A stretch of 64,000 nucleotides of DNA, taken from NCBI RefSeq assembly GCF_056712565.1, contig NZ_CM160072.1, one strand, 5' to 3'. Positions within the stretch are counted from its first letter, which is position 1, and each line of letters begins with the position of its first letter. A program made the translations under genes and the position numbers. Positions 1 to 64,000 of this stretch are shown here, in pieces. The notes below the pieces were generated by a model. It was not told the origin of the DNA, did not search any database, and saw nothing but the letters and a program-made list of their open reading frames with translations.

Positions 1-842
1 GTCACTGTCTGCACGCTCTTCGTCAGGGTAATTGGCACAATTTCCTGACCTTCAAACTGGGCTTCAGTGGTAGACAGCGGGTTATGGACTTCAATATAAC
101 GGCTGCCGTCTGGCTCGGTGGTCGCTTTTACCGGCTCATCAATAAACTGTACGCGGGTACCGACCGGTACTTTCTCGAACAGGAATTTGATGTCTTCGTT
201 ACGCAGACGCACACAACCATGACTTACACGCAGGCCGATACCGAAGTTGGCGTTGGTGCCATGGATAGCGTACAGGCGACCGATGTAGAGTGCATACAGC
301 CCCATCGGGTTATCCGGACCAGCCGGAACGACCGCCGGAAGCGGTTCGCCCGCAGCGCGGTACTCTGCGTGCATTTTAGCGGTCGGCGTCCAGGTCGGGC
401 CTGCTTTTTTACGCTCAACTTTGGTGGTCCAGTTGATAGGCGTGTCTTTGCCTAACTGACCAATGCCGATCGGCAGCACGATAACGGTGTTGGTCCCTTT
501 CGGATAGTAATACAGACGCATCTCTGCACTGTTAATGACGATGCCTTCATGAACGGTATCCGGCAGGATCAGCTGCTGCGGAATATTCAGTACAGTACCG
601 CCTTTCGGCAGGAAGGTATCCACACCCGGGTTCGCTTCCATCATATTGGAAAGTCCCATCTGGTACTCGGCGGCAAAATACTCCAGCGGCTGAGTGTTAC
701 CTTCAGGAATGGTGATCACCTGATTCTGACCAACCAGGCGACTCCCGTCGGTTGGCAGAGGATAAGTTACCGCAGAGGCGGTACTGCAAAAGCCGACAAC
801 AGCGAAGGCCGCTGCGAATAATGTTTTCAATTTCATATTCAT
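1..842 (-). CDS. ldtB: L,D-transpeptidase, partial (C-terminal part cut by window start)
   Basis: Reverse-strand translation from 842 reads [33 protein letters not shown] (signal peptide plus YkuD-type start); sits upstream of ybiT as in E. coli. Not in the ORF track because it is open at the window edge. Confidence 0.8.
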
Positions 843-1060
843 GTTAAGCGAGATTTTGTGCCTGGCAGGCCATTGGGTTGAGAATATTAGAGTATTGGAA
901 GTGCATTATAAGTTCATTCCAGCTCACAGTGAAATCAGATGTGTACGAAATCACATTTTTTGCCTTTGGCTTGAGTGTAGACCTTAAGCGAGGAGCAGGA
1001 TCTTCTTTCAGACTTATGGCATAATGCGCGGTTTGTCATATCTCTTTTCAGGATACGCCT

Positions 1061-2653
1061 GTGTTAGTTTCCAGTAACGTCACCATGCAGTTCGGCAGTA
1101 AGCCGTTGTTTGAAAACATTTCCGTCAAATTTGGCGGCGGCAACCGTTACGGCCTGATTGGCGCGAACGGTAGTGGTAAATCCACCTTTATGAAGATCCT
1201 CGGCGGCGACTTAGAGCCGACGTTGGGTAACGTTTCCCTCGATCCCAACGAGCGCATTGGTAAGCTGCGTCAGGATCAGTTTGCCTTTGAAGAGTTCACT
1301 GTGCTGGATACGGTGATCATGGGGCATAAAGAGTTGTGGGAAGTGAAGCAGGAGCGTGACCGCATCTATGCTTTGCCGGAAATGAGTGAAGAAGACGGCT
1401 ATAAAGTGGCCGATCTGGAAGTGAAATACGGCGAAATGGACGGTTACTCTGCGGAAGCTCGCGCTGGTGAACTGTTGCTTGGCGTGGGAATTCCAGTGGA
1501 ACAGCACTACGGCCCGATGAGTGAAGTTGCTCCTGGCTGGAAGCTGCGTGTGCTGCTGGCGCAGGCGCTGTTTGCTGATCCGGACATTCTCCTGCTCGAC
1601 GAACCGACCAACAACCTCGACATCGACACCATTCGCTGGCTGGAACAGGTGCTGAACGAGCGTGACAGCACCATGATCATCATCTCGCACGACCGTCACT
1701 TCCTTAACATGGTTTGTACCCACATGGCGGATCTGGATTACGGCGAGCTGCGCGTTTATCCGGGCAACTACGATGAGTACATGACGGCGGCGACTCAGGC
1801 GCGTGAACGTCTGCTGGCTGATAACGCCAAGAAGAAAGCGCAGATTGCTGAGTTGCAATCTTTCGTTAGCCGCTTTAGCGCCAACGCCTCGAAATCTCGC
1901 CAGGCAACTTCGCGCGCGCGCCAGATTGATAAAATCAAACTGGAAGAGGTGAAAGCCTCCAGCCGTCAGAACCCGTTCATCCGTTTTGAACAGGATAAGA
2001 AACTGTTCCGTAACGCGCTGGAAGTGGAAGGTCTGACTAAAGGGTTTGATAACGGTCCACTGTTTAAAAATCTCAACCTGCTGCTGGAAGTGGGTGAAAA
2101 ACTGGCTGTACTGGGTACCAACGGCGTCGGTAAATCAACGCTGCTGAAAACGCTGGTGGGCGATCTGCAACCGGACAGCGGCACCGTAAAATGGTCTGAG
2201 AACGCGCGCATTGGTTACTACGCCCAGGACCATGAATATGAGTTCGAAAATGATCTGACCGTGTTCGAATGGATGAGCCAGTGGAAGCAGGAAGGCGATG
2301 ACGAGCAGGCGGTACGCAGCATTCTCGGTCGTTTACTGTTCAGCCAGGACGACATCAAAAAGCCAGCGAAAGTGCTTTCCGGTGGGGAGAAAGGGCGGAT
2401 GCTGTTTGGTAAGTTAATGATGCAGAAGCCGAACATTCTGATCATGGACGAACCGACCAACCACCTGGATATGGAATCTATTGAGTCGCTGAACATGGCG
2501 CTGGAACTGTATCAGGGCACGCTGATCTTTGTTTCACACGACCGTGAGTTCGTAAGCTCCCTGGCGACCCGTATTCTGGAAATCACCCCGGAACGCGTGA
2601 TCGACTTTAGCGGTAATTACGAAGATTACCTGCGTAGTAAAGGGATCGAGTAA
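1061..2653 (+). CDS. ybiT: ABC-F family ATPase (two ABC cassettes)
   Basis: 530 aa; two Walker A motifs ([18 protein letters not shown]) and two ABC signature regions; GTG start. Confidence 0.93.
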
Positions 2654-2661
2654 GTTATTAT

Positions 2662-2690
2662 CAGTAGCCCTGATATGGTCAGGGCTACTG
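2662..2690 (+). terminator. perfect 12-bp stem-loop downstream of ybiT (terminator or RNA stability element)
   Basis: CAGTAGCCCTGA-tatgg-TCAGGGCTACTG; no strong T-run follows, so intrinsic terminator function is uncertain. Confidence 0.4.
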
Positions 2691-2704
2691 AAACTGATGA
2701 CAAA

Positions 2705-2815
2705 CGCAAGATTGCCTGGTGCGCTACGCTTATCAGACCTGGCAGTGTATCGCAATATATTGAATTTTCATGATTTTGTATGCCAAATAAGGCGGTCACG
2801 CCGTATCCGGCATAA
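2705..2815. repeat. REP/BIME-like extragenic palindromic units
   Basis: GCCTGGTGCGCTACGCTTATCAGACCTGGC and AAGGCGGTCACGCCGTATCCGGCAT resemble E. coli REP consensus units, in the ybiT–ybiV intergenic region. Confidence 0.45.
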
Positions 2816-2852
2816 TGACATGCACTTTCTCAATAAACTGAATTGGCGATAA

Positions 2853-3668
2853 TCAAAGATTAAACGGCGGTTTATTTTCCAGCACCGCCTGAATCACATT
2901 CAGCGCGCCTTCATGATTATTATCATCGGTAGCGTAACGGGCGATTTGTTTAATGTTTTCCGCAGCATTGCTCATCGCAAAGGAATAACGCGCCATTTTC
3001 AGCATCTCCGCATCGTTACCGCTGTCGCCAATCGCTACCACATTTTGCGGTGACAGATCCCAGCGTTTCAGTAACCGCGAAATACCGTTTGCTTTATGTA
3101 GACCGGGAATAATCAAGTCGATAAAGCCAAAACCACTGGTGACGGGTTTCATAATGCCATCCAGCGCTATGTGCAGTTTGTCGATCACTAACGGGATTTG
3201 TTCATCCGGCAGGTTGAGCGAAAACTTGAACAGTACGTCGTCAATCTCCTGATAATCTTTTACAGGTTTCAGGCGATGGTAGTGTTTTGCCATCAGTGCG
3301 ACGAATGCTTCGGGGGCATTTTCGCTGACATATGCACTTTGCAGACCGCAGGCGACAAAATTGAGTTGCTTATCTTTTAGCAACTCGCCAATAACAATCC
3401 GCGATTCATGTCGGGTCAGTTCGCCGTGGAACAACTGCTTGCCATGTTCGTAAACCAGTGCGCCGTTTTCCGCGACAAAAGAGATCTCATCCTTTAGCTC
3501 AGGAAAGAACGAAATAAGCTGGTAATACTGATTACCGCTGGCGACAACGAACTCAATGCCGCGCTTTTTCAGTTCCTGATATTGCGCCATAAAACGTGGT
3601 TGGTTGTACGTTTTGGCGTCGTTAAGAAAAGTACCGTCCATGTCTGTGACGATAACTTTTACGCTCAT
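2853..3668 (-). CDS. ybiV: HAD-family Cof-type sugar phosphatase
   Basis: 271 aa; N-terminal DMDGTF HAD motif I; GDSGND motif; K-12 gene order. Confidence 0.9.
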
Positions 3669-3813
3669 AGGTGTGCTCCTGGCTCGAAAATGAAACCGTA
3701 ACAGTGTAATAACAATGTGACGCAGAGCACAAATTATATTTCGAATGAAAGCGAGGCTGAAATTGATGATGTGAATGATTTGGCCCGGCGACGACGACGC
3801 CGGGCTGAGGGGA

Positions 3814-6246
3814 TTACAGCATGTGTTCGGTACGGGCGATGATATCGTCCTGTGCGTCTGGAGAGAGCGCGGTGAAGAAGGCGGAATAACCCGCTACGCG
3901 TACCACCAGATCGCGGTATTGATCCGGATGTTTCTTCGCCTCCAGCAATGTTTCGCGGGAAACAATGTTGTACTGAATATGCCAGCCTTTATGCACTTCA
4001 AAGAAGGTACGCAGCAGGATCATCAGTTTCTGCTTGTCAGATTCATTCTCCAGCGTTGCCGGATTCAGTTTCTGGTTGAGCAGCACGCCGCCGAGAATTG
4101 CTGCCGTAGGCAGTTTACCCACCGAGCCAATGACCGCAGTAGGGCCGAGATGGTCAGTACCGGAGGCCGGACTAGCGCCTTCTGCCAGCGGGGTATGTGC
4201 TTTACGTCCGTCCGGCGTTGCCATAGTCTGCGCGCCAAACGGTACGTTAGCGGAGATAGACGATGTGCCCGCATAATAGTTGCCGCCAATCGGACCACGA
4301 CCGTAGCGCGGGTTATGGTACTGCTTCAGTTCGTCGATATAGGTCTGATAAGCGCGAGCCAGCAGCGTATCGACAGTATCATCGTCGTTGCCGTACTTCG
4401 GCGCACCGTTAATCAGCCGCTGACGCAGCTGCTCGTGAGTCAGGCCGTCGAAGTCATCCGCCAGTGCGGCAGCCAGCTGTTGCTGACCAATCGCGCCCTG
4501 TTCAAATACCAGTTTCTTCACTGCCGCCAGGCTGTTGCCGAGGTTAGCAATGCCGACCTGCAGGCCAGAAACCCAGTCATATTTCGCGCCGCCTTGCTTG
4601 ATACTTTTCGCTCGCTCAATACAGTCATCGACCAGCGCCGAGCAGAGAATATCGTGTACGTTCTCTTCCAGCATGGTATCGACGACATATTCGATTTCGA
4701 TTGATTTACGCGTGTAGTAACGGATTTGCGTATCCCATGCGTCCATTACTTCATCGAAGTTGTTGAAGTTACCCGCTGACAACGCTTTTTCTTGTGGCAG
4801 GAACACTTTGCCGCTGGTGGCATCACGACCGCCTTCCAGCGCCGCCAGCATCACGCGGGCGAAGTTGATAAAGCTCATGCCGGTACAGCGATAGCCCCAT
4901 TTGCCACCGACGGCGGTTTCGATACAACCAATCGCTGCATAGTCGTAAGCGTCCTGCGGTTCAATACCGAGTTTAATAAATTCCGGGATGACGATTTCGT
5001 CGTTGTTGAACGCCGGCATCCCGAAACCACAGCGGATCACCTGAACACAGGCATCGAGGAAATCGTTGCTCATTCCCGCGTGGTAGCGCACGCTGAGGTT
5101 AGGCTGAGTGGAACGCAGGCGACCGCAAGATTCGAGGATCGCATAAGAGAGTGGATTTACCGCGTCCATCGGTTGACCATCAACCAGATTTTGCCCGCCA
5201 ATGGTGACGTTCTGATACAGTGGACTTCCCGCAGAGGCTTTTGAGTGTGAGCCGGAGCGGATTTTGTTCACTTCCAGCAATTTCAACCAGCAGCTATGCA
5301 GCATCTCGATGGCGTGTTCGCGATCCAGTGTCTGGTTCAGTTCAACGTCGCGGCGATAGTATGGGTAGAGATACTGGTCCATACGACCAAACGATACCGA
5401 GTGACCGTTAGATTCGATCTGCAAAATCAACTGGATGAAGTAACACAGTTGCAGCGCCTGCCAGAAAGTCTGCGGCGGCTGGTGGGCGATAAGATCGCAG
5501 TTTTCTGCTATCGTCAGCAGTTCATCGCGACGGCTTTCGCGGGTTTCGGTCGCGGCCATTTCACGCGCCAGGGCAGCGAAACGTTCAATGTGTTCACTGA
5601 CTGCCACCATCACGATATCAATCGCTTTCAGGAATTGCTCGCCATGTAAATCTTCCAGTACCGTCAGATTGATGCGCGAGCGACGTTCCGCCACTTTCTC
5701 ACGCAGACCATCAAGCCCTTTTTCCAGCAGTAGCGGGAAATTCACCGCCAGGTGCGCATCGCCGGAGGTCATATTGCCCTCCGCTTTAATGATGCCGGTC
5801 GCCAGCAGACCTTTTTGCTCATCGGTAAACATGCCGTAGCAGCGATCCTGTACGGTCTGACCGCGCCACCACGGGCACACTTCATGCAGAACACGTTTGT
5901 TCTCCTCGCTCACCGCAAAACCAGCACCCGGACGATCTGCCAGATCATCAATCTCTTTTTCGATCCAGGAGACGGTATATTCCGGGAAGATCGGCGCGGC
6001 GCGAACTTCGCTTGCCTGGTTGCCAATGATCAACTCATCGTGCTTGATCCAGATGGTGCGATTCGCCAGGTGATGCGCCAGTGCCAGCGCGCGACGTACC
6101 GGGATTGGCTTATCGAGATGTTGTTGATACATCTCGGTATAGTGTTGTGCTCGTTCGGTACAGACCGGCGGTTTCACAATATGCACCAGCGCATTTTTGT
6201 GCGCTTTAATGCGGTCGCTGAGCGTATCCAGTTTTAGTGTTGTCAT
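3814..6246 (-). CDS. ybiW: glycyl-radical enzyme, pyruvate formate-lyase-like
   Basis: 810 aa; C-terminal glycyl radical motif region (RVAGYSAFF); PFL-like length and context. Confidence 0.93.
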
Positions 6247-6251
6247 GATTG

Positions 6252-7151
6252 TTATCCTCGTAAGGTCGCGGTTAACCCTTTCTGGCAGGCATACTGCTGG
6301 GCAAAGTCGAGCAGTTCTGGCGCATCAAGCGGTTTTTCCGGGGCGTCATAGGGCAGATTAAGTAAGTGATATTTGTTGATGCCCAGTGTGTGGTAGGGCA
6401 GAAAATGAATTTCGCTAACGTGCAGCTCGTCGGCGGCAAAATCGGTAATGGCTTTCACAGAAGTTTCGTCGGCATTAAAGCCCTGAATCAGTGGCACGCG
6501 GATAATGATTTTTTTGCCGGCTGCGGCGAGTTTTTTCAGGTTATCCAGCACCCTGGCGGCGTTACCGTCGGTCCACTGTTTAAACGGCGCGTCGGCAACG
6601 TGTTTTAAATCGGCAAGAAACAGATCGATATAGGACAGAGAAGGGGCGATATATTTCCACGGCACATGCAGACAGGTTTCTACCGCAGTATGAATACCGG
6701 CTTCGTGGCTGGCTTGCAGTAGCCCCATCGCCATTTCCGGCTGCATAAACGGTTCTCCGCCAGAAAGTGTTAAGCCGCCGCCGCTGCGATCGTAAAACGG
6801 TTTATCGCGCAAAACGGTTGCCATGATCTCCTCAACGCTTTTCACTTCACCACACACGGTTAACGCCTGTGTTGGGCAGCAGTCGGTTAGCGCCGTAAAA
6901 TGCTCCGGGGTTAACTTTTCCCGATGAATAAGCAAACCATTCAACGCGCGCTCAATCACTTCCGGTGCGGTCTTAGCGCACAGCTCACAGCCTTCCAGAC
7001 AGAGTCGTGGGTCATACAGCAGATCCTGCGTGCGGGCGCGGCTTTCCGGGTTCTGACACCAGCGGCAACCCAGCGAACAGCCTTTAAGAAATACGACCGT
7101 GCGGATACCGGGGCCATCATGGGTCGAGTAGCGTTGAATATTGAAAATCAT
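6252..7151 (-). CDS. ybiY: glycyl-radical enzyme activating protein (radical SAM)
   Basis: 299 aa; CxxxCxxC radical SAM cluster ([13 protein letters not shown]) plus additional Cys clusters; immediately downstream of ybiW. Confidence 0.9.
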
Positions 7152-7281
7152 AGTTGCCTCTCTGTTTCGTTCAAATATTAAAATACTTTCGAATGAAAGT
7201 TAGATTGATGTGCGTCAACTGTTCAGAGAGTTTTCCCGTGATAGTCTACATTCAGACAAAAAGTACATTTTGAGGATGGTT

Positions 7282-7944
7282 ATGGAACTGTATCTGGATA
7301 CTTCAGACGTTGTTGCGGTGAAGGCGCTGTCACGTATTTTTCCGCTGGCGGGTGTAACCACTAACCCAAGCATTATCGCAGCGGGTAAAAAACCGCTGGA
7401 GGTTGTGCTTCCGCAACTTCACGAGGCGATGGGCGGTCAGGGGCGTCTGTTTGCCCAGGTAATGGCTACCACTGCTGAAGGGATGGTGAATGACGCACGT
7501 AAATTGCGTTCTATTATTGCGGATATCGTGGTGAAAGTTCCGGTGACCGCTGAGGGGCTGGCAGCTATTAAGATGTTAAAAGCGGAAGGGATTCCGACGC
7601 TGGGAACCGCGGTATATGGCGCAGCACAAGGGCTACTGTCGGCGCTGGCAGGTGCGGAATATGTTGCGCCTTACGTTAATCGTATTGATGCTCAGGGCGG
7701 TAGCGGTATTCAGACTGTGACCGACTTACACCAGTTATTGAAAATGCATACGCCGCAGGCGAAAGTGTTAGCCGCGAGTTTCAAAACCCCGCGTCAGGCG
7801 CTGGACTGCTTACTGGCAGGGGGTGAATCAATTACTCTGCCGCTGGATGTGGCACAACAGATGATTAGCTATCCGGCAGTTGATGCCGCTGTGGCGAAGT
7901 TTGAGCAGGACTGGCAAGGAGCGTTTGGCAGAACGTCGATTTAA
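7282..7944 (+). CDS. fsaA: fructose-6-phosphate aldolase 1
   Basis: 220 aa from internal Met ([10 protein letters not shown]...); transaldolase-like fold signature; K-12 context. Confidence 0.9.
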
Positions 7945-8019
7945 CCGGACGTTCTGCATTCTCATAAATTGCTGATGACGTGGCGGAGTGCCGCGTCTTA
8001 TCTGGCCTGGAGGTGGCAG

Positions 8020-8769
8020 TTACTGCCCGCACACCTCACACCCCGGATTACGCATCAGTTTCATTTCGCGAAACTGACAGGTCATCGCATCGTACATCAC
8101 GATTTTTCCGCTGGCAGGTTTGCCATAACCGGCCAGCAGTTTAATCGCTTCCATTGCCTGCAATGAACCAATTACGCCGATTAACGGTGCCATCACGCCT
8201 GCTTCTACGCAGGTTAACGCGTTCTCGCCAAACAAACGGCTAAGGCAGTGATAGCACGGTTCGCCGTCCTGATAAGTGAAGACCGTGATTTGCCCTTCCA
8301 TACGAATTGCCGCGCCGGAAACCAGCGGCACCTTCGCGGCAAAACAGCCTGCGTTCAGTTGATTACGTACCGCAACGTTATCCGTACAGTCGAGCACCAG
8401 ATCGTGTTTTGCAATCATCGCAGCAAGTTCAGCGTCATCAAGCAGCGCATTGACTGGCGTAATCGCGATATGTGGGTTGATCCGCGTCAGGGCGTCACGG
8501 GCGGATTCCACCTTTGGTTGCCCGACCGTGGCATCACTGTGCAGCGTCTGGCGTTGCAGATTGGAGAGCGAAACCGTGTCGAAGTCGAGCAGCGTCAGGT
8601 TGCCGACACCGGCGCTTGCCAGATATTGCGATGCCGCACAGCCGAGGCCACCAAGCCCCACCACCAACACGCGAGAATCCTTCAGCGCTTCCTGACCGTC
8701 AAAATCAAAACCACGCAGGATGATTTGCCGGTTGTAGCGCAGCATCTCCTGATCGCTGAGTTCTGCCAT
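8020..8769 (-). CDS. moeB: molybdopterin-synthase adenylyltransferase
   Basis: 249 aa; ThiF/MoeB Rossmann motif (VVGLGGLGC) and C-terminal CxxC pairs. Confidence 0.92.
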   Translation of the reverse strand: MAELSDQEMLRYNRQIILRGFDFDGQEALKDSRVLVVGLGGLGCAASQYLASAGVGNLTLLDFDTVSLSNLQRQTLHSDATVGQPKVESARDALTRINPHIAITPVNALLDDAELAAMIAKHDLVLDCTDNVAVRNQLNAGCFAAKVPLVSGAAIRMEGQITVFTYQDGEPCYHCLSRLFGENALTCVEAGVMAPLIGVIGSLQAMEAIKLLAGYGKPASGKIVMYDAMTCQFREMKLMRNPGCEVCGQ

Positions 8770-10004
8770 TACAGGCCTCCGAACAACGCGTTAAACGGTT
8801 CGACTTCCACCCATTCGCCCACGTCAACATTGCCGCGCTCGCGTTCCAGCACGATAAAGCAGTTGCCGAGGCTAAAGGAGCTAAATATATGTGAACCCTG
8901 ATGTCCGGTGGTCGTCACTTCCAGTTCGCCATCGGCGTTGCGTTGCAGCACGCCGCGCTGGAAATCAAGGCGTCCTGGCGTTTTTTTCAGGCGGGACGCT
9001 GTGCGTACACGCTGGCGCGCGGGCAGGCCACTGGCGGTATTGCCGCTTAGTTTTGCCAGCAAAGGCTGTACCAGTTGATAGAAGGTCAGCGTCGCTGAAA
9101 CCGGGTTGCCCGGCAGGCCGCAGAACCAACTATTAGAAAGTTTACCGAACGCGAACGGTTTACCCGGTTTAATCGCCAGTTTCCAGAAGGCGATCTCCCC
9201 CAGCTCTTCAAGAATCGTTTTGGTGTAATCCGCTTCACCCACTGAAACACCGCCGGAACTGATCACTACATCCGCCTGGCTGTCGGCTTCAATAAATGCG
9301 GCGCGCAGGGCATGGGGATCGTCGCGGATAATCCCTAAGTTGATTACCTCGCATCCCAACTGTTCTAACATCAGGTGTACGGCGAGACGGTTGGTATCGT
9401 AGATTTGGCCGTCGCCCAACGGCTGACCGGGCAACTGGAGTTCATCACCGGTAGAAAAAAGCGCTACACGCACTTTACGAATCACCGGAACTTCGGCAAT
9501 CCCTAGCGAAGCAATCACTGGCAGTTCAGCGGTAGTCAGGCGAGTCCCCGCCGGGAAAACAACCGCACCTGCAGAGATATCTTCACCGCGACGGCGAATA
9601 TTTTGCCCGCTACGCGCTTCAGCAGTAAAACGCACGCCATTGTCCGTTTGTTCAGTCTGCTCCTGCATCACCACCGCTTCGCAGCCTTCCGGCACCGGCG
9701 CACCGGTCATAATACGAATGCAGGTACCCGCAGGCCATTCACCATGGTACGGCTGACCGGCAAAGGATTTACCGGCAACGGGCAGCGGTTGCCCGGAGGC
9801 AATATCGGCTAAACGCACCGCGTAGCCGTCCATAGCGGAGTTATCAAACCCCGGGACATCCAGTGGCGAAACGACATCACTCGCCAGAATACGACCAAAA
9901 CACTGAACCAGTGGCAGCGTTTCCTGGGCGGTCAGTGGGGTAACGCGAGAAAGCATCTCATTAAGCGCGGTGTCGAGCGACATCAATCCGGTGGTAAATT
10001 CCAT
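8769..10004 (-). CDS. moeA: molybdopterin molybdenumtransferase
   Basis: 411 aa; MoeA family; overlaps moeB start as in the moeAB operon. Confidence 0.92.
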
Positions 10005-10207
10005 GAAAACACTCCTGCGGAGGCAAAATCGAATTTGCCTATTATGTCAGAAAAACGCCACAGACTGTATGCCACCTCGGGTGTAGCGCTGGCTCCTGCC
10101 TTTACATGCCATATCCATCTTTCTATATTCAAAAATTGAATGAGTCATTCATAAAAATTCTGATATTTATAGCAAAAGTGGCGAGTCACCCTTAATGGAC
10201 GAATACT

Positions 10208-11173
10208 ATGGGCAAAGCAGTCATTGCAATTCATGGTGGCGCAGGTGCAATTAGCCGCGCGCAGATGAGTCTGCAACAGGAATTACGCTACATCGAGGCG
10301 TTGTCTGCCATTGTTGAAACCGGGCAGAAAATGCTGGTAGCGGGCGAAAGTGCGCTGGATGTGGTGACGGAAGCGGTGCGTCTGCTGGAAGAGTGTCCAC
10401 TGTTTAACGCCGGAATTGGCGCTGTCTTTACGCGTGATGAAACCCATGAACTGGACGCCTGTGTGATGGATGGTAACACCCTGAAAGCCGGTGCGGTGGC
10501 GGGCGTTAGTCATCTGCGTAATCCGGTTCTTGCCGCCCGACTGGTGATGGAGCAAAGCCCGCATGTGATGATGATTGGCGAAGGGGCAGAAAATTTTGCG
10601 TTTGCTCATGGCATGGAGTGCGTCTCGCCGGAGATTTTCTCCACGCCTTTGCGTTATGAACAACTACTGGCAGCGCGCGAGGAAGGGGCAACAGTCCTCG
10701 ACCATAGCGGTGCGCCACTGGATGAAAAACAAAAAATGGGCACCGTAGGGGCCGTGGCGTTGGATTTAGACGGCAATCTGGCGGCAGCCACGTCCACGGG
10801 CGGAATGACCAATAAATTACCCGGACGAGTTGGCGATAGTCCCTTAGTGGGGGCCGGATGCTATGCCAATAACGCCAGTGTGGCGGTTTCCTGTACCGGT
10901 ACGGGCGAAGTCTTCATCCGCGCGCTGGCGGCATATGATATCGCCGCGTTAATGGATTACGGCGGATTAAGTCTCGCGGAAGCCTGCGAGCGGGTAGTAA
11001 TGGAAAAACTCCCTGCGCTTGGCGGTAGCGGTGGCTTAATCGCTATCGACCATGAAGGGAATGTCGCGCTACCGTTTAACACCGAAGGAATGTATCGCGC
11101 CTGGGGCTACGCAGGCGATACGCCAACCACCGGTATCTACCGTGAAAAAGGGGACACCGTTGCCACACAGTGA
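10208..11173 (+). CDS. iaaA: isoaspartyl dipeptidase / L-asparaginase (Ntn hydrolase)
   Basis: 321 aa; GTVGAVALD autoprocessing threonine region. Confidence 0.9.
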
Positions 11174-13031
11174 TGAACTTGATGCCGGTGATGTGCTGGC
11201 GGTTGAAAATCTGAATATTGCCTTTATGCAGGAGCAGCACAAAATAGCTGCGGTCCGCAATCTCTCTTTTAGCCTGCAACGTGGTGAGACGCTGGCAATT
11301 GTTGGCGAATCCGGCTCCGGTAAGTCAGTGACTGCGCTGGCATTGATGCGCCTGTTGGAACAGGCGGGCGGTTTAGTGCAGTGCGATAAAATGCTGTTGC
11401 AGCGGCGCAGTCGCGAAGTAATTGAACTTAGCGAGCAGAGTGCTGCACAAATGCGCCATGTGCGCGGGGCGGATATGGCGATGATATTTCAGGAGCCGAT
11501 GACATCGCTGAACCCGGTATTTACTGTGGGTGAACAGATTGCTGAATCTATTCGTCTGCATCAGAACGCCAGTCGTGAAGAAGCGATGGTCGAGGCGAAG
11601 CGGATGCTGGATCAGGTACGCATTCCGGAGGCACAAACCATTCTTTCACGTTATCCGCATCAACTCTCTGGCGGGATGCGCCAGCGAGTGATGATTGCGA
11701 TGGCGCTGTCATGCCGCCCGGCGGTGCTGATTGCCGATGAGCCAACCACCGCGTTGGATGTCACTATTCAGGCGCAGATCCTGCAATTAATCAAAGTATT
11801 GCAAAAAGAGATGTCGATGGGCGTTATCTTTATCACTCACGATATGGGCGTGGTGGCAGAGATTGCCGATCGGGTACTGGTGATGTATCAGGGCGAGGCG
11901 GTGGAAACGGGTAGCGTCGAACAGATTTTTCATGCACCGCAACATCCTTATACCCGTGCGCTGTTAGCTGCTGTTCCGCAACTTGGTGCGATGAAAGGGT
12001 TAGATTATCCCCGACGTTTCCCATTGATATCGCTTGAACATCCAGCGAAACAGGAGCCACCCATCGAGCAGAAAACGGTGGTGGATGGCGAACCTGTTTT
12101 ACGGGTGCGTAATCTGGTCTCCCGTTTCCCTTTGCGCAGCGGTTTGTTGAATCGCGTAACGCGGGAAGTGCATGCCGTTGAGAAAGTCAGTTTTGATCTC
12201 TGGCCTGGTGAAACGCTATCGCTGGTGGGCGAGTCTGGCAGCGGTAAATCCACCACCGGGCGGGCGTTGCTGCGCCTGGTCGAATCGCAGGGCGGCGAAA
12301 TTATCTTTAACGGTCAGCGAATCGATACCTTGTCACCCGGTAAACTTCAGGCATTGCGCCGCGATATTCAGTTTATTTTTCAGGACCCTTACGCTTCGCT
12401 GGACCCACGTCAGACCATCGGTGATTCGATTCTCGAACCGCTGCGCGTACACGGTTTATTGCCAGGTAAAGAAGCGGCTGCACGCGTTGCGTGGTTGCTG
12501 GAGCGCGTGGGCCTGTTACCGGAACATGCCTGGCGTTACCCACATGAGTTTTCCGGCGGTCAGCGCCAGCGCATCTGCATTGCTCGCGCGTTGGCATTGA
12601 ATCCAAAAGTGATCATTGCCGACGAAGCCGTTTCGGCGCTGGATGTTTCTATTCGCGGGCAGATTATCAACTTGTTGCTCGATCTCCAGCGTGATTTCGG
12701 CATTGCGTATCTGTTTATCTCCCACGATATGGCCGTGGTTGAGCGGATTAGTCATCGTGTGGCGGTGATGTATCTCGGGCAAATTGTTGAAATTGGTCCA
12801 CGGCGCGCGGTCTTTGAAAATCCGCAGCATCCTTATACGCGTAAATTACTGGCGGCAGTTCCGGTCGCTGAACCGTCCCGACAACGACCGCAGCGTGTAC
12901 TGCTGTCGGACGATCTTCCCAGCAATATTCATCTGCGTGGCGAAGAGGTTGCAGCCGTCTCGTTGCAATGCGTCGGGCCGGGGCATTACGTTGCACAACC
13001 ACAATCAGAATACGCATTCATGCGTAGATAA
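11160..13031 (+). CDS. gsiA: glutathione ABC importer ATP-binding protein (double ABC cassette)
   Basis: 623 aa from TTG start ([10 protein letters not shown]...); two Walker A motifs (GESGSGKS twice); start overlaps iaaA end. Confidence 0.88.
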
Positions 13032-13050
13032 CATTCAGGCGGAGAATAAA

Positions 13051-14589
13051 ATGGCAAGAGCTGTACACCGGAGTGGGTTAGTGGCGCTGGGCATTGCGAC
13101 AGCGTTGATGGCATCTTGTGCATTCGCTGCCAAAGAGGTGGTGGTGGCGGTAGGATCGAACTTCACCACGCTCGATCCGTATGACGCAAATGACACGTTA
13201 TCTCAGGCCGTAGCGAAATCGTTTTACCAGGGGCTGTTCGGTCTGGATAAAGAGATGAAACTGAAAAACGTGCTGGCGGAGAGTTACACCGTTTCCGATG
13301 ACGGCCTTACTTACACCGTGAAATTGCGGGAAGGCATTAAATTCCAGGATGGCACCGATTTCAACGCAGCGGCGGTGAAAGCGAATCTGGACCGGGCCAG
13401 CGATCCGGCGAATCATCTTAAACGCTATAACCTGTATAAGAATATTGCCAAAACGGAAGCGATCGATCCGACAACGGTAAAGATTACCCTCAAACAGCCA
13501 TTCTCAGCGTTTATTAATATTCTTGCCCATCCGGCGACCGCGATGATTTCACCGGCAGCGCTGGAAAAATATGGCAAGGAGATTGGTTTTCATCCGGTGG
13601 GAACCGGGCCGTATGAACTGGATACCTGGAATCAGACCGATTTTGTGAAGGTGAAAAAATTCGCGGGTTACTGGCAGCCAGGATTGCCCAAACTGGACAG
13701 CATAACCTGGCGTCCGGTGGCGGATAACAACACCCGCGCGGCAATGCTGCAAACCGGTGAAGCGCAGTTTGCTTTCCCCATTCCCTACGAGCAGGCCGCA
13801 CTGCTGGAGAAAAACAAAAATATCGAGTTGATGGCCAGTCCGTCAATTATGCAGCGTTATATCAGTATGAACGTGACGCAAAAGCCGTTCGATAACCCGA
13901 AGGTCCGTGAGGCGCTGAATTACGCCATTAACCGCCCGGCGCTGGTGAAAGTGGCCTTCGCGGGCTATGCAACGCCAGCTACTGGTGTGGTACCGCCGAG
14001 TATCGCCTACGCGCAAAGTTATAAACCGTGGCCTTACGATCCAGTGAAAGCGCGCGAATTACTTAAAGAGGCGGGATATCCCAACGGTTTCAGTACCACG
14101 CTGTGGTCGTCACATAACCACAGCACCGCGCAGAAAGTGCTGCAATTTACCCAGCAGCAGTTAGCGCAGGTTGGGATTAAAGCCCAGGTGACTGCGATGG
14201 ATGCCGGGCAACGGGCGGCAGAAGTTGAAGGTAAAGGGCAAAAAGAGAGCGGCGTGCGGATGTTCTACACTGGCTGGTCGGCTTCAACCGGCGAAGCCGA
14301 CTGGGCTCTATCGCCGCTGTTTGCCTCGCAGAACTGGCCACCAACGCTGTTTAATACCGCGTTTTACAGCAATAAACAGGTGGATGACTTCCTGGCTCAG
14401 GCACTGAAAACTAATGATCCGGCGGAAAAGACCCGCTTGTATAAGGCGGCGCAGGATATCATCTGGCAAGAGTCGCCGTGGATCCCGCTGGTGGTAGAAA
14501 AACTGGTGTCGGCACACAGTAAAAACCTGACCGGTTTTTGGATCATGCCAGACACCGGCTTCAGCTTTGAAGATGCGGATTTGCAATAA
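13051..14589 (+). CDS. gsiB: glutathione-binding periplasmic protein
   Basis: 512 aa; signal peptide [26 protein letters not shown]; SBP family 5 features. Confidence 0.9.
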
Positions 14590-14606
14590 GCAACGCAGGG
14601 AGTGGA

Positions 14607-15527
14607 ATGCTTAATTACGTTATCAAACGCTTACTGGGGTTGATTCCGACGCTGTTTATCGTCTCGGTGCTGGTGTTTTTATTTGTCCACATGCTGCCCG
14701 GCGATCCGGCGCGATTGATTGCCGGGCCCGAAGCTGATGCGCAGGTTATAGAACTGGTGCGTCAGCAGCTGGGGTTGGATCAGCCGCTGTATCACCAGTT
14801 CTGGCACTATATCAGCAATGCTGTGCAGGGGGATTTTGGCCTGTCGATGGTGTCGCGTCGTCCGGTTGCCGATGAGATTGCCAGCCGCTTTATGCCAACG
14901 CTGTGGCTGACCATAACCAGTATGGTCTGGGCGGTGATATTTGGTATGGCGGCGGGAATTATCGCCGCCGTCTGGCGTAACCGTTGGCCGGATCGATTGA
15001 GTATGACTATTGCGGTGTCGGGGATTTCGTTTCCGGCATTTGCTCTGGGGATGCTTTTAATTCAGGTATTCTCTGTTGAACTGGGCTGGCTGCCTACCGT
15101 GGGAGCAGACAGTTGGCAGCACTACATTTTACCCTCCCTGACGCTCGGCGCGGCAGTGGCCGCCGTGATGGCGCGCTTTACCCGCGCGTCGTTTGTCGAC
15201 GTTTTAAGCGAAGATTATATGCGTACCGCGAGGGCGAAAGGGGTGAGCGAAACCTGGGTTGTCCTCAAACACGGGCTACGTAACGCGATGATCCCGGTAG
15301 TGACCATGATGGGTTTACAGTTTGGCTTTTTGCTCGGTGGTTCCATCGTGGTGGAGAAAGTTTTCAACTGGCCCGGACTTGGACGCTTACTCGTTGACTC
15401 CGTAGAAATGCGCGATTACCCGGTGATTCAGGCGGAAATTCTGCTTTTCTCGCTGGAATTTATTCTTATCAACTTAGTGGTGGATGTGCTTTACGCCGCC
15501 ATTAACCCGGCTATCAGGTACAAGTAA
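14607..15527 (+). CDS. gsiC: glutathione ABC transporter permease
   Basis: 306 aa; multi-TM permease, DppB/OppB-like. Confidence 0.9.
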
Positions 15528-15529
15528 GG

Positions 15530-16441
15530 ATGCGACTATTTAACTGGCGACGTCAGGCGGTGTTAAACGCCATGCCACTGGTCAAACCTGACCAGGTACG
15601 TACACCGTGGCATGAATTCTGGCGACGATTTCGCCGTCAGCATATGGCGATGACCGCCGCATTGTTCGTTATTTTATTGATTGTGGTGGCTATTTTTGCA
15701 CGCTGGATCGCTCCCTATGACGCCGAAAATTATTTTGATTATGACAATCTGAATAACGGACCTTCTTTGCAGCACTGGTTTGGCGTCGATTCACTGGGGC
15801 GTGACATTTTCAGCCGTGTCCTGGTTGGTGCGCAAATCTCGCTGGCGGCGGGCGTGTTTGCCGTGTTTATCGGTGCGGCGATCGGGACGTTGCTGGGCTT
15901 GTTGGCTGGATATTATGAAGGCTGGTGGGATCGGCTGAGCATGCGCATTTGCGATGTGCTGTTTGCCTTCCCGGGTATTTTACTGGCGATCGCTGTTGTT
16001 GCGGTGTTGGGAAGCGGCATTGCTAACGTGATTATCGCAGTCGTCATTTTTTCCATCCCCGCGTTTGCCCGCCTGGTGCGCGGCAACACGCTGGTGTTGA
16101 AACAGCAAACCTTTATTGAGTCAGCACGCAGTATTGGTGCCAGCGATATGACCATTTTATTGCGTCATATCCTGCCTGGGACCGTCTCTTCTATCGTGGT
16201 GTTTTTCACCATGCGCATTGGCACCTCGATTATCTCTGCCGCCAGCCTGTCATTTCTCGGCCTCGGTGCGCAGCCGCCGACACCAGAGTGGGGGGCAATG
16301 CTCAATGAGGCACGAGCGGATATGGTTATCGCGCCGCATGTCGCTGTTTTTCCGGCCCTGGCTATTTTTCTGACCGTACTGGCGTTCAATTTGTTGGGCG
16401 ATGGTTTACGCGATGCGCTGGATCCGAAAATTAAAGGATAG
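15530..16441 (+). CDS. gsiD: glutathione ABC transporter permease
   Basis: 303 aa; DppC/OppC-like permease. Confidence 0.9.
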
Positions 16442-16617
16442 TTACGTTTGAATATTGCTTGAAAGGGTAATCACCTCACAGGAAATTATTGCCCTAAGCA
16501 AGTGTTGTAACTTTCTGCTGATTTTGTAGAATCGGGTAATTTGGTTAAAAAGCCGCAGCAAGGGACTATTTTGCAGCGGCACAGCGTTCAGACAGTTATT
16601 TTGTTAAATGTATTAAC

Positions 16618-18966
16618 ATGCTGAGTTTATACGAAAAGATAAAGATAAGGCTGATAATTTTATTTTTATTGGCAGCACTGTCATTTATTGGTCTTTTTTT
16701 CATCATTAACTATCAACTGGTATCGGAACGCGCGGTAAAACGTGCCGATAGCCGCTTTGAACTTATTCAGAAAAACGTTGGCTATTTCTTTAAAGATATT
16801 GAACGTTCGGCCCTGACATTAAAGGACTCACTGTATTTATTAAAAAATACAGAGGAGATTCAACGTGCCGTGATTCTGAAAATGGAAATGATGCCATTTT
16901 TAGACTCGGTGGGACTGGTACTTGATGATAATAAATATTATCTCTTTTCGCGGAGGGCGAATGATAAAATCGTTGTTTATCATCAGGAACAAGTAAATGG
17001 ACCGCTTGTCGACGAGTCAGGGCGGGTTATTTTTGCCGATTTTAACCCATCGAAACGACCGTGGTCGATGGCTTCAGATGACTCTAACAACAGCTGGAAT
17101 CCGGCATACAATTGCTTTGATCGTCCGGGTAAAAAATGTATCTCTTTTACGCTACACATCAACGGCAAAGATCATGATTTGTTAGCGGTAGATAAAATTC
17201 ATGTCGATTTAAACTGGCGATATCTGAACGAGTATCTTGATCACATCAGCGCTAATGATGAAGTTCTATTTTTAAAGCAAGGTCATGAGATCATTGCTAA
17301 GAATCAACTCGCTCGTGAAAAATTGATTATTTATAATAGCGAAGGTAATTATAATATTATTGATTCTGTCGATACGGAATATATTGAAAAAACATCAGCG
17401 GTGCCAAACAACGCATTATTCGAAATCTATTTTTATTATCCTGGTGGTAATTTATTGAACGCATCAGATAAACTTTTTTATCTGCCGTTTGCTTTCATTA
17501 TTATCGTATTGCTGGTGGTTTATTTAATGACCACTCGAGTGTTCCGTCGGCAATTTTCTGAAATGACAGATTTGGTCAATACGCTGGCGTTTTTGCCCGA
17601 CTCTACGGATCAAATCGAGGCTCTGAAGATTCGTGAAGGCGATGCGAAAGAGATTATCAGCATCAAAAATTCGATCGCGGAAATGAAAGATGCTGAAATT
17701 GAACGGGCAAATAAATTGCTCTCGCTGATCTCTTACGATCAGGAAAGCGGTTTTATTAAAAATATGGCGATTATTGAGTCCAACAATAATCAGTATCTGG
17801 CTGTGGGGATCATCAAACTGTGTGGTCTGGAAGCTGTGGAAGCGGTGTTTGGTGTTGATGAACGCAATAAAATCGTCAGGAAATTGTGTCAGCGAATTGC
17901 CGAGAAATATGCGCAATGCTGCGATATCGTGACATTTAATGCCGATCTCTATTTACTCCTGTGCCGGGAAAATGTACAGACGTTTACCCGTAAGATAGCG
18001 ACGGTAAACGATTTTGACAGCAGTTTTGGCTACCGCAATCTGCGCATCCATAAGTCTGCTATTTGTGAACCTTTGCAGGGGGAAAACGCCTGGAGTTACG
18101 CAGAAAAGCTGAAACTGGCGATTTCCAGTATCCGCAACCATATGTTCTCAGAGTTTATTTTCTGTGATGATGCGAAACTCAACGAAATAGAAGAGAATAT
18201 CTGGATTGCGCGTAATATTCGCCATGCAATGGAAATTGGCGAACTATTCCTGGTCTATCAACCGATTGTTGATATTAACACCCGCACCATTTTGGGCGCG
18301 GAGGCGTTGTGCCGTTGGGTGTCTGCGGAGCGGGGGATTATTTCACCGCTGAAGTTCATTACCATTGCTGAAGATATCGGGTTTATCAATGAGCTGGGCT
18401 ATCAAATTATTAAAACCGCGATGGGTGAATTCAGACATTTTAGTCAGCGTGCGTCGCTGAAGGATGATTTCTTACTGCATATTAATGTTTCGCCCTGGCA
18501 GTTAAACGAACCACACTTTCATGAGCGTTTTACTACCATCATGAAAGAAAATGGCCTGAAGGCGAACAGCCTTTGTGTTGAGATCACCGAAACCGTGATC
18601 GAGCGAATTAATGAACATTTCTATCTCAATATTGAACAACTGCGTAAACAAGGGGTACGGGTATCGATTGATGACTTTGGCACCGGTTTGTCAAACCTGA
18701 AACGTTTTTATGAAATTAATCCAGACAGTATAAAGGTGGATTCGCAATTTACCGGCGATATTTTCGGTACTGCAGGAAAAATTGTGCGCATTATTTTCGA
18801 TCTGGCACGCTATAACCGGATCCCGGTGATTGCGGAAGGCGTAGAGAGCGAAGACGTTGCGCGTGAATTAATCAAATTAGGATGTGTTCAGGCTCAGGGG
18901 TATCTGTACCAGAAACCCATGCCATTCTCCGCCTGGGATAAAAGTGGAAAATTAGTAAAAGAGTAG
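16618..18966 (+). CDS. pdeI: c-di-GMP phosphodiesterase (membrane sensor plus EAL domain)
   Basis: 782 aa; N-terminal TM and periplasmic region; C-terminal EAL motifs (EALCRW, QPIVD). Confidence 0.9.
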
Positions 18967-18973
18967 TTTACGT

Positions 18974-20302
18974 ATGTCCAGAATCAATAAATTCGTACTT
19001 ACAGTCAGTCTGCTGATTTTTATCATGATTTCAGCAGTTGCCTGCGGGATCTACACTCAAATGGTAAAGGAACGGGTGTATGGCCTGAAACAGTCCGTTA
19101 TTGATACTGCTTTTGCGGTGGCAAATATTGCTGAATATCGGCGTAGTGTGGCAATTGATCTCATCAACACGCTAAATCCTACGGAGGAACAGCTGTTGGT
19201 TGGCTTACGCACAGCTTACGCCGACTCGGTTTCACCCTCTTATTTGTACGATGTCGGTCCTTATCTGATTTCCAGTGACGAATGTATTCAGGTAAAGGAG
19301 TTCGAGAAAAATTATTGTGCAGATATTATGCAGGTTGTTAAGTATCGACATGTCAAAAATACAGGGTTTATCTCTTTTGATGGTAAAACCTTCGTCTATT
19401 ACCTCTATCCGGTAACTCACAATCGTAGTCTGATATTTTTGCTTGGTCTGGAACGTTTTTCTTTACTGTCAAAATCGCTGGCGATGGATAGCGAGAACCT
19501 GATGTTCTCCCTGTTCAAGAACGGTAAATCGGTGACCGGTGATGAATATAACGCTAAAAACGCCATCTTCACCGTTTCGGAAGCAATGGAGCACTTCTCC
19601 TATTTGCCGACCGGGTTGTACGTATTTGCTTATAAAAAAGACGTTTATTTTCAGGTATGTACATTGATTATTTTCTTTGCCGCATTGGTGGCAGTGATAT
19701 CGGGTGCCAGTTGCCTCTATCTGGTACGCAGAGTGATTAATCGTGGTATTGTGGAGAAAGAAGCCATTATTAATAACCATTTTGAACGCGTACTGGATGG
19801 CGGGCTTTTCTTTTCGGCTGCCGATGTCAAAAAACTCTACAGTATGTATAACTCGGCATTCCTGGACGATCTGACCAAAGCGATGGGCAGAAAATCCTTT
19901 GACGAAGATTTAAAAGCGCTGCCGGAAAAAGGCGGTTATTTGTGCCTGTTTGACGTCGATAAATTCAAAAACATTAACGACACCTTCGGTCATTTGCTGG
20001 GCGATGAAGTGTTGATGAAAGTGGTGAAAATCCTTAAATCACAGATCCCGGTAGATAAAGGTAAAGTTTACCGCTTCGGAGGTGACGAATTTGCGGTGAT
20101 TTATACTGGCGGCACGCTGGAAGAGTTGCTATCGATTCTAAAAGAAATCGTTCATTTCCAGGTGGGAAGCATTAATTTAAGCACCAGTATCGGTGTAGCG
20201 CATTCAAATGAATGTACTACCGTTGAACGTTTGAAAATGCTGGCGGATGAGCGGCTGTATAAGAGTAAGAAAAACGGCAGGGCGCAGATTAGCTGGCAGT
20301 AA
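18974..20302 (+). CDS. dgcI: diguanylate cyclase (GGDEF)
   Basis: 442 aa; RFGGDEF motif near C-terminus; N-terminal TM sensor region. Confidence 0.9.
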
Positions 20303-20312
20303 TCATTATTCG

Positions 20313-20344
20313 CAGGCCGGACAAATGATTTTGCCCGGCCTGAA
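20313..20344. terminator. bidirectional stem-loop between dgcI and rimO
   Basis: CAGGCCGGACAAA...TTTGCCCGGCCTG hairpin between convergent genes. Confidence 0.5.
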
Positions 20345-20348
20345 TTAA

Positions 20349-21674
20349 TTAAACCCGGCTACCCCACAAATCGTACTCATCGGCGTGCTCGACTTTCACT
20401 CGCAGGATATCACCCGGCTTAACGTTGGTTTCACCATTGAGATAAACCGCGCCGTCGATTTCCGGTGCATCTGCCATGCTGCGACCAATCGCGCCTTCTT
20501 CGTCCACTTCGTCGATAATCACCAGAATTTCACGGCCCACTTTCTCTTGCAGGCGCTCGGCGGAAATTTGCTGCTGCAACTGCATGAAACGGTTCCAGCG
20601 TTCTTCTTTCACTTCTTCCGGAACCTGGTCAGGCAGGGCATTGGCGTCTGCACCTTCAACCGGGCTGTATTTAAAGCAGCCAACGCGATCCAGACGTGCT
20701 TCTTTCAGGAAGTCGAGTAGCATCTGGAAATCTTCTTCCGTCTCGCCAGGGAAGCCAACAATAAAGGTTGAGCGTAGGGTCAGTTCCGGGCAGATTTTGC
20801 GCCACTGTTTGATGCGCGCCAGTTGGCGATCTACAGAACCCGGACGTTTCATCAGTTTGAGAATGCGCGGGCTGGCGTGCTGCAACGGAATGTCCAGATA
20901 CGGCAGGATTTTGCCCTCTGCCATCAGTGGGATGACGTCGTCCACATGCGGATAAGGGTAAACGTAGTGCAGACGTGTCCAGATCCCCAGTTTCGATAAC
21001 TGTTCGCACAGGCTGACCATGCTGGTTTTTACCGGCTCGCCGTTGTGGAAGCCAGTACGATGTTTAACATCGACGCCATACGCGGAAGTATCCTGCGAGA
21101 TCACCAGAATTTCTTTAACGCCCGCATCAACCAGACGTTTCGCTTCACTTAACACTTCGCCAATCGGACGGCTCACCAGATCGCCGCGCATAGACGGAAT
21201 AATGCAGAAGGTGCAGCGGTGATTACAGCCTTCAGAAATTTTCAGATAGGCATAATGACGCGGCGTCAGTTTCACACCTTGTTCTGGCACCAGGCTCAGG
21301 AATGGGTTGTGTTTCGGTTTTGGCACGTAGTGATGAACGTGCTCCAGAACCTGCTCATAGCTATGAGGCCCGGTGATTTCCAGCACTTTCGGGTGGACTT
21401 CGCGGATCTGATCTTCTTTTGCCCCCAGACAACCGGTCACAATTACCTTGCCGTTTTCATTCAACGCTTCACCAATGGCTTCCAGTGATTCTTGTACCGC
21501 GCTGTCAATAAAGCCGCAGGTGTTGACGATCACCATGTCCGCATCATCATAGCTCGGTACCACGTCATAACCTTCAGTGCGTAGTTCGGTGAGAATACGC
21601 TCTGAATCGACAAGGTTTTTCGGACAGCCAAGGGAAACAAAGCCGATTTTCGGCTGGGGAGTTACTTTGCTCAT
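20349..21674 (-). CDS. rimO: ribosomal protein S12 methylthiotransferase (radical SAM MTTase)
   Basis: 441 aa; CxxxCxxC (CNHRCTFC) radical SAM motif; N-terminal MTTase Cys triad. Confidence 0.93.
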
Positions 21675-21886
21675 AGCTTAAAAAATATTCAGTTACAGGA
21701 AAGGTCAGGGCAGGGATTCTACAGAGTTCTGGATAAAATTTGTATCGCAATCTCATTCGCTGGCGGAGTTGAAGGAAATGTAAATTTTGTTAATTCGGCG
21801 TGAAGAATTGATCCTGGACAGCATTTTGCTCAAAAAACAGCCATACTATTTAATTGCAACAAGGCTGGAAAGAGGAGGATCGAAGT

Positions 21887-22270
21887 ATGTTCGTTGACAG
21901 ACAGCGAATCGATCTGCTGAACCGGTTGATCGACGCACGCGTTGACCTCGCCGCATACGTGCAACTGAGGAAGGCAAAAGGATACATGTCCGTCAGCGAA
22001 AGCAATCATCTACGAGATAACTTTTTTAAACTGAATCGCGAACTGCACGATAAATCGCTGCGGTTGAATCTTCATCTGGATCAGGAAGAATGGAGTGCTC
22101 TTCATCATGCTGAAGAAGCATTAGCGACAGCCGCAGTATGTTTGATGAGTGGGCACCATGATTGCCCGACTGTTATTACCGTCAACGCCGATAAGCTTGA
22201 AAATTGTCTGATGAGCTTAACGCTGAGTATCCAGAGCCTGCAGAAGCACGCCATGCTTGAGAAGGCCTGA
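21887..22270 (+). CDS. bssR: biofilm regulator
   Basis: 127 aa from internal Met MFVDRQRIDLL... preceded by GAGGAGGA RBS. Confidence 0.85.
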   Translation: MFVDRQRIDLLNRLIDARVDLAAYVQLRKAKGYMSVSESNHLRDNFFKLNRELHDKSLRLNLHLDQEEWSALHHAEEALATAAVCLMSGHHDCPTVITVNADKLENCLMSLTLSIQSLQKHAMLEKA

Positions 22271-22277
22271 AAACTAA

Positions 22278-22305
22278 GGGGGAGAAAGCGTCTCCCCCTT
22301 CATGT
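22278..22305 (+). terminator. rho-independent terminator after bssR
   Basis: AAGGGGGAGA-aagcg-TCTCCCCCTT hairpin followed by a T-rich tract. Confidence 0.55.
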
Positions 22306-22380
22306 TTAAGTTTTTGTAAAAATGAATTTGTTATCTCCTCCACTGACTACGCTTTAAGCCAGAGTCAATCCGGAGGCGTT

Positions 22381-23496
22381 ATGCATCGACAATCCTTTTT
22401 CCTTGTGCCCCTTATTTGTCTTTCTTCCGCTCTCTGGGCAGCTCCTGCAACGGTAAATGTCGAAGTACTGCAAGACAAACTCGACCATCCCTGGGCGCTG
22501 GCCTTTTTACCCGATAATCACGGTATGTTAATCACTCTGCGCGGCGGCGAGTTGCGTCACTGGCAAGCAGGAAAAGGATTATCTGCGCCGCTTTCCGGAG
22601 TGCCGGACGTTTGGGCGCACGGGCAGGGCGGCCTGCTGGACGTGGTTTTAGCGCCCGATTTTGCTCAGTCGCGCCGCATCTGGTTAAGTTATTCCGAAGT
22701 TGGCGATGATGGCAAAGCCGGAACTGCTGTGGGTTATGGCCGCTTAAGTGATGATCTCTCAAAAGTGACCGACTTCCGCACCGTCTTTCGTCAGATGCCA
22801 AAACTGTCTACCGGCAACCATTTTGGCGGGCGGATGGTATTTGACGGTAAAGGTTATCTTTTTATTGCTCTGGGCGAAAACAATCAGCGCCCGACGGCGC
22901 AGGATCTGGATAAATTACAGGGCAAACTGGTGCGACTGACCGACCTGGGAGAAATCCCGGATGATAATCCTTTTATAAAGGAATCTGGTGTGCGCGCCGA
23001 GATCTGGTCTTATGGCATTCGTAATCCGCAAGGAATGGCGATGAATCCGTGGAGTAATGCACTATGGCTGAATGAACATGGCCCGCGCGGTGGCGATGAA
23101 ATTAATATCCCGCAAAAAGGCAAAAACTACGGCTGGCCGCTGGCAACCTGGGGAATCAACTATTCAGGCTTTAAGATACCGGAGGCGAAAGGGGAGATCG
23201 TCGCCGGGACCGAGCAACCTGTTTTTTACTGGAAAGATTCGCCCGCCGTGAGCGGCATGGCCTTCTATAACAGCGATAAATTCCCCCAGTGGCAGCAAAA
23301 ATTATTTATTGGCGCGCTGAAAGATAAAGATGTCATCGTGATGAGCGTCAACGGCGACAAAGTGACAGAAGATGGCCGTATTTTAACGGACAAAGGGCAG
23401 CGAATTCGTGATGTTCGCACTGGACCCGACGGTTATTTATACGTTCTCACCGACGAGTCCAGTGGGGAATTACTTAAAGTTAGCCCACGCAATTAG
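22381..23496 (+). CDS. yliI: soluble aldose sugar dehydrogenase (PQQ-dependent beta-propeller)
   Basis: 371 aa; signal peptide; beta-propeller dehydrogenase features. Confidence 0.88.
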
Positions 23497-24119
23497 CTAA
23501 CGGGAATCATCACCACTTTGCGCACTGCGGGGCGTTCAGTGAGTTGCTGATACCAGCGTTGCAGATTTGGACGCGGTGTCCAGGTCAGGCCAACGTTAAA
23601 CAAATTGTAGATGAACGGTGCGATAGCGATATCGCCCACACCAAACTCGTCGCCTGAGAACCATTTTACTTTTGCCAGTTCCGCATCTAGCAGGGCAAAC
23701 AGGGCGTCGCACTCTTTGCAACTGGCATCAATGGCGGCCTGATCGCGCTCTTCCGGTGGTGTTCTGACTAATCCCATCAGGATCCCGCGATGAGCATTAC
23801 TGAGCGTCTGGTTTGCCCAGTCCATCCATTTTTCTGCTTCCGCACGACGTGCCGGTGAGTCGATCCACAGGCGTTTTTGCCCGTACTGTGCCGCCAGATA
23901 GCGGACAATGGCGTTTGATTCCCAAAGAATGAGATCACTTTCGTCGTCACGCAACAACGGCACCAGCCCGTTAGGGTTCATCGCCAGAAAATCAGCATCG
24001 TGATTTATCCCAAACTCACGGCCCGCGAGAATTTGCTCATAAGGTAGTTCCAGTTCTTCGAGCGTCAGCAATACTTTTTTTACGTTGGTTGAATTATTCC
24101 GACCCCACAGCGTAATCAT
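23493..24119 (-). CDS. gstB: glutathione S-transferase
   Basis: 208 aa from [13 protein letters not shown]...; GST N- and C-terminal domain pattern. Confidence 0.88.
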
Positions 24120-24365
24120 ACTCACCCCTTTTCCGACAGGCAGCCACAGGCTGAACAGGACTCCGATGGTGAAGTAAAGTTAACTTTTAAGCAACAGCTG
24201 GCAAAAAAATGACACCAGAAGCAGCGAAGCGGCAGGATATTGCATAAACTTTAAAAACTTTACCAACTTACGGTTTCTTTAAGTTTGTGTGTGCGTTATT
24301 AATCACCGAACTTATCATACGGCGATATAACGTATTTTTTTTGAATGGATACTCGGGTGGCATTT

Positions 24366-25568
24366 ATGACGCAATACTCCTCTCTCCTTCGTGGTCTTGC
24401 AGCGGGTTCTGCATTTTTATTCCTTTTTGCCCCAACGGCATTCGCGGCGGAACAAACCGTTGAAGCGCCGAGCGTGGATGCGCGTGCATGGATTTTAATG
24501 GATTACGCCAGCGGTAAAGTGCTGGCAGAAGGCAATGCGGATGAGAAACTGGATCCCGCGAGCCTGACTAAAATCATGACCAGCTATGTGGTTGGGCAGG
24601 CGCTTAAGGCCGATAAGATTAAACTCACCGATATGGTGACGGTCGGTAAAGATGCCTGGGCGACGGGAAATCCGGCACTGCGTGGTTCATCGGTAATGTT
24701 CCTCAAACCGGGCGATCAGGTTTCGGTGGCAGACTTGAACAAAGGTGTGATTATCCAGTCCGGTAATGACGCCTGTATTGCGCTGGCTGATTACGTTGCC
24801 GGGAGCCAGGAGTCATTTATTGGTTTGATGAATGGTTATGCCAAAAAACTGGGTCTGACCAACACTACCTTCCAGACGGTGCACGGCCTGGATGCGCCGG
24901 GGCAGTTCAGTACCGCGCGCGATATGGCATTGCTGGGTAAAGCATTGATCCACGATGTGCCGGAAGAGTACGCCATTCATAAAGAGAAAGAGTTCACCTT
25001 CAACAAAATTCGTCAGCCTAACCGTAATCGTCTGCTGTGGAGCAGCAATCTGAATGTTGATGGCATGAAGACAGGAACCACGGCAGGCGCGGGATATAAT
25101 CTGGTTGCTTCGGCTACCCAGGGCGATATGCGTTTAATCTCCGTAGTGCTGGGGGCGAAAACTGACCGTATCCGTTTTAATGAGTCTGAGAAATTATTGA
25201 CCTGGGGTTTCCGCTTCTTTGAAACCGTGACGCCAATTAAACCTGATGCCACATTTGTGACTCAGCGCGTCTGGTTTGGTGATAAGAGCGAAGTGAATCT
25301 CGGGGCAGGCGAAGCGGGCTCAGTGACCATACCGCGTGGGCAGCTGAAAAACCTGAAGGCGAGTTATACGTTAATGGAACCGCAGCTTACCGCACCGCTG
25401 AAAAAAGGTCAGGTTGTCGGCACCATTGATTTCCAGCTTAACGGTAAATCCATTGAGCAGCGTCCGCTGATCGTGATGGAAAATGTGGAAGAGGGCGGAT
25501 TCTTTGGTCGGATGTGGGATTTCGTGATGATGAAATTCCATCAGTGGTTCGGCAGCTGGTTCTCTTAA
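24366..25568 (+). CDS. dacC: D-alanyl-D-alanine carboxypeptidase PBP6
   Basis: 400 aa from MTQYSS...; signal peptide; SxxK (SLTK), SGN and KTG motifs. Confidence 0.92.
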
Positions 25569-25575
25569 TCTTCTG

Positions 25576-25608
25576 ATAACCGGATGGCGCGAAACGTCAT
25601 CCGGTTAT
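25576..25608. terminator. bidirectional stem-loop between dacC and deoR
   Basis: ATAACCGGATG...CATCCGGTTAT inverted repeat between convergent genes. Confidence 0.5.
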
Positions 25609-25614
25609 ACGTCA

Positions 25615-26373
25615 TTAATACATCAACTTAATACGCTGCGTCTGCGCGTACTTCACATACTCATCTTCCGGGCAACAATCGCTCACAACAATATCAAAGC
25701 GTTTCAGGTCACCCATGCGCGCCGGACGCACCTTGCCAAATTTACTGTGGTCGACAACCAGCACATGCTTTTGCGCCATCGACATGGCCCAGTGTTTTAC
25801 CGGCAACTCTTCAAGATTAAAGCAGGTAGCGCCTTTACTGACATGCACGCCCGCAGCGGAATAAAAAGCGATATCCGGGCAAAAATTATTCAGCGTTTGC
25901 TGAAAATCGATGGGTTTGAAAATGGCGTTGCTGGCGTGAAATTCACCACCGCAAAGAAACGCGCGGCAATGGGGTTTCTCTTTCAGCGCCAGAAAGGTAT
26001 TTAGCGAATAACAAACGGCGGTAAAAGGGATTTCATTATCAATTGCTTCAATAATCCACGGCGTGGTGGTGCCACAGTCAAAAAAGAGGGTCTGATCGGG
26101 TTCTACCAGCGTCGCAGCCAGTTTTGCCGCCCGGCGTTTTTCTTCCACCAGGCGGGATTTTTGATCGCTTAACAGGTAATGGCTGGCGCTGCGTGGTTCC
26201 AGAACAATATAGCCGCCGAGCAAAACGACGGGCGCACTGTGGTTGTTCAGATCGCGACGAATCGTCATCTCCGAAACCCCAAGCAGGGCGGCGGCGTCTT
26301 TAAGATGTAACTTATCACTGCGTTTTAATTCTTGCAGCAGCTGCCCGATACGCTCTTCGCGACGTGTTTCCAT
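25615..26373 (-). CDS. deoR: DeoR-family transcriptional repressor
   Basis: 252 aa; N-terminal HTH (LHLKDAAALLGVSEMTIRRDL) plus DeoR C-terminal domain. Confidence 0.9.
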   Translation of the reverse strand: METRREERIGQLLQELKRSDKLHLKDAAALLGVSEMTIRRDLNNHSAPVVLLGGYIVLEPRSASHYLLSDQKSRLVEEKRRAAKLAATLVEPDQTLFFDCGTTTPWIIEAIDNEIPFTAVCYSLNTFLALKEKPHCRAFLCGGEFHASNAIFKPIDFQQTLNNFCPDIAFYSAAGVHVSKGATCFNLEELPVKHWAMSMAQKHVLVVDHSKFGKVRPARMGDLKRFDIVVSDCCPEDEYVKYAQTQRIKLMY

Positions 26374-26430
26374 AATCCCTCTGAATAGTTATTGAAGCGA
26401 GCCGCTCAATACTACACTTTTTAGCAGAGA

Positions 26431-27027
26431 TCAGTCACGCACCCAGCCTTTGCGGATCGGTAATGCAAAACAGAAGCGATACCACGATTGCAGACGTTGA
26501 TAGAGTTTATGCCCCATCGCTTGCCAGATAATCTGGGCGCTAAGGCAGCCAATCATACCTGCCAGCAATCCACCGAGCATATCCAGCGGCCAGTGGACGC
26601 CAAGATAAACGCGCGACCAGGCAATGACGACGGCCAGCACCATTAAAAGTGAGCCGGACCACAGGCGATGCCAGCATAAAAATGCCAGTGCAAAGGTGAA
26701 AATCACCGTACCGTGATCGCTCGGGAATGAGTCATCCGCCGCATGATGCAGGAAGTTATAGCCGATATTTTCGACAAAGGGTCGGTCGTGCGGAAAAAGA
26801 TGTCCCATCGTCCAGGACACAAACAGGCTGACCGCCAGCGCGATAGCGATTTTTATCACCAGTTGCCGTTGTGCTGTAAGCCCCCACAACCAAAGTACTG
26901 CGGCCAGCAACGGCACCACGGTAATCAAATCTTTAGCAATAAAAATCGCCAACGAGATCATCCACGGCGCAGAGTCTGGCGTTGCGTTAATAAGAGAGAA
27001 TAGAGAGAGATTCAAATTTTCCAGCAT
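26431..27027 (-). CDS. ybjG: undecaprenyl-pyrophosphate phosphatase (PAP2 family)
   Basis: 198 aa from MLENLNLSLF...; PAP2 motifs (PSDH, SR...H). Confidence 0.88.
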   Translation of the reverse strand: MLENLNLSLFSLINATPDSAPWMISLAIFIAKDLITVVPLLAAVLWLWGLTAQRQLVIKIAIALAVSLFVSWTMGHLFPHDRPFVENIGYNFLHHAADDSFPSDHGTVIFTFALAFLCWHRLWSGSLLMVLAVVIAWSRVYLGVHWPLDMLGGLLAGMIGCLSAQIIWQAMGHKLYQRLQSWYRFCFALPIRKGWVRD

Positions 27028-27311
27028 AACTTCCCGACGCAAAGTGATTAAAAGGGAGCCAATACAGGCAAGTCGTTGAGAATAAAGTGCAGGTTAAACT
27101 GGGTAAAGCGGCATCGTCTTATTTCCCTCAAGCGGCCTGTTTACGGTAGGTGATTGTAACGGGCAAAGGTTAAATAAAACTTAAAGAAAGCGTAGCTATA
27201 CTCGCAATAATGTAAGAATGTGCTTAACCGTGGTTTCAGCTACAAAATTCGCTTTCTCGTTAGCTGCGCTTTTATTAAACTTTGCGCGATTATTATTGGC
27301 GAAGAAATTGC

Positions 27312-28544
27312 ATGCAAAATAAATTAGCTTCCGGTGCCAGGCTTGGACGTCAGGCGTTACTTTTCCCTCTCTGTCTGGTGCTTTACGAATTTTCAACCTA
27401 TATCGGCAACGATATGATTCAACCCGGTATGTTGGCCGTGGTGGAACAATATCAGGCGGGCATTGATTGGGTTCCTACTTCGATGACTGCGTATCTGGCG
27501 GGCGGGATGTTTTTACAATGGCTCCTGGGGCCGTTGTCGGATCGTATTGGCCGCCGTCCGGTGATGTTGGCGGGAGTGGTGTGGTTTATCGTCACCTGTC
27601 TGGCAATATTACTGGCGCAAAACATTGAACAATTCACCCTGTTGCGCTTCTTGCAGGGCATAAGCCTCTGTTTCATTGGCGCTGTGGGATACGCCGCAAT
27701 TCAGGAATCCTTCGAAGAGGCCGTTTGTATCAAGATCACCGCGCTAATGGCGAACGTGGCGCTGATTGCTCCACTACTTGGTCCGCTGGTGGGCGCGGCG
27801 TGGATCCATGTGCTGCCCTGGGAAGGGATGTTTGTCTTGTTTGCCGCATTGGCAGCGATCTCCTTTTTCGGTCTGCAACGAGCTATGCCTGAAACCGCCA
27901 CGCGTATAGGCGAGAAACTGTCGCTGAAAGAACTCGGTCGTGACTATAAGTTGGTGCTGAAGAACGGCCGCTTTGTGGCGGGGGCGCTGGCGCTGGGATT
28001 CGTTAGCCTGCCGTTGTTGGCGTGGATCGCCCAGTCGCCGATTATCATTATTACCGGTGAGCAGTTGAGCAGCTATGAATATGGCTTGCTGCAAGTGCCT
28101 ATTTTCGGGGCGTTAATTGCGGGTAACTTGCTGTTAGCGCGTCTGACCTCGCGCCGCACCGTACGTTCGCTGATTATTATGGGCGGCTGGCCGATTATGA
28201 TTGGTCTGTTGGTCGCTGCTGCGGCAACGGTTATCTCATCGCACGCGTATTTATGGATGACCGCCGGGTTAAGTATTTATGCTTTCGGTATTGGTCTGGC
28301 GAATGCGGGACTGGTGCGATTAACCCTGTTTGCCAGCGATATGAGTAAAGGTACGGTTTCTGCGGCGATGGGGATGCTGCAAATGCTGATCTTTACCGTC
28401 GGTATTGAAATCAGCAAACATGCCTGGCTGAACGGGGGCAACGGACTGTTTAATCTCTTCAACCTTGTCAACGGCATTTTGTGGCTGTCGCTGATGGTTA
28501 TCTTTTTAAAAGATAAACAGATGGGAAATTCGCACGAAGGGTAA
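27312..28544 (+). CDS. mdfA: MFS multidrug efflux transporter
   Basis: 410 aa from [12 protein letters not shown]...; 12-TM MFS pattern. Confidence 0.9.
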
Positions 28545-28547
28545 AAA

Positions 28548-28580
28548 AATGCCTGATTGCTTTGTGCGATCAGGCATTCT
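28548..28580. terminator. stem-loop between mdfA and ybjH (T-run on the minus strand)
   Basis: AATGCCTGATCGC...GCGATCAGGCATT hairpin with an A-run on plus, i.e. T-run for the minus-strand ybjH transcript. Confidence 0.5.
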
Positions 28581-28584
28581 CGAA

Positions 28585-28851
28585 TTAATGGTGATGGTCG
28601 TCAATCTGGTGTTCGATAACCATCCCTTCACCTACGCTGGCAAGATGGCGAACATAAGGATGCGGGCGGTAAGCCGGAGCTGGCGCAGGAGCCACATAGA
28701 CGGTTTGCGGCACAGTCGCGACGCTGACTGAATCAGGAACCACAACCACTTTGTATCCACTCGGCACATCGACGGTGACACTTTGCGCCATCGCCACACC
28801 AGTAAAGCCCATTAAAAGCGCGCCCAACAGTAGACAATTTTTCATAATCAT
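28585..28851 (-). CDS. ybjH: small secreted protein
   Basis: Signal peptide MIMKNCLLLGALLMGFTGVAMA; C-terminal HHH; exact start uncertain. Confidence 0.7.
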   Translation of the reverse strand: MIMKNCLLLGALLMGFTGVAMAQSVTVDVPSGYKVVVVPDSVSVATVPQTVYVAPAPAPAYRPHPYVRHLASVGEGMVIEHQIDDHHH

Positions 28852-28935
28852 TTCGCCTGAAATAATGCAGCGGGTTAATTTCCGCGAATTATGCAATCTT
28901 CATTCAGGCATTGTGTTGCCGGGCGTGCTGCCGTT

Positions 28936-29751
28936 TTATTGGTTAAATGGCGCTTCGTGTTTAAGCACTTTATCGATCACATCCAGTACGCCTTCACGGT
29001 TATTGGAGCCTGCCCGGTATTTTGCCGCTGCGACGACCGCGCTGCCGGCATTTTCCATTGCAAAACTAAAGCCTGCCTGACGCAGCATCTCAATATCGTT
29101 ACCGCCATCGCCAAAGACCACCACTTCGCTGTCGTCTATTCCCCATAATTTCTGCAGTTGGCGAAGGCCATTGGCTTTATGTACACCGGGGATAATCAGA
29201 TCGATGCTGCCGTTGCCGGTATGGACCGGTACCATGATATCGCCGATGGCCTCATGTAATGCTTTTTGCACTTGTGGGATCAGTTCGTCAGAGAGATTAA
29301 GGCCAAATTTAAAGAAGATATCTTCTAAGTTGTCAAAGTTATCGACGTATTCCAGACGGTGATAATACATTTCCGCCACCGTTTTCATGGCATCGTCATA
29401 TTTTTTGAGGGTATAGGCGCTATTTTTTCCGCAGGCAATAATTTCCACTTCCGGGCGCGTCAGCAAATGTTCTACGACAGTAGTAAACGCATCCTTCGAC
29501 AGCTCGCCATTAAAAACATCTTTGCCTTCGCTCACTACCCAGCCGCCGTTTTCAGCCACAAAGGCAATTTCATTAGCAATTTCAGGAAAGAAAGAGATCA
29601 ACTGATAATATTGATTCCCGCTGGCGACCACAAAGCGAATGCCTTGTGCTTTCATTTGCTGATACTGAGCCATAAACCGCTCACGGTTATAGGTTTTTTG
29701 ATCGCTTAAGAAAGTACCATCCATGTCTACCGCAATTAATTTAATGCTCAT
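28936..29751 (-). CDS. ybjI: HAD-family Cof-type phosphatase
   Basis: 271 aa; DMDGTF motif; paralog-like to ybiV. Confidence 0.9.
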   Translation of the reverse strand: MSIKLIAVDMDGTFLSDQKTYNRERFMAQYQQMKAQGIRFVVASGNQYYQLISFFPEIANEIAFVAENGGWVVSEGKDVFNGELSKDAFTTVVEHLLTRPEVEIIACGKNSAYTLKKYDDAMKTVAEMYYHRLEYVDNFDNLEDIFFKFGLNLSDELIPQVQKALHEAIGDIMVPVHTGNGSIDLIIPGVHKANGLRQLQKLWGIDDSEVVVFGDGGNDIEMLRQAGFSFAMENAGSAVVAAAKYRAGSNNREGVLDVIDKVLKHEAPFNQ

Positions 29752-30959
29752 CAACTATTCTCCATCGCCGTCTGCGTTTTGGTATCGGGTTTGGCGACGG
29801 CTTTCGCGACAATAGCCGCGAGAATAACCAGCGCCAGTACAACCAGCATTGCACTACGTAATCCATAATGTTCGCCGAGATAGCCCAGCAGCGGCGGCCC
29901 GACGAGGAAAGCCAGATAACCGGTCGTAGCTACCACGCTGACGCGGGTTGGTGCATCGGGGCCGGTATCGCTGGCGGCAGAAATAGTCAGCGGGAAGCCC
30001 AACGAGGCACCCAGTCCCCAAAGTACAACAGACACCCCAGCGACCCAGGCGCTATCGACAAAAATAATCAGCCCAATACCCAACGCCCCCATTAGTGCAC
30101 TGGCCCGAACCACGGCAACGCGACTGTAACGGTCAATGAACCAACCGCCGGTAAAGCGTCCAACGGTCATCCCCAGGGTAAAACCGGCATAAATCAGCGA
30201 GCCGGAAGTAGGGCTAAAACCGTGACCATCAACCATTAATAAGGGTAACCAGTCGTTGGCAGAACCTTCGGCAAAGGCCATCGCCAGCACCACAACACCA
30301 ATCAACAGCAACTGGATATCCCGATAAAAAGGTACGCCTTTTTCACCATGCTGGGTGCCATCGGCAGCATTTTTGCCCGTACCGTCAGGGATTGCCTGAA
30401 TGGCGATATAAATAGGTGCGATGCCTACCAGCGCCGCCAATAAAATATGCACCGTTGCCGGAACGCCAAAGGCCGTCAGTGCCATCCCGACACCTGCGCC
30501 TGCCAGCGTGCCCAGGCTATAAAAACCGTGCATCATCGGTAAAACCGTCTTATTCATTTCTCTCTCAACGGCGGCACCTTCAACGTTTATCGCCACTTCC
30601 GCAGAACCAAAACTAGCCCCAAAGACGCCGAGACCAACGGCAAAGAGCAAGGGCGATGTCAGCCAGAGTGCCAGACTTAATATCATCATCCCAATCAATG
30701 CGCAGGACATCGTCACAAGGATGACATTACGCGTCCCAAAGCGTTTCACTAACCACGCCGAGCAGAGAATACCGCTCATCGAACCGATCGACAGACCAAA
30801 GAGAACACCGCCCATTTCAGCGATCGAGACAGAGAGAATATCGCGGATAGCAGGCGTACGGGTTGCCCAGGACGCCATTAACAGGCCTGGCAAAAAGAAG
30901 AACATAAACAGCGCCCAGGTTCGGCGTTTCAATGCATTACGTGAAGAATTTACGGTCAT
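29751..30959 (-). CDS. ybjJ: MFS transporter
   Basis: 402 aa from [15 protein letters not shown]...; multi-TM. Confidence 0.85.
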
Positions 30960-31042
30960 AGACCACGTCAAAATAAGAAGAGGGAAGACAACATTAGCAA
31001 GACTGTGTACATTTGTACACAATTGCAGAGAGAGGAAATGAC

Positions 31043-31579
31043 ATGCGTCGCGCTAACGATCCGCAACGGCGAGAAAAAATTATCCAGGCCACGCTGGAGG
31101 CGGTGAAACTTTACGGAATACATGCTGTTACACACCGCAAAATTGCTACCCTTGCCGGGGTGCCGTTGGGATCGATGACCTACTATTTTTCAGGAATTGA
31201 TGAGTTGTTGCTGGAGGCGTTCAGCCGTTTTACTGAGATCATGTCCCGGCAATATCAGGCATTTTTTAGCGATGTTAGTGATGCTCCAGGCGCATGCCAG
31301 GCTATCACCGATATGATCTACAGCTCACAGGTCGCAACGCCGGATAATATGGAGCTGATGTACCAGCTCTACGCGCTGGCTAGCCGAAAACCGCTCTTAA
31401 AAACGGTAATGCAAAACTGGATGCAGCGCAGTCAACAAACGCTCGAACAATGGTTTGAACCCGGAACCGCCCGCGCGCTTGATGCGTTTATTGAGGGAAT
31501 GACGCTGCATTTTGTCACCGACCGTAAGCCGCTATCACGCGAGGAGATTTTGAGGATGGTTGAGAGGATTGCTGGGTAG
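31043..31579 (+). CDS. rcdA: TetR-family transcriptional regulator
   Basis: 178 aa from [21 protein letters not shown]...; TetR N-terminal HTH. Confidence 0.85.
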
Positions 31580-31628
31580 TAGATAAATTTCAGGCAACAA
31601 AAAAACCATTTATGTAAACGGGTTAATG

Positions 31629-31662
31629 AAAACAATAAGTTAGATTAAAAACAATAAGTTAG
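31629..31662 (+). repeat. 15-bp direct repeat AAAACAATAAGTTAG x2 in the attL region
   Basis: Copies at 31629–31643 and 31648–31662, between the rcdA stop and the integrase stop; candidate att core or Int arm sites. Confidence 0.4.
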
Positions 31663-31683
31663 GTTGGTGGTCAGTGGTGGTTA

Positions 31684-32736
31684 TTACGGGGTAATGCCAA
31701 CCGCTGCCGCCACTTTGTCGCCACTTGGCAGCGTTGCCAGAGGATTGAAACGGAGCGCCGTTTCCAGATGATCCGGTGCCAGATGTGCGTAACGCATAGT
31801 CATTTTTATATCGTGGTGTCCGAGAATTTTTTGTAAGGCCAGAATGTTTCCACCCGACATCATGAAGTGCGCCGCAAACGTATGGCGCAGAACGTGTGTG
31901 AGTTGACCGCGAGGGAGCACGATAGACGTTTTTTCCATCACGGATAAAAATTGAAAATAGCAGTCTGTGAAGAAATTGAACCCATCAAGCGCCATGATCT
32001 CTTCGTAAAGCTCTTTACTGATAGGGATGCTTCTGTTTTTCTTCCCCTTCGTTCTGACAAAGGTAATTCGGTATTTGGTCACCTGTGAGCGGGTAAGATT
32101 TACGGCTTCACGCCAGCGTGCGCCTGTGCTTAAGCATATCTTAACTACCAGTGCCAGAATTGGGTCCTGACGTTTGCAATCAGCCAGCAATTCAACAATC
32201 TGCTCATGGGTAAGCCATGCCATCTCTTTTTCTGCGATGGTGAATTTTCGCATGTTCTCCAGTGGGTTCGGATACGACCATTCGCCCAGACGGGATAGTT
32301 CGCTAAAAACACTACTTAGATAGCTTTGCTCCAGGTTAATGGTGACCGGGCTTGCTCCTTTCTTCCATTTCTCGCTGAAGTAGATCTCGCCTGTCAGGCG
32401 TTTATCTCGATAATGGGCAAACATTTTAGAGGTGAGATCGGTTGCAAGAGGATTGCCCAGAGCGTCAACCATCAACAGCAATTTGTCATAGACATGCTGC
32501 CCAGCTGTCAGAGATTTACCATGTAGTTTGAACCATAGCTCAACCACGTCTTTCAGTGTTCGACGATCCACTGATTCACCCAGCCAGGGCTTTGCTTCGG
32601 TTTCTTCCATCGTGTGGCGCTCAAAAGCCAGTGCTTCGCCTTTGGTGGCGAATTGTTTACGCACACGACGCCCACTTCGTCCGGCGGGGTAACATTCGCA
32701 AAGCCATTTCCCAGTGGTGAGTTTTCGTACTGCCAT
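31684..32736 (-). CDS. int: phage integrase (tyrosine recombinase, P2-type)
   Basis: About 350 aa from MAVRKLTTGKW...; C-terminal catalytic region with HVLRHTFA and LGHHDIKMTMRYAHL (R, H-x-x-R, Y). Confidence 0.9.
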   Translation of the reverse strand: MAVRKLTTGKWLCECYPAGRSGRRVRKQFATKGEALAFERHTMEETEAKPWLGESVDRRTLKDVVELWFKLHGKSLTAGQHVYDKLLLMVDALGNPLATDLTSKMFAHYRDKRLTGEIYFSEKWKKGASPVTINLEQSYLSSVFSELSRLGEWSYPNPLENMRKFTIAEKEMAWLTHEQIVELLADCKRQDPILALVVKICLSTGARWREAVNLTRSQVTKYRITFVRTKGKKNRSIPISKELYEEIMALDGFNFFTDCYFQFLSVMEKTSIVLPRGQLTHVLRHTFAAHFMMSGGNILALQKILGHHDIKMTMRYAHLAPDHLETALRFNPLATLPSGDKVAAAVGITP

Positions 32737-32924
32737 AAAAAATGCCCTCCAGTAGAGAGCATTTTTACTGTATGTATAACCAGTGTCAATGTATGAAATC
32801 CTACGACCATACATCTCACTGAAGCCATAATGAAGTTGGCTATTCTTTTTGCTATGTGAGCATGTAACTTTTGCGGTTAACCTGCGGCTCATTTTTATTT
32901 TAGACGCAGATATAAAAGCAAAAG

Positions 32925-33116
32925 TTATCGTGAGTTTTTAGTACAGATTTTTTTGGATTTACTAATAGTTCCATCATTGCAAACAAATTTTCCATCGGAG
33001 GTACAGTGAGAGACACCTCCCTTTTTCCCAGAACAAGGATAATTTTTAGCATAGGTAGTTAGTGGGCTTAATAACAAAGAGCATGATAAAACCACAAAAA
33101 ATACTTTACCAAGCAT
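32925..33116 (-). CDS. small Cys-rich secreted peptide (moron candidate)
   Basis: 63 aa; signal peptide [23 protein letters not shown]; mature about 40 aa with 5 Cys; AT-rich; between int and repressor. Confidence 0.4.
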
Positions 33117-33131
33117 AGTTTCCTCCCGGTA

Positions 33132-33701
33132 TTATCTAACATATTTAACTGTTAAACTTATAATTTTACCAATTATTTCAATGTCTTCTATCTTACATTC
33201 GAAGGCTCTGTTTCCACCCTCGACGAAGATTCTTCCACCGGGTAAACGAGTAATGTCACGGATCGTTACTTCGCCATCAATACTTATTACCCATTTACCA
33301 TCACGTATGTCATCAAATTCTTTATCACAAATAAATTCAGAATTGTTATCTGTGATGACAAAAGGTTTTTTAAACGTAGAGGGTAGAAATCCCTTATCAA
33401 AAATATAAAAACCGTCTTCACGCAAGGCACCATCAGATAATACATATTTAGCAACTTCCATAGTATTTGTATTACCTGAAGTTTGCTTTGAACCATGTCC
33501 GGTTGTGAGCCAATTAAGCGAGGTGCCCGTTTCAAGGGCGCACTGGATTACCCATTCTGCTGGGAATGAGTCACGCATGTAGCGTGTGGCGAGTGTACTT
33601 TTAGAGATTCCTAAATGATCGCACAACGCCTGTCGAGTCTTGAATCCATAAGCTTCTACCATGCGCTCTATGGCGCCTCGTCCGCCTTTCTCCAAATTCA
33701 T
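33132..33701 (-). CDS. cI: 186 CI-like immunity repressor
   Basis: HTH region GRGAIERMVEAYGFKTRQALCDHLGISKSTLATRYMR; start taken at internal Met (MNLEKGG...) to leave a promoter region; adjacent and divergent to an Apl-like gene. Confidence 0.75.
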   Translation of the reverse strand: MNLEKGGRGAIERMVEAYGFKTRQALCDHLGISKSTLATRYMRDSFPAEWVIQCALETGTSLNWLTTGHGSKQTSGNTNTMEVAKYVLSDGALREDGFYIFDKGFLPSTFKKPFVITDNNSEFICDKEFDDIRDGKWVISIDGEVTIRDITRLPGGRIFVEGGNRAFECKIEDIEIIGKIISLTVKYVR

Positions 33702-33826
33702 GGTCACTCCAAGTGAACTTTTATCTTGACGATTTCGCCGTGCGATCGTATGTTTATGGTGTTCACAAAATACAAACGATCCGTATTCGTCCTGATTAAT
33801 CATCATTAAACGAGGAATGTTGCATC

Positions 33827-34048
33827 ATGAGACCTAACATTTCAATCACTCTTACCACGCCTCATGTGACTATTGAACGCTATAGCGAGCTGACAGGGCT
33901 ATCCATCGATACCATCAATGACATGTTGGCTGATGGACGCCTTATCCGTCACCGTCTGCGCAAAGATAAAAAACGCGAAAAAGTGATGATCAACATAGCA
34001 GCAATGACCGTTGATGCGCTTTCAGAATGCAATCTAAACCTTAATTAG
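33827..34048 (+). CDS. Apl/Cox-like excisionase-regulator
   Basis: 73 aa; small basic HTH protein ([11 protein letters not shown]) first in the rightward early operon. Confidence 0.55.
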
Positions 34049-34074
34049 TTCGATTCTGAAATACATCAGAGGCA

Positions 34075-34590
34075 TTGACCATGTTTGATTACCAAGTTTC
34101 CAAACATCCACATTTTGATGAAGCCTGTCGTGCATTTGCACTGCGCCACAATCTGGTGCAACTGGCAGAACGTGCAGGCATGAATGTGCAGATTCTGCGG
34201 AACAAGCTGAACCCAGCTCAGCCTCATTTATTAACCGCACCAGAAATCTGGCTGCTTACCGATCTGACTGAAGATTCAACGCTGGTAGATGGTTTTCTGG
34301 CACAGATTCATTGTCTGCCATGTGTACCGATTAATGAGGTGGCAAAAGAGAAACTGCCACATTACGTCATGAGTGCAACCGCAGAGATCGGGCGTGTTGC
34401 TGCAGGTGCGGTGTCTGGCGATGTAAAAACCTGTGCCGGTCGTCGTGATGCTATCAGCAGCATTAACTCTGTAACACGACTGATGGCGCTGGCTGCTGTT
34501 TCATTGCAGGCCCGTTTACAGGCTAATCCTGCGATGGCGAGTGCAGTTGATACCGTGACTGGCCTCGGTGCTTCATTCGGTTTGCTGTGA
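34075..34590 (+). CDS. CII-like phage regulatory protein
   Basis: 171 aa; position and size match 186 CII; HTH-like region [20 protein letters not shown]. Confidence 0.55.
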
Positions 34591-34597
34591 GGTGCTT

Positions 34598-34894
34598 ATG
34601 CTGACGAAAGAACCATCATTTGCATCGCTGCTGGTAAAACAAAGCCCGGCAATGCACTACGGTTACGGCTGGATCACGGGTGAGGATGGAAAACGCTGGC
34701 ATCCATGTCATTCACAAGATGAATTGCTGTCTGAATTGACCACGAGGAAACGGAGAAAGTCCAAATGTATGCGGCAGAAAGTGAAGTGGTTTATCAGTTT
34801 CGTTACAGAGGGGAGAGTTATTCAGTACCTGAAGATGATTTGCTCTGTTGCTATCCGTCATTGTCGGGAGATGGCAGTTACTTTTTCACGTTAA
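34598..34894 (+). CDS. hypothetical early protein (extent uncertain; overlaps next gene out of frame)
   Basis: Start MLTKEPSFAS with GAGGTG RBS; in-frame stop only at 34894, so the 3' part overlaps the next ORF. Confidence 0.3.
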   Translation: MLTKEPSFASLLVKQSPAMHYGYGWITGEDGKRWHPCHSQDELLSELTTRKRRKSKCMRQKVKWFISFVTEGRVIQYLKMICSVAIRHCREMAVTFSR

Positions 34895-34989
34895 AGGATG
34901 GGACGTTTTTACGGGGAGAGCAGGTTAAAGAGACGATACGAAAAAATGTATCTCCTCTTGAGCGTTACCGTAAGAACAAAGAACGATAG
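34765..34989 (+). CDS. hypothetical early protein
   Basis: 74 aa; GGAGA RBS 8 nt upstream of ATG. Confidence 0.45.
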   Translation: MYAAESEVVYQFRYRGESYSVPEDDLLCCYPSLSGDGSYFFTLKDGTFLRGEQVKETIRKNVSPLERYRKNKER

Positions 34990-35011
34990 CTGCGTTTGGG
35001 GAATATGAAGT

Positions 35012-35353
35012 ATGGCAATTAATGGCGCTGCAGCAACTGTTCCATTAAGCCCCGGTGAACGCCTGAATGGACTTAATCACATTGCGGAGTTAAGGGCGAA
35101 AGTTTTTGGCCTGAATATTGAGTCAGAGCTTGAGCAGTTTATTAAAGATATGCGTGATCCACGGGATATCAATAATGAACAAAATAAACGGGCACTGGCT
35201 GCCATATTCTTTATGGCAAAAATTCCAGCTGAACGTCATAGCATCAGCATTAATGAGCTGACCACTGACGAAAAGCGGGAGCTGATTAAAGCAATGAATC
35301 ATTTTCGTGCAGTGGTGAGCTTATTTCCCAGACGGCTAACCATGCCGAATTAA
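35012..35353 (+). CDS. hypothetical early protein
   Basis: 113 aa ORF in early operon. Confidence 0.5.
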   Translation: MAINGAAATVPLSPGERLNGLNHIAELRAKVFGLNIESELEQFIKDMRDPRDINNEQNKRALAAIFFMAKIPAERHSISINELTTDEKRELIKAMNHFRAVVSLFPRRLTMPN

Positions 35354-35420
35354 CCAACTAATGAAATTAATGGCGTAAACCCGCCGGGCATCCCTTTATC
35401 TAAATTCAGGAGAATTGATT

Positions 35421-35654
35421 ATGCGTAATATTGAAACCCTCTCGACCAAAACCGGACCGGATGACGCAGGGCTTAATATTTTACTGACAGAGGCTCGTCT
35501 GGAAGAACGCCGGGCAAGAGCAGAGGCAATGGCTGCCCGCCTTGATAGCCTTGCGTGCCATATCACATCCCGCCAGCTAAACCACGTCGAAGCGGCAGAA
35601 CTGCTGCGCGTGACTGCTGAAGCAATCCAGAACGAAGCGCAGGAGATCCACTAA
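35421..35654 (+). CDS. hypothetical early protein
   Basis: About 77 aa; coiled-coil-like; start at MRNIETL. Confidence 0.45.
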   Translation: MRNIETLSTKTGPDDAGLNILLTEARLEERRARAEAMAARLDSLACHITSRQLNHVEAAELLRVTAEAIQNEAQEIH

Positions 35655-35881
35655 TGGCTGATGCAATGGATCTCGTACAGCAGCGCGTTGAAGAAGAACG
35701 CCAGCGTCATATCCGTGCTGCCCGTGCCAAAACGCCGGGCGTGTCCCGCGTGCTTTGCATTGAGTGTGAAGCGCCAATTCCGCCAGCACGCCGCCGTGCC
35801 ATTCCAGGTGTGCAGCTTTGCATTACCTGTCAGGAAATCGCAGAGCTGAAAGGCAAACATTACAACGGAGGTGCTGTATGA
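35654..35881 (+). CDS. TraR/DksA-family C4 zinc-finger protein
   Basis: 75 aa; CIECEAPIP...CITCQ (CxxC-N17-CxxC). Confidence 0.7.
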   Translation: MADAMDLVQQRVEEERQRHIRAARAKTPGVSRVLCIECEAPIPPARRRAIPGVQLCITCQEIAELKGKHYNGGAV

Positions 35882-36735
35882 GCACCATCCTGAAATGGGC
35901 GGGAAATAAAACCGCCATTATGTCCGAACTGAAAAAGCATCTTCCTGCTGGCCCGCGACTGGTTGAACCTTTCGCGGGTTCCTGTGCAGTGATGATGGAG
36001 ACGGAGTACCCCAGCTATCTTGTTGCGGATATTAATCCTGATTTAATCAACCTCTATAAAAAGGTTGCTGCTGATTGTGAATCGTTTATATCTCGCGCCA
36101 GAGTTTTATTTGAGATCGCAAACAGGGAGGTGGCTTATTACAACATAAGGAAGGAGTTTAATTACTCAACTGAAATTACTGATTTCATGAAAGCGGTATA
36201 TTTCCTGTATCTCAATCGTCACGGTTACCGTGGTTTATGTCGCTATAACAAGAGCGGGCATTTCAACATTCCCTACGGCAATTATAAAAATCCGTATTTC
36301 CCTGAAAAAGAAATTCGCGCATTTGCAGAAAAAGCCCAGCGAGCAACGTTTATCTGCGCCAGCTTTGATGAAACGCTGGCGATGTTGAAGGCGGGGGATG
36401 TGGTGTATTGCGATCCACCGTATGACGGTACGTTTTCCGGCTATCACACTGACGGCTTCACTGAAGATGACCAGTATCACCTGGCATCTGTTCTTGAACA
36501 TCGGTCATCAGAAGGACATCCGGTCATTGTTTCTAACAGTGACACATCCCTGATCCGTTCGCTGTATCGCAATTTTACTCACCACTATATCAAGGTAAAA
36601 CGCATCATCGGTGTGGCAGCTGGCGAGGGTAAATCAGCAACAGAAATCATTGCTGTTTCCGGGCCGCGCTGCTGGGTGGGATTTGATTATTCGCGTGGCG
36701 TGGATAGTTCTGCCGTGTACGGAGTACGTGCATGA
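35878..36735 (+). CDS. Dam-like DNA adenine methyltransferase (orphan)
   Basis: 285 aa; LKWAGNK N-terminus, FAGS AdoMet motif, DPPY catalytic motif; start overlaps the TraR-like stop (ATGA). Confidence 0.9.
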
Positions 36736-39146
36736 GCCATGCCGATATGAACAACTGCTGCGGCTTTAACGAGGCTGCCGCAGCGTTCTCATGGAACAGC
36801 CCGAAAAAGGCCATTAACCCTTATCTGGACCCGGCGGAAGTTGCGCCGGTTTCTGCGCTTTCAAACCTGATCACTCTGTACGCTGCCGATAACGAGCAGG
36901 AACAGTTGCGCCGCGAGGCACTGAGTGATCAGGTCTGGGAGCGTTATTTTTTTAATGAATCACGTGATCCTGTCCAGCACGAAATGGAGCAGGATAAGCT
37001 CATTAGCCGGGCAAAGCTGGCGCATGAGCAGCAGCGTTTTAATCCGGATATGGTCATTCTGGCGGACGTCAACGCCCAGCCTTCCCATATCAGCAAGCCG
37101 CTGATGCAACGTATTGAATACTTCAGCAGCCTGGGCAGGCCAAAGGCTTATTCCCGCTATTTACGTGAGACGATTAAGCCATGTCTGGAACGACTGGAGC
37201 ATGTACGCGACAGCCAGCTATCTGCATCTTTTCGTTTTATGGCAAGCCATGTAGGGCTGGACGGCCTGCTGATTCTGCCTGAAATGAGTCAGGATCAGGT
37301 GAAACGCCTGTCTACCCTTGTCGCTGCGCATATGAGCATGTGCCTTGATGCAGCTTGTGGTGATTTGTATGCCACCGATGACGTTAAGCCAGAAGAAATC
37401 CGCAAGACATGGGAAAAGGTGGCAGCGGAAACCCTGCGTCTGGATGTCATCCCGCCTGCGTTTGAGCAACTCCGTCGGAAAAGAAACCGCCGTAAACCCG
37501 TGCCCTATGAACTCATTCCGGGTTCGCTGGCGCGTATGTTGTGCGCCGACTGGTGGTACCGGAAATTATGGAAAATGCGTTGCGAATGGCGGGAAGAGCA
37601 GTTGCGTGCTGTCTGCCTGGTCAGCAAAAAAGCATCTCCCTATGTCAGCTATGAAGCCGTGATGCATAAACGTGAGCAGCGCCGCAAGTCACTGGAGTTT
37701 TTCCGTTCTCATGAACTGGTGAACGAAGAGGGCGACACGCTGGATATGGAAGACGTGGTAAACGCCAGCAGCAGCAACCCGGCGCACCGCCGCAATGAGA
37801 TGATGGCCTGTGTTAAAGGTCTGGAGCTTATCGCGGAAATGCGCGGTGACTGCGCCGTTTTCTACACCATTACCTGTCCGTCACGTTTCCATTCCACGCT
37901 CAATAACGGCAGACCAAACCCAACCTGGACAAATGCGACGGTAAGACAAAGCAGCGATTATCTGGTCGGCATGTTTGCTGCATTTCGTAAGGCGATGCAC
38001 AAAGCCGGGTTGCGCTGGTATGGCGTGCGGGTGGCTGAGCCGCATCATGACGGTACAGTTCACTGGCACCTGTTGTGTTTTATGCGCAAAAAAGACCGCC
38101 GCGCCATTACTGCATTGTTGCGTAAGTTTGCCATCCGTGAAGACCGCGAGGAACTGGGTAATAACACTGGTCCACGCTTTAAATCTGAGCTGATAAACCC
38201 GCGCAAAGGAACGCCGACAAGCTACATCGCGAAATACATCAGTAAGAACATTGACGGGCGTGGTCTGGCTGGCGAGATCAGCAAGGAAACGGGTAAATCC
38301 CTGCGTGATAACGCTGAATACGTTAATGCCTGGGCGTCTCTGCATCGTGTTCAGCAATTCCGCTTCTTTGGTATTCCAGGGCGTCAGGCTTACCGTGAAC
38401 TGCGGTTGTTGGCTGGTCAGGCGGCAAGGCAGCAGGGTGACAAAAAAGCAGGTGCGCCGGTACTGGATAACCCGCGCCTTGATGCCATCCTGGCTGCTGC
38501 TGATGCTGGCTGTTTTGCCACCTACATTATGAGGCAGGGCGGCGTGCTGGTTCCTCGCAAATATCACTTGATCAGAACCGCTTATGAAATCAATGAAGAG
38601 CCGACCGCCTATGGCGATCACGGTATTCGTATTTATGGCATCTGGTCACCCATTGCAGAAGGCAAGATCTGCACTCATGCAGTGAAGTGGAAAATGGTTC
38701 GTAAAGCCGTTGACGTTCAGGAGGCGGCAGCCGACCAGGGCGCTTGCGCCCCTTGGACTCGTGGCAATAACTGTCCCCTTGCTGAAAATTTGAACCAACA
38801 AGGGAAAGACAAATCAGCTGATGGGGATACCAGGACGGACATTACCCGCATGGATGACAAGGAGTTGCACGATTACCTGCACAGTATGAGCAAAAAAGAG
38901 CGCCGGGAACTGGCTGCAAGGTTACGCCTGGTGAAACCGAAACGGCGTAAAGACTACAAACAGCGAATTATAGACCATCAGCGACAGCAGCTCGTCTATG
39001 AACTGAAGTCCAGAGGATTTAATGGCAGCGAGAAAGAGGTCGATTTACTCCTTCGCGGCGGCAGTATTCCGTCAGGAGCAGGCCTGCGTATCTTCTATCG
39101 GAACCAGCGTTTGCAGGAAGATGATAAGTGGCGAAACCTGTATTAA
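36732..39146 (+). CDS. A: replication initiation endonuclease (P2 gpA / 186 A family)
   Basis: 804 aa; HWHLLCF motif and tyrosine-rich active region (YIAKYISK). Confidence 0.88.
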
Positions 39147-39238
39147 TTACGCGGGTTAACAATTCGTGCTCTTAATAATACCAGGCATATCAGGCTAATG
39201 AACGTAAAAAAACGTTTTACATCAGTAAGATTATTATA

Positions 39239-39258
39239 TACTGTAAATATAAACAGTG
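39239..39258 (+). promoter_or_regulatory. LexA box (SOS operator)
   Basis: TACTGTAAATATAAACAGTG matches CTGT-N8-ACAG; 40 bp upstream of a small ORF plus dinI-like gene. Confidence 0.6.
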
Positions 39259-39299
39259 GTTATGTATACAGTATTGCTTGTGGTGTCATAGGAGGAAAG

Positions 39300-39488
39300 A
39301 TGCAGGACTATTTTTTGGAGTCTTTGAAGCTCCAGCGCATTGATTTTTTTCTTAAGCTTGTAGCGGCTAGTGAGTGTAGTGATGAAGAGAAGGGGCTGGC
39401 TTTGCAGTGGGTTTCTGAACTGACAGATGAACTCATGGCAAAAATCAGAACCCACGAATACAACCGCTCAATGGATGTCATCAGCTGA
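39300..39488 (+). CDS. small SOS-operon protein (possible Tum-like antirepressor fragment)
   Basis: 62 aa; GGAGG RBS; directly downstream of the LexA box and upstream of the dinI-like gene. Confidence 0.4.
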   Translation: MQDYFLESLKLQRIDFFLKLVAASECSDEEKGLALQWVSELTDELMAKIRTHEYNRSMDVIS

Positions 39489-39498
39489 GGTGACCTTT

Positions 39499-39732
39499 AT
39501 GCGCATTGAAATAATGATCGATAAAGAGCAGAAGATTAGCCAGTCTACCCTGGACGCCCTTGAATCCGAGCTTTACCGCAATCTGCGCCCCCTGTATCCC
39601 AAAACGGTAATTCGCATCCGCAAAGGTAGCTCTAACGGTGTGGAACTGACCGGACTGCAACTGGACGAAGAAAGAAAACAAGTGATGAAGATTATGCAGA
39701 AGGTGTGGGAAGACGACAGCTGGCTGCATTAA
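39499..39732 (+). CDS. DinI-family protein
   Basis: 77 aa; MRIEIMIDKEQ...VWEDDSWLH resembles DinI (MRIEVTI...); GAGGTGA RBS. Confidence 0.75.
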   Translation: MRIEIMIDKEQKISQSTLDALESELYRNLRPLYPKTVIRIRKGSSNGVELTGLQLDEERKQVMKIMQKVWEDDSWLH

Positions 39733-39891
39733 GAAAAGTTGCTGGCGTCTGAACTTGGTTCTGGCGTCAGCAAGGTTGAACAACGAGTACAGTGAGGCGT
39801 TAGGTGTGGCGTTTATTTGATGAGTGAACGCCCGTTCTGCGATAGGTTCGGAGATTAAGGTTGAAACTACGGGCAAAATACCATCTTTTTC

Positions 39892-40317
39892 CTACTTAAT
39901 TGAGTCCAGTAACAAGTTACAGTTACTCTCATTGTAGAGAGAACGAGCAATTAGTGTTACCTGCTTTCCATTCATTCCCGGCTTATCCCATAACACAGCT
40001 TCTTGCGACGCCACAAATTCAGCATAATCAATTATGCGTTGTTCGTGATCTGGTTCCTCATAGCCAAAGTATGAGAGCGCATCGTTGTAAGCGTGGTAAG
40101 CTGCTTTCTGTAATATCTTGATATCGGCTGTAGGTACTTGCTCCGTGTAGCTAGGATCTAATTGTGTGCTACTGCCATAGAATGCACATGAAAGGTAAGA
40201 TATTGATTTCTGTTGAGCTTTAGTTCCTTTCTCATAGTTTTTAGCTGTTACCGCCTGAACAGGGACGCTAACAAAGCTTGCAACCAGAATTAAAATTAAT
40301 ACGTAAAAGCTTTTCAT
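39892..40317 (-). CDS. secreted protein of unknown function (cargo)
   Basis: 141 aa; signal peptide MKSFYVLILILVASFVSVPVQA; lower-GC segment; opposite strand to flanking phage genes. Confidence 0.6.
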   Translation of the reverse strand: MKSFYVLILILVASFVSVPVQAVTAKNYEKGTKAQQKSISYLSCAFYGSSTQLDPSYTEQVPTADIKILQKAAYHAYNDALSYFGYEEPDHEQRIIDYAEFVASQEAVLWDKPGMNGKQVTLIARSLYNESNCNLLLDSIK

Positions 40318-40587
40318 TTTGACCTCAGCCGAAACGTTAGAGAGACTATCGAAATTTGTAAAACCCGTGGCGATTCAGTTTGAGATCCTCCCCCTTACAT
40401 GATTTTTAATCAAATATATGCTTTTGTAAGCATACCTGTTAACCGAATTATTTATTTTTAGAGATCTTCCGACATACTGATTATGCCCGCTGAGGAGTTC
40501 ACCTTGCGTAAAGTCCGATTCGCTTTACTCGTCTGTGCATGTCTATGCTGCATGAGATTGCATGATCGTTTGAGGATCGTTTTTGCT

Positions 40588-40617
40588 AAGGCCCGCCAGA
40601 ACTGGCGGGCTTTTGCG
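40588..40617 (+). terminator. rho-independent terminator
   Basis: GCCCGCCAG-aact-GGCGGGC followed by TTTTG. Confidence 0.5.
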
Positions 40618-40659
40618 TAGATCATGCTCCTGCATGAAAACCACTACATAAAGCGGGCA

Positions 40660-40678
40660 GGCGTGGCGGGGATACGAG
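40660..40678. other. cos-like site (P2/186-type cohesive end sequence)
   Basis: GGCGTGGCGGGGATACGAG; first 13 nt identical to the 186 cohesive end (GGCGTGGCGGGGAAAGCAT) as recalled from the literature. Confidence 0.45.
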
Positions 40679-40692
40679 CGCGCGCTTGCACC

Positions 40693-40721
40693 TTGATATT
40701 CACGGTTTGGTTAAGTATTGT
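40693..40721 (+). promoter_or_regulatory. putative sigma70 promoter for the protease operon
   Basis: TTGATA-N17-TATTGT about 40 bp upstream of the protease start. Confidence 0.3.
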
Positions 40722-40761
40722 CTTAGTCAGAGTCCATAACATATTACAGAATGGAGTTGTT

Positions 40762-41409
40762 ATGATTGGTCCTGAATATGTCGTAGTTGTTGGCGTGCTT
40801 AATGCAGGTTTGGTTAGTTTTTTAGGAACAGGTTTTTTTATTTCTAAGGATAAAATAATTACTTCCCGCCATGTTATTAATGGGTTTTCTTCTAACTTAG
40901 TTATTTCTCCATCTAATATAAATAACTTTAATAGTTATCAGGATACAAGTGTTGATAAATTTCAATGTATTGGAGTTGATGTTATTGATGAAGATCCAAT
41001 AAAAGACTTATGTGTGTTAAAAATTAAAAATGCACCTGTTTATGAACCTTGCCTAAAAATTGCTACTCTTGACGATGTTAATGTCGGTGAAGATGTGGGT
41101 ATTTTAGGTTTCCCACATTGTAATGAAAATAGAAAAGTATTGACATTTCAAACGGCAAAAATAGGTGCAAAAGTTTTACTTTCAAGCAGTAATATTCAAT
41201 CTAAACATGCCGTTATAAATATCCAAACCAGACCTGGTCAATCGGGATCGATTGTATTTAATTTAAAAAATGACTCGGTAATAGGCGTCTTGGTTGGCGC
41301 TTATGCAAATAATTCTGGAGGTTCTGTTTTGGTTGGAGGTATTAATCCAGCTGAACTACATCAGACAACTTATGCGGTTTCTGCAGAATATGTTAAGGAT
41401 ATGTTATGA
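40762..41409 (+). CDS. trypsin-like (S1/chymotrypsin-fold) serine protease, stand-alone domain
   Basis: 216 aa from MIGPEYVVVVG... (GGAG RBS); candidate triad His in GTGFFISKDKIITSRHV, Asp in DLCVLKI, Ser in RPGQSGSIVF; about 30% GC. Confidence 0.75.
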   Translation: MIGPEYVVVVGVLNAGLVSFLGTGFFISKDKIITSRHVINGFSSNLVISPSNINNFNSYQDTSVDKFQCIGVDVIDEDPIKDLCVLKIKNAPVYEPCLKIATLDDVNVGEDVGILGFPHCNENRKVLTFQTAKIGAKVLLSSSNIQSKHAVINIQTRPGQSGSIVFNLKNDSVIGVLVGAYANNSGGSVLVGGINPAELHQTTYAVSAEYVKDML

Positions 41410-41852
41410 TTGCTATACCAAATGAAGATGCTGAGTCTTGGTTGTCCACTTTAAAAACGTATCAATCTTCATCTGTCAGGAATTTTCTCGAAAATGGCGA
41501 TGAAGAAAAGGCTCTTGAGCTATGGCTAACTGCATCTGGCCCAAGTTCAGTTGCTCAATTTGGCGGTGATAATTCAAAAATGCCGGGAAGAAAAGCGTTT
41601 GTTGAGCAGTTTAAATTAGAGTTTAAGGCTTTTGTATGTGGAGGTGATAAATATGCAGAGGAGAGGGAATGTTTAGGAGCACTGACTGGTGATGTTAAAA
41701 CATACTTTGTAGGGGTGATCTCTTCGGCAATTGCGGGTTCTTTGGGGGCAACAGCAACATTTATTGCTCCAGCTGTAGTAATTATGTTGATAGCTGTCTC
41801 AAAAATGGGAATTAATGCTTGGTGTTCATTAGAGACAACGACAGAATCTTAG
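41406..41852 (+). CDS. small tail-anchored membrane protein, partner of the protease
   Basis: 148 aa; start overlaps protease stop (ATGA); C-terminal Gly/Ala-rich hydrophobic helix YFVGVISSAIAGSLGATATFIAPAVVIMLIAVS; AT-rich. Confidence 0.6.
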   Translation: MIAIPNEDAESWLSTLKTYQSSSVRNFLENGDEEKALELWLTASGPSSVAQFGGDNSKMPGRKAFVEQFKLEFKAFVCGGDKYAEERECLGALTGDVKTYFVGVISSAIAGSLGATATFIAPAVVIMLIAVSKMGINAWCSLETTTES

Positions 41853-41855
41853 GAA

Positions 41856-41880
41856 AACGCCCTTTTAGGGCGTTTTTTTA
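41856..41880 (+). terminator. rho-independent terminator after the protease operon
   Basis: AACGCCCT-ttta-AGGGCGTT followed by TTTTTTT; overlaps the portal gene stop on the other strand. Confidence 0.6.
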
Positions 41881-42906
41881 TAAATCATAATGCTGAAATC
41901 GGATAGTTTTCTCACCTAACCATTCATTAACTTCCATTATTCTTTTTTGGAGTGGAATTAGTTCATTTCTAACAAAAACCTTACTCGCCTTCTCCACATC
42001 CCCAAACCCTCCAACATTATTAGGCATTATCCCCATCATTTGTGGCGGCACACGATGCGCCGCCATCATGTCGTCCCGGCTCACGTTCTTGATATTCAGG
42101 AACTCATCCTTCGCCGCCACTTCTGACAACGGGATAATCTGAAGCCCGTCCTTTTTACCGTTAGGCGAGTACATAAACAGGTTACGGAAGTTACCAGGAC
42201 CTTTGGCACTTTTCATCGCGTTGCGGAGATTGTTCACATCCTCCTGATTCTGCGCGGCATCGGTCATATACATGATGAAGCCTGCATGGCTGCCGTTGAT
42301 GTAATACTTGCGGCGGAACAGCGTGGCGGACTTATTGAGCAGGGCTGACGGAATGGCAGAAAGATAGCCGGGCAGGCCGTAGATCTCCTGGTTGATGTCC
42401 GGTTCCATCAGATGAAAAATGCTGCCTTTCGTGAACTGATACGGCTGGGTTGTCATACCGTATTGCACAAACCAGTAGGTATCCAGGTCTAACCCGCGTC
42501 GGGTGTATTTTGCCAGCGCAGGATCAAGGGCGATAACTTCACCGAATCGGTTCGTGCGTTTCTCCAGGTAGGCGTTACCAAATACCAGATAGTCCTGCAC
42601 AAAACGCGAAAAAGCCTGCTGGCTGAGCAGCGGATGAGGGATATAGGTACTGGTCAGAATGTTGCACTTTACTGCAATCGGAGAACTGTGATGCACGGCG
42701 GCGCGGAAGGTGCGCGCCAGTCCGTCAAAGCTGACGGGCGGCTCATACCAGCGATCTGTCTGTACGCATTCCACATAGTCCAGCAGTTCACGGCGGTCCA
42801 GAACAGGAACGGGATCACCGAAGCTGAATGCTTCGGCTGAAGTCTGGCTTTTATGCTGGAGCTGGTTCGTCGACGCAGCGCGGTTCTTCTTACTCTTTCC
42901 CATCAA
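41878..42906 (-). CDS. Q: portal protein (P2 gpQ-like)
   Basis: 342 aa; size and position (upstream terminase on the same strand) match P2 Q. Confidence 0.88.
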   Translation of the reverse strand: MMGKSKKNRAASTNQLQHKSQTSAEAFSFGDPVPVLDRRELLDYVECVQTDRWYEPPVSFDGLARTFRAAVHHSSPIAVKCNILTSTYIPHPLLSQQAFSRFVQDYLVFGNAYLEKRTNRFGEVIALDPALAKYTRRGLDLDTYWFVQYGMTTQPYQFTKGSIFHLMEPDINQEIYGLPGYLSAIPSALLNKSATLFRRKYYINGSHAGFIMYMTDAAQNQEDVNNLRNAMKSAKGPGNFRNLFMYSPNGKKDGLQIIPLSEVAAKDEFLNIKNVSRDDMMAAHRVPPQMMGIMPNNVGGFGDVEKASKVFVRNELIPLQKRIMEVNEWLGEKTIRFQHYDL

Positions 42907-44582
42907 AAAATCTCCACAATATTACTGGTATTGGCGGACTCGCCCTGCAGTGGTTCGTTAAACAGTGCGTGCATTGTTGCCCAGGCCAGATCGGCGTGGC
43001 TGGCTTCTTCGCTGCGGCTGGCTTCATAGGTCGGGCGGTTGCCGCTGGCGGTGGTTGCGCGACGGATTGCCATGAATGACTGCGCAATGTCGGTGTGTCC
43101 GGCGTCAAACTCCAGACGGCGGTGGCTGATAATGTCGTAGGCCTTGAGTACCAGGGCGTTTTTAACGTTGGGGTTGTAGACAAACTCCCGGACGGCAGGA
43201 AAGAACGCTTTCACGTTCTCATAAACCCCGTGACCGACACCTGTCGAGTCGATGCCGATATATGTCACGTTGTACTGTTCGGTCAGTTTTTTGATGGCGT
43301 CCGCCTGGGCGCGGAAGTCCATCCCGCGCCACTGGTGACGCTCAAGAATACGGAACTTACCGCCCGGCACGGCTGGCGGAGCCACCACCACGCATCCGGC
43401 ACTGTCGCCGTTCTGCGTACCTTTTGCCGGGTCATAACCGATCCACACTTCGCGCCAGCCAAACGGGCGCAGCGCCAGTGCATGAAAGTCGGTCCAGACT
43501 TCCCAGCTGTCCACCATGCACGCCTGCAATTCGCTGAGCGGGAACACAGATGCGAGATCGTCAACGAACTCGCACATCAGCAGGTTCTGGTATTCGTCCG
43601 GGCTGTACTCCATGCGCAACTGGTCGAGGTCGAACAGGTTACAGCCGCCGCGTACCGCATCTTCCACGGTGACTATCTGGCGGTATTGCCCGTCTGCGCA
43701 CAGCAGGCCGGGGGCCAGATTGCTGTGGGACAGGTCGATGTCCACCTTATCGGCTTTGTTGCGCCCACGGTTGAACAACGCGCCGGACCAGAACGGATAA
43801 GCACTGTGGGTCAGGCTGGATGGCGTGGAAAAATAGGTCTGTCGCCATTTCTTGTGAATAGCCATACCGGAAGCCACTTTGCGCAGCTCCTGAAATTTTG
43901 GTATCCAGAAATATTCATCCAGATACAGGTTGCCGTGATAACTCTGGGCCGTGCGGGCATTGGTGCCTAGGAAGTAAAGCGTGGCCCCGTTAGGAAGCAC
44001 CATCGGATCGCCTTTCAGCTCCACCTCCACTTCTTTGGCGAAGTCGATGATGTACTGCTTAAAGACGTGGGCCTGTGCCTTACTGGCGGAAAGGAAAATC
44101 TGGTTACGCCCGGTAAGCAGAGCGTCAATCAGGGCTTCACGGGCAAAGTAAAAGGTTGCGCCGATCTGGCGTGACTTCAGCAGGTTGCGGATGCGGTTGT
44201 TTTTTCCGGCTTCCCACCAGTGGCGCTGGTAGTTGAACATGGAGGAATGGAAGATTTCTTCCAGCTTCTCAATCTGTTCATCGGTGAAAACGTTCTTTTC
44301 CGGCTGACGGCGCGGGCCTTTGTTGCGGTTGGCGACGTTAGGGTTTAAGTCGGCTTCGTTGCCGCCATTGTTAAACTTGCCGATCCGCGCATGGCGCTCC
44401 GACTGGCGCGCCAGCAGGTCAATCTCTTTGAAATCTTTCCCTTCTTTGTGCTCCTTCATAATGAGCTGGCAGTAGCGTGCGGCGGTGGTGAGCTGCATCT
44501 GATCCAGCGGCCCATAGTCACCCCACTTGTCGCGTTTTTTCCAGCTGTTCCAGTAAGTTTTTTCTAACGGAGCACGGCTCAT
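42903..44582 (-). CDS. P: terminase large subunit (P2 gpP-like)
   Basis: About 559 aa (ORF could extend to 44630 or start later); Walker-type ATPase plus nuclease; overlaps the portal start. Confidence 0.88.
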   Translation of the reverse strand: MSRAPLEKTYWNSWKKRDKWGDYGPLDQMQLTTAARYCQLIMKEHKEGKDFKEIDLLARQSERHARIGKFNNGGNEADLNPNVANRNKGPRRQPEKNVFTDEQIEKLEEIFHSSMFNYQRHWWEAGKNNRIRNLLKSRQIGATFYFAREALIDALLTGRNQIFLSASKAQAHVFKQYIIDFAKEVEVELKGDPMVLPNGATLYFLGTNARTAQSYHGNLYLDEYFWIPKFQELRKVASGMAIHKKWRQTYFSTPSSLTHSAYPFWSGALFNRGRNKADKVDIDLSHSNLAPGLLCADGQYRQIVTVEDAVRGGCNLFDLDQLRMEYSPDEYQNLLMCEFVDDLASVFPLSELQACMVDSWEVWTDFHALALRPFGWREVWIGYDPAKGTQNGDSAGCVVVAPPAVPGGKFRILERHQWRGMDFRAQADAIKKLTEQYNVTYIGIDSTGVGHGVYENVKAFFPAVREFVYNPNVKNALVLKAYDIISHRRLEFDAGHTDIAQSFMAIRRATTASGNRPTYEASRSEEASHADLAWATMHALFNEPLQGESANTSNIVEIF

Positions 44583-45930
44583 GACAGTGAAAGCAAAGCG
44601 TTTTCGCATCGGGGTGGAAGGTGCCACCACCGACGGACGCGAAATCCAGCGTGAATGGCTGGAACAGATGGCAGCCAGCTACAACCCGGCGGTGTATACC
44701 GCGCTGATTAACCTTGAGCACATCAAGTCTTATATACCGGACAGCACCTTTAACCGCTACGGCAAGGTGACGGCGCTGTTTGCTGAAGAAATCACGGAAG
44801 GTCCGCTGGCAGGCAAGATGGCGCTGTATGCCGACGTTGAGCCAACGGAGTCCCTGGTGGAACTGGTGAAAAAAGGCCAGAAATTATTCACCTCTATGGA
44901 AGTCAGCCCGAAGTTCGCTGATACGGGCAAAGCCTACCTGGTCGGCCTGGCTGCCACTGATGACCCTGCCAGTCTGGGTACGGAAATGCTGACATTCAGC
45001 GCCAGTGCAGCCCATAACCCGCTGGCAAACCGCAAGCAGAATCCTGCCATGACTGAGCAGTCCGGTCAGCTGCTGGGGCTGGGTGTTGGCAGCACCATTG
45101 CCGGAACCACTGACACCACCGCAAAAGAGCGTGAACCTGTCGATCCGACGCTGATGGTCGATGTGGAATATAAATGCGAGCAGACCAACTTTGACACGGT
45201 GCTGACCTACGCGAAGCTGGACCTGTGGGCGAAGTTTCAGGATTTCCAGGTGCGTATCCGTGACGCCATCGTGAAACGTCAGGCACTGGACCGCATCATG
45301 ATCGGCTTTAACGGCGTGAAGCGTGCGAAAACCTCCAACCGTAGTGAAAACCCGCTGCTGCAGGATGTGAACAAAGGCTGGCTGCAGAAAATCCGTGAGG
45401 ATGCACCGGATCACGTCATGGGCAGCACCACCACGGGCGGCGAAACCACACCGGGTGCGGTGAAAGTCGGTAAAGGGGGCGAATATGCCAACTTGGACGC
45501 TGTGGTGATGGATGCGGTCAATGAGCTTATCGACGTGGTCTACCAGGACGATGACGATCTGGTGGTGATTTGCGGTCGTGAACTGCTGTCTGACAAGTAT
45601 TTCCCGCTGGTCAACAAAGAGCAGGAAAACAGTGAAAAATTGGCAGCCGATATGATTATCAGTCAGAAACGCATGGGCGGTCTGCAGGCCGTGCGTGCGC
45701 CGTTCTTCCCGCCGAATGCGCTGCTGATCACCCGTCTGGATAACCTGTCCATCTACTGGCAGGAAGACACCCGCCGCCGTTCAGTTATCGACAACCCGAA
45801 ACGTGACCGGATTGAAAACTTTGAATCCGTTAACGAAGCCTATGTGGTTGAGGACTACCGCTGCGCCGCACTGGTGGAAAACATCCAGATTGGTGATTTC
45901 AGCGCCGCCGCAGCCGAAACCGGAGCGTAA
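44581..45930 (+). CDS. scaffold/protease (gpO-like N-terminus) fused in frame to major capsid (gpN-like) C-terminal region
   Basis: 449 aa; N-terminus FRIGVEGATTDGR...TSMEVSPKFADTGKAYLVGLAATDDPASLGTE resembles gpO; C-terminus YKCEQTNFD...LDLWAKFQDFQVRIRDAI...GFNGVKRA resembles gpN; interval is about 0.65 kb shorter than the O+N pair in P2. Confidence 0.65.
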   Translation: MTVKAKRFRIGVEGATTDGREIQREWLEQMAASYNPAVYTALINLEHIKSYIPDSTFNRYGKVTALFAEEITEGPLAGKMALYADVEPTESLVELVKKGQKLFTSMEVSPKFADTGKAYLVGLAATDDPASLGTEMLTFSASAAHNPLANRKQNPAMTEQSGQLLGLGVGSTIAGTTDTTAKEREPVDPTLMVDVEYKCEQTNFDTVLTYAKLDLWAKFQDFQVRIRDAIVKRQALDRIMIGFNGVKRAKTSNRSENPLLQDVNKGWLQKIREDAPDHVMGSTTTGGETTPGAVKVGKGGEYANLDAVVMDAVNELIDVVYQDDDDLVVICGRELLSDKYFPLVNKEQENSEKLAADMIISQKRMGGLQAVRAPFFPPNALLITRLDNLSIYWQEDTRRRSVIDNPKRDRIENFESVNEAYVVEDYRCAALVENIQIGDFSAAAAETGA

Positions 45931-45933
45931 TCC

Positions 45934-54527: not shown

Positions 54528-55930
54528 GCACAAAATTTTATACCCTGCTGACGGATATTGGCGCGGCGAAACTCGCCAGCGCCGCCGCGCTCGGTGTGCC
54601 TTTAAAAATTACCCATATGGCGGTCGGCGATGGCGGCGGAACATTGCCAACGCCGGACGCCAAGCAGACAGCATTGGTAAATGAGAAACGCCGGGCTGCG
54701 CTGAATATGCTCTATATCGACCCGCAGAACAGCAGCCAGATTATTGCTGAACAGGTGATCCCTGAAAATGAGGGTGGTTGGTGGATACGTGAAGTGGGCC
54801 TGTTTGATGAGTCCGGGGTATTGATTGCCGTGGGAAACTGCCCGGAAAGCTATAAGCCGCAACTGGCTGAAGGCAGCGGGCGTACCCAGACCGTGCGCAT
54901 GGTGCTGATTACCAGCAGTACGGACAATATCACCCTGAAAATCGACCCTGCTGTAGTACTGGCAACTCGCAAGTATGTGGATGATAAGGCACTGGAGCTG
55001 AAGGTGTATGTGGATGACCAAATGGCAAAACACCTTGCCGCAGCGGACCCACATTCACAGTATGCGCCAAAAGCCAGCCCGATATTTACCGGAACCCCCA
55101 AAGCGCCGACGCCAGCGGCGGGGAATAATACCACGCAACTTGCGACCACCGCGTTTGTTCAGGCGGCACTGACGGCCCTTATTAATGGTGCGCCAGCCAC
55201 GCTGGACACGCTAAAAGAAATAGCCGCAGCCATTAACAATGATCCGAAATTCAGTACCACCATTAACAATGCGCTGGCACTGAAAGCGCCGCTGTCGAGT
55301 CCGGCACTCACCGGAACGCCAACAGCCCCTACTGCCGCACAGTCGGTTAACAATACACAGATTGCCACTACGGCTTTTGTGAAATCGGCGATTGCAGCAA
55401 TGGTGGGGTCTGCACCTGCGGCACTGGATACATTGAACGAACTGGCGGCGGCGCTGGGGAATGACCCGAACTTTGCCACGACAATGCTTAATGCGCTAGC
55501 AGGTAAACAACCGCTGGACAATACGCTGACTAATTTGAGTGGAAAGGATGTTGCTGGTCTTCTCGCATACCTTGGTTTAGGAGAAGCGGCGAAAAGGGAT
55601 GTGGGCACAGGAGATAATCAGATACCGGATATGTCTTTCTGGTCTTCCGCATCGGGTGGCGTTAATTTCCCTAATGGATTCCAGATGCGATTCGGTGCTA
55701 TCGCTGGTAATGGTGGAAAATTATTTTCTACGCCATTTACAAATCAGTGCTATGGCATTGTTTTCGGACAAACATATGGAGCCAACTACTGGATGTTCAG
55801 CCCGATGTACAGAGCATCTGATCTGAGTAATACCAGTTTTGCATTCATTAACAAAGCCTGGTCTGGAATTCCGGGGACAGGTGCTCAGGACGCTGGTGAA
55901 TCAGTTTTTTATATTGCAGTAGGGTATTAA
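54524..55930 (+). CDS. H: tail fibre protein (gpH-like); C-terminal part lies inside the invertible segment
   Basis: 468 aa; repeated motif TTQLATTAFV / NTQIATTAFV and PxLTGTPTAPT repeats; crossover site inside the gene at 55560–55585. Confidence 0.85.
   Translation: MSTKFYTLLTDIGAAKLASAAALGVPLKITHMAVGDGGGTLPTPDAKQTALVNEKRRAALNMLYIDPQNSSQIIAEQVIPENEGGWWIREVGLFDESGVLIAVGNCPESYKPQLAEGSGRTQTVRMVLITSSTDNITLKIDPAVVLATRKYVDDKALELKVYVDDQMAKHLAAADPHSQYAPKASPIFTGTPKAPTPAAGNNTTQLATTAFVQAALTALINGAPATLDTLKEIAAAINNDPKFSTTINNALALKAPLSSPALTGTPTAPTAAQSVNNTQIATTAFVKSAIAAMVGSAPAALDTLNELAAALGNDPNFATTMLNALAGKQPLDNTLTNLSGKDVAGLLAYLGLGEAAKRDVGTGDNQIPDMSFWSSASGGVNFPNGFQMRFGAIAGNGGKLFSTPFTNQCYGIVFGQTYGANYWMFSPMYRASDLSNTSFAFINKAWSGIPGTGAQDAGESVFYIAVGY
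55560..55585. promoter_or_regulatory. DNA invertase crossover site (left), within tail fibre gene
   Basis: TTCTCGCATACCTTGGTTTAGGAGAA; 21/26 identical to the reverse complement of the site at 57351–57376, 14 bp perfect. Confidence 0.6.
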
Positions 55931-55931
55931 T

Positions 55932-56375
55932 ATGGAAATGGTTTATAGCGCCTCAAATAATAGTTTTTTCGCTAAAAATGATGTGGCGAAATATGAACAG
56001 GCCGGATGGGAACTTGCTGATATTGTCGAAGTGACATATGACACTTACCTGGAATTTATTGAAGACAGAACGTTGCAAGGGAAAGTACGCATCGCGGGTG
56101 ATGATGGCCTTCCCACCTGGGGGGAAATTCCACCGCCAACTCATGAGGAACAAATTGCCGCAGCCGAACTGGAAAAGCAGCAATTGATTAATCAGGTCAA
56201 CGAATACATATACAGTAAGCAATGGCCTGGTAAAGCAGCGATTGGTCGCCTGAAAGGTGAGGAACTGGCGCAATATAATTTGTGGCTGGATTATCTGGAC
56301 GCACTGGAACTGGTTGATACCTCCAGTGCTCCAGATATTGAATGGCCTACGCCTCCGGCAGTTCAGGCCAGATGA
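55932..56375 (+). CDS. tail fibre assembly protein
   Basis: 147 aa; C-terminal LDYLDALELVDTSSAPDIEWP motif shared with the convergent paralog. Confidence 0.8.
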   Translation: MEMVYSASNNSFFAKNDVAKYEQAGWELADIVEVTYDTYLEFIEDRTLQGKVRIAGDDGLPTWGEIPPPTHEEQIAAAELEKQQLINQVNEYIYSKQWPGKAAIGRLKGEELAQYNLWLDYLDALELVDTSSAPDIEWPTPPAVQAR

Positions 56376-56949
56376 CGTCCGGCGCTGTGCTGGTATCTGT
56401 TGCCGTCACCGCATCAATGTAATCCAGCACAGCGTTAAGTCGGGTGTTTTCTGTCTGCGTCAGCTTCCGCCCGGCCTGCAATTTCAGTTGAATCAGACTA
56501 ATGGAAGCCATTGCAGTATCAATCAGTGACTGACGCTGTGCTTCTGCCGCGTCTAGTGTGGCGCTATGCTGTGCCTCAGTATCTGTCACCCATTTCTCAC
56601 CATCCCATTCATCGTATGGCGTTAACGGGGCGATAGTGGTTGTATTTTCAGGGTAATCACCTGGTGCTGTGATTTCTTTTGATTCTCCTGTTTCGGTGCT
56701 AAAAACGATTTCACCGCGATGGTCTGGCACATATTCCCATGAGTTAAAATCTGCAGAACGGCAGATTGCATAACCAGCTTTACATGTAACTGGTGAATCT
56801 AAACAGGAATATGCAGGGATACCGACACCAATGGCAAGATATTCATTTGAAGTAGAAATATATTCCCGAGTTTTACCATCATAGTTATAGACGGTAATAT
56901 TCCCCGCCTTCGTGGCAATAATCTCGCTATTTAATACGGCGTTATCCAT
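56347..56949 (-). CDS. tail fibre assembly protein (alternative, opposite orientation)
   Basis: 200 aa; C-terminal LDYIDAVTATDTSTAPDVIWP. Confidence 0.75.
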   Translation of the reverse strand: MDNAVLNSEIIATKAGNITVYNYDGKTREYISTSNEYLAIGVGIPAYSCLDSPVTCKAGYAICRSADFNSWEYVPDHRGEIVFSTETGESKEITAPGDYPENTTTIAPLTPYDEWDGEKWVTDTEAQHSATLDAAEAQRQSLIDTAMASISLIQLKLQAGRKLTQTENTRLNAVLDYIDAVTATDTSTAPDVIWPELPEA

Positions 56950-57404
56950 TATGCAGCCCTTACGATATAGTTAAATGCAATATTTCGTGGACGGGTTTCG
57001 CTTCCGCCATATGATGATGTAAATCCCGAATATGCCCGGTGTCCCGCATCCGTCGTATTAGCCCAGGAAGGACCGCTAGAAGTATAGATGACCCCATTGT
57101 AATCATGGCCGTGTGCCTCAATGCTCCCGTCCTGAGCAGACAGGAGAGTCCGTCCTGAATCAATTCCTCTTCCATCATCCCACCCACGAATGAATTCGCC
57201 GCGTAAATCTGGCAATTTATTTGTCGGATAAACTTTTGCCAGTTCCGGATACTCTTCGGCAGAAAAAGCTGCACCGTTGCATTTCAGCCAGCCTGTTGGC
57301 GGTGTGACTGAAGGCCACGGAACAGGCACACCTACGGGTAATGCAGAGCCTTCTCCTAAACCAACGTTTAAGAAAATGCAGCGATTACGACTAACTGGCA
57401 TCAT
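56949..57404 (-). CDS. alternative tail fibre C-terminal segment (silent in this orientation)
   Basis: 151 aa ORF whose 5' end contains the right crossover site and encodes VGLGEGS, matching YLGLGEAA at the left site in H. Confidence 0.65.
   Translation of the reverse strand: MMPVSRNRCIFLNVGLGEGSALPVGVPVPWPSVTPPTGWLKCNGAAFSAEEYPELAKVYPTNKLPDLRGEFIRGWDDGRGIDSGRTLLSAQDGSIEAHGHDYNGVIYTSSGPSWANTTDAGHRAYSGFTSSYGGSETRPRNIAFNYIVRAA
57351..57376. promoter_or_regulatory. DNA invertase crossover site (right)
   Basis: TTCTCCTAAACCAACGTTTAAGAAAA, imperfect dyad; inverted relative to 55560–55585. Confidence 0.6.
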
Positions 57405-57431
57405 CCCCGGTTTTTATTCAAGGAGATGATC

Positions 57432-57998
57432 ATGCTTATTGGCTATGTACGCGTGTCAACAAATGACCAGAACACCGATTTGCAACGTAGTGCGCTGAAC
57501 TGCGCGGGATGTGAGCGGATTTTTGAGGACAAAATCAGTGGCACTAAGTCCGACAGACCGGGGCTTAAAAAACTGCTCAGGACACTATCGGCAGGTGACA
57601 CACTGGTTGTCTGGAAGCTGGACAGGTTGGGGCGCAGTATGCGGCATCTTGTTACGCTGATAGAAGAGTTGCGCCAGCGCGGCGTGAATTTCCGAAGTCT
57701 GACTGACAGTATTGATACCAGTACCCCAATGGGCAGTTTCTTTTTTCATGTCATGGGTGCCCTGGCTGAAATGGAACGCGAACTGATAGTTGAACGTACC
57801 AGGGCAGGGCTGGCTGCAGCTCGTGCTAAAGGCAGAGTAGGTGGACGCCGTCCTAAGTTGACTACCGAACAGTGGGCACAGATTGGGCGTTTACTCGAGG
57901 CCGGAGAATCAAGACAGCGTATTGCACTGATTTTTGATGTAGGCGTTTCTACCATTTATAGAAAATTTCCGGCAAATAAGAGCAATGAATCTCCCTGA
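57432..57998 (+). CDS. serine recombinase, Hin/Gin/Pin-type DNA invertase
   Basis: About 188 aa; MLIGYVRVSTNDQNTDLQ with catalytic Ser, resolvase domain plus C-terminal HTH (VSTIYRKF). Confidence 0.9.
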   Translation: MLIGYVRVSTNDQNTDLQRSALNCAGCERIFEDKISGTKSDRPGLKKLLRTLSAGDTLVVWKLDRLGRSMRHLVTLIEELRQRGVNFRSLTDSIDTSTPMGSFFFHVMGALAEMERELIVERTRAGLAAARAKGRVGGRRPKLTTEQWAQIGRLLEAGESRQRIALIFDVGVSTIYRKFPANKSNESP

Positions 57999-58046
57999 AT
58001 CAGCTTTATTTTGATTATCCCTGAAAGCAGACAAATACCGTCATTT

Positions 58047-58064
58047 TGTGTGAATAACGGTACA
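58047..58064 (+). promoter_or_regulatory. late promoter activator site (TGT-N12-ACA) upstream of the sheath gene
   Basis: TGTgtgaataacggtACA centred about 85 bp upstream of the FI start; CAGGAGG RBS at 58125. Confidence 0.5.
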
Positions 58065-58140
58065 ACTGCGCTTAGCTGTTTGTCAGGCACAATCACTTCA
58101 ACATAGGGCGAAGCCTAATCCAATCAGGAGGTTCGCCACT

Positions 58141-59313
58141 ATGGCTCAGGATTACCACCACGGAGTGCGCGTTGTTGAAGTCAACGAAGGCACCCGATCC
58201 ATTACCACGGTGAGCACCGCCATCGTGGGTATGGTCTGCACGGGCGATGATGCCGATGCAAAAATGTTTCCTCTTAATAAACCCGTGCTGATCACTGATG
58301 TGCTGACTGCCAGCGGTAAAGCGGGCGAGTCCGGTACGCTGGCCCGTTCGCTGGATGCCATCGCTGACCAGGCAAAACCCGTGACCGTTGTTGTGCGTGT
58401 GCCGCAGGGTGAAACGGAAGAAGAAACCACGACCAATATCATCGGCGCAGTGACTGCTGAAGGTAAAAAAACAGGCATGAAAGCCCTGTTATCTGCCCAG
58501 TCACAGCTCGGCGTTAAACCGCGCATTCTCGGCGTGCCAGGTCACGACACGAAGGCGGTAGCTACTGAGTTGCTGAGCGTGGCGCAAAGCCTGCGTGGAT
58601 TTGCTTACCTGTCAGCGTATGGTTGCAAGACGGTGCAGGAAGCAATCACTTACCGTGAAAACTTCAGTCAGCGTGAAGGAATGCTGATCTGGCCCGACTT
58701 TACTGGCTGGGACACGGTGCTGAATGCCGAAGCAACGGCTTATGCCACCGCCCGTGCGCTTGGTCTGCGCGCCAAAATTGACGAGCAGACCGGATGGCAC
58801 AAAAGCCTGTCCAACGTAGGCGTTAACGGTGTCACCGGAATTTCTGCTGATGTGTTCTGGGATCTGCAGGACCCGGCAAGCGATGCGGGACTGCTGAACC
58901 AGAACGACGTCACCACCCTTATCCGCAAAGACGGTTTTCGCTTCTGGGGTTCCCGCTGCCTGAGTGATGACCCGCTCTTTGCCTTCGAAAACTACACCCG
59001 CACGGCGCAGGTGCTGACGGACACAATGGCAGAAGCGCACATGTGGGCAGTGGACAAACCGCTGAACCCGTCGCTGGCGCGCGACATTATCGAGGGCATC
59101 CGCGCCAAAATGCGCAGCCTGGTCAGTCAGGGGTATCTCATTGGTGGTGATTGCTGGCTGGATGAGTCGGTGAACGACAAAGACACTCTGAAAGCCGGAA
59201 AACTCACCATCGACTACGACTACACGCCAGTGCCGCCACTTGAAAACCTGATGTTGCGTCAGCGCATCACCGATCAGTACCTGGTGAATTTCGCCAGCCA
59301 GGTCAGCGCGTAA
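58141..59313 (+). CDS. FI: contractile tail sheath protein (P2 gpFI-like)
   Basis: 390 aa; size and position before the tube gene. Confidence 0.88.
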
Positions 59314-59322
59314 GGGGACAAC

Positions 59323-59838
59323 ATGGCTTTACCACGCAAATTAAAACACCTGAACCTGTTTAACGACGGGAACAACTGGCAGGGGATCGTTGAGTCGCTG
59401 ACGCTGCCGAAATTCACCCGCAAATATGAGAAGTATCGCGGCGGCGGAATGCCGGGGGCAGTGGATGTGGATCTGGGGCTTGATGACAGTGCGCTGGACA
59501 CAGAATTTTCCATTGGTGGTACTGAACTGCTGCTGTTTAAGCAGATAGGCAAAGCCACGGTGGATGGCATCCAGTTGCGCTTTACCGGCTCTATCCAGCG
59601 TGACGATACCGGGGAAGTGCAGGCCGTGGAGCTTGTGGTGCGTGGACGTCACAAAGAAGTGGATTCCGGTGAGTGGAAGACGGGCGAAAGCAACACCACC
59701 AAAGTGACCAGTACCAACAGCTACGCGAAGCTGACCATCAATGGTGAGGTGCTCTATGAAGTGGACCTTATCAACATGGTGGAAATTGTGGACGGTGTGG
59801 ACCTGATGGAAGCGCACCGCAACGCTCTCGGCCTCTGA
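59323..59838 (+). CDS. FII: tail tube protein (P2 gpFII-like)
   Basis: 171 aa. Confidence 0.88.
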   Translation: MALPRKLKHLNLFNDGNNWQGIVESLTLPKFTRKYEKYRGGGMPGAVDVDLGLDDSALDTEFSIGGTELLLFKQIGKATVDGIQLRFTGSIQRDDTGEVQAVELVVRGRHKEVDSGEWKTGESNTTKVTSTNSYAKLTINGEVLYEVDLINMVEIVDGVDLMEAHRNALGL

Positions 59839-59892
59839 TGTATCTGAACGGCGCGGAATGCCGCGCCAGAACCCAATTTACAGGACAACAAA

Positions 59893-60195
59893 ATGAGCGA
59901 TAAGCAGACTGAAAAGACCATTCAACTGGATACCCCTATCAAGCGCGGTAAAACAGAAATTACCGAAATTGTGCTGCGTAAACCGCAGTCCGGTGCGCTG
60001 CGCGGTACACGCCTGCAGGCCATTATGGATATGGATGTGAACGCGATGATGACCGTGATCCCCCGCATCTCCAGTCCGGCACTGACTGCACAGGAAATTG
60101 CAGAGATGGACCCGGCAGATCTCACTGCCATGTCGGTTGAGGTTGTCACTTTTTTGTTGAAGAAGTCGGTGCTTGCCGGTTTACCGACAGCCTGA
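59893..60195 (+). CDS. E: tail assembly chaperone (gpE-like)
   Basis: 100 aa; contains slippery site near its 3' end. Confidence 0.8.
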   Translation: MSDKQTEKTIQLDTPIKRGKTEITEIVLRKPQSGALRGTRLQAIMDMDVNAMMTVIPRISSPALTAQEIAEMDPADLTAMSVEVVTFLLKKSVLAGLPTA

Positions 60196-60328
60196 CGGTT
60201 GACGATCTGGTGGCTGATATCGCCACCATCTTTCACTGGCCGCCATCCGTTACTGACGTTATGGCGCTGACCGAAGTGCTGGAATGGCGGTATAAAGCGA
60301 TTCAGAGAAGCGGGGCCAACGATGAGTG
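59893..60328 (+). CDS. gpE+E' -1 frameshift product (tail chaperone extension)
   Basis: Slippery heptamer T_TTT_TTG at 60150–60156; the -1 frame stays open to a TGA at 60326–60328, overlapping the tape-measure start at 60322. Confidence 0.6.
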
Positions 60329-63300
60329 ATAATAACCTGCGCCTGCAGGTCATTCTTAATGCGGTTGACAAACTCACCCGCCCATTCCGTGCTGCACAGG
60401 CCAGTTCGAAAGAGCTGGCTGGCGCAATTCAGAATACCCGAAACAGCCTCAAAGAACTGAATAAGCAGGCTGGCAGAATTGATGAATTTCGCAAGACGCG
60501 CTCGCAACTAGCCATAACAGCCAACAACCTGAACGCAGCCCGCGAAGAGGCGGCAAAACTCGCCACACAATTTGCTGCCACTAACAGGCCAACCGCCGCG
60601 CAGGCAAAGTTATTCAGTCAGGCCAAAACACGAGTACAGGAACTTCAGCAGACCTATAACGGCTTGTTGGGGGCGGTCCAAAGACAACGTCAGGCACTTA
60701 AAGAATCAGGGATTGATACCAGACAACTCAGTAGTGCCCAGCGAGAACTTAAGAAAAATGCTGAAGAAACAAGGCAGGCACTGGAGGGTCAGCAAAAAGC
60801 ACTTAAACGTCTGGGTGAACAACAGGCACGGATGAACGCTGCCAGAGAACAATACTCAAGACGGCTTGAAGTGCGCGATCGCATCGCAGGAGCCGGAGCC
60901 ACTACCACGGCTGCAGGGCTGGCAATGGGTGCGCCAGTGATGGCGGCAGTAAAAAGCTATACCAGCATGGAAGATGCCATGAAAGGTGTGGCAAAGCAGG
61001 TCAATGGTCTGCGTGACGATAATGGCAACCGCACTGTACGTTTTTATGAAATGCAGGATGCCATCAAGGCTGCCAGCGAACAGTTGCCGATGGAAAACGG
61101 TGCGGTGGACTTCGCTGCACTGGTTGAAGGTGGTGCGCGCATGAACGTCGCAAACCCTGACGACAGCTGGGAAGACCAGAAACGTGACCTGCTGGCCTTC
61201 GCCAGTACGGCAGCAAAGGCGGCAACAGCCTTTGAGCTGCCAGCGGATGAACTGTCAGAAAGTCTGGGGAAAATCGCCCAGCTCTACAAAATACCTACCC
61301 GCAATATTGAACAGCTCGGCGATGCACTGAACTATCTGGATGATAACGCCATGTCGAAAGGGGCGGACATCATTGATGTGATGCAACGTCTGGGCGGTGT
61401 GGCTGACCGTCTGGATTATCGTAAAGCGGCGGCACTGGGTTCCACCTTTCTGACACTGGGCGCTGCGCCGGAGGTTGCAGCCAGTGCAGCAAACGCGATG
61501 GTGCGTGAATTGTCCATTGCCACCATGCAAAGCAAGAGTTTCTTTGAAGGGATGAATCTGCTGAAACTCAATCCTGAAGTGATTGAAAAGCAGATGACGA
61601 AGGATGCGATGGGAACTATCCAGCGTGTGCTGGAGAAGGTGAACGCACTGCCGCAGGACAAGCGTCTGTCTGCCATGACCATGTTGTTTGGTAAAGAGTT
61701 TGGTGATGACGCGGCGAAACTGGCAAACAACCTTCCGGAACTGCAGCGCCAGCTAAAACTGACAGCGGGCAATGATGCGCTCGCTTCCATGCAGAAAGAA
61801 TCCGACATTAACAAGGACTCACTTTCTGCGCAGTGGTTGCTGATCAAAACCGGAGCGCAGAACACCTTCAGCAGCCTGGGCGAGACGCTGCGCCAGCCGC
61901 TGATGGATATTCTGTACACGGTGAAAAGCATCACGGGGGCGTTGCGCCGCTGGGTGGAAGCTAACCCGGGACTGACAGGCACACTGATGAAAGTAGCCGC
62001 TGTGGTGGCTGCGGTTACCGTAGGCCTCGGCACCTTAGCGGTAGCGCTGGCTGCAGTGCTGGGGCCGCTGGCAGTGATCCGTCTGGGATTCTCTGTGCTG
62101 GGTATCAAAACGTTACCTTCCGTTACGGCAGCAGTAACTCGAACCAGCAGCGCGTTGTCCTGGCTGGCTGGCGCACCACTGGCACAGCTGCGACGCGGGC
62201 TTGCTTCATCGGGCAACGCCGCGGGTTTACTTACTGCGCCGTTGTCGTCTTTGCGCCGCACGGCATCACTGACGGGAAATGTCCTGAAAACTGTAGCAGG
62301 TGCGCCGGTTGCACTGTTGCGGTCTGGATTATCCGGTTTACGTGCGGTTGCTGTGATGTTTATGAATCCACTGGCAGCACTACGCGGTGGACTGACCGCC
62401 GCAGGCGCGGTGCTGCGAGTACTGGCATCTGGTCCACTGGCGATGTTGCGCGTTGCCCTGTATGCCGTATCTGGTCTGTTAGGTGCTCTGCTTAGTCCAA
62501 TAGGTCTTGTGGTTACAGCACTGGCGGGTGTGGCACTGGTTGTCTGGAAATACTGGCAACCCATCACCGCATTTCTCGGTGGCGTGGTGGAAGGATTCAA
62601 AGCAGCGGCTGGTCCCGTCAGTGCCGCATTCGAACCACTTAAGCCTGTGTTCCAGTGGATTGGCGACAAAGTGCAGGCGTTGTGGGGCTGGTTTACTGAT
62701 CTGCTGACGCCCGTTAAGTCGACCTCTGCTGAACTGCAGAGCGCAGCGGCAATGGGGCAACGATTCGGGGAGGCACTGGCGGAAGGACTGAATATGGTCA
62801 TGCATCCGCTGGACTCCCTGAAATCCGGCGTATCCTGGTTGCTGGAAAAACTCGGCATTGTCAGTAAAGAGGCCGCAAAGGCAAAACTGCCGGAACGCGT
62901 GACGCGTCAGCAACCTGCGACGGTGAATGCAGACGGCAAAGTGATGATGCCATCGGGTGGTTTTCCGTCATGGGGATATGGCTTTGCGGGGATGTATGAC
63001 AGCGGCGGCTATATCCCGCGCGGGCAGTTTGGCATCGTCGGTGAAAACGGGCCGGAAATTGTTAACGGCCCGGCAAATGTGACCAGCCGGAAAAATACCG
63101 CTGCACTGGCTGCTGTTGTTGCCGGAATGATGGGCGTTGCTGCCGCGCCTGCAGAGCTTCCACCGTTACATCCTTTGGCACTTCCCGCGAAAGGCGGCGA
63201 AGCGATGGTGAGTCGTGCAGCCACTGTGCCGCCCGTTCAACGGATTGAGGCACCGACGCAGATCATCATTCAGACGCAGCCAGGACAAAGTGCGCAGGAT

Positions 63301-63399
63301 ATTGCGCGGGAGGTGGCCCGTCAGCTTGATGAACGTGAACGCAGGCTGAAGGCAAAAGCCAGGAGTAACTACAGCGATCAGGGGGGATACGACGCATGA
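60322..63399 (+). CDS. T: tail tape measure protein (gpT-like)
   Basis: 1025 aa; coiled-coil N-terminus, Gly/Ala-rich hydrophobic central segments. Confidence 0.9.
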   Translation: MSDNNLRLQVILNAVDKLTRPFRAAQASSKELAGAIQNTRNSLKELNKQAGRIDEFRKTRSQLAITANNLNAAREEAAKLATQFAATNRPTAAQAKLFSQAKTRVQELQQTYNGLLGAVQRQRQALKESGIDTRQLSSAQRELKKNAEETRQALEGQQKALKRLGEQQARMNAAREQYSRRLEVRDRIAGAGATTTAAGLAMGAPVMAAVKSYTSMEDAMKGVAKQVNGLRDDNGNRTVRFYEMQDAIKAASEQLPMENGAVDFAALVEGGARMNVANPDDSWEDQKRDLLAFASTAAKAATAFELPADELSESLGKIAQLYKIPTRNIEQLGDALNYLDDNAMSKGADIIDVMQRLGGVADRLDYRKAAALGSTFLTLGAAPEVAASAANAMVRELSIATMQSKSFFEGMNLLKLNPEVIEKQMTKDAMGTIQRVLEKVNALPQDKRLSAMTMLFGKEFGDDAAKLANNLPELQRQLKLTAGNDALASMQKESDINKDSLSAQWLLIKTGAQNTFSSLGETLRQPLMDILYTVKSITGALRRWVEANPGLTGTLMKVAAVVAAVTVGLGTLAVALAAVLGPLAVIRLGFSVLGIKTLPSVTAAVTRTSSALSWLAGAPLAQLRRGLASSGNAAGLLTAPLSSLRRTASLTGNVLKTVAGAPVALLRSGLSGLRAVAVMFMNPLAALRGGLTAAGAVLRVLASGPLAMLRVALYAVSGLLGALLSPIGLVVTALAGVALVVWKYWQPITAFLGGVVEGFKAAAGPVSAAFEPLKPVFQWIGDKVQALWGWFTDLLTPVKSTSAELQSAAAMGQRFGEALAEGLNMVMHPLDSLKSGVSWLLEKLGIVSKEAAKAKLPERVTRQQPATVNADGKVMMPSGGFPSWGYGFAGMYDSGGYIPRGQFGIVGENGPEIVNGPANVTSRKNTAALAAVVAGMMGVAAAPAELPPLHPLALPAKGGEAMVSRAATVPPVQRIEAPTQIIIQTQPGQSAQDIAREVARQLDERERRLKAKARSNYSDQGGYDA

Positions 63400-63881
63400 T
63401 GATGGTGCTGGGATTGTACGTGTTTATGCTGCGCACCGTGCCGTATCAGGAGCTGCAGTATCAACGCAGCTGGCGACATGCGGCAAACAGCAGGGTAAAC
63501 CGTCGTCCGTCCACGCAGTTTCTGGGACCGGAAAACGACATGCTGACGCTTTCCGGTGTTCTTATGCCGGAGATAACAGGCGGCAGGCTGTCGTTACTGG
63601 CACTGGAGCAGATGGCAGAACAGGGGAAAGCATGGCCCCTGATTGAAGGAAGCGGCACGATTTACGGCATGTATGTGATTGAGGGACTGAATCAGACTAA
63701 AACGGAGTTTTTCCGCGACGGTATGCCGCGCCGGATTGAGTTCACCCTGTCGCTAAAACGGGTGGATGAATCCCTGTCCGATATGTTCGGTGATCTCAGT
63801 ACTCAACTGAATAATCTGCAGGACACGGCAACGTCTGCTTTAAGCGATATCAGTAAAACGGTTGGAGGGCTGCTGTCGTGA
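63396..63881 (+). CDS. U: tail protein (gpU-like)
   Basis: 161 aa; follows T with overlapping start. Confidence 0.85.
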   Translation: MMMVLGLYVFMLRTVPYQELQYQRSWRHAANSRVNRRPSTQFLGPENDMLTLSGVLMPEITGGRLSLLALEQMAEQGKAWPLIEGSGTIYGMYVIEGLNQTKTEFFRDGMPRRIEFTLSLKRVDESLSDMFGDLSTQLNNLQDTATSALSDISKTVGGLLS

Positions 63882-64000
63882 ATTTCAGCTCTGAACTGCT
63901 TAACAAAAGCAACAAAACTCCGGCATTCAGCATCAGTATTGCAGGCAAGGATATCACCACTGTGCTGGACAACCGCCTGATGGGGCTTACGCTGACGGAT
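63878..64000 (+). CDS. D: tail protein gpD-like, partial (continues beyond window)
   Basis: ORF opens at GTG overlapping the U stop (VNFSSELLNKSNKTPAF...) and runs to the window edge. Confidence 0.6.
   Translation, partial: MNFSSELLNKSNKTPAFSISIAGKDITTVLDNRLMGLTLTD

Follow-up and report, generated by a model that had tools for sequence, protein, structure and literature searches.

What is a stable hairpin followed by a cohesive-end-like sequence doing in DNA that lacks a gene? The window, as we call the whole 64-kb stretch of DNA analyzed here, contains a non-coding region (40318–40761) between a leftward gene for a 141-amino-acid protein and a rightward S1-peptidase gene, and the first-pass annotation of this region hesitated between the end of a phage genome with a packaging recognition region and a small terminated RNA. 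Our comparisons give a confident answer: positions 40536–40685 are very probably the cos site of a Fels-2/186-like prophage of the P2 family (Peduoviridae) residing in an Escherichia coli chromosome. The genome-end reading is upheld, since the sequence shows homology to cos ends that have been established by experiment in P2, 186, and P4 and is the same as the cos annotated in phage SEN8, whereas the RNA reading finds no support (see below). Cleavage at 40660/40678 is placed by homology, because the SEN8 site is itself annotated only as “putative.”

The window is E. coli chromosomal DNA essentially identical to that of strains SF-468 and MS15052 and of APEC O1:K1:H7 isolates, and P2-like prophages with this region are found in about one-quarter of complete E. 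coli genomes. The early side of the prophage comprises, in order, genes for an integrase, CI repressor, cII, fil, a Dam methylase, gpA (36732–39146), and a DinI-like protein. There follow the left cargo gene, the non-coding region, 2 right cargo genes, the leftward portal and terminase large-subunit genes, the scaffold and capsid genes (O/N), the gene for gpM, the head completion gene (L), and the lysis and tail genes. The cos site is positioned between replication gene A with the non-essential region and the leftward portal–terminase operon, as in P2 and 186. At the junction between the right cargo and the portal stop codon lies a bidirectional terminator-like hairpin corresponding to tQ of P2 and tW of 186, which are annotated at the same place in those genomes. 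A promoter-like site was also observed at 40693–40721, ahead of the PDC-M35 genes.

The predicted cohesive end, GGCGTGGCGGGGATACGAG, occurs once in the 64-kb window. The resemblance to P2 and 186 that had been remarked upon at first sight proved genuine: the 19-mer shares 15 of its 19 positions with 186, 14 with P2, and all 19 with the annotated cos of SEN8, and it fits the P2-family cohesive-end type GGCG(A/T)GGCGGGGA.... SEN8 is a Salmonella phage isolated as particles, and its record opens with precisely this 19-mer, which carries the annotation of a putative cos; the paper describing the genome likewise gives the sequence as the cos site (PMC5427200). Staggered nicks are predicted at both borders of the 19-mer, which would leave 5′ overhangs.

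The records of P2, 186, and P4 begin and end at their cohesive ends, and we compared the joined ends with the window. This comparison with the cos regions of P2, 186, and their relatives, which the first-pass annotation had proposed as a check, returned the same order of elements in all 4 sequences, P4 included: TGCATGAGATTGCAT-type repeats about 100 to 125 bp left of the cut come first, followed by a TGCA/TGCAT pair at about −30, AAAACC, AAGCGGGC(A/G), the 19-mer, and (T/C)GCGCGC. The motif AAAACC...AAGCGGGCA, which forms the left core, is also found in P2, 186, and P4. A cos core of about 55 bp common to P2 and P4 was described by Ziermann and Calendar (1990), as cited in PMC5694545 and PMC9594776, and the conserved P2/P4 cos core, together with cargo hotspots on both sides of cos, is treated in PMC9122126, PMC5694545, and PMC9594776. 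The 19-mer, the conserved core (with one deviation, the T at 40628), the distal TGCATG-bearing flank, and the genomic location, which are hallmarks of a P2-family cos site, are present in the window.

The extent of the site was delineated in 2 ways. In a BLAST comparison with about 50,000 phage records, the match was confined to 40535–40687 (82% to 97% identity), with hits to Fels-2, RE2010, E. coli phages, and many Klebsiella P2-like phages. When IMG/VR was scanned with a sequence pattern, 120 loci were retrieved; after the addition of P2, 186, and P4, 118 distinct homologous regions could be aligned. In these 118 regions, conservation begins at the first TGCATG (40536) and stops past GCGCGC (40685), with unrelated sequence outside. 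Within the block, the core columns (TGCAnnTGCAT, AAAACC, AAGCGGGC, the 19-mer, and GCGCGC) are at least 90% conserved in the alignment with P2, 186, P4, and 114 other sequences, the invariance of the 18 bases at 40655–40672 being by construction, as these were set by the search pattern. On the right, the sequence diverges straight after CGCGCGC, and among 26 contexts in which the left cargo gene recurs, nearly all lose their similarity to the window at about 40686. Because homology breaks at the block edges, the 150-bp block has exchangeable DNA on both sides. The packaging recognition region proposed earlier is thus borne out for 40536–40659 and 40679–40685, whereas its left part, 40400–40535, is cargo DNA. 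A hotspot between cos and the portal gene of P2-like phages is noted in PMC5694545, citing Dodd and Egan 1996 and Nakayama et al. 1999. The coordinates of the cos elements and of the surrounding genes are collected in Table 1.

Table 1. Elements of the cos site and neighboring features in the window (offsets in base pairs relative to the cut).
Feature	Positions	Strand	Remarks
Left cargo gene, 141-aa protein, phrog_7437	39892–40317	−	Function not assigned
Promoter-like site TTAACA-18-TATATT of the leftward cargo gene	40413–40442	−	10/12 matches; overlaps the palindrome
Whole conserved cos region	40536–40685	+	−125 to +26 from the first cohesive-end base
Three distal TGCATG repeats	40536–40541, 40549–40554, 40559–40564	+	Columns at least 90% conserved
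GC-rich dyad/hairpin with TTTT	40588–40614	+	“Orphan terminator” of the first-pass annotation
Proximal repeat pair ATGCT-cc-TGCATG	40624–40636	+	Consensus ATGCAnnTGCAT; palindrome centered at −30.5
Left core AAAACC...AAGCGGGCA	40637–40659	+	Near-invariant columns (118-region alignment), partly by construction: last 5 bases imposed by the search pattern
19-nt cohesive end (cosN) GGCGTGGCGGGGATACGAG	40660–40678	+	Matches in 186, P2, and SEN8
Right core border CGCGCGC	40679–40685	+	(T/C)GCGCGC at least 90% conserved
Right cargo, candidate defense system PDC-M35A (S1/trypsin-like peptidase)	40762–41409	+	
Right cargo, candidate defense system PDC-M35B	41406–41852	+	Two-gene system with PDC-M35A
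Bidirectional terminator-like hairpin ACGCCC-ttta-GGGCGT	41857–41879	.	A-run/T-run flanks; cargo/portal-stop junction
Portal gene	41878–42903	−	
Terminase large-subunit gene	42903–44548	−	5′ end cut by a 231-bp deletion
Terminase small (endonuclease) subunit gene, gpM	45934–46584	+	Pfam Phage_term_smal; presumed reader of the cos flank

The flank left of the cut carries TGCAT repeats. TGCAT(G) occurs at 40536, 40549, 40559, and 40631; these 4 copies fall within 105 bp, where chance would give 0.09 (Poisson P of about 3e-6), and no other such cluster exists in the 64-kb window. The 3 distal repeats are common to P2, 186, and P4 and, by analogy with cosB of phage lambda, are candidate binding sites of the terminase small subunit gpM. 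The proximal pair, closer to the cut, forms the TGCA palindrome that is the strongest palindromic center of the family. Within this pair, the window carries a T at 40628, where an A is near-invariant (at least 90%) among relatives.

The short repeats and the palindrome to which attention had been drawn are both real, but only the repeats belong to the cos site. The palindrome, TATGCTTTTGTAAGCATA (40417–40434), spans 18 bp with 7-bp arms and a 4-nt spacer, lies outside the cos block, and is close to chance expectation, with an estimated 0.2 to 0.4 such 7-bp palindromes per 480 bp. We considered it as a conserved operator and rejected this candidate: in the one diverged homologue, L157, whose cargo protein is 91% identical, 3 of the 7 pairs are broken and uncompensated. 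In the other relatives with the cargo gene, conservation of the palindrome is uninformative, because nearly all of them are 98% to 100% identical. The segment 40400–40535 falls outside the conserved cos and travels with the left cargo gene, whose promoter-like site it contains; in the consensus scan that picked out this site, the total of promoter-like hits in the region was no higher than in shuffled sequences. In P2, the old/tin promoter occupies an equivalent place, about 150 bp left of cos.

How the site would work can be outlined from related systems. Following what has been established in P2, 186, and P4, and by analogy with lambda cosB/cosN, gpM would read the repeat-bearing left flank. 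Once the phage DNA has replicated as circles, a complex of gpP and gpM would introduce staggered nicks at both borders of the 19-mer, and each head would receive a linear genome of unit length that ends in 19-nt 5′ overhangs. The gpM of the window has 95% to 99% identity with that of phages sharing this cos type and about 48% with the P2/Wphi/PSP3 type, a sharp gap separating the 2 groups; cos type tracks terminase type, as would fit a gpM that reads lineage-specific parts of the flank. The hairpin is the central dyad of the flank and, because in the lineage of the window it is shaped like a rightward intrinsic terminator, may keep transcription of the cargo region from reaching cosN and the genes on its far side. 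The 150-bp block is bordered by exchangeable cargo, here phrog_7437 to its left and PDC-M35 to its right, as befits the known hotspot next to cos in P2-like phages.

The prophage copy in the window shows deletions. Relative to MS15052, 231 bp are missing at 44548/44549, so that the first approximately 40 codons of the terminase large subunit (gpP) are gone; of the 142 bp that separate P from O, the place of P2-type late promoters, the same deletion takes away 110. A further 554 bp are missing at about 45049/45050, resulting in an in-frame O–N scaffold–capsid fusion (ORF 44581–45930). The gene for gpM is intact and that for gpP truncated, whereas both are intact in sibling strains. With deletions in terminase, scaffold, and capsid genes, the prophage probably cannot use its cos site by itself. 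Provided that the deletions are real, neither heads nor full-length terminase can be made, and cos would be usable only with a helper. We accordingly lean, with some reserve, toward regarding the site in this copy as an inactive relic within a defective prophage, left uncut unless a related helper supplies terminase and heads. Besides the 2 losses, the T at the near-invariant repeat position 40628 points in this direction, as does the absence of the deletion junctions, which were found in 0 of 5,426 complete E. coli genomes. The deletions could, however, be assembly errors. Apart from the T, the 150-bp block is intact, and it does not differ from the block of sibling strains whose head genes are undamaged; it could still serve a Fels-2-type phage that is co-resident or superinfects the cell.

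The part of the cos flank that calls for most discussion is the GC-rich dyad. Its arms, GCCCGCCAG (40591–40599) and CTGGCGGGC (40602–40610), are separated by an AA spacer and followed by TTTT (40611–40614), and outer pairs extend the hairpin to its full span, bringing the GC stem of 8 to 9 bp to 11 pairs. As RNA, it folds at −27.9 kcal/mol, compared with −12.5 ± 2.8 kcal/mol for shuffled sequences (z = −5.6; 0 of 200 shuffles as good). The hairpin and T-run of the first-pass annotation are present, the T-run amounting to TTTT only, and it is also correct that no plus-strand gene lies close upstream: the DinI-like gene ends at 39732, 856 bp away. The label “orphan,” by contrast, does not fit, as the hairpin is a position-fixed component of the flank common to most P2-family cos sites. 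Its center lies exactly at −59.5 from the cut in 69 of the 89 sequences with at least 6 uninterrupted pairs, and it is the second most palindromic center of the family, behind the TGCA palindrome at −30.5.

The arms of the dyad covary across lineages. Over a 10-pair helix in 120 rows, 76% of cells are paired, as against 67% in column shuffles (0 of 500 reach the observed value) and only 27% to 45% in controls with a slid register. The inner core of the dyad, CCA...GG.G, is at least 90% conserved, and the outer arms covary freely. Within the 10-pair helix, pair 106–126 is G-C 48 times and C-G 35 times, and pair 109–124 is C-G 44 times and G-C 24 times. The ATACGAG cos type, to which the window belongs (46 distinct sequences), has on average 7.2 of 9 Watson–Crick pairs and a T-run in 87% to 91% of sequences, whereas other well-sampled cos types have a shorter dyad and a T-run in 0% to 28% (at most 43% by a looser count). 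The dyad is short and bulged in 186 and takes the form of a different 8-bp stem in P4, in both cases without a T-run, and it is absent from P2. Around the dyad there is a larger symmetry, with GCATGATC (40560–40567) facing GATCATGC (40620–40627) and 28-nt arms that are 71% complementary.

Two readings of the dyad, which are not mutually exclusive, deserve to be weighed, and each of them we hold only tentatively. The first is that the dyad acts at the level of DNA, as a symmetric protein-binding site, as a bend, or as a spacer prone to cruciform formation that separates the 2 groups of TGCAT repeats, with the T-run being incidental; this we consider quite possible, if short of probable. It would account for the center being fixed at −59.5 across cos types, including P4, for the conservation of CCA...GG.G beyond what a terminator stem needs, and for the nesting of the dyad within the larger symmetry. 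The P2-family terminase acts on closed circular DNA, in which cruciform-type structures can form. Mismatches in the stem also lack the strand bias expected of a structured transcript: G.U and A.C mismatches are equally frequent (58 versus 57 overall and 12 versus 9 within the cos type of the window), so there is no sign of selection on a plus-strand RNA. However, the cos of P2, the functional site that serves as the reference, is fully functional without a dyad, and P4, which is packaged by the P2 terminase, has another stem sequence; because both are packaged nonetheless, the dyad is not an essential sequence-specific contact, at least for the P2 terminase. The free covariation of the outer arms, likewise, fits a structure but not base-specific contacts.

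The second reading adds a transcriptional role to the cos function, with the hairpin serving as a working Rho-independent terminator on the plus strand inside the cos flank, a proposal that is conceivable but that we regard with some doubt. Such a terminator might stop read-through from the early/SOS operon and the left cargo, and perhaps also spare cosN, the right cargo, and the portal–terminase operon (in antisense) from transcription, both of these consequences being as tentative as the proposal itself. A very stable GC stem with TTTT next to it is what this reading calls for, and the T-run is kept in most of the 46 ATACGAG-type sequences even though the bases beyond it vary, but conservation within one lineage could equally reflect shared ancestry, and the T-run is missing from 186, P4, and most other types. 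Terminator-shaped forms with other stem sequences do occur in other cos types (L038, L115, L122, L046, and L069), and in 186 the annotated terminator t95b lies just left of the cos flank; termination before cos is therefore a recognized need. Nevertheless, the T-tract TTTTGCGT holds 4 T only, and the hairpin was not called by a consensus terminator scan with a criterion of at least 5 T in 8. Nor is there a co-oriented transcription unit adjoining it, as a convergent gene stands between the hairpin and the nearest plus-strand gene, and the equal frequency of G.U and A.C changes speaks against it. The terminator-shaped form was not associated with the strand of the left neighbor by crude ORF calling (19 plus and 9 minus with the form, 38 plus and 12 minus without it).

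A broader proposition, which we think rather unlikely as a whole, is that the dyad, with its fixed distance of −59.5 from the cut, is a selected structural module of Peduoviridae cos sites that is new to characterization. In the Fels-2 lineage it may serve as a built-in terminator that insulates the nicking site and the packaging complex from transcription out of the changing cargo hotspot, or else it may act as an extrudable hairpin or bend on the supercoiled circular DNA that is packaged. The covariation of the arms between lineages supports such a module, which P2 may have lost. If this were true, part of a packaging signal would be a dual-purpose element.

A small non-coding RNA or small protein encoded in 40400–40620 and ending at the hairpin is highly improbable. 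The hairpin with its T-run is strong, and the 226-nt stretch does fold better than shuffled sequences (z = −3.4), but no Rfam family was found at E ≤ 1 (the scan of 38000–43000 returned nothing relevant apart from an unrelated weak hit at 41322), no plus-strand promoter-like site was found in the consensus scan of 40297–40692, and conservation begins only at 40536, about 55 nt before the stem, the DNA to the left being swapped with the cargo. A literature search found no small RNA near the cos of Fels-2. As for a protein, a 45-codon ORF (40483–40620) ends just past the stem and partially matches phrog_28685, but the best explanation for the match is that genes have been called spuriously over cos in phage records. 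This ORF (45 aa on the plus strand) and another running across the site (55 aa on the minus strand) were rejected as genes, their frames being open in just 22 to 26 of 46 relatives, about half.

The site as a whole is an ordinary member of a well-described and already known class, because the identical 19-mer bears a cos annotation in SEN8 and the hotspot next to cos has been published. The gain lies in annotation: cos is placed exactly in a very common class of E. coli prophages, and cargo, including candidate defense systems, is seen to be exchanged precisely at the edges of the 150-bp block (40536–40685). This helps to define the limits of hotspot cargo and to construct cosmids or transducing particles that work with Fels-2-type helpers. 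Apart from annotation, the results confirm known biology, and the role of the dyad is the remaining point of some interest.

Among known systems, the closest counterpart is the SEN8/Fels-2 group (Felsduovirus), in which the 19-mer, ggcgtggcggggatacgag, is identical and the left flank shares the repeats, the hairpin, and the T-run. The layout is also alike, with variable genes between cos and the portal and a DinI-like gene on the left. The differences comprise a few substitutions in the flank, including the T for A at 40628, and the cargo, which differs on both sides; furthermore, SEN8 is a productive phage, whereas the copy in the window has suffered deletions in head and terminase genes.

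Phage 186 (Eganvirus) shares 15 of the 19 cohesive bases and the location of cos between the early/SOS region and the portal. Its flank contains TGCATG repeats, a GCCAG-nn-CTGGC dyad at an equal distance, TGCAnnTGCAT, AAAACC, AAGYGGGCA, the 19-mer, and GCGCGC. The 186 dyad is, however, shorter than that of the window, bulged, and devoid of a T-run, the cohesive end differs in its last 6 bases, and a separate annotated terminator, t95b, stands just left of the flank. To the differences on this side of the family we add gpM, which in P2/PSP3-type relatives is about 48% identical to that of the window.

The hairpin of the window resembles t95b of 186, tQ of P2, and tW of 186 in being a GC-rich stem-loop with a T-run at the boundary of phage transcription units. 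Unlike these terminators, it forms part of a packaging signal and keeps a fixed spacing to the cut, has a short U-tract, and is without an adjacent co-oriented gene; its role as a terminator is putative.

P2 itself matches 14 of the 19 cohesive bases, and the proximal core and distal TGCAT repeats are shared with both P2 and P4. A cargo hotspot adjoins cos in P2 as well, where it carries old and tin. The differences concern the dyad, which is missing between the repeat groups of P2 and is built from a ACCGCGCC/GGCGCGGT stem without a T-run in P4, and the spacing, as cos and Q are 187 bp apart in P2 and separated by 1.2 kb of cargo in the window.

The cos of lambda, with its cosQ–cosN–cosB arrangement, R sites, and IHF bend, provides a functional analogy only and has no sequence homology to the site described here. 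It differs in its 12-nt overhang and in the terminase families involved, and, in contrast to lambda, P2-family phages package their DNA from monomeric circles. Common to both systems is the design of the site, in which a nicking site is accompanied by an asymmetric flank whose short repeats are interrupted by a spacer, with the small terminase subunit as the presumed reader.

The left-hand cargo gene and its relatives (L130-L159) lie in every case directly to the left of this cos type, and the product (phrog_7437) is nearly invariant, with 98-100% identity among nearly all the relatives compared. The right-hand neighbors beyond position 40686 are many and different, an example of recombination taking place precisely at the edge of cos. 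The small terminase subunit of this Escherichia coli prophage shares 99% identity with that of many P2-like phages of Klebsiella pneumoniae (phage records H141-H146), and the cos block is 92-97% identical to its counterpart in Klebsiella pneumoniae P2-like phages. These identities point to the packaging module having recently passed between genera. The coordinates of the features discussed here are collected in the table.

Features of the prophage around cos and in the head and tail regions (x/y, deletion junction relative to strain MS15052)
Feature	Coordinates	Strand	Remarks
DNA adenine methylase (Dam) gene	35818-36735		The prophage's own
Left-hand cargo gene	39892-40317	-	141-aa protein, function not known (phrog_7437)
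45-codon ORF	40483-40620	+	Passes through cos repeats and hairpin; partial match to phrog_28685
Promoter-like site	40693-40721		Belongs to the PDC-M35 cassette itself
Two-gene cassette	40762-41852		Between cos and portal gene; matches PADLOC candidate defence system PDC-M35
Bidirectional terminator-like hairpin, clear	41857-41879		AAAACGCCC-tttta-GGGCGTTTTTTT; overlaps portal stop codon
Terminase large-subunit gene	42903-44548		Start removed
231-bp deletion	44548/44549		Start of the terminase large subunit lost, with most of the late-promoter region between P and O
Scaffold-capsid fusion ORF	44581-45930
554-bp deletion	about 45049/45050		In-frame scaffold(1-156)-capsid fusion
Small terminase subunit gene	45934-46584
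OLD-family gene	49966-51924	+	652 aa; AAA_15 ATPase and OLD-like TOPRIM domain
Recombinase gene	57426-57998		Adjoins the inverted segment

Within the cos block, position 40628 is T in the window and A in nearly all relatives, including almost all of those with the same left-hand cargo gene, which changes the proximal cos repeat from ATGCA to ATGCT at an alignment column conserved to at least 90%; the T is common to sibling E. coli strains. Three GATC (Dam) sites, at 40564, 40575, and 40620, are placed symmetrically about the cos dyad. Several phage records annotate a "hypothetical protein" across the cos region; considered as genes, such ORFs are probably spurious calls that have since been propagated into a protein family.

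To the right of cos, both genes of the cassette were matched by PADLOC, the A gene, encoding an S1/trypsin-like peptidase, with E = 4.5e-94 and the B gene with E = 4.3e-58. The hairpin at the portal end of this cargo is absent from the listing of the consensus terminator scan.

Compared with the near-identical sibling strain MS15052, the head and terminase genes carry two deletions. Neither junction was found in any complete E. coli genome of the collection searched, and therefore this copy is probably defective, or else the assembly is wrong.

The segment 55572-57367, which spans the 3′ portion of the tail-fibre gene together with the genes for tail-fibre assembly, lies in the opposite orientation to that in MS15052; it resembles an invertible switch of host range captured in its alternative orientation. 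Elsewhere in the tail region, the OLD-family protein, for which AriA is the best PADLOC match, is encoded between the tail-gene counterparts of P2 S and V, a site known in P2-like phages as the orf30 cargo site.

What the first reader, a model, noticed from the sequence alone, without database searches (positions are those of the whole stretch)
40693..41880. AT-rich two-gene cassette: bare trypsin-like protease coupled to a tail-anchored membrane protein, wedged between cos and the portal gene
A 216-aa stand-alone chymotrypsin-fold protease (candidate His/Asp/Ser in SRHV, DLCVLK, GQSGS) is translationally coupled by an ATGA overlap to a 148-aa protein with a soluble N-terminal domain and a Gly/Ala-rich C-terminal membrane helix. 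The pair has its own putative promoter and terminator and is far more AT-rich than the flanking phage genes. It sits at the extreme left end of the phage genome, where P2-family phages normally have only about 100 bp before the portal stop, a position known to collect anti-phage cargo. I do not recognise this pairing as a named system. One hypothesis is an abortive-infection module in which the protease processes the membrane protein, or a phage target, to trigger membrane damage; a toxin–antitoxin or superinfection-exclusion role is also possible.
Basis: partly seen in the sequence, partly recalled or inferred. Interest (0 to 1): 0.9.

Follow-up and report, generated by a model that had tools for sequence, protein, structure and literature searches.

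The report
Protease plus membrane-protein cargo in P2 prophage
A P2-like prophage of E. coli carries, right next to its DNA-packaging site, a conserved pair of genes (a small serine protease and a small membrane-active protein) that databases already list as an untested anti-phage candidate and that most likely kills infected cells when the protease cuts its partner.

Summary
An AT-rich (30-40% GC against 52-57%) two-gene cassette lies between the P2-type cos site (40660-40678) and the portal gene stop (41878). Gene A (40762-41409) encodes a 215-aa trypsin-fold protease with an intact His37/Asp82/Ser161 triad. It overlaps by ATGA gene B (41406-41852, 148 aa).

The pair is not unnamed. Both proteins match PADLOC's PDC-M35A/B models over their full length; PDC-M35 is an untested "phage defence candidate". 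The exact arrangement is also listed, untested, among the P2 gpA-gpQ hotspot arrangements of Rousset et al. 2022.

New here:
- The pair is an obligate, co-diverging unit across at least five phyla, on prophages, plasmids and islands. Start/stop overlap was kept in all 23 distinct complete pairs extracted.
- B is a confidently modelled all-helical fold with no structural relatives. It has a hydrophobic helical hairpin rather than a single tail anchor.
- B has a conserved T-A-P-F-G-G loop (VAQFGG in the window) that looks like a chymotrypsin-type site.

Best explanation (confidence 0.45): a minimal protease-gated membrane effector, analogous to but not homologous with EACC1, Pepco or gasdermin modules. 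The infection sensor is unknown. Nothing has been tested experimentally.

The parts
40660..40678 (.). cos cohesive-end sequence (GGCGTGGCGGGGATACGAG), the left end of the mature phage genome
   Evidence: It matches P2 cosL, GGCGAGGCGGGGAAAGCAC. It is invariant in the Klebsiella and Citrobacter loci. It lies within the block 40535-40687 that is conserved with 85 P2-like phage records.
40693..40721 (+). Promoter-like site TTGATA-17-TATTGT (putative and weak)
   Evidence: Scan result: 9 of 12 matches, not above chance. The -35 element and the spacing are conserved in diverged orthologous loci.
40753..40756 (+). GGAG ribosome-binding site, 5 nt upstream of the ATG of gene A
   Evidence: Read from the sequence. 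Invariant across 6 loci.
40762..41409 (+). Gene A: stand-alone 215-aa trypsin-fold serine protease (PDC-M35A). Catalytic codons: His37 at 40870-40872, Asp82 at 41005-41007, Ser161 at 41242-41244.
   Evidence: PADLOC PDC-M35A 4.3e-94 over the full length. Pfam Trypsin_2 1.7e-15. PDB SplE 7e-09, with the catalytic motifs aligned. Triad invariant in 23 orthologues. The PGAP-called start maps to 40762.
41406..41409 (+). ATGA stop/start overlap (translational coupling of A and B)
   Evidence: Read from the sequence. A 4-nt or 1-nt overlap is kept at the junction of all 23 distinct complete pairs, from loci in several phyla.
41406..41852 (+). Gene B: 148-aa all-helical protein (PDC-M35B) with no Pfam domain
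   Evidence: PADLOC PDC-M35B 4.3e-58. No Pfam match even at E<=10. AF2 pLDDT 89.6 and pTM 0.84. A profile search finds 739 clusters at E<=1e-3, nearly all of the 150 listed being 137-168 aa.
41550..41567 (+). Codons for B residues 49-54 (VAQFGG). This conserved loop is the candidate protease docking and cleavage site, with Phe52/Gly53 the inferred scissile bond.
   Evidence: The family consensus is T-A-P-F-G-G: F52 in 130 of 145 sequences, G53 in 132 of 145. An indel-prone linker follows. The loop has low pLDDT in the monomer model. Residues 49-51 become a beta-strand in the fused A-B model. The cleavage itself is inferred, not shown.
41697..41807 (+). Codons for B residues 98-134: hydrophobic helical hairpin rich in small residues (Gly114 and Pro122 nearly invariant)
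   Evidence: Hydropathy peak at residues 97-142. Helices 98-113 and 117-134. Conservation counts.
41850..41880 (.). Stem-loop of 14 bp flanked by an A-run and a T-run. It is a likely bidirectional terminator for the cassette and for the convergent P-Q operon (the position of P2 tQ).
   Evidence: Fold of -17.5 kcal/mol, z = -5.97. Conserved in orthologous loci and positionally equivalent to P2 tQ.
41878..42903 (-). Portal gene Q: conserved flank, not part of the cassette
   Evidence: Annotated as phage portal protein in identical genomes.

Best explanation
The cassette is a self-contained, horizontally mobile two-gene module carried as lysogen-expressed cargo in the cos-proximal defence hotspot of a P2/186-like prophage.

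**Proposed mechanism.** Protease A and protein B are made in fixed proportion by translational coupling and form a complex. B is a latent membrane-active effector. Its N-terminal helices (about residues 1-45) keep a hydrophobic helical hairpin (98-134) packed in a compact fold. On infection by a competing phage, A cuts B in the conserved exposed loop, most likely after Phe52 (...T/V-A-P/Q-F | G-G...). The C-terminal fragment then inserts into or assembles in the inner membrane, collapses membrane integrity, and aborts the infection.

**What is shown.**
- The genes, the intact catalytic triad, the coupling and the position.
- The mobility and co-divergence of the pair.
- The compact helical model with a hydrophobic hairpin, and the conserved loop.

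**What is inferred.**
- Complex formation, cleavage of B by A and the cleavage site.
- Membrane damage and the anti-phage outcome.

**What is unknown.** The infection signal. Neither protein has a recognisable sensor domain.
For: **Location.**
- The cassette lies between cos and gpQ, inside the gpA-gpQ hotspot shown to hold old/tin and many defence systems.
- Another phage carries a TIR gene in the same cos-Q slot.
- The cassette is in 12 of the 1,247 E. coli genomes that carry this type of portal gene, so it is accessory.

**Defence association.**
- It is PADLOC PDC-M35, selected because copies are embedded in BREX, DISARM or type I RM loci.
- In Shewanella it sits next to a CAP12/PCTIR TIR protein on an integrase island.
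- On C. perfringens plasmids it sits next to an AAA ATPase plus HNH pair.

**The protease.** Its next-best PADLOC matches are the protease domains of retron type XI RT-protease, LmuA, HamA and Avs1b. In HamA (HamMAB) the protease domain has been shown to act with a neighbouring MBL nuclease effector.

**Obligate pairing.**
- In every locus with a strong B match and upstream DNA available, A lies directly upstream. Stop/start overlap is kept in all 23 distinct complete pairs.
- The A and B distance matrices correlate at r = 0.87, with 0 of 2000 permutations reaching that value.

**Protein B.**
- It is a compact helical fold (pTM 0.84) with a hydrophobic hairpin and a poorly ordered, conserved F-G-G loop followed by a variable-length linker.
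- The loop consensus A-P-F resembles the classical chymotrypsin substrate AAPF (own knowledge).

**Complex model.** A linker-fused A-B model reaches pTM 0.80, and B residues 49-51 turn into a beta-strand, as bound substrates do.

**Precedent.** Small non-enzymatic partners of defence proteases (Pepco, EACC1) were shown to be pore-formers unleashed by a single cleavage (PMC12642450).
Against: - There are no experimental data for this family. PDC systems are explicitly untested, and the arrangement is absent from Rousset's table of tested systems.
- In the characterised Pepco, EACC1 and MBL modules the protease is fused to or accompanied by a sensor (Avs, Hachiman and others). Here it is a bare 215-aa domain, so how activity would be withheld until infection is unexplained.
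- B has no sequence or fold similarity to any known pore-former, holin, gasdermin, Pepco or EACC1.
- The fused model returned no coordinates. Contact between the B loop and Ser161 is therefore unverified, and a substrate-like loop could equally be an inhibitor loop.
- Position 51 (P2 if cleavage follows Phe52) is variable, Pro in about half of the sequences and Gln here, so the proposed site is only a guess.
- Several genomic contexts (Pantoea, Ancylomarina) show no neighbouring defence genes.
Confidence: 0.45

Rival explanations
1. Roles reversed. The protease A is the effector or toxin and cleaves host or phage proteins. B is its membrane-anchored pseudo-substrate inhibitor, regulator or sensor. 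Infection, or loss of labile B, frees the protease. The precedent is ietAS, where a serine protease is the toxin.
For: - The pair has tight stoichiometric coupling and co-divergence, as in toxin-antitoxin pairs.
- The B loop docks as a beta-strand in the fused model, which is what canonical protease inhibitors also do.
- ietAS shows that a serine-protease toxin with a protein antitoxin can be an anti-phage system.
Against: - An inhibitor would not need a strongly conserved hydrophobic hairpin with nearly invariant Gly114, Pro122 and Cys140.
- In the characterised trypsin-effector modules the neighbouring small protein or enzyme is the substrate-effector, not the inhibitor.
Confidence: 0.2
2. 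An addiction or stabilisation module (toxin-antitoxin) that mainly serves to keep the prophage, plasmid or island in the cell. B would be a small membrane toxin that A continuously degrades. There would be no direct role in sensing phages.
For: - It is a two-gene, overlapping, compact cassette found on plasmids, islands and prophages.
- It is often solitary, with no defence neighbours.
Against: - The gpA-gpQ slot of P2-like phages is enriched for systems with demonstrated anti-phage activity.
- The family was picked up through embedding in RM, BREX or DISARM loci.
- Many toxin-antitoxin modules act in defence anyway, so this rival overlaps with the main explanation rather than excluding it.
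Confidence: 0.15
3. A superinfection-exclusion or lysogenic-conversion function at the inner membrane. B would anchor the protease at the membrane, where it degrades ejected proteins of incoming phages or modifies a host envelope component. The cell would not be killed.
For: - It is prophage-borne, probably lysogen-expressed cargo with a membrane-associated partner.
- P2-type hotspot cargo includes non-abortive exclusion genes and even virulence genes such as cdt.
Against: - Neither protein has a signal peptide, and the hairpin would leave both ends of B in the cytoplasm (inference).
- The pair occurs in Gram-positive, Gram-negative and cyanobacterial hosts with very different envelopes and phages. 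This fits a host-independent suicide effector better than a receptor-specific or entry-specific block.
Confidence: 0.1
4. A phage morphogenesis or lysis function of the P2-like phage itself, such as a head-maturation protease with its substrate or an accessory holin. The first reader named this as the refuting case.
For: The only support is proximity to the portal and terminase genes.
Against: - It is absent from about 99% of E. coli genomes with this type of portal and from all 50,697 sequenced phage genomes.
- It is present on plasmids and chromosomal islands of unrelated phyla.
- The prophage has its own GPO scaffold/protease and its own holin and lysis genes.
- B has no holin-like fold match.
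Confidence: 0.02

Closest known systems
PADLOC-DB candidate system PDC-M35 (Payne et al. 2024 preprint, 'guilt-by-embedding'; cassette CAS_00131, FAM_02427>>FAM_02508)
   Same: It is the same family. Both window proteins match the PDC-M35A and PDC-M35B models over their full length (4e-94 and 4e-58), in the same order and on the same strand.
   Different: Nothing differs in sequence terms. PDC-M35 is only a catalogue entry: no phenotype, no mechanism and no domain description for B.
P2 gpA-gpQ (cos-proximal) hotspot cargo: old/tin, the AC1 TIR plus transmembrane system, and others (Rousset et al. 2022)
   Same: - Same genomic slot and the same logic of lysogen-expressed, AT-rich, swappable cargo.
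- The identical protein accessions appear as one listed arrangement in Table S5.
   Different: - It was not among the systems cloned and tested there.
- It lies on the cos-to-Q side, the left genome end. old and tin lie on the A-to-cos side, which this prophage fills with a different gene encoding a 141-aa secreted protein.
EACC1-caspase and Pepco (Trypco)-trypsin protease-effector modules (Evans et al. 2025, PMC12642450)
   Same: - A small non-enzymatic protein is encoded next to, and co-evolves with, a defence-type protease.
- The proposed logic is the same: a single cleavage in a loop removes an autoinhibitory part and releases a membrane-permeabilising fragment.
   Different: - There is no homology. 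B is all-helical with a hydrophobic hairpin, whereas Pepco is a beta-barrel and EACC1 assembles through beta-strands.
- Pfam finds no Trypco or other domain in B.
- Gene order is protease first.
- The protease has no fused sensor (Avs, STAND, DGR and the like).
Bacterial gasdermin plus protease operons
   Same: Protease-gated pore formation as an abortive-infection effector; compact operons on mobile elements.
   Different: - B (148 aa, helical) is unrelated in size and fold to gasdermins.
Trypsin-MBL nuclease pairs ('Canu', HamMAB, Avs, retron and Lamassu variants; Tuck et al. 2026 and related work)
   Same: After PDC-M35A itself, the PADLOC models that A matches best are those of this protease class (RT-Protease_XI 3e-17, LmuA 7e-13, HamA 2e-06, Avs1b 6e-03). 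These act by cleaving a neighbouring effector.
   Different: - The partner is not an MBL nuclease.
- There is no helicase, RT, SMC or STAND component nearby.
ietAS (serine protease toxin plus AAA ATPase antitoxin)
   Same: A two-gene system with a serine protease, originally a plasmid-stabilising toxin-antitoxin and later shown to be anti-phage.
   Different: - IetS is a subtilisin-type protease (own knowledge), not a trypsin-fold one.
- Its partner is an ATPase, not a small hydrophobic helical protein.

Membership tests
PADLOC PDC-M35 (candidate) | Protein matching the PDC-M35A HMM | tested here: met
   E = 4.3e-94; residues 6-216 of the 216-residue query (40759-41406, one residue longer than the 215-aa protein) against profile positions 6-216 of 216.
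PADLOC PDC-M35 (candidate) | Adjacent same-strand protein matching a PDC-M35B HMM | tested here: met
   E = 4.3e-58; residues 3-145 against profile positions 6-145 of 148. The genes overlap by 4 nt.
P2-like gpA-gpQ defence hotspot cargo (Rousset 2022) | Located between replication gene A and portal gene Q, next to cos, in a P2-like prophage | tested here: met
   gpA at 36732-39146, cos at 40660-40678, Q at 41878-42903. The same accessions are listed in Table S5.
P2-like gpA-gpQ defence hotspot cargo (Rousset 2022) | Variable between otherwise related prophages | tested here: met
   The cassette is in 12 genomes, whereas related portal genes are in 1,247 of 5,426 genomes.
P2-like gpA-gpQ defence hotspot cargo (Rousset 2022) | Demonstrated anti-phage activity | not testable with these tools
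   It is not in the table of tested systems. No paper mentions PDC-M35 or the accessions.
Protease-activated pore-forming effector modules (Pepco/Trypco, EACC1, gasdermin) | Small non-enzymatic protein obligately linked to, and co-evolving with, a protease gene | tested here: met
   A lies directly upstream in every locus with a strong B match and upstream DNA, with overlap in 23 of 23 distinct complete pairs. Distance correlation r = 0.87.
Protease-activated pore-forming effector modules (Pepco/Trypco, EACC1, gasdermin) | Effector homologous to Pepco/Trypco1/2, EACC1 or gasdermin | tested here: not met
   No Pfam hit at E<=10. The fold is all-helical. No structural match outside its own family.
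Protease-activated pore-forming effector modules (Pepco/Trypco, EACC1, gasdermin) | Protease fused to or accompanied by an infection-sensor domain | tested here: not met
   A is 214-219 aa in all 23 orthologues, protease domain only. No conserved third gene.
Protease-activated pore-forming effector modules (Pepco/Trypco, EACC1, gasdermin) | Site-specific cleavage of the effector releases a membrane-permeabilising fragment | not testable with these tools
   The evidence is only indirect: the conserved exposed F-G-G loop, and the fused model with pTM 0.80 in which the loop becomes a beta-strand.
S1/chymotrypsin-fold serine protease (Pfam Trypsin_2) | Trypsin_2 domain with His, Asp and Ser in the canonical order and motifs | tested here: met
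   PF13365 at 1.7e-15. Alignment to SplE and V8 protease. Triad invariant.
Retron type XI / Lamassu / Hachiman / Avs1 protease variants | Protease domain joined to an RT, LmuB-type SMC, HamB helicase or STAND ATPase | tested here: not met
   The matches cover only the protease domain. No such genes flank the pair.
Phage head-maturation protease or lysis cassette | Conserved among relatives of the phage and needed for its life cycle | tested here: not met
   Absent from about 99% of related prophages and from all sequenced phage genomes. The prophage has separate GPO, holin and lysis genes.
Type II-like toxin-antitoxin module | One product toxic, neutralised by the co-expressed partner | not testable with these tools
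   The architecture is compatible (overlapping small genes on mobile elements), but there are no toxicity data.

The most novel reading that the evidence does not exclude
PDC-M35 would be a minimal, sensor-less, protease-gated cell-suicide switch with an effector of a previously unseen fold. A soluble helical bundle would hide a hydrophobic hairpin, in the manner of colicin or Bcl-2 pore domains but unrelated to them, and a dedicated 215-aa chymotrypsin-like protease would arm it by a cut at a conserved A-P-F|G-G loop. The A-B complex itself, for example the N-terminal cap of B, would act as the infection sensor. That would make this the smallest known complete protease-effector immune module and a new class of bacterial pore-former.
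Probability: 0.3. Interest if true: 0.75.

Novelty: new variant of a known kind. Interest (0 to 1): 0.55.

Why it matters
If the mechanism holds, it extends the recently established rule that proteolysis unleashes a latent death effector. The extension would be to a new helical effector fold and to a stripped-down two-gene format with no separate sensor. That raises a directly testable question: how is a bare protease kept silent until infection?

The E. coli copy is short (1.2 kb) and probably carries its own promoter and terminator. It sits in a P2-like prophage of ExPEC/APEC O1:K1:H7-type strains, so it is easy to test in a native host. It also bears on phage-phage and phage-satellite competition, and on phage therapy against these strains.

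If it proves inactive against phages, it is still a widespread mobile protease-membrane protein pair (739 clusters at 50% identity at E<=1e-3) of unknown function.

Tried and rejected
**Searches for protein B that found nothing.**
- PDB sequence search: best E = 1.3.
- Pfam at E<=10 and NCBIfam.
- PHROGs gave only a marginal match to an unknown-function family, E = 0.002.
- Foldseek against AFDB50 returned only uncharacterised members of its own family.
- Foldseek against viral BFVD: no match at E<=0.001.

**Sequence searches of phage genomes.** blastn of the cassette and tblastn of B against 50,697 phage genomes gave no match.

**Literature.** Searches for 'PDC-M35' and for the two RefSeq accessions gave no paper. 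Searches for trypsin plus transmembrane anti-phage systems found only analogous modules: Pepco, EACC1 and trypsin-MBL.

**Technical failure.** The search for related loci with the 145-sequence alignment failed because it was too diverse. It was repeated with 14 sequences.

**A loose end.** A distant B-like protein in a Granulicella MAG (L030) lacks the trypsin gene. It follows a 339-aa ORF containing an HExxH motif, but that ORF has no Pfam match, so a 'B pairs with other proteases' argument could not be made.

**Ideas rejected.**
- The longer 261-aa ORF from 40624 as the real protease start: it crosses cos and is not the start called by PGAP.
- A morphogenesis or lysis role: ruled out by distribution.
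- Membership of the retron XI, Lamassu, Hachiman or Avs families: only the protease domain is shared.

**Limit of the complex model.** The linker-fused AlphaFold model gave confidence values only, without coordinates. The A-B interface could not be inspected.
Full report
**1. What is in the sequence**

Between the replication gene A (36732-39146) and the portal gene Q (41878-42903, minus strand) the window holds several small genes. The finding covers two plus-strand ORFs.
- Gene A: ATG at 40762, stop at 41407-41409, 215 aa.
- Gene B: 41406-41852, 148 aa.
- The two overlap in ATGA.
- GGAG lies 5 nt upstream of the ATG of A. PGAP calls the same start in identical genomes.
- GC content falls to 0.30-0.40 across the cassette, against 0.52-0.57 in gpA, Q and P.

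The sequence GGCGTGGCGGGGATACGAG at 40660-40678 corresponds to P2 cosL, GGCGAGGCGGGGAAAGCAC. Similarity to 85 P2-like phage records stops at about 40687. The cassette therefore starts within about 30 bp of the left cohesive end and fills the space up to the Q stop: 1,218 bp here, against 186 bp in P2.

A 14-bp stem-loop at 41850-41880 (-17.5 kcal/mol, z = -6) is conserved in orthologous loci. It occupies the place of P2's tQ terminator, so it probably terminates both convergent transcripts.

The promoter-like TTGATA-17-TATTGT at 40693-40721 is weak and not above chance on its own. Its -35 element and spacing are kept in diverged copies.

**2. Identity of the two proteins**

A is a chymotrypsin-fold serine protease.
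- Pfam Trypsin_2 at 1.7e-15.
- Best solved relatives are the staphylococcal Spl and V8 proteases. The motifs TSRHV, DLCVLK and GQSGS align to their catalytic His, Asp and Ser.
- The triad is invariant in 23 orthologues, all 214-219 aa.

B has no Pfam, NCBIfam or PDB sequence relative.

Both proteins match PADLOC-DB models PDC-M35A (4e-94) and PDC-M35B (4e-58) over their full length.
- PDC systems come from Payne et al., who picked cassettes found embedded in BREX, DISARM or type I RM loci. They state that the 145 PDC candidates are untested.
- Their supplementary table lists the cassette as CAS_00131, value 97, 'Assign as candidate PDC-M35'.

The same protein accessions (WP_001350593 and WP_000560513), flanked by the same neighbours, appear as one arrangement in Table S5 of Rousset et al. 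2022. That paper defined the gpA-gpQ cos-proximal hotspot of P2-like phages. The arrangement does not occur in their table of cloned and tested systems. So the pairing is catalogued twice, but nobody has characterised it.

**3. Distribution and linkage**

In E. coli:
- The identical cassette is in 12 of 5,426 complete genomes, always beside the portal gene.
- Related portal genes occur in 1,247 genomes.
- The cassette is therefore rare accessory cargo of what looks like one prophage lineage. Hosts include ExPEC and APEC O1:K1:H7 strains.

Diverged copies (61-86% identity for B) sit in the same slot of Klebsiella and Citrobacter prophages.

An exhaustive profile search with B found 739 clusters at 50% identity with E<=1e-3. 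Nearly all of the 150 best listed are 137-168 aa.

Loci recovered from genomes, viral contigs and plasmids span several groups.
- Gammaproteobacteria and Betaproteobacteria
- Bacteroidota
- Cyanobacteria
- Actinomycetota
- Bacillota

Linkage of the two genes:
- In every locus with a strong B match and available upstream DNA, an A orthologue lies immediately upstream.
- All 23 distinct complete pairs extracted, none of them from Bacillota, keep a 4-nt or 1-nt stop/start overlap.
- In the Bacillota plasmid copies a gap of 1-2 nt replaces the overlap.
- Pairwise distances of A and B correlate at r = 0.87, and 0 of 2000 permutations reach that value.

There is no conserved third gene. Neighbours are integrases, transposases and recombinases. 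Some neighbours are defence-type genes: a CAP12/PCTIR TIR protein in Shewanella, and an AAA ATPase plus HNH pair on C. perfringens cpb2 plasmids. In other loci there is nothing notable nearby. No B homologue exists in 50,697 sequenced phage genomes.

**4. Anatomy of B**

With a 145-sequence alignment AlphaFold2 gives a confident model: pLDDT 89.6, pTM 0.84.
- Eight helices: 9-13, 18-29, 33-42, 61-77, 81-91, 98-113, 117-134 and 136-140.
- The only poorly ordered part is residues 43-60.
- The hydrophobic region (about 97-142) is a helix-turn-helix hairpin rich in small residues, not one long tail anchor.
- Gly114, Pro122, Ala138 and Cys140 are nearly invariant, as are Cys78, Tyr83 and Glu72 in the preceding helices.
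- The high pTM argues that the hairpin is packed against the amphipathic helices rather than projecting freely.

No solved, predicted-viral or AFDB structure outside the family resembles it.

The disordered loop carries the most conserved motif of the N-terminal half. The consensus is T-A-P-F-G-G, with Phe52 in 130 of 145 sequences and Gly53 in 132 of 145. It reads VAQFGG in the window. A linker that varies in length follows directly. An aromatic residue preceded by Ala-Pro and followed by Gly-Gly is close to the textbook chymotrypsin substrate AAPF (own knowledge).

**5. Does A act on B?**

This could only be approached indirectly. A model of A joined to B by a 30-residue Gly/Ser linker, built with 20 paired sequences, reached pTM 0.80 even though the linker was disordered. 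That value is hard to obtain unless the two halves are placed confidently relative to each other. In this model B residues 49-51, just before Phe52, switch from coil to a beta-strand, as substrates or canonical inhibitors do in the cleft of trypsin-fold enzymes. The tool returns no coordinates, so contact with Ser161 is unverified.

**6. Mechanism**

The best-supported reading combines these points with recent literature.

After its own PADLOC family, the models A matches best are the protease domains of the retron XI RT-protease, LmuA, HamA and Avs1b. That protease class, as studied in trypsin-MBL modules such as HamMAB, acts by cleaving an adjacent effector. Evans et al. 2025 showed that small non-enzymatic partners of defence proteases are pore-formers armed by a single cleavage. 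Pepco is a beta-barrel and EACC1 loses an autoinhibitory N-terminal fragment.

By analogy:
- B is a latent membrane effector.
- A cuts it in the F-G-G loop.
- The hairpin-bearing C-terminal fragment damages the inner membrane.
- The infection is aborted.

I put this at 0.45. The large gap is sensing. In the characterised modules the protease is fused to a sensor, while here it is bare, so either the A-B complex senses the trigger or the regulation is different.

Rivals:
- The protease is the toxin and B is its membrane-bound pseudo-substrate inhibitor (0.2).
- A maintenance toxin-antitoxin module (0.15).
- Non-lethal exclusion or lysogenic conversion at the membrane (0.1).
- A morphogenesis or lysis role (0.02), effectively excluded by distribution.

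**7. Comparison and novelty**

As a mechanism it would be a new variant of the protease-effector kind. It shares the logic but has a non-homologous helical effector of unknown fold, a protease-first gene order and no sensor domain. It fails the homology and sensor criteria for membership of the Pepco, EACC1, gasdermin or trypsin-MBL families.

What this analysis adds to the catalogue entries:
- obligate coupling and co-divergence across phyla
- a confident fold model
- the hairpin
- the candidate cleavage loop
- the exact placement on the cos-to-Q side of the hotspot

**8. Verdict**

This is a real, well-delimited, horizontally acquired two-gene module. It is very probably a conflict system and plausibly a protease-gated membrane suicide switch. 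It is already catalogued but experimentally untouched. Interest is moderate (0.55): a specialist would not be surprised that it exists, but it is an unusually compact and tractable case with an unexplained trigger and an orphan effector fold.

Noticed in passing
window 49966-51924 (+): A 652-aa ORF lies inside the late (tail) region of the same prophage, at what I recall as the P2 'orf30' moron position. It matches PADLOC AriA (1e-21, residues 10-367), Old (2e-11, residues 319-487), ATPase-Toprim and PtuA/GajA models. It is therefore an OLD-family ABC ATPase plus TOPRIM-like protein, probably a second defence cargo gene.
   Followed up: partly
window 39892-40317 (-): This AT-rich gene encodes a 141-aa protein with an N-terminal signal peptide (MKSFYVLILILVASFVSVPVQA...). 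It lies on the other (A-to-cos, right-end) side of cos, the slot where P2 has old/tin. It matches phrog_7437 over its full length (4e-99, function unknown) and has no PADLOC hit. A promoter-like site (10 of 12 matches) lies upstream at 40442-40413. It is not linked to the protease pair in the Klebsiella or Citrobacter copies.
   Followed up: partly
window 39300-39732 (+): Two small conserved genes follow gpA. One is a 62-aa protein (phrog_698, unknown function). The other is a DinI-like RecA-filament-binding protein (phrog_189, 1e-30). Both are conserved in the related prophages, so they are backbone rather than cargo.
   Followed up: partly
window 35818-36735 (+): A Dam-family orphan adenine methyltransferase lies in the early operon just upstream of gpA (TIGR00571 at 3e-95; PADLOC orphan MTase at 2e-110). 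A related dog-isolate prophage additionally carries a PAPS-reductase-domain gene at this spot.
   Followed up: no
L010 (Escherichia phage 500465-1, NC_049342) 3223-4525: Another P2-family phage has a TIR-domain gene and a hypothetical gene in exactly the same cos-to-portal slot. This side of cos is therefore a recurrent insertion point for different cargo.
   Followed up: partly
L030 4958-6447 (Granulicella MAG) and L031 5812-6315 (Hyphomicrobiales MAG): Distant B-like proteins (202 and 167 aa) keep the C-x4-Y and G-[VI]-x-A-[WF]-C motifs but have no adjacent trypsin-like gene. In L030 the upstream 339-aa ORF contains an HExxH motif but has no Pfam match. Whether B-like proteins pair with other proteases, or can act alone, is unresolved.
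   Followed up: partly
L040 (C. perfringens plasmid NZ_CP134266) 1711-5432: On roughly 48-kb mobilisable cpb2 (beta2-toxin) plasmids the protease-B pair lies directly downstream of an AAA ATPase plus HNH endonuclease pair and next to a recombinase. This looks like a small defence island on a toxin plasmid.
   Followed up: no
B residues Cys78 and Cys140 (window 41637-41639 and 41823-41825): Two cysteines are conserved in more than 95% of 145 diverse B homologues. One is in the helical core and one is just after the hydrophobic hairpin. The protein is presumed cytoplasmic. Whether they are in contact (metal site, redox switch or packing) could not be checked without model coordinates.
   Followed up: no

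Follow-up and report, generated by a model that had tools for sequence, protein, structure and literature searches.

Within a window of 64,000 nucleotides (64 kb) of a B2/ST95-like Escherichia coli chromosome, a P2-like prophage (Wadgaonvirus-like, Peduoviridae) lies between rcdA/ybjJ and ybjL and carries a single 449-aa open reading frame (ORF) where two genes would be expected, one for the scaffold protein gpO and one for the major capsid protein gpN. Is this ORF the scar of a deletion, as a preliminary description proposed, a natural protease-capsid fusion, which the same description offered as an alternative, or something kept for another use? Here, I argue that it is very probably a chimeric pseudogene left by a strain-specific deletion. 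The prophage otherwise follows the P2 gene order (Q-P / O-N-M-L-X-Y-K-lys-R-S) and carries a PDC-M35 pair and an AriA/Old-like ATPase as defence cargo; neither ogr nor the end of gene D is included in the window.

The domain matches of the ORF split cleanly at residues 156/157: residues 6-156 match Phage_GPO (PF05929, model positions 2-152 of 268, E = 3.6e-79) and residues 157-435 match Phage_cap_P2 (PF05125, model positions 53-327 of 327, E = 8.9e-129). In P2 (AF063097), O (284 aa) and N (357 aa) are separate genes, as the preliminary description says, and BLASTP against the P2 proteins aligns fusion residues 5-155 with gpO 6-157 (53% identity) and residues 157-449 with gpN 60-357 (59%). Against the prophage of E. 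coli SF-468, residues 1-156 are 100% identical to gpO 1-156 and residues 157-449 correspond to gpN 60-352, the sole change being V60M at the junction, and the product reads as gpO 1-156, a methionine and gpN 61-352. The preliminary impression of an ORF that starts like gpO and ends like gpN is borne out by these alignments, and the window contains no second copy of the lost parts. The exact 449-aa protein is not on record. As in P2, a gpO protease domain makes up the first 156 aa and a gpN HK97-fold body the last 293 aa, but what is one ORF here is two genes in P2, SF-468, MS15052 and phage 500465-1.

In P2, gpO residues 1-141 constitute the protease, for which S107A is a deficient mutant, residues 195-284 constitute the scaffold, described as 'absolutely required' for P2 procapsids, and gpN is cleaved at 31/32 (PMC7552001). 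The gpO-derived part of the chimera keeps the whole protease domain, with Ser105 aligned with the catalytic P2 Ser107, as well as a predicted LTF|S autocleavage site at about F139|S140; the C-terminal scaffolding domain is absent (PF05929 model positions 153-268), the deleted stretch being residues 157-277 of SF-468 gpO, that is, the linker and the scaffolding domain. The gpN-derived part matches gpN residues 57-352 of PDB 7JW1 and includes the E-loop, P-domain and A-domain. It is not the full-length HK97-fold protein of PF05125 and TIGR01551, for the N-arm and the maturation site are missing: gpN residues 1-60, with helix alpha-0 and the gpO cleavage site 31/32, have been deleted, helix alpha-1 of the N-arm has probably gone too, and the TIGR01551 match is limited to model positions 56-326 (273.5 bits, above the cut-off of 219.65). 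An AlphaFold2 model of intact gpN placed helices at 3-19 and 35-54, in agreement with the published alpha-0 and alpha-1, at a mean pLDDT of only 35.5, which makes the model unusable. The losses of the scaffold C-terminus and of the capsid N-terminus, both anticipated in the preliminary description, are thus located by breakpoints, Pfam and BLASTP alike, and because the chimera has neither the scaffolding domain nor the capsid N-arm, the prophage should be head-defective, as was also anticipated, given the roles of these domains in P2 (PMC7552001).

The window is 99.98-100% identical to the chromosomes of E. coli SF-468 and MS15052, which are equally close to it and whose prophages, together with Escherichia phage 500465-1 (Wadgaonvirus), are the nearest intact relatives. 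It differs from the two strains by two deletions, a flipped tail-fibre segment, which is invertible, two SNPs and a 3-bp indel, and it carries the common ybjJ allele. In both SF-468 and MS15052, O (277 aa) and N (352 aa) are annotated separately, the P/O spacer measures 142 bp and the terminase 588 aa. A shortening of about 0.65 kb had been estimated at the outset, and this is right with respect to P2, where O start and M start are 1990 bp apart against 1353 bp here; with respect to the true sister prophage, 559 bp are missing inside O-N (deletion 2). At the seam of deletion 2, the A of O codon 157 and the TG of N codon 60 make a new in-frame ATG. A second lesion had escaped the preliminary description, namely a 231-bp deletion between positions 44548 and 44549 (deletion 1) that truncates the terminase gene at its 5' end, taking codons 1-40 together with 110 bp of the 142-bp spacer between P and O. 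Compared with the intact P2-type relatives, the prophage is therefore without gpO 157-277, gpN 1-60, terminase codons 1-40 and the P/O promoter region (Table 1).

Table 1. Features of the chimeric locus and of the related prophage genes and promoters, in window coordinates
Feature	Position	Strand	Basis
Portal gene (gpQ), intact	41878..42903	-	Annotation of identical SF-468 sequence
5'-truncated terminase ATPase (gpP) gene, codons 41-588	42903..44548	-	ORF list; comparison with SF-468
Deletion 1 junction, 231 bp missing (SF-468 locus L001 3550-3780)	44548..44549		Base-level comparison
Remaining native O leader, 32 nt, with GGAG ribosome-binding site	44549..44580	+	Comparison with SF-468
Chimeric O-N ORF, 449 aa, ATG start	44581..45930	+	ORF list; Pfam split; BLASTP against P2 and SF-468 gpO/gpN
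gpO-derived part (codons 1-156 and first base of codon 157)	44581..45049	+	100% identical to L001 3813-4281; P2 gpO alignment
Deletion 2 junction, 559 bp missing (SF-468 L001 4282-4840)	45049..45050		Base-level comparison
gpN-derived part (second base of codon 60 to stop)	45050..45930	+	Identical to L001 4841-5721
Rest of O operon: M, L, X, holin, lysozyme, LysA-like gene, LysB, LysC, R, S	45934..49820	+	SF-468 identity; annotation
Retained TGT-N12-ACA site upstream of baseplate gene V	52035..52052	+	Motif search
Retained late promoter upstream of tail sheath gene	58047..58109	+	TGTGTGAATAACGGTACA, then CATAGGGC 55 nt from the start of TGTGTGAATAACGGTACA

Each of the missing segments occurs in more than 1,000 complete E. 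coli genomes, the 559-bp one in 1,051 and the 231-bp one in 1,085. The junctions, by contrast, are private to this genome in the collections searched: none of 5,426 complete E. coli genomes contains a 52-mer spanning the O-N junction, a 28-mer across it is missing from genome, metagenome and viral contig collections, and the P/O junction is absent from complete E. coli genomes and viral contigs. Some other HK97-fold phages deliver the maturation protease and the coat protein as a single polypeptide, and the chimera could be read as a natural and functional fusion of this kind, with its reading frame preserved, its protease domain and catalytic serine intact, a plausible autocleavage site that might release the capsid part, and further O-N fusions in existence. 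Yet relatives with identical flanks have O and N apart, the scaffolding domain, which P2 assembly requires, is gone along with the capsid N-arm, and this locus has lost the promoter and the N-terminus of the terminase as well; moreover, O and N are separate in every annotated P2-like record examined. This alternative of the preliminary description does not survive the comparison with the sister prophages, and its probability is practically negligible.

The further fusions point in the same direction. At least four others, all in frame and each a singleton, occur in draft assemblies of E. coli (P0001, P0002 and P0003) and Salmonella (P0008), with breakpoints that differ from one to the next and products of 412-497 aa. 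Like the present ORF, they join a gpO N-terminus to a gpN C-terminus and match PF05929 and PF05125, and two of the four sit in more degraded prophages; chimeras of gpN with the tape measure protein, with gpU and with gpV exist too. They differ from it in that the junction shows 4-9 bp of microhomology in at least three (the Salmonella junction excluded), and L006 and L009 differ in that the full terminase and the P/O spacer are kept. Independent singletons with differing breakpoints, some of them in plainly degraded prophages, fit random prophage decay better than a natural functional fusion, and the present chimera is likewise ordinary prophage decay, with no new protein architecture.

The breakpoints themselves are less ordinary. 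Both deletions are clean and 501 bp apart, neither junction shows the 4-9 bp microhomology of the other natural O-N fusions, and all that the breakpoints of deletion 2 share is GCCA, at the cost of one additional base. A repeat-mediated deletion or an assembly collapse was considered and rejected, since neither breakpoint pair has a repeat of 9 nt or longer and the deletions did not use the GTTTTTTC and GAGCAGTCCG repeats close by. Two such deletions in near-identical DNA are unexpected under neutral decay and hint at a single complex event, at selection or at an artefact. The last of these, in which the living strain would not have the deletions and they would stem from the assembly, from polishing of the consensus, from the sub-clone that was sequenced or from subsequent edits to the record, draws on the uniqueness of both junctions, on their proximity in DNA otherwise near-identical to that of relatives and on the missing microhomology, in contrast to other natural fusions. 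Assembler mis-joins, however, arise at repeats; the normal strain variation elsewhere in the window (the ybjJ allele, the two SNPs and the flipped tail-fibre segment) points to a real, independent genome; and other assemblies show comparable deletion chimeras. An artefact is thus considered unlikely.

The probable effect of deletion 1 on expression can be judged from the P2 record, in which a single activator site between P and O serves both promoters, O, N, M, L, X, Y, K, lysA, lysB, R and S form one operon, and P and Q form the P operon. A MAFFT alignment of the P/O intergenic regions of P2 and SF-468 was discarded, the two being too diverged and the P start region being misaligned onto the activator site; it was replaced by the annotation of the P2 record and by the promoter of the tail sheath gene as a within-phage reference. 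The SF-468 motif lost by deletion 1, TGTGTGGTTGTCGGTACA followed by CATAAGGC 56 nt from the start of TGTGTGGTTGTCGGTACA, matches this retained promoter in sequence and spacing. Deletion 1 removed the predicted Ogr-type activator site that the divergent P_P and P_O promoters share, along with their predicted -10-like element, and the leader that remains has nothing from before the predicted start of O-operon transcription. On the opposite strand, the truncated gpP gene is without start codon and promoter and has lost half of its N-terminal Terminase_5/HTH domain (residues 11-68), the portal gene following downstream in the now promoterless P-Q operon. A listed 575-aa ORF with a GTG start, reaching 44630, is a spurious extension of the gpP gene over the deletion 1 junction.

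No TGT-N12-ACA site occurs between 31021 and 51234. Further downstream, the site ahead of gene V is likely the activator site of the P_V late promoter, and the tail operons V-G and FI-D are, together with their TGT-N12-ACA sites, identical to those of intact relatives. A scan for sigma-70-like promoters in 44300-44700 came back empty; the native spacer is equally empty, as is expected of activator-dependent late promoters, so this is weak evidence. Since no terminator is predicted at 41700-42000, low-level read-through from the upstream cargo genes is possible.

The remainder of the O operon is identical to SF-468, its coding sequences being intact and its promoter deleted. Because deletion 1 removes the P/O late-promoter region, a promoter is probably lacking for lysis and for X, R and S, which are essential tail genes, and the prophage is probably lysis-defective as well. 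The preliminary description had foreseen intact lysis, tail and cargo genes in a cryptic or tailocin-like state; the first part stands as far as the coding sequences go, whereas the tailocin-like state finds no support at a locus whose P/O late-promoter region is deleted. R-type tailocins also carry contractile-tail genes of P2 ancestry in an element unable to make heads, but their loci are free of head genes and have a functional regulator-promoter-lysis module, whereas here head-gene remnants persist and the promoter for lysis, X, R and S has been deleted. Complete tail and lysis modules with a working promoter and no head genes are, judging by the head-gene remnants and the deleted promoter elements, not what this prophage offers, and the chimera together with the promoter, lysis and tail-completion losses therefore makes a tailocin-like state unlikely.

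A broader form of the idea holds that the element has been domesticated, either as a tailocin-like producer or with the chimera acting as a dominant-negative poison of capsid assembly against P2-like phages or P4 satellites. The tail operons and activator sites unchanged from intact relatives, the continued presence of the PDC-M35 pair and the AriA/Old-like ATPase, and a long ORF preserved by its in-frame status would all agree with it. Against this, X, R, S and all lysis genes belong to the O operon, which no longer has its promoter region; the chimera shares that loss, so the Ogr of an incoming phage could not activate it; and the event is too recent for signs of selection, the allele being unique and its flanks 100% identical to those of intact prophages. 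Domestication is accordingly rated very unlikely, and less likely still is its poison version, in which the chimera, a protease domain attached to a capsid body without its N-arm, would be kept for co-assembling with, or cleaving, the coat proteins of superinfecting P2-like or P4-like elements. Were that version true, the recurrent O-N fusions of E. coli and Salmonella would represent selection for interference with capsid assembly, and the promoter deletion would have shifted the chimera to a different, low-level regime of expression.

Decay by deletion, the preferred reading, can be put as a sequence of effects. Deletion 2 fused O codon 157 to N codon 60 in frame, yielding a product that keeps the gpO serine-protease domain and forfeits the procapsid scaffolding domain and the first 60 residues of gpN, and deletion 1 stripped the terminase start and the predicted elements of the divergent late promoters. 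Up to this point the deletions, their endpoints, the domain content and the lack of both junctions in the collections searched are direct observations; the effects on expression and phenotype that follow are inferences. Procapsid formation and DNA packaging would both be abolished, and the chimera and the downstream O operon (small terminase, head completion, X, holin, endolysin, spanins, R and S) would probably stay silent on induction. The outcome would be a grounded, non-lytic and non-transmissible prophage with defence cargo and immunity genes still aboard, although a second P2-like prophage outside the 64-kb window might complement its defects. In grounded or cryptic prophages, deletions have inactivated morphogenesis genes that are essential, while genes for regulation, immunity and cargo persist. 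The same pattern recurs here, with loss-of-function lesions relative to intact relatives in P, O, N and the P/O promoter region; the present case differs in being very young, its flanks being essentially identical to intact ones, and no signature of domestication can be read from it.

The locus would thus reveal no new biology, unless the rare dominant-negative reading were true. This P2-like prophage and the two defence loci it carries are probably unable to leave the chromosome, and the prophage should neither lyse its host nor help P4-like satellites. The consequence is chiefly one of annotation: the in-frame deletion chimera still passes the curated capsid model TIGR01551, and because it does, pipelines and intactness scorers would call the prophage complete, hiding the loss of a scaffold domain, a capsid N-arm, a terminase start and a late promoter. 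The further O-N fusions are already labelled 'major capsid protein' or 'GPO family' in the databases.

The window is E. coli chromosomal DNA; it extends from ldtB/ybiT as far as a P2-like prophage, which sits between rcdA/ybjJ and ybjL. Within the prophage, the ORF list places a 449-aa reading frame at 44581..45930 (+), with an ATG start and GGAG upstream. It begins like gpO, the scaffold/protease, and ends like gpN, the major capsid protein, just as the preliminary description had it: Pfam divides it cleanly into Phage_GPO (PF05929; residues 6-156, model positions 2-152 of 268) and Phage_cap_P2 (PF05125; residues 157-435, model positions 53-327 of 327). O (284 aa) and N (357 aa) are indeed separate genes in the P2 genome (AF063097), and the alignment suggested as a check matches the front to gpO (5-155 against 6-157, 53% identity) and the back to gpN (157-449 against 60-357, 59% identity). 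The capsid part matches the solved gpN structure 7JW1, residues 57-352. The product reads gpO 1-156, Met, gpN 61-352.

The origin of this chimera is apparent from its closest relatives, E. coli SF-468 (NZ_CP012625.1) and MS15052 (NZ_CP082097.1), which are 99.98-100% identical to the window over all 64 kb. Their prophage has a terminase ATPase (P) of 588 aa, a P/O spacer of 142 bp, and a 277-aa 'GPO family capsid scaffolding protein' apart from a 352-aa 'phage major capsid protein, P2 family'; O and N are likewise separate in the nearest named phage, Escherichia phage 500465-1 (Peduoviridae, Wadgaonvirus; 98% identity). Base-by-base comparison of the window with the SF-468 locus (L001) maps two deletions separated by 501 bp. 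Deletion 2 joins A, the first base of O codon 157, to TG, the last two bases of N codon 60, thereby creating an in-frame ATG. Deletion 1, unmentioned in the preliminary description, takes out terminase codons 1-40, and with them half of the Terminase_5/HTH-like N-terminal domain (residues 11-68), as well as 110 bp of the 142-bp P/O spacer. It is because of deletion 1 that the listed terminase ORF (575 aa, GTG start 44630) overlaps the chimera start, the extension being a spurious read-through across the junction.

Positions of the deletions, late-promoter elements and cargo genes (window coordinates unless L001, the SF-468 locus, is named)
Feature	Position	Strand	Remark
Deletion 1 (P/O side)	L001 3550-3780; junction window 44548/44549		231 bp; base-level comparison
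Deletion 2 (O-N side)	L001 4282-4840; junction window 45049/45050		559 bp; base-level comparison
SF-468 P/O spacer, activator-like site	L001 3717-3734		TGTGTGGTTGTCGGTACA
SF-468 P/O spacer, -10-like element	L001 3773-3780		CATAAGGC
Retained sheath-gene promoter, activator-like site	58047-58064		TGTGTGAATAACGGTACA
Retained sheath-gene promoter, -10-like element	58102-58109		CATAGGGC
141-aa ORF	39892-40317	-	cargo region; N-terminal hydrophobic, signal-like segment
S1-family peptidase cargo gene	40624-41409	+	PADLOC PDC-M35A/B match
148-aa partner cargo gene	41406-41852	+	PADLOC PDC-M35A/B match
AAA ATPase, 652 aa	49966-51924	+	between tail completion gene S and baseplate gene V

In P2, gpO residues 1-141 constitute a protease with gpN and gpO as its cleavage targets (S107A being protease-deficient), residues 142-194 may recruit the portal, and residues 195-284 form the internal scaffold, 'absolutely required' for procapsid assembly; the cut in gpN falls between residues 31 and 32, and the gpN N-arm (alpha-0, residues 1-14, plus alpha-1) holds the adjacent subunit (PMC7552001). 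The chimera retains the whole protease domain, Ser105 aligning with P2 Ser107 and LTF/SAS with P2 LEF/CRT around residue 141; it lacks the entire gpO linker and scaffold region as well as gpN residues 1-60. Autocleavage presumably falls at the bond marked in these motifs; if P2 does cleave itself there, an expressed, active chimera could split into an O*-like protease and a capsid fragment devoid of the N-arm. Judged from their sequence, both halves are predicted to be incapable of their assembly roles. The protein is neither a full-length gpO nor a full-length gpN by the family definitions, and it exceeds the TIGR01551 cut-off (273.5 vs 219.65 bits); annotation pipelines would label it an ordinary capsid protein, as happened with P0001 and P0002, two other E. 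coli O-N fusions.

For the phenotype, deletion 1 outweighs the fusion. According to the P2 record (AF063097), the two divergent late promoters share one activator-binding site in the P/O interval, and the O operon comprises O, N, M, L, X, Y, K, lysA, lysB, R and S; counted on the P2 sequence, the centre of the TGT-N12-CCA element is 55.5 nt away from each of the two annotated transcription starts. The SF-468 spacer shares its design with the sheath-gene promoter retained in the window (spacing 56 and 55 nt, respectively). Because deletion 1 ends at L001 3780, the predicted activator site and the -10-like element are gone and only a 32-nt leader is left. A promoter scan around the P/O junction found no sigma-70-like promoter, and no further TGT-N12-ACA sites occur between 31021 and 51234; a match at 51234-51251, inside the AAA ATPase cargo gene, is probably due to chance (13 matches in the window against 15 expected). 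Both the P-Q operon (terminase ATPase and portal) and the O operon would thus be promoterless, the latter affecting the chimera, small terminase, head completion, X, holin, endolysin, spanins, and R and S (tail completion). The lysis and tail genes, earlier described as intact, are so at the sequence level, the coding sequences downstream of the chimera being identical to those of intact relatives, and no further than that, the O-operon promoter region being deleted. Since that promoter is needed for X, R, S and the lysis cassette, the proposed tailocin-like state is unlikely, and the prophage does not qualify as a tailocin.

The deleted segments are found in 1,051 and 1,085 of 5,426 complete E. 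coli genomes, none of which carries either junction when searched with 52-mers designed so that neither flank alone seeds a match. Genome, metagenome and viral contig collections contain no match to a 28-mer spanning the O-N junction, nor do viral contigs match a 30-mer that spans the P/O junction. The exact 449-aa protein has no database record, and the lost coding parts of O, N and terminase are not encoded elsewhere within the 64-kb window. With the junctions found nowhere searched and the protein unrecorded, the chimera is private to this sequence. A conserved, natural protease-capsid fusion architecture, the alternative initially offered, is rejected: the junctions are absent from the searched collections, the lost segments occur in more than 1,000 complete E. 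coli genomes and related prophages keep O and N separate; the chimera belongs to no natural fusion family of this kind. That it is a selected dominant-negative poison of capsid assembly is scarcely credible, being disfavoured by the promoter loss and by the unique, young allele.

The chimera is a new instance of a familiar type of event, its allele being previously unrecorded. In a protein search, four other proteins with PF05929 and PF05125 cover 100% of the query, namely P0001, P0002 and P0003 of E. coli (497, 412 and 419 aa) and P0008 of Salmonella (432 aa), each a singleton and all with different breakpoints; gpN fusions to gpU, tape measure protein or gpV (P0005, P0006, P0010, P0111) came up in the same search. 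Two of the four O-N fusions are located in prophages carrying further large deletions. The prophage of P0002 (L007) has lost M through T, M being joined to the region before gpU; at the P0003 locus (L008), a 296-aa truncated terminase remnant adjoins ogr and smpB, and 949 bp are deleted, from the 5' end of the terminase gene into the first 28 bp of the P/O spacer but not as far as the activator site. Deletions may strike the P/O region repeatedly. Such varied singletons imply that random deletions in these prophages occasionally yield in-frame chimeras, the only ones that reach protein databases, which thus give a biased view of the deletion spectrum. By function and membership, the present element counts among the defective P2-like prophages, and its O-N frame is a deletion chimera of gpO and gpN.

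Microhomology of 4-9 bp is present at three or more of the four other O-N junctions but lacking at both deletions here, deletion 2 offering no more than a GCCA match, with the loss of one further base. This difference, and the presence of two clean deletions 501 bp apart in near-identical DNA, unlikely as independent neutral events, would suit an artefact; yet repeats of at least 9 nt, able to cause assembler collapse, are absent at the breakpoints, and the window displays ordinary strain variation (SNPs, a ybjJ allele, a flipped tail-fibre segment), so that an artefact is improbable. It is possible that both real deletions arose in one complex repair or template-switch event, or by sequential selection, e.g. 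silencing of a harmful protease-capsid chimera. The window differs from SF-468 and MS15052 by two SNPs; at ybjJ (~30159) it has TCC where they share a 3-bp deletion, and its allele is the prevalent form, shared at 100% identity by all genomes listed among the best matches. The source strain is thus a close relative of both and identical to neither.

As to the cargo, the peptidase and its 148-aa partner have matches (E 8e-94 and 4e-58) to PDC-M35A/B, a candidate defence system in PADLOC; the site of the pair, with the replication module on one side and the portal gene on the other, is a known hotspot for defence genes in P2 (PMC9122126). The nearby 141-aa ORF has no PADLOC match and is hypothetical in the relatives' annotation. 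In the second hotspot of P2 lies the AAA ATPase, for which PADLOC gives AriA (E 1e-21) and Old (E 2e-11) as best matches; the ORF list shows no adjoining partner gene, and the ATPase could be an OLD/PARIS-like single-gene defence candidate. Lastly, the tail-fibre segment 55572-57367 is inverted relative to SF-468 and MS15052; its ends, where alignments overlap by 15-18 bp (55572-55586, 57350-57367), behave as inverted repeats, an invertase ORF lies at 57426-57998, and the segment looks like a Cin/Gin-type invertible host-range switch in its other state.

Follow-up and report, generated by a model that had tools for sequence, protein, structure and literature searches.

Inversion switches that exchange the tips of tail fibres are known from several phages and prophages. 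In the P segment of the e14 element of K-12 with its invertase PinE, the genes are laid out as stfP-tfaP / tfaE-stfE / pinE. In the G segment of Mu (invertase Gin) and the C segment of P1 (invertase Cin), the fibre N-terminus lies outside, two tip-plus-chaperone cassettes oppose each other within, and the invertase gene sits just outside; these segments are 3.0 kb and 4.2 kb long, respectively. The Salmonella H segment is inverted by Hin, which flips a promoter and has its own gene inside the segment. Its Fis-dependent enhancer is about 100 bp from one site, hixL, with 47 bp between the centres of the Fis sites (PMC3798978). Among P2-like prophages, flipping has been shown by sequencing and PCR in those of EPEC E2348/69, one of which has three repeats and four states (PMC4272514). 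For Salmonella Fels-2, a fin invertase and a 2.7-kb invertible fragment are mentioned in a passage of PMC3535392 that cites Kutsukake 2006.

The locus described here lies in a window of 64 kb, by which we mean the whole stretch of DNA analysed. Our reading, to which we give a probability of about 90%, is that it is a two-state inversion switch of the Din family (Gin/Cin/Pin/Hin type) acting on the tail fibre gene of a 186-like prophage. Its gene order and orientation are identical to those of the e14 P segment, and it shares with e14 the TT/AA site cores, the G-L-G-E junction, a segment of about 1.8 kb and a 29-bp overlap of the chaperone genes. The surroundings differ: the e14 element is lambdoid and defective, and its fibre is only a short stub (StfP, 209 aa), whereas here a P2-type gpH forms part of an entire P2/186 tail operon. 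StfP and TfaP are also no more than distant relatives of tip A and its chaperone. The outside N-terminus, the opposed cassettes, the adjoining invertase gene and the 26-bp site layout are as in Mu and P1, although both of those segments are longer than the 1793 bp here. Hin has the invertase family and the 26-bp sites in common with the locus; however, the locus switches a coding fusion, and its invertase gene lies outside the segment.

The preliminary description of this DNA held the module to be worth noting in a P2/186-like tail region. It turns out not to be unusual there, since the same arrangement is present in classified Peduoviridae and the EPEC flipping and the Fin system of Fels-2 are on record. 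Cartapus, pro483 and a P2 relative (O157:H43 T22) carry the same module between gpI and the sheath gene FI, with left sites nearly identical to that of the locus (TTCTCGCATACCTTGGTTTGGGAGAA). The Cartapus invertase is 98.9% identical to the one here (2 differences in 188 aa). Cartapus covers 53% of the query, and the combinations of tips vary among P2-like phages.

The prophage is 186-like (Peduoviridae) and is integrated in E. coli between rcdA and ybjL. Its closest phage records are Peduoviridae. The gene set and order, read from the RefSeq annotation of a near-identical prophage, are of the P2 type (Q P O N M L X, lysis, R S, V W J I H, FI FII E T U D, ogr), and there is a 186-type CI/CII/Fil early region. 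In the window's copy, two deletions in the head genes, one affecting gpP and the other gpO-gpN, damage gpP, gpO and gpN. That copy is probably defective, and in the window's host these deletions may leave the switch without infectious particles whose fibres it could change. Since the deletions are unique to the window among 5,426 complete genomes, we regard them as recent decay and not as domestication. Sister strains carry the fibre gene within a late tail operon that is complete, in a P2-family prophage that is otherwise intact. Copies of the late-promoter dyad TGT-N12-ACA are no more frequent in the window than expected (13 against 15); two of them are well placed.

The invertible segment is bounded by two crossover sites. 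The left site (55560-55585, plus strand; TTCTCGCATACC-TT-GGTTTAGGAGAA) lies inside gpH, where it reads L-A-Y-L-G-L-G-E, and the right site is at 57351-57376 (plus strand; TTCTCCTAAACC-AA-CGTTTAAGAAAA). Direct comparison of the left site with the reverse complement of the right gives 21/26 identity, including a perfect inner stretch of 14 bp, TTGGTTTAGGAGAA, just as the preliminary description had proposed. Each site has the layout 12-2-12, with imperfect half-sites of 12 bp around a 2-bp core, and the TT and AA cores agree only when the sites are aligned in inverted orientation. A repeat search over 54000-59500 ranked their arms (55560-55586 and 57350-57376; 27 nt, 81% complementary) first in length among the inverted repeats. 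The same 5.5 kb holds further inverted repeats of 22-28 nt at 71-77%, so that the length of this one, taken alone, is barely above chance. The statistical strength of the sites comes instead from the site pattern. With up to 3 mismatches, the Din-type pattern TTCTCNNAAACCNNGGTTTNNGAGAA is found at just these two sites in 64 kb, with 0.00 expected from 100 shuffles. Allowing up to 5 mismatches revealed no third crossover site in the 64 kb, and a multi-site shufflon, as in one EPEC prophage or p15B, is thereby ruled out; the locus has two sites and two states.

The sites also align properly with known members of the family. Reference pix, cix and gix sites, cut out of the e14, P1 and Mu records along the boundaries annotated there, have the same 12-2-12 layout with matching cores; pix, cix and the locus have TT/AA cores, whereas the gix core is TC/GA. 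The left site is identical to e14 pixL at 22/26 positions and the right site to pixR at 24/26. Both sites are read in frame (...YLGLGE-AAKRD on the plus strand and ...NVGLGE-GSALPV on the minus strand), in agreement with the shared G-L-G-E junction claimed earlier, and either tip joins the constant part of gpH in frame at L-G-L-G-E.

Within the segment are two convergent cassettes, each consisting of a fibre tip and a chaperone gene. The present gpH fusion (54524-55930, plus strand, 468 aa) matches PHROG tail fibre families, and its residues 1-150 match the phage tail-collar fibre N-terminal family of Pfam (PF12571, E=8e-65); in an identical locus, RefSeq names it "phage tail protein". Its constant part (54524-55571, plus) is outside the invertible segment, the left site falls in frame within the gene, and the C-terminal tip A (55574-55930, plus) is inside. 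Tip A is followed by its own tail fibre assembly chaperone (55932-56375, plus, 147 aa; PHROG 188, E=5e-57), which is 56% identical to e14 TfaP over 105 aa. On the opposite strand is the silent tip B cassette (56949-57362, minus), an alternative C-terminus for gpH with a Collar domain and 61% identity to e14 StfE. It is followed by a second assembly chaperone (56347-56949, minus, 200 aa; PHROG 105, E=2e-95), which is 88% identical to TfaE over 200 aa. The open reading frames thus place the 3' end of gpH with one chaperone and the alternative C-terminus with another on opposite strands, as had been described. The 29-bp overlap of the two convergent chaperone genes is kept in e14 and in four P2-like modules. 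The tips were compared with S/S' of Mu and P1 for what this might say about the receptor, and no significant similarity emerged. Neither tips nor chaperones resemble the Mu and P1 proteins significantly, except weakly at the C-termini of the chaperones and over a central portion of P1 S. A search of five proteins against NCBIfam gave nothing for the fibre and chaperone proteins and only sub-threshold hits for the invertase.

As a mechanically called frame, tip B runs from 56949 to 57404 (minus), extending past the cassette, and has no fibre N-terminus. When the segment is inverted in silico, tip B joins gpH in frame to give an uninterrupted protein of 487 aa that matches the Pfam Collar domain (PF07484, E=1.6e-13). 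This fused fibre gene, 1464 nt long, is annotated in strain SF-468. The earlier proposal that inversion would swap the tip of the fibre is borne out to that extent.

Both orientations are present in public complete genomes. Three complete E. coli genomes contain the orientation of the window as a single uninterrupted match of 3617 nt at 100%. The locus flipped in silico matches at 100% over the same length in five, with two further genomes matching at a slightly lower bit score. In the wider family (complete E. coli genomes with at least 80% query cover), 78 genomes have the native orientation and 112 the flipped one. SF-468 harbours this prophage, integrated at the same point of the chromosome, with flanks of about 10.5 kb and 6.65 kb at 99.99-100% identity. 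Only 55572-57367 is reversed there, and the outer half-sites are unchanged. The natural breakpoints fall within 55572-55586 and 57350-57364, i.e., inside the sites. The same sequence therefore exists in both orientations, and the segment has flipped in nature by exchange at the sites. Since both orientations are found among genomes with no nucleotide difference over 3617 nt (eight in all), these flips are younger than any substitution.

The gene adjoining the segment (57432-57998, plus, 188 aa) encodes a small serine recombinase, as the preliminary description had recognized; members of this class have about 190 aa, with the nucleophilic serine in an N-terminal catalytic domain and a helix-turn-helix at the C-terminus. 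The frame can start at 57426 or 57432; the ATG at 57432 is preceded, at a distance of 6 nt, by AGGAG, and the RefSeq start agrees with that choice. Residues 1-184 align with the structure of Mu Gin (3UJ3, E=2.9e-91), with the motif YVRVSTNDQ and the nucleophilic Ser9 conserved. The protein matches PHROG 125, DNA invertase (E=2e-99), and is 84% identical to PinE, 76% to Cin and 73% to Gin. These alignments support its assignment as an invertase of the Gin/Cin/Pin family. In Hin, the residues proposed to contact Fis are Gln151, Arg154 and Leu155 (PMC3798978). With an offset of Hin = Gin + 1, inferred in this analysis, their equivalents here would be Q150, R153 and L154, which are invariant with PinE, Gin and Cin. 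A simple scan of 57200-58200 gave no candidate sigma-70-like promoter upstream of the gene.

That the resident invertase catalyzed the natural flips is something we infer, and its sequence offers one reason for doubt. It carries N20S and R102S, at two positions that show no variation among PinE, Gin, Cin, Cartapus, pro483 and the P2 relative, the six used for comparison. The best phage invertase is 98.4% identical, and no phage relative is identical. Such an enzyme could be weakened, with another Din invertase, Pin-like and encoded by another prophage, flipping the segment mainly or only in trans. To our knowledge, neither position is catalytic in serine recombinases, and literature look-ups found no role for the Hin/Gin residue equivalent to R102. 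Action in trans has precedents: the P segment of e14 is inverted by PinQ (PMC12529663), and a passage of PMC3535392 cites Fin as inverting the H segment. In addition, APEC 16-1068 has three places that match the query. However, the reading frame is intact, with Ser9 and all the other invariant residues present, and the same allele is found in all eight of the 100%-identical genomes, in both orientations. We consider flipping in trans possible but unlikely.

For a two-state switch driven by the resident invertase, an enhancer would be expected by analogy with hin and cin. The preliminary description had suggested looking for one in the 5' region of the invertase gene. There, 57450-57521 (plus) can be aligned gap-free with the P1 cin enhancer as annotated, which likewise lies in the 5' end of its invertase gene (nt +19 to +90), and we designate it a putative recombinational enhancer. 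It contains two Fis-like 15-mers, at 57454-57468 (TGTCAACAAATGACC) and 57502-57516 (GCGCGGGATGTGAGC), both on the plus strand. They are 48 bp apart, at the same positions as in pinE, gin and cin, and their centres are 97.5 and 145.5 bp from the core of the right site. The nearer distance, about 97 bp, compares with about 100 bp for the Hin enhancer. Synonymous sites in the stretch are no more conserved than in the rest of the invertase gene, with fractions of identical codons that are inconsistent across pairs (0.73 v 0.54, 0.56 v 0.44, 0.38 v 0.45). For that reason, it is homology and the position of the motifs that point to the putative Fis sites.

The anatomy of the locus, the family membership of its invertase and sites, and the in-frame fusion are observations; how the switch operates is proposed on the model of Hin, Gin and Cin, which are homologous systems. 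Invertase dimers would bind both 26-bp sites, and host Fis, on the putative enhancer near the start of the invertase gene, would assist the inversion. Staggered cuts would be made at the central dinucleotides, 55572-73 and 57363-64, and rotation followed by religation of the ends would flip the 1793 bp. The N-terminal 349 codons of gpH, being outside the segment, would be transcribed from the late operon. In the orientation of the window, this constant part would be joined to tip A and followed by its chaperone; in the alternative state, it would be joined to tip B, with its Collar domain, and followed by the TfaE-like chaperone. A population of lysogens would then yield two kinds of particle, each with its own receptor specificity, presumably changing host range.

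There is a small chance that the flip has a role beyond phage host range. One orientation of this cassette, a close relative of the one in e14, might yield a product that shields the lysogen from other phages, or the N20S/R102S allele might have brought altered control of the invertase (enhancer independence or attenuation). Taken with the head-gene deletions of the window's copy, the locus might be evolving toward a phase-variable tail or tailocin module retained by the host. The more specific proposal that a flip in the lysogen serves the host through a chimeric fibre fragment that blocks adsorption of other phages has a chance that is smaller again. Its model is e14, where StfE2, made when the P segment inverts, is reported to prevent T2 from adsorbing (PMC12529663), and the likeness extends to tip B and its chaperone, to sites nearly identical to pix, and to a prophage copy that looks head-defective. 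However, the e14 effect required overproduction of PinQ, and the scan described above turned up no lysogen-active promoter. The complete tail operon in the otherwise intact prophages of sister strains and the recent date of the head deletions also speak against it.

We think it very improbable that the locus has lost the ability to invert and survives as a frozen relic, the orientations in the databases being old events. Related modules are indeed decaying, with an invertase frameshifted in p13P477T-2 and one truncated to 165 aa in the P2 relative from O157:H43, and the window's own prophage has lost head gene sequence. But the absence of any nucleotide difference between the orientations, the essentially identical prophage flanks, and sites, invertase and enhancer stretch that are all intact argue against it. 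Finally, inverted repeats can in principle give rise to assembly artefacts or RecA-dependent recombination, but this deserves almost no credence as the source of the polymorphism, given that the repeats share only 14-15 identical bases, too short to mislead long-read assembly or drive efficient homologous recombination, that both breakpoints map precisely to the inner arm and core of Din-pattern sites beside a Din invertase, and that ten independent complete genomes are involved.

The tail fibre switch favored here is of an ordinary type, already known, including in P2-like prophages. Its value is mainly in annotation, and the understanding of DNA invertases and of tail fibre switching is unchanged by it. 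Genes annotated as an orphan "phage tail protein", "hypothetical protein" or "gp53-like domain-containing protein" beside the invertase are silent fibre-tip cassettes, neither separate genes nor pseudogenes. A 1.8-kb inversion distinguishes assemblies of one and the same prophage; it can be mistaken for structural variation or inflate pangenome gene counts. Host-range prediction for P2-like phages should take both tips into account.

The strongest result on whether the segment beside the invertase gene flips is that both of its orientations occur in nature. Three complete E. coli genomes match the locus in the window's native orientation (54524-58140) as a single alignment, 100% identical along its entire 3617 nt. 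An in-silico flipped copy is matched in one piece at 100% by five other complete genomes and, at a slightly lower bit score, by two further ones. A match of at least 80% query coverage needs the middle segment on the strand of its flanks and is therefore orientation-specific; on that measure, the wider family divides into 78 native versus 112 flipped genomes. At the population level, then, the single orientation that would have spoken against a switch is not what is seen. SF-468 carries the prophage at the same chromosomal site (rcdA...ybjL), and its proteins, the invertase among them, have the same accessions. Compared with the window, 45046-55586 and 57350-64000 run direct at 99.99-100%, and 55572-57367 is reversed. 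The outer half-sites of the flipped genome are identical to those of the window. This places the exchange inside the inner arm and core, which the two sites share, where cutting at the central dinucleotide would be expected to put it. The mechanism is classical inversion by the Din family (Gin, Cin, Pin and Hin-type serine invertases), and the flips postdate every substitution in the locus.

Between 54000 and 59500, the longest inverted repeat has arms at 55560-55586 and 57350-57376 (27 nt, 81% complementary). Its length alone stands only modestly over background because repeats of 22-28 nt at 71-77% are present by chance in the same 5.5 kb. The decisive point for the reality of the sites is the site pattern, not the repeat length. 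The Din-type pattern TTCTCNNAAACCNNGGTTTNNGAGAA, searched with at most 3 mismatches over the whole 64-kb window, has two matches, both at these sites, with 0.00 expected from 100 shuffles; even at 5 mismatches, no third site appears in the 64 kb. The left site (55560-55585) is TTCTCGCATACCTTGGTTTAGGAGAA with core TT, and the right site (57351-57376), as its reverse complement, is TTTTCTTAAACGTTGGTTTAGGAGAA with core AA on the given strand. They agree at 21/26 positions, the inner (last) 14 perfectly, so the inverted 26-bp sites of the preliminary description are real. Both have a 12-2-12 layout, and since the central dinucleotides are TT and AA, the cores match only in inverted alignment.

The records of Mu, P1 and MG1655 supplied reference sites, which the same pattern search locates at the annotated segment boundaries. 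Left and right, they are CTCTCGAAAACC-TT-GGTTTGGGAGAA and TTCTCCCAAACC-AA-CGTTTATGAAAA for e14 pix, CAATCCTAAACC-TT-GGTTTAAGAGAA and TTCTCTTAAACC-AA-GGTATTGGATAA for P1 cix, and TTATCCAAAACC-TC-GGTTTACAGGAA and TTCCTGTAAACC-GA-GGTTTTGGATAA for Mu gix. The left site is identical to pixL at 22/26 positions and the right site to pixR at 24/26; the sites thus do align with known crossover sites.

The gpH tail fibre (54524-55930, plus strand, 468 aa) has an N-terminus matching Pfam PF12571 (E=8e-65), and a Pfam search of its tip A found no domain. Chaperone A (55932-56375, plus) matches the PHROG 188 tail-fibre assembly protein (E=5e-57). On the minus strand are chaperone B (56347-56949; PHROG 105 tail-fibre assembly protein, E=2e-95) and the tip B cassette (56949-57404; Collar domain PF07484, E=1.6e-13). 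The end of each tip gene adjoins or overlaps the 5' end of the chaperone gene that belongs to it, which makes each cassette a co-expressed pair. The G-L-G-E junction said to be shared by the two sites is in frame at both: ...AGLLAYLGLGE/AAKRDV on the plus strand at the left site, and ...IFLNVGLGE/GSALPV on the minus strand at the right. In-silico inversion of 55572-57364 (1793 bp) yields an uninterrupted fibre of 487 aa.

The invertase (57432-57998, plus; AGGAG 6 nt 5' of the start) can be aligned with Mu Gin from one end to the other (PDB 3UJ3, E=2.9e-91) and keeps the YVRVSTNDQ motif and Ser9. It shares 84% identity with e14 PinE, 76% with P1 Cin and 73% with Mu Gin, as befits the Hin/Gin type first proposed. 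Q150, R153 and L154 are conserved; by our own numbering offset, they would be the counterparts of Hin Gln151, Arg154 and Leu155, proposed Fis contacts (PMC3798978). The counterpart of the enhancer that the P1 record marks in cin (nt +19 to +90) is 57450-57521, where four invertase genes align without gaps. A scan for Fis-type 15-mers finds two motifs at equal positions in all four, T[G/A]TCAACAAATGA[C/A]C at +23 and G[C/T]GC[A/G]GGATG[T/C]GA[G/A]C at +71. They are 48 bp apart, with centres 97.5 and 145.5 bp from the right core in the window; in hin, the Fis-site centres are 47 bp apart and ~100 bp from hixL (PMC3798978). The protein is also at its most conserved in the part encoded by 57450-57521, and identity at synonymous codons among the invertase genes is not consistently higher in this stretch, so the putative enhancer would be present by homology only.

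Only two residues set the invertase apart from its Cartapus counterpart, N20S (codon 57489-57491) and R102S (57735-57737). These positions are invariant (N, R) in six relatives: PinE, Gin, Cin, pro483, Cartapus and a P2 relative (phage 'P2' from O157:H43 T22). Gin R102, by our own mapping, presumably lies at the start of helix E and corresponds to position 105 of Tn3/gamma-delta resolvase. No phage record searched has an identical invertase, the best match being 98.4% identical. Given these changes at invariant positions and the lack of an identical phage protein, the segment may be flipped with help from, or by, another Din invertase in trans; action of this kind is on record within the family (PMC12529663; PMC3535392). 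The N20S/R102S allele itself is found in genomes of both orientations.

The element belongs to the P2 family and is 186-like. The early region has integrase, CI, CII and Fil; replication and accessory genes include a gpA-type replication endonuclease, Dam and a DinI-like gene. The structural and late genes are portal, terminase, gpO, the P2-family capsid protein and lysis genes, with R, S, V, W, J, I, H, then FI, FII, E, T, U, D and ogr; the H operon and FI are separated by a gap, which the invertible module fills. TGT-N12-ACA is the site through which Ogr/Delta activates late promoters in the P2 family; dyads of this form lie at 58047-58064, ~80-90 nt 5' of the FI start (58141), and at 52035-52052, just upstream of gpV (about 52100); the window as a whole is not enriched for them (13 observed, 15 expected). 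A 652-aa AAA ATPase (49966-51924, plus) is encoded between gpS and gpV, a position used for cargo in P2-like phages; its gene is intact in the window and SF-468, but in APEC 16-1068 it is broken into two. Its best PADLOC matches, AriA (E=1e-21), Old (E=2e-11) and ATPase-Toprim families, point to a probable anti-phage gene of the OLD/PARIS-like kind. At about 40760-41852 (plus), an S1-family peptidase gene, with a 148-aa gene (41406-41852) after it and beside the portal gene, makes up a second cargo or defence locus; PDC-M35B, a candidate defence family, is matched by the 148-aa protein (E=4e-58).

The prophage of APEC 16-1068 and SF-468 is otherwise nearly identical to the window's copy but has 231 bp and 554 bp that are missing here. 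The former deletion (44548/44549) removes the first ~41 terminase ATPase codons and the gpP/gpO intergenic (promoter) region. The latter (about 45049/45050, with a 4-nt GCCA microhomology) joins gpO residues 1-156 to capsid gpN from about residue 61 in one 449-aa ORF. The ORFs at the deletions are 42903-44630 (minus) and 44581-45930 (plus). Both deletions are absent from all 5,426 of 5,426 complete E. coli genomes. This copy probably cannot make heads, and the switch may therefore lack an infectious particle to act on in this host; tail module and switch are intact.

The observation is thus confirmed and its interpretation supported, but, contrary to the earlier view, finding it in a P2/186-like tail module is not noteworthy, as an invertible tail-fibre module of this kind is already known. 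The same module is annotated in the same place in Elveevirus cartapus, Peduovirus pro483 and Peduovirus magyaro (all classified Peduoviridae), whose left sites are near-identical to the window's. Goldberg et al. showed switching by sequencing and PCR within clonal cultures of EPEC E2348/69, in two P2-like prophages, one locus two-state and the other with three repeats and four states (PMC4272514). Salmonella Fels-2 has fin together with an invertible fragment of 2.7 kb (PMC3535392, citing Kutsukake 2006). A host-level role for the flip, like the function reported for e14 StfE2 (PMC12529663), strikes us as very improbable.

In e14, gene order, sites, junction peptide and a 29-bp convergent chaperone overlap are the same as in the window, with TfaE 88% and StfE 61% identical to their counterparts. 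The locus is in essence an e14-type (Pin) cassette system on a P2-type fibre shaft. The sites of the P2 relative (L010, 2842-2867 and 4703-4728) are perfect 26-bp inverted repeats and its invertase is truncated to 165 aa; the invertase of the plasmid-like prophage p13P477T-2 (L001, 5961-6519) is frameshifted. Both exemplify locked switches within the same family. The chaperone overlap (56347-56375) has the Trp-Pro codons (TGGCCT ... AGGCCA) of both C-termini placed symmetrically on opposite strands, and overlap and sequence are kept in e14, Cartapus, pro483, the P2 relative and p13P477T-2. It may be a joint for cassette exchange between phages.

Follow-up and report, generated by a model that had tools for sequence, protein, structure and literature searches.

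A short inverted repeat before the tail sheath gene of a P2-like Escherichia coli prophage is very probably the activator-binding site of a tail-operon late promoter

Late promoters of the P2 family are switched on by small phage-encoded proteins. For P2 itself, one account lists four Ogr-dependent late promoters with the consensus TGT-N12-ACA, and gives CX2CX22CX4C as the zinc motif of Ogr-type activators (PMC3931495). In a second account, members of the Ogr family are described as small zinc-binding activators that bind inverted repeats at approximately -55 of late promoters, and whose action requires contact with the alpha subunit of RNA polymerase and is rpoA109-sensitive (PMC3152322). Two sites of this kind, both directly before a tail sheath gene, are annotated in the database records of P2 and 186. 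The P2 record places the activator site of pF at 17555-17583 and the FI ATG at 17652, with transcription starting at 17626-17628. In the 186 record, the B protein has its site at 14091-14110, transcription from pJ begins at 14159, and the ATG of the sheath gene is at 14183. Late promoters of P2-type prophages can also be trans-activated by the delta protein of P4.

We analyzed a stretch of 64,000 nucleotides (hereafter the window) in which a P2-like prophage extends from approximately 31.7 kb to the window end, and followed up a preliminary description of an inverted repeat located upstream of its tail sheath gene. Judged from sequence, this short repeat very probably serves as the binding site of an activator at the late promoter of the tail operon in a P2-like E. 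coli prophage, a promoter that we call pF. The finding carries little importance beyond annotation, in that it puts an unannotated regulatory feature in its place, and the anatomy proposed for pF (dyad, -10 and start point) is a prediction that can be tested.

The inverted repeat before FI and the predicted promoter

The prophage shares approximately 96% identity with Escherichia phage Cartapus (Peduoviridae, Elveevirus) and with related phages of E. coli and Klebsiella, and its portion between 57350 and 64000 is 100% identical to the ybjL-adjacent prophage of E. coli MS15052 and of other O1:K1:H7-type strains. The features discussed here are collected in Table 1. The inverted repeat heads the operon, lying directly before FI, with FII, E, T, U and D coming after this gene. 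Of 5,426 complete E. coli genomes, 828 contain the 142-bp intergenic region in which the repeat lies; RefSeq gives no annotation for this region.

Read directly, the repeat is TGTgtgaataacggtACA, an exact match to TGT-N12-ACA as the consensus is given in PMC3931495; its extended form, TTGT-N12-ACAA, covers 58046-58065. The preliminary description had reported such an element at 58047-58064, centred about 85 bp before the start of the sheath gene, and these claims stand: both half-sites and the 12-nt spacer are found there, the centre (58055.5) and the downstream FI ATG at 58141 are 85.5 nt apart, and the next ORF is 100% identical to a protein annotated as 'phage tail sheath protein'.

Table 1. 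Positions in the window of the predicted promoter elements, genes and deletion junctions (strand as reported; a point means no strand)
Feature	Position	Strand	Basis or remark
231-bp deletion junction	44548..44549	.	blastn against L003 and L084 (the intact MS15052 prophage); junction sequences
O(1-156)::N(60-353) fusion ORF	44581..45930	+	In-frame 555-bp deletion at 45049/45050, GCCA microhomology
Predicted pV activator site, TGTatcttcttttatACA	52035..52052	.	Second exact dyad; centre 56.5 nt before V ATG at 52100
Serine DNA invertase gene	57426..57998	+	Directly upstream of pF; mapped to 57432-57998 by RefSeq annotation of the identical prophage
Activator-binding dyad of predicted pF	58047..58064	.	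Sequence, conservation, geometry of P2 pF and 186 pJ
TGT half-site of the dyad	58047-58049		
12-nt spacer of the dyad, gtgaataacggt	58050-58061		
ACA half-site of the dyad	58062-58064		
Vestigial -35, CTGTTT	58076..58081	+	17 nt upstream of the -10-like hexamer; conserved part is TG only, 58077-58078
-10-like hexamer, CAACAT	58099..58104	+	Family pattern nAnnAT; invariant A54, A57, T58
Predicted transcription start	58111..58113	+	Transferred from the annotated starts of 186 pJ and P2 pF
Shine-Dalgarno, AGGAGG	58126..58131	+	9 nt before FI ATG; GGAG kept in relatives
FI, tail sheath, first gene of the F operon, 390 codons	58141..59313	+	100% identical to L084 17142-18314
FII, tube	59323-59838	+	ORF and RefSeq annotation of the identical prophage
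E	59893-60195	+	ORF and RefSeq annotation of the identical prophage
E'	60210-60329	+	ORF and RefSeq annotation of the identical prophage
T, tape measure	60322-63399	+	ORF and RefSeq annotation of the identical prophage
U	63396-63881	+	ORF and RefSeq annotation of the identical prophage
D	from 63878, cut by window end at 64000	+	ORF and RefSeq annotation of the identical prophage

Downstream of the dyad, the core promoter is weak, as in other late promoters of the P2 family. A standard sigma-70 scan of 57300-58300 returned no consensus promoter; the -35 region is reduced to a conserved TG, and the -10-like hexamer keeps the conserved pattern nAnnAT, with its last T located 48.5 nt from the dyad centre. 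In P2-family late promoters, a recognisable -10 combined with a poor or absent -35 points to dependence on an activator. By analogy with the annotated promoters of P2 and 186, transcription from pF is predicted to start 7-9 nt past the last T of the -10, which would place the dyad centre at approximately -55.5 to -57.5. An Rfam scan of 57900-58250 gave nothing meaningful, and thus offers no RNA-element alternative.

The sequence-level features by which an activator-dependent late promoter of the P2 family can be recognised are all present, which supports the assignment of pF to this class. The promoter type proposed in the preliminary description is thus borne out by the dyad, its distance from the -10, the missing sigma-70 consensus, the position before the operon and the conservation described below. 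We estimate at roughly 0.88 the probability that the dyad is the activator site of pF, in a P2-like prophage (Peduoviridae, near the Elveevirus Cartapus) located beside ybjL in an ST95-like E. coli. The promoter is a previously uncharacterised instance of the well-known late promoters that depend on Ogr, B or delta.

Searches by tblastn showed that no homologue of Ogr, of 186 B or of the ogr/Delta-like protein of MS15052 is encoded in the window. In the identical MS15052 prophage, the ogr/Delta-like gene, at L084 24070-24288, lies 90 nt past D, a position that maps 1,069 nt beyond the window end. Its product, WP_000972391.1, has 72 residues and the CX2CX22CX4C motif, and shows 51% identity with P2 Ogr and 54% with 186 B. 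By extension from that prophage, an ogr-like gene is expected in the source genome approximately 1.07 kb past the end of the window.

If pF works as its counterparts in P2 and 186 do, induction would lead to synthesis of the phage's 72-residue zinc-finger protein of the Ogr/B/delta type. This activator would bind the TGT-N12-ACA dyad, centred approximately 56-58 nt upstream of the start, and polymerase would be recruited to the weak core formed by the CAACAT -10 and the vestigial TG of the -35, so that transcription would run from about 58111-58113 through the tail genes. In the annotations of P2 and 186, the terminator past ogr or B also ends the transcript of the F or J operon, which includes the activator gene, and pF would thus feed back on its own activator. 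In the 186 record, the activator promoter pB is repressed by CI; the window's prophage has a 186-like early region. Binding, start point and activator dependence at pF are predictions carried over from P2 and 186; what the analysis establishes is the sequence of the element, its geometry and conservation, the operon that it heads and the lack of a consensus promoter.

Sister sites, the head defect and the state of the prophage

Two further dyads of the same form were found before late genes of this prophage lineage. The first, for which we predict a role as the activator site of pV (Table 1), has the extended form TTGTATCTTCTTTTATACAA at 52034-52053. It has the geometry of P2 pV, for which the record annotates a start that falls on the V start codon. 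A pF-like spacing between dyad and -10 at pV (52087-52102) would place the start on or beside the V ATG, and the V mRNA would then be leaderless or nearly so; P2 pV is likewise annotated with a leaderless or nearly leaderless V mRNA. The other dyad, TGTGTGGTTGTCGGTACA (longer form TTTGTGTGGTTGTCGGTACAAAT), lies between P and O in the intact MS15052 prophage (L084 2934-2951), and has TTTGTGTG...CGGTACAA in common with pF. Sister sites of pF are thus found at pV in the window and at pP/pO in the intact prophage, the latter being deleted in the window.

Together with its core promoter, the pV dyad lies within a segment of non-homologous, AT-rich cargo that occupies 49727-52098 between the tail gene S and V and replaces approximately 170 bp of the phage relatives. 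This cargo includes a 652-aa ORF (49966-51924) that matches models of AriA/OLD-type defence ATPases (E = 1e-21 for AriA, E = 2e-11 for Old), and a perfect tandem repeat of the heptamer CTAACCT (6.9 copies, 51959-52006) approximately 30 nt upstream of the predicted pV dyad. One more TGT-N12-ACA, at 51234-51251 within the cargo ORF, has no flanking T and no operon context, and was judged to be a chance match. A second cargo hotspot of the prophage is found at 40624-41852 beside the portal gene, where ORFs of 261 and 148 aa match A and B of the candidate defence system PDC-M35 (E = 8e-94 and 4e-58, respectively).

Compared with the intact MS15052 prophage, the window differs by four events only. 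A 231-bp deletion has removed codons 1-40 of the terminase gene P, pP, the shared dyad and pO to approximately its predicted start, and an in-frame deletion has joined the scaffold gene O to the capsid gene N. The third event is an inversion of the tail-fibre segment, and the fourth an extra CTAACCT unit, so that the window has one copy more than MS15052 and the copy number evidently varies. The defective head gene of which the preliminary description spoke is the in-frame O::N fusion, and the damage further includes the lost 5' end of P and the loss of pP/pO. Neither deletion was found in any of the 5,426 complete E. coli genomes, and the gene index has no entry for the O::N fusion protein; that ogr follows D in the source genome is for this reason deduced from the MS15052 prophage.

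The invertible tail-fibre segment (55560-57376) is bounded by 27-nt imperfect inverted repeats at 55560-55586 and 57350-57376; alternative fibre C-termini and chaperones lie at 55932-56375 (+), 56347-56949 (-) and 56949-57404 (-). The reversed orientation of the segment in MS15052 indicates that the adjacent serine invertase is evidently active in the lineage.

In the midst of these changes, the cis elements of pF and pV are intact and identical to those of the intact prophage. The promoter pO drives the tail genes X, R and S as well as the lysis cassette (46.9-49.8 kb); its deletion is thus predicted to silence these genes too, and an intact pF, from which the preliminary description took the late tail operon to remain activatable, does not mean functional tails. 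With pP and pO deleted and the tail and baseplate promoters intact, the prophage is unable to form virions by itself and is probably unable to form complete tails. The identity of 57350-64000 to the intact prophage of MS15052 makes the deletions look recent and local.

These observations bear on the possibility that the site is a genuine Ogr-type site whose promoter is dead or irrelevant here, either because the activator has been lost or silenced or because FI transcripts arise solely by reading through from the invertase gene. The two deletions unique to the window do show a prophage in decay, the ogr gene lies outside the window, and no terminator was found between the invertase gene and the dyad or FI. 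We nevertheless consider such a state unlikely, since the whole of 57350-64000 is unchanged from a prophage that is intact and carries ogr 90 nt past D.

The promoters pV and pF might now serve as orphan switches, fired by Ogr or delta from a superinfecting P2-like phage or P4-like satellite, although we regard this as an improbable extension of the data. An orphan pF could still be switched on through trans-activation by delta; neither a P4-like element nor a delta gene was found in the window. Were the idea true, a headless prophage would make sheath, tube and baseplate proteins upon infection, and the tail proteins so made would hamper the incoming phage or supply it with tail parts.

Counts, conservation and other readings of the dyad

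With only six specified bases, TGT-N12-ACA is a pattern of low information, and a chance match with no function has to be weighed. The window holds 13 matches, compared to 15.2 +/- 3.7 in shuffled sequences, and several of these are clearly unrelated to late promoters, such as those at 59357 and 61352, which lie inside ORFs. The bare pattern is thus not enriched, and the case for function rests on placement and conservation. The extended form TTGT-N12-ACAA is found three times (1.45 +/- 1.3 expected), and two of the three matches directly precede the operons of V and FI, in the same geometry as at P2 pV and pF. From a density of 2e-4 per position, we infer that a chance match within +/-4 nt of the expected place would have P of approximately 2e-3 per promoter.

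Another exact match, the near-perfect palindrome TGTGTACATTTGTACACA at 31004-31021, lies just left of the prophage between divergent ORFs for an MFS transporter and a TetR-family regulator, and is probably the operator of that host regulator. It exemplifies that bare TGT-N12-ACA is not specific for Ogr.

Conservation was analyzed in 80 IMG/VR loci whose FI protein is at least 91% identical in amino-acid sequence, which yielded 69 distinct upstream sequences of 200 nt. Each of the 69 has exactly one TGT-N12-ACA, whose centre lies 78.5-85.5 nt upstream of the ATG. The half-sites and the N12 spacing are thus retained throughout, despite spacers that differ widely (for instance GTGAATAACGGT, GCCATTTTTCAT, GTAAAGCATTGC, ATCAACCACGGT and CTCATTTACTTC) and that, like the upstream flank, have diverged beyond alignment. 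In an anchored alignment of 21 representatives of less than 80% identity, no column is invariant other than those of TTGT, ACA and G32 and, in the -10, A54, A57 and T58. Column 31 is T in 20 of the 21 and column 32 is G in every one of them, these two being the TG of the vestigial -35, and no gaps occur between dyad and hexamer, which places the nAnnAT element at a fixed distance. An unanchored MAFFT alignment gave the same invariant columns, and upstream flanks that do not align. We note that the 80 loci are homologous, so that part of this conservation is due to common descent, despite the divergence of spacers and flanks.

Many families have a terminator hairpin (CCCCGCG...CGGGGATTTTTT) or unrelated cargo right beside the dyad, and in one relative (L035) homology with the window starts only a few nucleotides before TGT. 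Such breaks close to the dyad indicate that it moves together with the FI operon and lies where a mosaic hotspot ends.

A fortuitous match is hard to reconcile with these data. Across relatives in which spacer and flanks diverge, neither the six bases nor the flanking T nor the distance to the -10 varies, the geometry fits two annotated sites, and sister sites occur before V and between P and O. We therefore hold chance to be very unlikely as the origin of the dyad.

Equally slight is the probability that the conserved element is a binding site for CRP (cAMP receptor protein), a site that would subject the tail operon to catabolite control. The CRP consensus is TGTGA-N6-TCACA, and class I CRP sites are centred at -61.5 or -71.5. 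A candidate site, TGTGA-ataacg-GTACA, can be read at 58049-58064, with a spacing like that of TGT-N10-ACA; its left half TGTGA is perfect and 8 of 10 core positions match the consensus. The critical G:C is missing from the right half, however, and the centre, at approximately -55 to -56 of the predicted start, would fall on the wrong face of the helix for class I activation. In addition, four close relatives (L007, L017, L023 and L035) carry TGTATGA, which breaks the CRP half-site and keeps TGT-N12-ACA, and other families, for example TTGTGCCATTTTTCATACAA, do not have the N10 arrangement. What is conserved is thus not the CRP site. A class I CRP promoter does resemble the predicted pF in having an upstream dyad, a dimeric activator that contacts alpha-CTD and an overlapping TGTGA half-site; it differs in its N10 spacing and its position at -61.5, as compared to N12 and approximately -56 for the window dyad, whose conserved element is not the CRP consensus.

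Finally, a recombination site of the invertase system (gix/hix-like) or an operator of the invertase gene can practically be dismissed, even though the dyad lies 49 nt past the invertase stop (57998) and recombination sites are dyads too, since comparison with MS15052 places the real inversion end points at 55560-55586 and 57350-57376, away from the dyad, and relatives with no invertase upstream, which carry a terminator hairpin or other cargo in its place, conserve the dyad just as well.

Comparison with P2, 186 and P4

A search by blastn in 'distant' mode with the 156-bp pF region recovered the Elveevirus-like group only, and not P2. The comparison with P2 and 186 was for this reason made by anchoring on annotated sites: geometry values are counted from the first T of TGT, and the sites of the two phages were taken from their record annotation. 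The three sites are closely similar in layout. In the window, pF reads TTGTG...ACA (N12), its centre lying 85.5 nt from the ATG and 48.5 nt from the last -10 T (CAACAT). P2 pF reads TTGTG...CCA (N12), with 82.5 nt from centre to ATG, 57.5 nt from centre to start and 49.5 nt from centre to the last -10 T (GAAAAT), and 186 pJ reads TTGTG...CCA (N12), with corresponding distances of 81.5, 57.5 and 48.5 nt (GACAAT).

The promoter of P2 heads the same FI-FII-E-T-U-D operon and has the same TTGTG left half-site, with a weak -10 and no -35, and its dyad is annotated as the activator site, 57.5 nt before the mapped start. It differs in being TGT-N12-CCA and in having its -10 1 nt farther from the dyad centre; it is fun(Z) that lies upstream of it, as compared to the invertase gene in the window, and Ogr is 51% identical to the activator of the window's prophage lineage. 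The alignment with P2 PF that the preliminary description suggested can thus be made for the left half-site and the geometry, and breaks down at the right half-site, where P2 has CCA and the window has ACA.

186 pJ is similar in its location directly before the sheath gene, in its TTGTG left half-site and in a distance from centre to -10 that is identical to that of the window (48.5 nt). Its activator is likewise a 72-residue C4 zinc-finger protein whose gene lies just past D. On the other hand, its right half-site is CCA and not ACA, the spacer and the remainder of the promoter cannot be aligned, the activator is merely 54% identical to that of the window's prophage lineage, and terminator t45 precedes the pJ site at the place where the window has the invertase gene.

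The form TGT-N12-CCA is shared by P2 pF (L001 17561-17578), P2 pO/pP (L001 3063-3080) and 186 pJ (L085 14093-14110), and P2 pV fits the pattern only with N11. In all 69 Elveevirus-like variants of the FI upstream region, by contrast, the ACA half-site is perfect. The perfect TTGT-N12-ACAA of this lineage may thus mark a distinct specificity class of Ogr-type activators. The Psid and PLL promoters of P4 would follow the same logic, with recognition of TGT-N12-ACA being common to delta-dependent promoters.

What the first reader, a model, noticed from the sequence alone, without database searches (positions are those of the whole stretch)
59893..60328. Conserved -1 programmed frameshift site in the tail chaperone gene (E/E+E')
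The heptamer T_TTT_TTG lies near the 3' end of gpE, and the -1 frame stays open for a further 57 codons ending exactly over the tape-measure start. This matches the P2 E/E+E' and lambda G/GT paradigm and supports a functional tail assembly module.
Basis: partly seen in the sequence, partly recalled or inferred. Interest (0 to 1): 0.3.

Follow-up and report, generated by a model that had tools for sequence, protein, structure and literature searches.

The report
Known P2-type tail chaperone frameshift site
This is the well-known "slippery" signal of P2-like phages that makes a small share of ribosomes shift reading frame and build a longer tail-assembly helper protein; it is real and strongly conserved here, but it is ordinary and already described.

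Summary
gpE is ORF 59893-60195. The heptamer T_TTT_TTG sits at 60150-60156 in the X_XXY_YYZ register. The -1 frame then stays open for exactly 57 codons, to TGA at 60327-60329. That stop overlaps the tape-measure ATG (60322) by 8 nt.

- The conceptual 145-aa fusion matches Pfam Phage_TAC_7 and Phage_P2_GpE (each E about 1e-18).
- It aligns without gaps to P2 gpE+E' across the junction (49% identity, E 1e-51).
- P2's annotated frameshift site is the same heptamer at the same aligned position.
- In 227 related viral contigs, 225 have TTTTTTG and 2 have TTTTTTA, always in register. The six T's never vary in 168 distinct sequences, although the two bases before them do.
- Third-codon-position variation switches from frame 0 to frame -1 downstream.

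The window is an E. coli P2/Fels-2-like prophage. Public annotation splits E and a 39-aa "GpE family" piece, and the fused protein is in no database searched.

Novelty: already known. Possible extras are weakly supported: a clade-specific hairpin 8 nt downstream and an upstream SD-like GAGGU.

Side finding: the prophage's head genes carry two private deletions, so an induced-lysate test may fail.

The parts
59893..60195 (+). gpE, the tail assembly chaperone made by standard frame-0 translation (100 aa)
   Evidence: ORF. Matches PF10109 Phage_TAC_7 (E 1e-18) and phrog_103 (4e-44). RefSeq names it 'phage tail assembly protein'. The exact protein is found on at least 1000 public contigs.
60150..60156 (+). 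Slippery heptamer T_TTT_TTG. The P-site codon is UUU and the A-site codon is UUG before the -1 slip.
   Evidence: Register checked. It is identical to P2's heptamer and aligns with P2's annotated frameshift site. Of 227 IMG/VR relatives, 225 have TTTTTTG and 2 have TTTTTTA, all in register. T60150-T60155 never vary in 168 distinct sequences, while the preceding bases 60148-60149 vary in about 33%.
60156..60329 (+). E' extension in the -1 frame: 57 codons plus the TGA stop. The conceptual E+E' CDS is join(59893..60156, 60156..60329), 145 aa.
   Evidence: Translation. Matches PF06528 Phage_P2_GpE (E 1e-18) and phrog_1756 over residues 3-57 of the extension. Third-position variation follows the -1 frame (0.142 against 0.045 and 0.023). 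The alignment to P2 gpE+E' is gapless through the junction. In the AlphaFold model (pLDDT 89.8) helix 74-92 crosses the junction at 88|89.
60210..60329 (+). The 39-aa ORF starting at GTG that public annotation calls a separate 'GpE family phage tail protein'. I judge it an annotation artefact of the unmodelled frameshift.
   Evidence: RefSeq CDS. It has the weakest Shine-Dalgarno complementarity of the nine starts scored (-3.0 kcal/mol, against -4.0 to -11.5 for the tail-gene starts FI, FII, E, T and U). Homology in the -1 frame continues 18 codons upstream of it.
60322..60329 (+). ATGAGTGA: the start codon of the tape-measure gene T overlapped by the last codons and stop of E'
   Evidence: An ATG lies under the end of E' in all 227 relatives and in P2, PSP3, ENT90, Carl1, RS-AB1 and the Aeromonas phage.
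60322..63399 (+). Gene T, tape measure protein (1025 aa)
   Evidence: PF10145 PhageMin_Tail, E 2e-18. RefSeq name.
59323..59838 (+). Gene FII, tail tube protein, the upstream neighbour
   Evidence: PF04985 Phage_tube, E 2e-59.
60165..60188 (+). Candidate stimulatory stem-loop GUCGGU-N12-ACCGAC, 8 nt after the heptamer. An alternative 3' arm lies at 60175-60180. Weak support.
   Evidence: 99.3% of cells are paired across 67 distinct sequences. The inner pair 60170/60183 is UA in 36, CG in 18, UG in 12 and broken in 1, and 0 of 500 shuffles reach this. The alternative arm is 98.8% paired, with one-sided changes only. Thermodynamic signal is weak (z -1.0 to -1.8) and absent in P2, ENT90, phiCTX and Carl1.
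60139..60143 (+). Shine-Dalgarno-like GAGGU, 6 nt upstream of the heptamer. Possible 5' stimulator, unproven.
   Evidence: It is at or near the strongest anti-SD match in the whole gpE gene in the window, RE2010, P2, PSP3, phiCTX, Carl1, RS-AB1, Klebsiella ST11 phage and MLG42. The GAG third base is invariant in 168 sequences. However, the spacing is shorter than the 9-14 nt reported for -1 stimulators.

Best explanation
This is the gpE / gpE+E' tail-assembly-chaperone gene pair of a P2/Fels-2-like E. coli prophage, expressed through -1 programmed ribosomal frameshifting.

Most ribosomes read gpE in frame 0 and stop at 60195, giving a 100-aa product. A minority slip back one base when tRNA-Phe (on UUU) and tRNA-Leu (on UUG) occupy T_TTT_TTG at 60150-60156. 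They re-pair on UUU UUU and continue in the -1 frame for 57 codons. The result is a 145-aa fusion with the junction ...VVTFL|VEEVG.... These ribosomes stop on top of the tape-measure start codon.

By analogy with lambda G/GT, the shared E part would bind the tape measure protein T. The E' part would recruit the tube protein FII. The fixed low ratio of the two products would be what matters for tail assembly.

Shown here: the anatomy, the homology in both frames, the conservation of the signal, and selection acting on the -1 frame.

Inferred: that slippage really occurs in this prophage, its efficiency, and the binding roles of the two parts.
For: Anatomy and register of the heptamer.

Homology. 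The fusion matches Pfam PF10109 and PF06528, each at E about 1e-18, and PHROG tail families 103 and 1756. BLASTP against P2 gpE+E' gives 49% identity over 139 residues with no gaps across the junction, E 1e-51.

P2 reference. P2 record AF063097 annotates E, the joined CDS E+E' and a 'site of -1 translational frameshift' directly after the same heptamer. My reconstruction of the P2 products gives 91 and 142 aa, matching the published sizes (PMC3091744).

Conservation. In 388 of 425 phage records the fused query matches as one place covering at least 80% of its length; every full-length match listed is in two pieces, which I read as the two reading frames. In-frame TTTTTTG is present in 11 of 15 diverse P2-like phages; the others have TTTTTTC, TTTTTTT, GGGAAAG or CCCTTTC. 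It is present in 225 of 227 IMG/VR relatives. The heptamer T's are invariant while flanking bases vary, and codon periodicity switches from frame 0 to frame -1.

Structure. The AlphaFold model of the fusion is confident (pLDDT 89.8, pTM 0.81), with a helix running through the junction.

Literature. P2 frameshifts at TTTTTTG (PMC3091744). Lambda G:GT is 30:1, and efficiency in P2 and relatives is 2- to 3-fold higher (PMC5009743).
Against: There is no direct evidence of the extended product from this prophage.

A GTG at 60210, and an ATG or GTG at the same aligned position in many relatives, could in principle start E' on its own.

The G of the heptamer is also constrained as the first base of the -1 frame codon, so its conservation is not independent evidence for the slip mechanism.

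The primary experimental paper on P2 (Christie et al. 2002) was not available in the library. The experimental basis is therefore cited second-hand.
Confidence: 0.93

Rival explanations
1. E' is a separate small gene, translated independently from GTG 60210 as a 39-aa protein, as RefSeq and GenBank annotate it. No frameshift is needed.
For: PGAP and several phage records annotate a stand-alone 39-aa 'GpE family phage tail protein'. That exact 39-aa sequence is on 413 contigs. Many relatives have ATG or GTG at the same aligned position. Pfam PF06528 and phrog_6416 begin at that residue.
Against: The GTG has the weakest Shine-Dalgarno complementarity of the nine starts scored (-3.0 kcal/mol, against -4.0 to -11.5 for FI, FII, E, T and U). 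Homology in the -1 frame continues through the 18 codons between the heptamer and the GTG, and joins seamlessly to gpE in the P2 alignment. phrog_1756 covers that stretch. Ralstonia RS-AB1 (Ala) and Vibrio MAR (Trp) have no start codon at that position. This rival does not explain why the heptamer is invariant. In P2 the fused product is the annotated, essential gene product.
Confidence: 0.04
2. The fusion is made, but mainly by RNA polymerase slippage on the T6 run. Insertion of one U in the mRNA would do this, rather than ribosomal slippage.
For: The site is a homopolymer of six T's, and one extra U would put ribosomes in the same -1 frame. Two relatives have TTTTTTA and one has TTTTTTT, showing that the seventh base is not strictly required.
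Against: By established knowledge, bacterial transcriptional slippage becomes productive on runs of about 8-9 or more A/T, and six is short. Homologous genes in other P2-like phages use non-homopolymeric X_XXY_YYZ heptamers at the same place: G_GGA_AAG in the Mannheimia phage (annotated as slippery) and C_CCT_TTC in Klebsiella ST16-OXA48phi5.4. These fit tandem tRNA slippage and not polymerase stuttering. The register of the run relative to frame 0 is conserved in 227 of 227 relatives; polymerase slippage would not require that.
Confidence: 0.03
3. The heptamer and the open -1 frame are coincidental, and the 126-nt stretch between gpE and T is non-coding spacer.
For: Heptamers of this kind are common: 66 in frame in the window, and 31 TTTTTTG against 20.6 expected. 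About 6% of -1 frames after such heptamers run 57 codons or more.
Against: The -1 frame matches a curated protein family at E 1e-18. It shows third-position-biased variation in that frame. It is conserved from enterobacteria to Burkholderia, Ralstonia, Pseudomonas, Vibrio and Zymomonas elements.
Confidence: 0.005

Closest known systems
Bacteriophage P2 genes E and E+E' (-1 programmed frameshift at TTTTTTG in the FI-FII-E-T-U-D tail operon; Christie et al. 2002, as cited in PMC3091744; GenBank AF063097)
   Same: Same gene order. Same heptamer in the same register at the same aligned residue (...GFL|VAE... in P2...TFL|VEE... here). Same 57-codon extension. The same kind of overlap between the E' stop and the T start. 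49% protein identity without gaps.
   Different: gpE here is 100 aa against 91 aa in P2, because its frame-0 tail after the heptamer is 12 residues rather than 6. The sequences have diverged to about 49% identity. This lineage may have a short hairpin 8 nt downstream, which P2 is reported to lack and which my folding also does not find in P2.
Fels-2-like Peduoviridae: Salmonella phages RE-2010 and SopEPhi, Yersinia phage MLG42, Klebsiella phage 4LV2017, Escherichia phages Cartapus and 500465-1
   Same: 84-98% DNA identity over the E/E'/T junction. The architecture, heptamer and T overlap are identical. These are the true family of the window's prophage.
   Different: Nothing of substance. Their records annotate E and E' as two separate CDSs rather than a joined frameshift product. 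The same applies to the RefSeq annotation of this exact sequence.
Phage lambda G / GT tail assembly chaperones (-1 frameshift at G_GGA_AAG; G:GT about 30:1)
   Same: Same position between the tube/major-tail gene and the tape-measure gene. Same logic: a short product plus a rare C-terminally extended product from one start. The presumed roles also match, with the common part binding the tape measure and the extension binding the tube protein (PMC5009743).
   Different: No detectable sequence homology: only PF10109 and PF06528 match, not the lambda G or T families. Fold similarity to the N15 GT protein is not significant (E 1.2). The heptamer differs. Reported efficiency in P2-type phages is 2- to 3-fold higher.
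E. coli dnaX -1 frameshift (A_AAA_AAG with an upstream Shine-Dalgarno-like stimulator and a downstream hairpin)
   Same: Here too an SD-like GAGGU lies upstream and a possible stem-loop lies 8 nt downstream of an X_XXY_YYZ heptamer.
   Different: The SD-like element is only 6-7 nt from the heptamer, against the 9-14 nt reported to stimulate -1 shifts. The hairpin is short (6 bp, about -6 kcal/mol) and weakly supported. There is no evidence that either element acts.

Membership tests
P2-type gpE / gpE+E' tail assembly chaperone pair with -1 programmed ribosomal frameshift | The gene pair lies between the tail tube gene (FII) and the tape measure gene (T) in a contractile-tail operon | tested here: met
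   FI 58141-59313, FII 59323-59838, E 59893-60195, T 60322-63399 and U 63396-63881, each with matching Pfam families. RefSeq annotation of the identical prophage agrees.
P2-type gpE / gpE+E' tail assembly chaperone pair with -1 programmed ribosomal frameshift | The upstream ORF is homologous to P2 gpE | tested here: met
   PF10109, E 1e-18. phrog_103, 4e-44. Aligned to P2.
P2-type gpE / gpE+E' tail assembly chaperone pair with -1 programmed ribosomal frameshift | The -1 frame overlapping the 3' end of E encodes a homologue of P2 E', with homology starting at the shift site | tested here: met
   PF06528, E 1e-18. phrog_1756 covers residues 3-57 of the extension. Gapless alignment through the junction. 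Twelve-phage alignment. Codon periodicity follows the -1 frame.
P2-type gpE / gpE+E' tail assembly chaperone pair with -1 programmed ribosomal frameshift | Slippery heptamer T_TTT_TTG in X_XXY_YYZ register at the position of P2's annotated frameshift site | tested here: met
   Conserved in 225 of 227 relatives and invariant in 168 distinct sequences.
P2-type gpE / gpE+E' tail assembly chaperone pair with -1 programmed ribosomal frameshift | E' has no translation start of its own | tested here: inconclusive
   A GTG exists at 60210, but with the weakest SD match of the nine starts scored (-3.0 kcal/mol). The aligned residue is Met or Val in most relatives but Ala or Trp in two.
P2-type gpE / gpE+E' tail assembly chaperone pair with -1 programmed ribosomal frameshift | The extended product is really made at a set ratio and is needed for tail assembly | not testable with these tools
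   Needs a reporter assay, mass spectrometry or genetics. Known for P2 only through annotation and secondary citation.
Lambda G/GT tail assembly chaperones | Sequence or fold homology to lambda gpG and the T domain | tested here: not met
   hmmscan returns only PF10109 and PF06528. No PDB sequence or fold match. N15 GT appears only at E 1.2 in BFVD.
Lambda G/GT tail assembly chaperones | [quoted passage not shown] | tested here: met
   Anatomy. This is a functional and positional analogy as described in PMC5009743.
dnaX-type stimulated -1 frameshift site | Shine-Dalgarno-like sequence 9-14 nt upstream of the heptamer | tested here: not met
   GAGGU at 60139-60143 lies 6 nt (7 nt from GAGG) before the heptamer. 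The 9-14 nt range is from PMC5009743.
dnaX-type stimulated -1 frameshift site | A stable stem-loop 5-9 nt downstream of the heptamer, supported by covariation | tested here: inconclusive
   A 6-bp stem sits 8 nt downstream with one compensatory pair. The minimum-free-energy structure shows no covariation. z-scores are only -1.0 to -1.8 and the signal is absent in P2.

The most novel reading that the evidence does not exclude
In this Fels-2-like lineage the frameshift may do more than make E+E'.

First, only ribosomes that have shifted terminate on the tape-measure start. The ATGAGTGA overlap is kept in 227 of 227 relatives and in P2, whereas frame-0 ribosomes stop 127 nt upstream. Tape-measure synthesis could therefore be translationally coupled to E+E' synthesis, which would fix their stoichiometry.

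Second, lineage-specific cis elements could tune the shift rate. These are a 6-bp hairpin 8 nt downstream with a compensatory U-A to C-G pair, and an upstream SD-like GAGGU. That would run against the published view that P2-type sites have no stimulatory structure.
Probability: 0.2. Interest if true: 0.3.

Novelty: already known. Interest (0 to 1): 0.08.

Why it matters
It matters little for discovery. The P2 E/E+E' frameshift and its conservation in tailed phages are textbook recoding examples.

Its practical value is for annotation. The exact gpE protein is on at least 1000 public contigs, and the 39-aa piece is on 413 contigs as a separate 'GpE family' protein. The true 145-aa product is absent from a collection of 15 billion proteins. 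Automated pipelines therefore systematically miss this recoded gene in the Fels-2-like group.

The intact site also argues that the tail operon of this prophage has been under recent purifying selection, even though its head genes are damaged in this particular sequence.

Tried and rejected
- The heptamer count alone is not informative: 31 TTTTTTG against 20.6 expected, and 66 in-frame X_XXY_YYZ heptamers.
- The 81-nt minimum-free-energy fold downstream of the site looked good (z -2.9). On 67 distinct relatives it has no compensatory pair and many broken pairs, so I rejected it. The distal hairpin at 60208-60228 is more than 50 nt from the site, too far to act on a ribosome positioned there.
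- NCBIfam gave no match for E or for the fusion.
- The PDB sequence search and the Foldseek search against the PDB gave nothing significant. BFVD returned only short gpE-like models and non-significant chaperone hits.
- The first IMG/VR scan returned 80 loci with 100% identical gpE, which are useless for covariation. Two further scans seeded with the Klebsiella and RE-2010 proteins gave the needed diversity.
- The primary paper (Christie et al. 2002, PMC135442) is not held in the library.
- The 151-aa antisense ORF at 59922-60377 has no Pfam match. It also cannot explain the switch of the variable codon position between the E and E' zones, so I treat it as spurious.
- The in-frame G_GGG_GGA near the end of T, which leads into a long -1 ORF, is simply the ribosome-binding site and reading frame of gene U.
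- Invariance of the GAG third base upstream of the heptamer is not unique. Two GAA codons elsewhere in gpE are also invariant. The SD-like idea therefore rests mainly on its recurrence across different phage genera.

Full report
**What is in the sequence.**
The region lies in the tail operon of a P2/Fels-2-like prophage. The ORFs are:
- FI, tail sheath, 58141-59313
- FII, tail tube, 59323-59838
- a 100-aa ORF, 59893-60195
- T, a 1025-aa tape-measure protein, 60322-63399
- U, 63396-63881

Each has the expected Pfam family. In the 100-aa ORF, TTTTTTG lies at 60150-60156. Frame 0 reads ACT TTT TTG, which is the T_TTT_TTG register needed for tandem -1 slippage. Re-reading G60156 in the -1 frame gives exactly 57 sense codons and a TGA at 60327-60329. 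That stop overlaps the tape-measure ATG at 60322 as ATGAGTGA.

**Is it more than chance?**
The heptamer alone is not significant. TTTTTTG occurs 31 times in the window against 20.6 expected. There are 66 in-frame X_XXY_YYZ heptamers in 63 long ORFs. Among these 66 there is no second genuine example of the full pattern. The only other heptamer that leads into a long -1 frame running past its gene's stop is the ribosome-binding site of gene U.

The -1 frame is demonstrably coding:
- The conceptual 145-aa fusion matches PF10109 (gpE-type tail assembly chaperone) over residues 9-88. It matches PF06528 (P2 GpE, which corresponds to the E' part) over residues 107-143. Each match has E about 1e-18.
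- PHROG 1756 covers residues 3-57 of the extension, so the match starts almost at the shift site.

**Comparison with P2 itself.**
GenBank AF063097 annotates gene E, a joined CDS E+E' ('-1 frameshift; essential tail protein') and a 'site of -1 translational frameshift'. That site lies immediately after the same TTTTTTG, in the same register.

Applying my fusion rule to P2 gives products of 91 and 142 aa. These are the sizes published for P2 (PMC3091744). The window's fusion aligns to P2's over 139 residues with no gap: 49% identity, E 1e-51. The junctions are superimposed...VVTFL|VEEVGA... on ...VVGFL|VAELGA....

**Conservation.**
- A tblastn search of the fusion against 50,697 phage records matches 425 of them. 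In 388, one place covers at least 80% of the fused query, and every full-length match listed is in two pieces; I read these as the two reading frames.
- Of 15 diverse P2-like elements, 11 have in-frame TTTTTTG. The hosts are Escherichia, Salmonella, Yersinia, Klebsiella, Erwinia, Pseudomonas, Burkholderia, Ralstonia, Aeromonas, Vibrio, Mannheimia and Zymomonas. The other four have TTTTTTC, TTTTTTT, GGGAAAG or CCCTTTC at the equivalent place.
- In 227 IMG/VR contigs of the Fels-2/Kapieceevirus group, 225 have TTTTTTG and 2 have TTTTTTA. All are in register, all have a 57- or 58-codon extension, and all end over an ATG.
- In 168 distinct sequences (78-99.8% identical to the window), the six T's never vary. 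This includes the synonymous third positions 60150 and 60153. The two bases just before the run vary in about a third of the sequences.
- The position-specific variation is 0.067 / 0.035 / 0.259 (codon positions 1 / 2 / 3 of frame 0) upstream of the heptamer. It is 0.045 / 0.023 / 0.142 in the -1 frame downstream of the gpE stop. Purifying selection therefore changes frame at this site.
- The long antisense ORF at 59922-60377 cannot explain this switch, and it has no family match.

**Structure.**
With a 12-sequence alignment of conceptual fusions, AlphaFold2 gives a confident single-body model (pLDDT 89.8, pTM 0.81). Helix 74-92 runs straight through the junction between residues 88 and 89. 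This fits a fused protein better than two separate ones. No solved structure resembles it. The best matches among predicted viral structures are 83-89-aa gpE-like proteins. Other tail chaperones, including N15 GT, appear only at non-significant scores.

**Mechanism.**
The best explanation is the published P2 mechanism. While UUU is in the P site and UUG in the A site, both tRNAs slip back one base and re-pair on UUU UUU. Translation continues in the -1 frame to give gpE+E'.

The review PMC5009743 gives the lambda G:GT ratio as 30:1 and states that efficiency in P2 and relatives is 2- to 3-fold higher. It also describes the lambda model. The shared part binds the tape measure, the frameshift-encoded part binds the tube protein, and neither ends up in the virion. 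These roles are inferred for the present genes and not shown.

**Rivals.**
1. Independent initiation of a 39-aa E' at GTG 60210. RefSeq and several phage records annotate it this way. It is unlikely for four reasons. The start has the weakest Shine-Dalgarno match of the nine starts scored. Homology continues 18 codons upstream of it. Two distant relatives have no start codon at that position. And it does not explain the invariant heptamer.
2. Transcriptional slippage on T6. This is unlikely as the main route. The run is short, its register relative to frame 0 is conserved, and homologues use non-homopolymeric heptamers such as G_GGA_AAG.
3. Coincidence. Homology and codon periodicity exclude it.

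**Possible stimulators (weak).**
The literature reports no hairpin downstream of the P2 site (PMC3091744), and my folds agree for P2, ENT90, phiCTX and Carl1.

In the window's own lineage, a 6-bp stem GUCGGU-N12-ACCGAC (60165-60188) starts 8 nt after the heptamer. It is 99.3% paired in 67 distinct sequences. Its inner pair is U-A in 36, C-G in 18, U-G in 12 and broken in 1, and 0 of 500 shuffles reach this level.

The support is limited:
- There is only one covarying pair, and it is largely confined to one clade.
- The same 5' arm can also pair with 60175-60180, with 98.8% pairing and one-sided changes only.
- The thermodynamic signal is weak, with z of -1.0 to -1.8.
- The minimum-free-energy structure is not supported by covariation.

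Upstream, an SD-like [G/A]AGGU(G) sits about 6 nt before the heptamer. It is at or near the strongest anti-SD match in the whole gene in nine of the TTTTTTG-bearing phages. This is closer than the 9-14 nt reported to stimulate -1 shifts. The invariance of its third-position G is not unique within the gene.

**Context and novelty.**
The window is E. coli chromosome running from ldtB to rcdA. From about 31.7 kb onward it is a prophage inserted between rcdA and ybjL. The closest sequenced phages are Fels-2-like Peduoviridae.

The exact gpE protein is on at least 1000 public contigs. The 39-aa piece is on 413. The 145-aa fusion is absent from the 15-billion-protein collection. The biology is already known; only the annotation is deficient. 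Interest is low.

**Bearing on the proposed test.**
Compared with 100%-identical prophages in complete genomes, this window lacks two segments.
- One is 231 bp covering the terminase 5' end and the divergent intergenic region.
- The other is about 554 bp. Its loss fuses the scaffold gene (profile positions 2-152 of 268) in frame to the capsid gene (positions 53-327 of 327).

Neither junction exists in any of 5,426 complete E. coli genomes. The tail operon looks intact, but an induced lysate of such a prophage may contain no particles. Expression of the tail operon from a plasmid would be the safer test.

Noticed in passing
window 44548|44549 and about 45046-45049 (ORFs 42903-44630 on the - strand and 44581-45930 on the + strand): Relative to otherwise 100%-identical prophages (for example E. 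coli APEC 16-1068), the window lacks two segments. One is 231 bp: the terminase ATPase 5' end plus most of the divergent intergenic region. The other is about 554 bp, and its loss creates a 449-aa in-frame scaffold(GPO)::major-capsid fusion. Neither junction is contiguous in any of 5,426 complete E. coli genomes. The prophage is probably head-defective, or the sequence is misassembled or edited.
   Followed up: partly
window 49966-51921 (+): A 652-aa OLD-family protein (AAA_15 ATPase plus OLD-like TOPRIM domain; PADLOC AriA 1e-21, Old 2e-11) is inserted as cargo between the tail-completion genes and baseplate gene V. In APEC 16-1068 the same gene is annotated as two AAA ATPase CDSs.
   Followed up: partly
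window 40624-41406 and 41406-41849 (+): A gene pair of a trypsin-like peptidase and a small partner matches the PADLOC candidate defence system PDC-M35 (M35A 8e-94, M35B 4e-58). It sits between the replication module and the portal gene.
   Followed up: partly
window 59850-59867 (+), the FII-E intergenic gap: A GC-rich stem-loop, GGCGCGG-AAUG-CCGCGCC, with no U-tract (z -2.6). Hairpins of different sequence occupy the same gap in P2, PSP3, ENT90 and a Klebsiella phage, but not in Burkholderia Carl1. A Mannheimia phage record annotates a terminator there. It may be a partial terminator or an mRNA-stability element that sets sheath/tube expression against chaperone/tape-measure expression.
   Followed up: partly
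window 60139-60143 (+) and equivalent positions in L001, L002, L004-L007, L012, L015: A Shine-Dalgarno-like [G/A]AGGU(G) lies about 6 nt upstream of the slippery heptamer. It is at or near the strongest anti-SD match in gpE in nine TTTTTTG-bearing phages from several genera. The spacing is shorter than the 9-14 nt known to stimulate -1 shifts.
   Followed up: partly
window 56347-57998: A Hin/Gin-type recombinase gene (57426-57998, +) lies next to tail-fibre and fibre-assembly ORFs on the opposite strand (56347-57404, -). These follow a tail-fibre assembly gene on the + strand (55932-56375). This is the layout of an invertible host-range switch.
   Followed up: no
window 60210-60329 (+); public databases: Automated annotation (PGAP, RefSeq viral, several GenBank phage records) calls E' a separate 39-aa 'GpE family phage tail protein' starting at GTG. 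The true 145-aa frameshift product of this prophage is absent from a collection of 15 billion proteins.
   Followed up: yes
L003 (CP019275.1, E. coli p13P477T-2, 37,446 bp circular): The best phage-collection hit to the E/E' region (98.7%) is a 37-kb circular 'plasmid' that carries the whole tail module. It may be a P2-like phage genome assembled or maintained as an episome.
   Followed up: no
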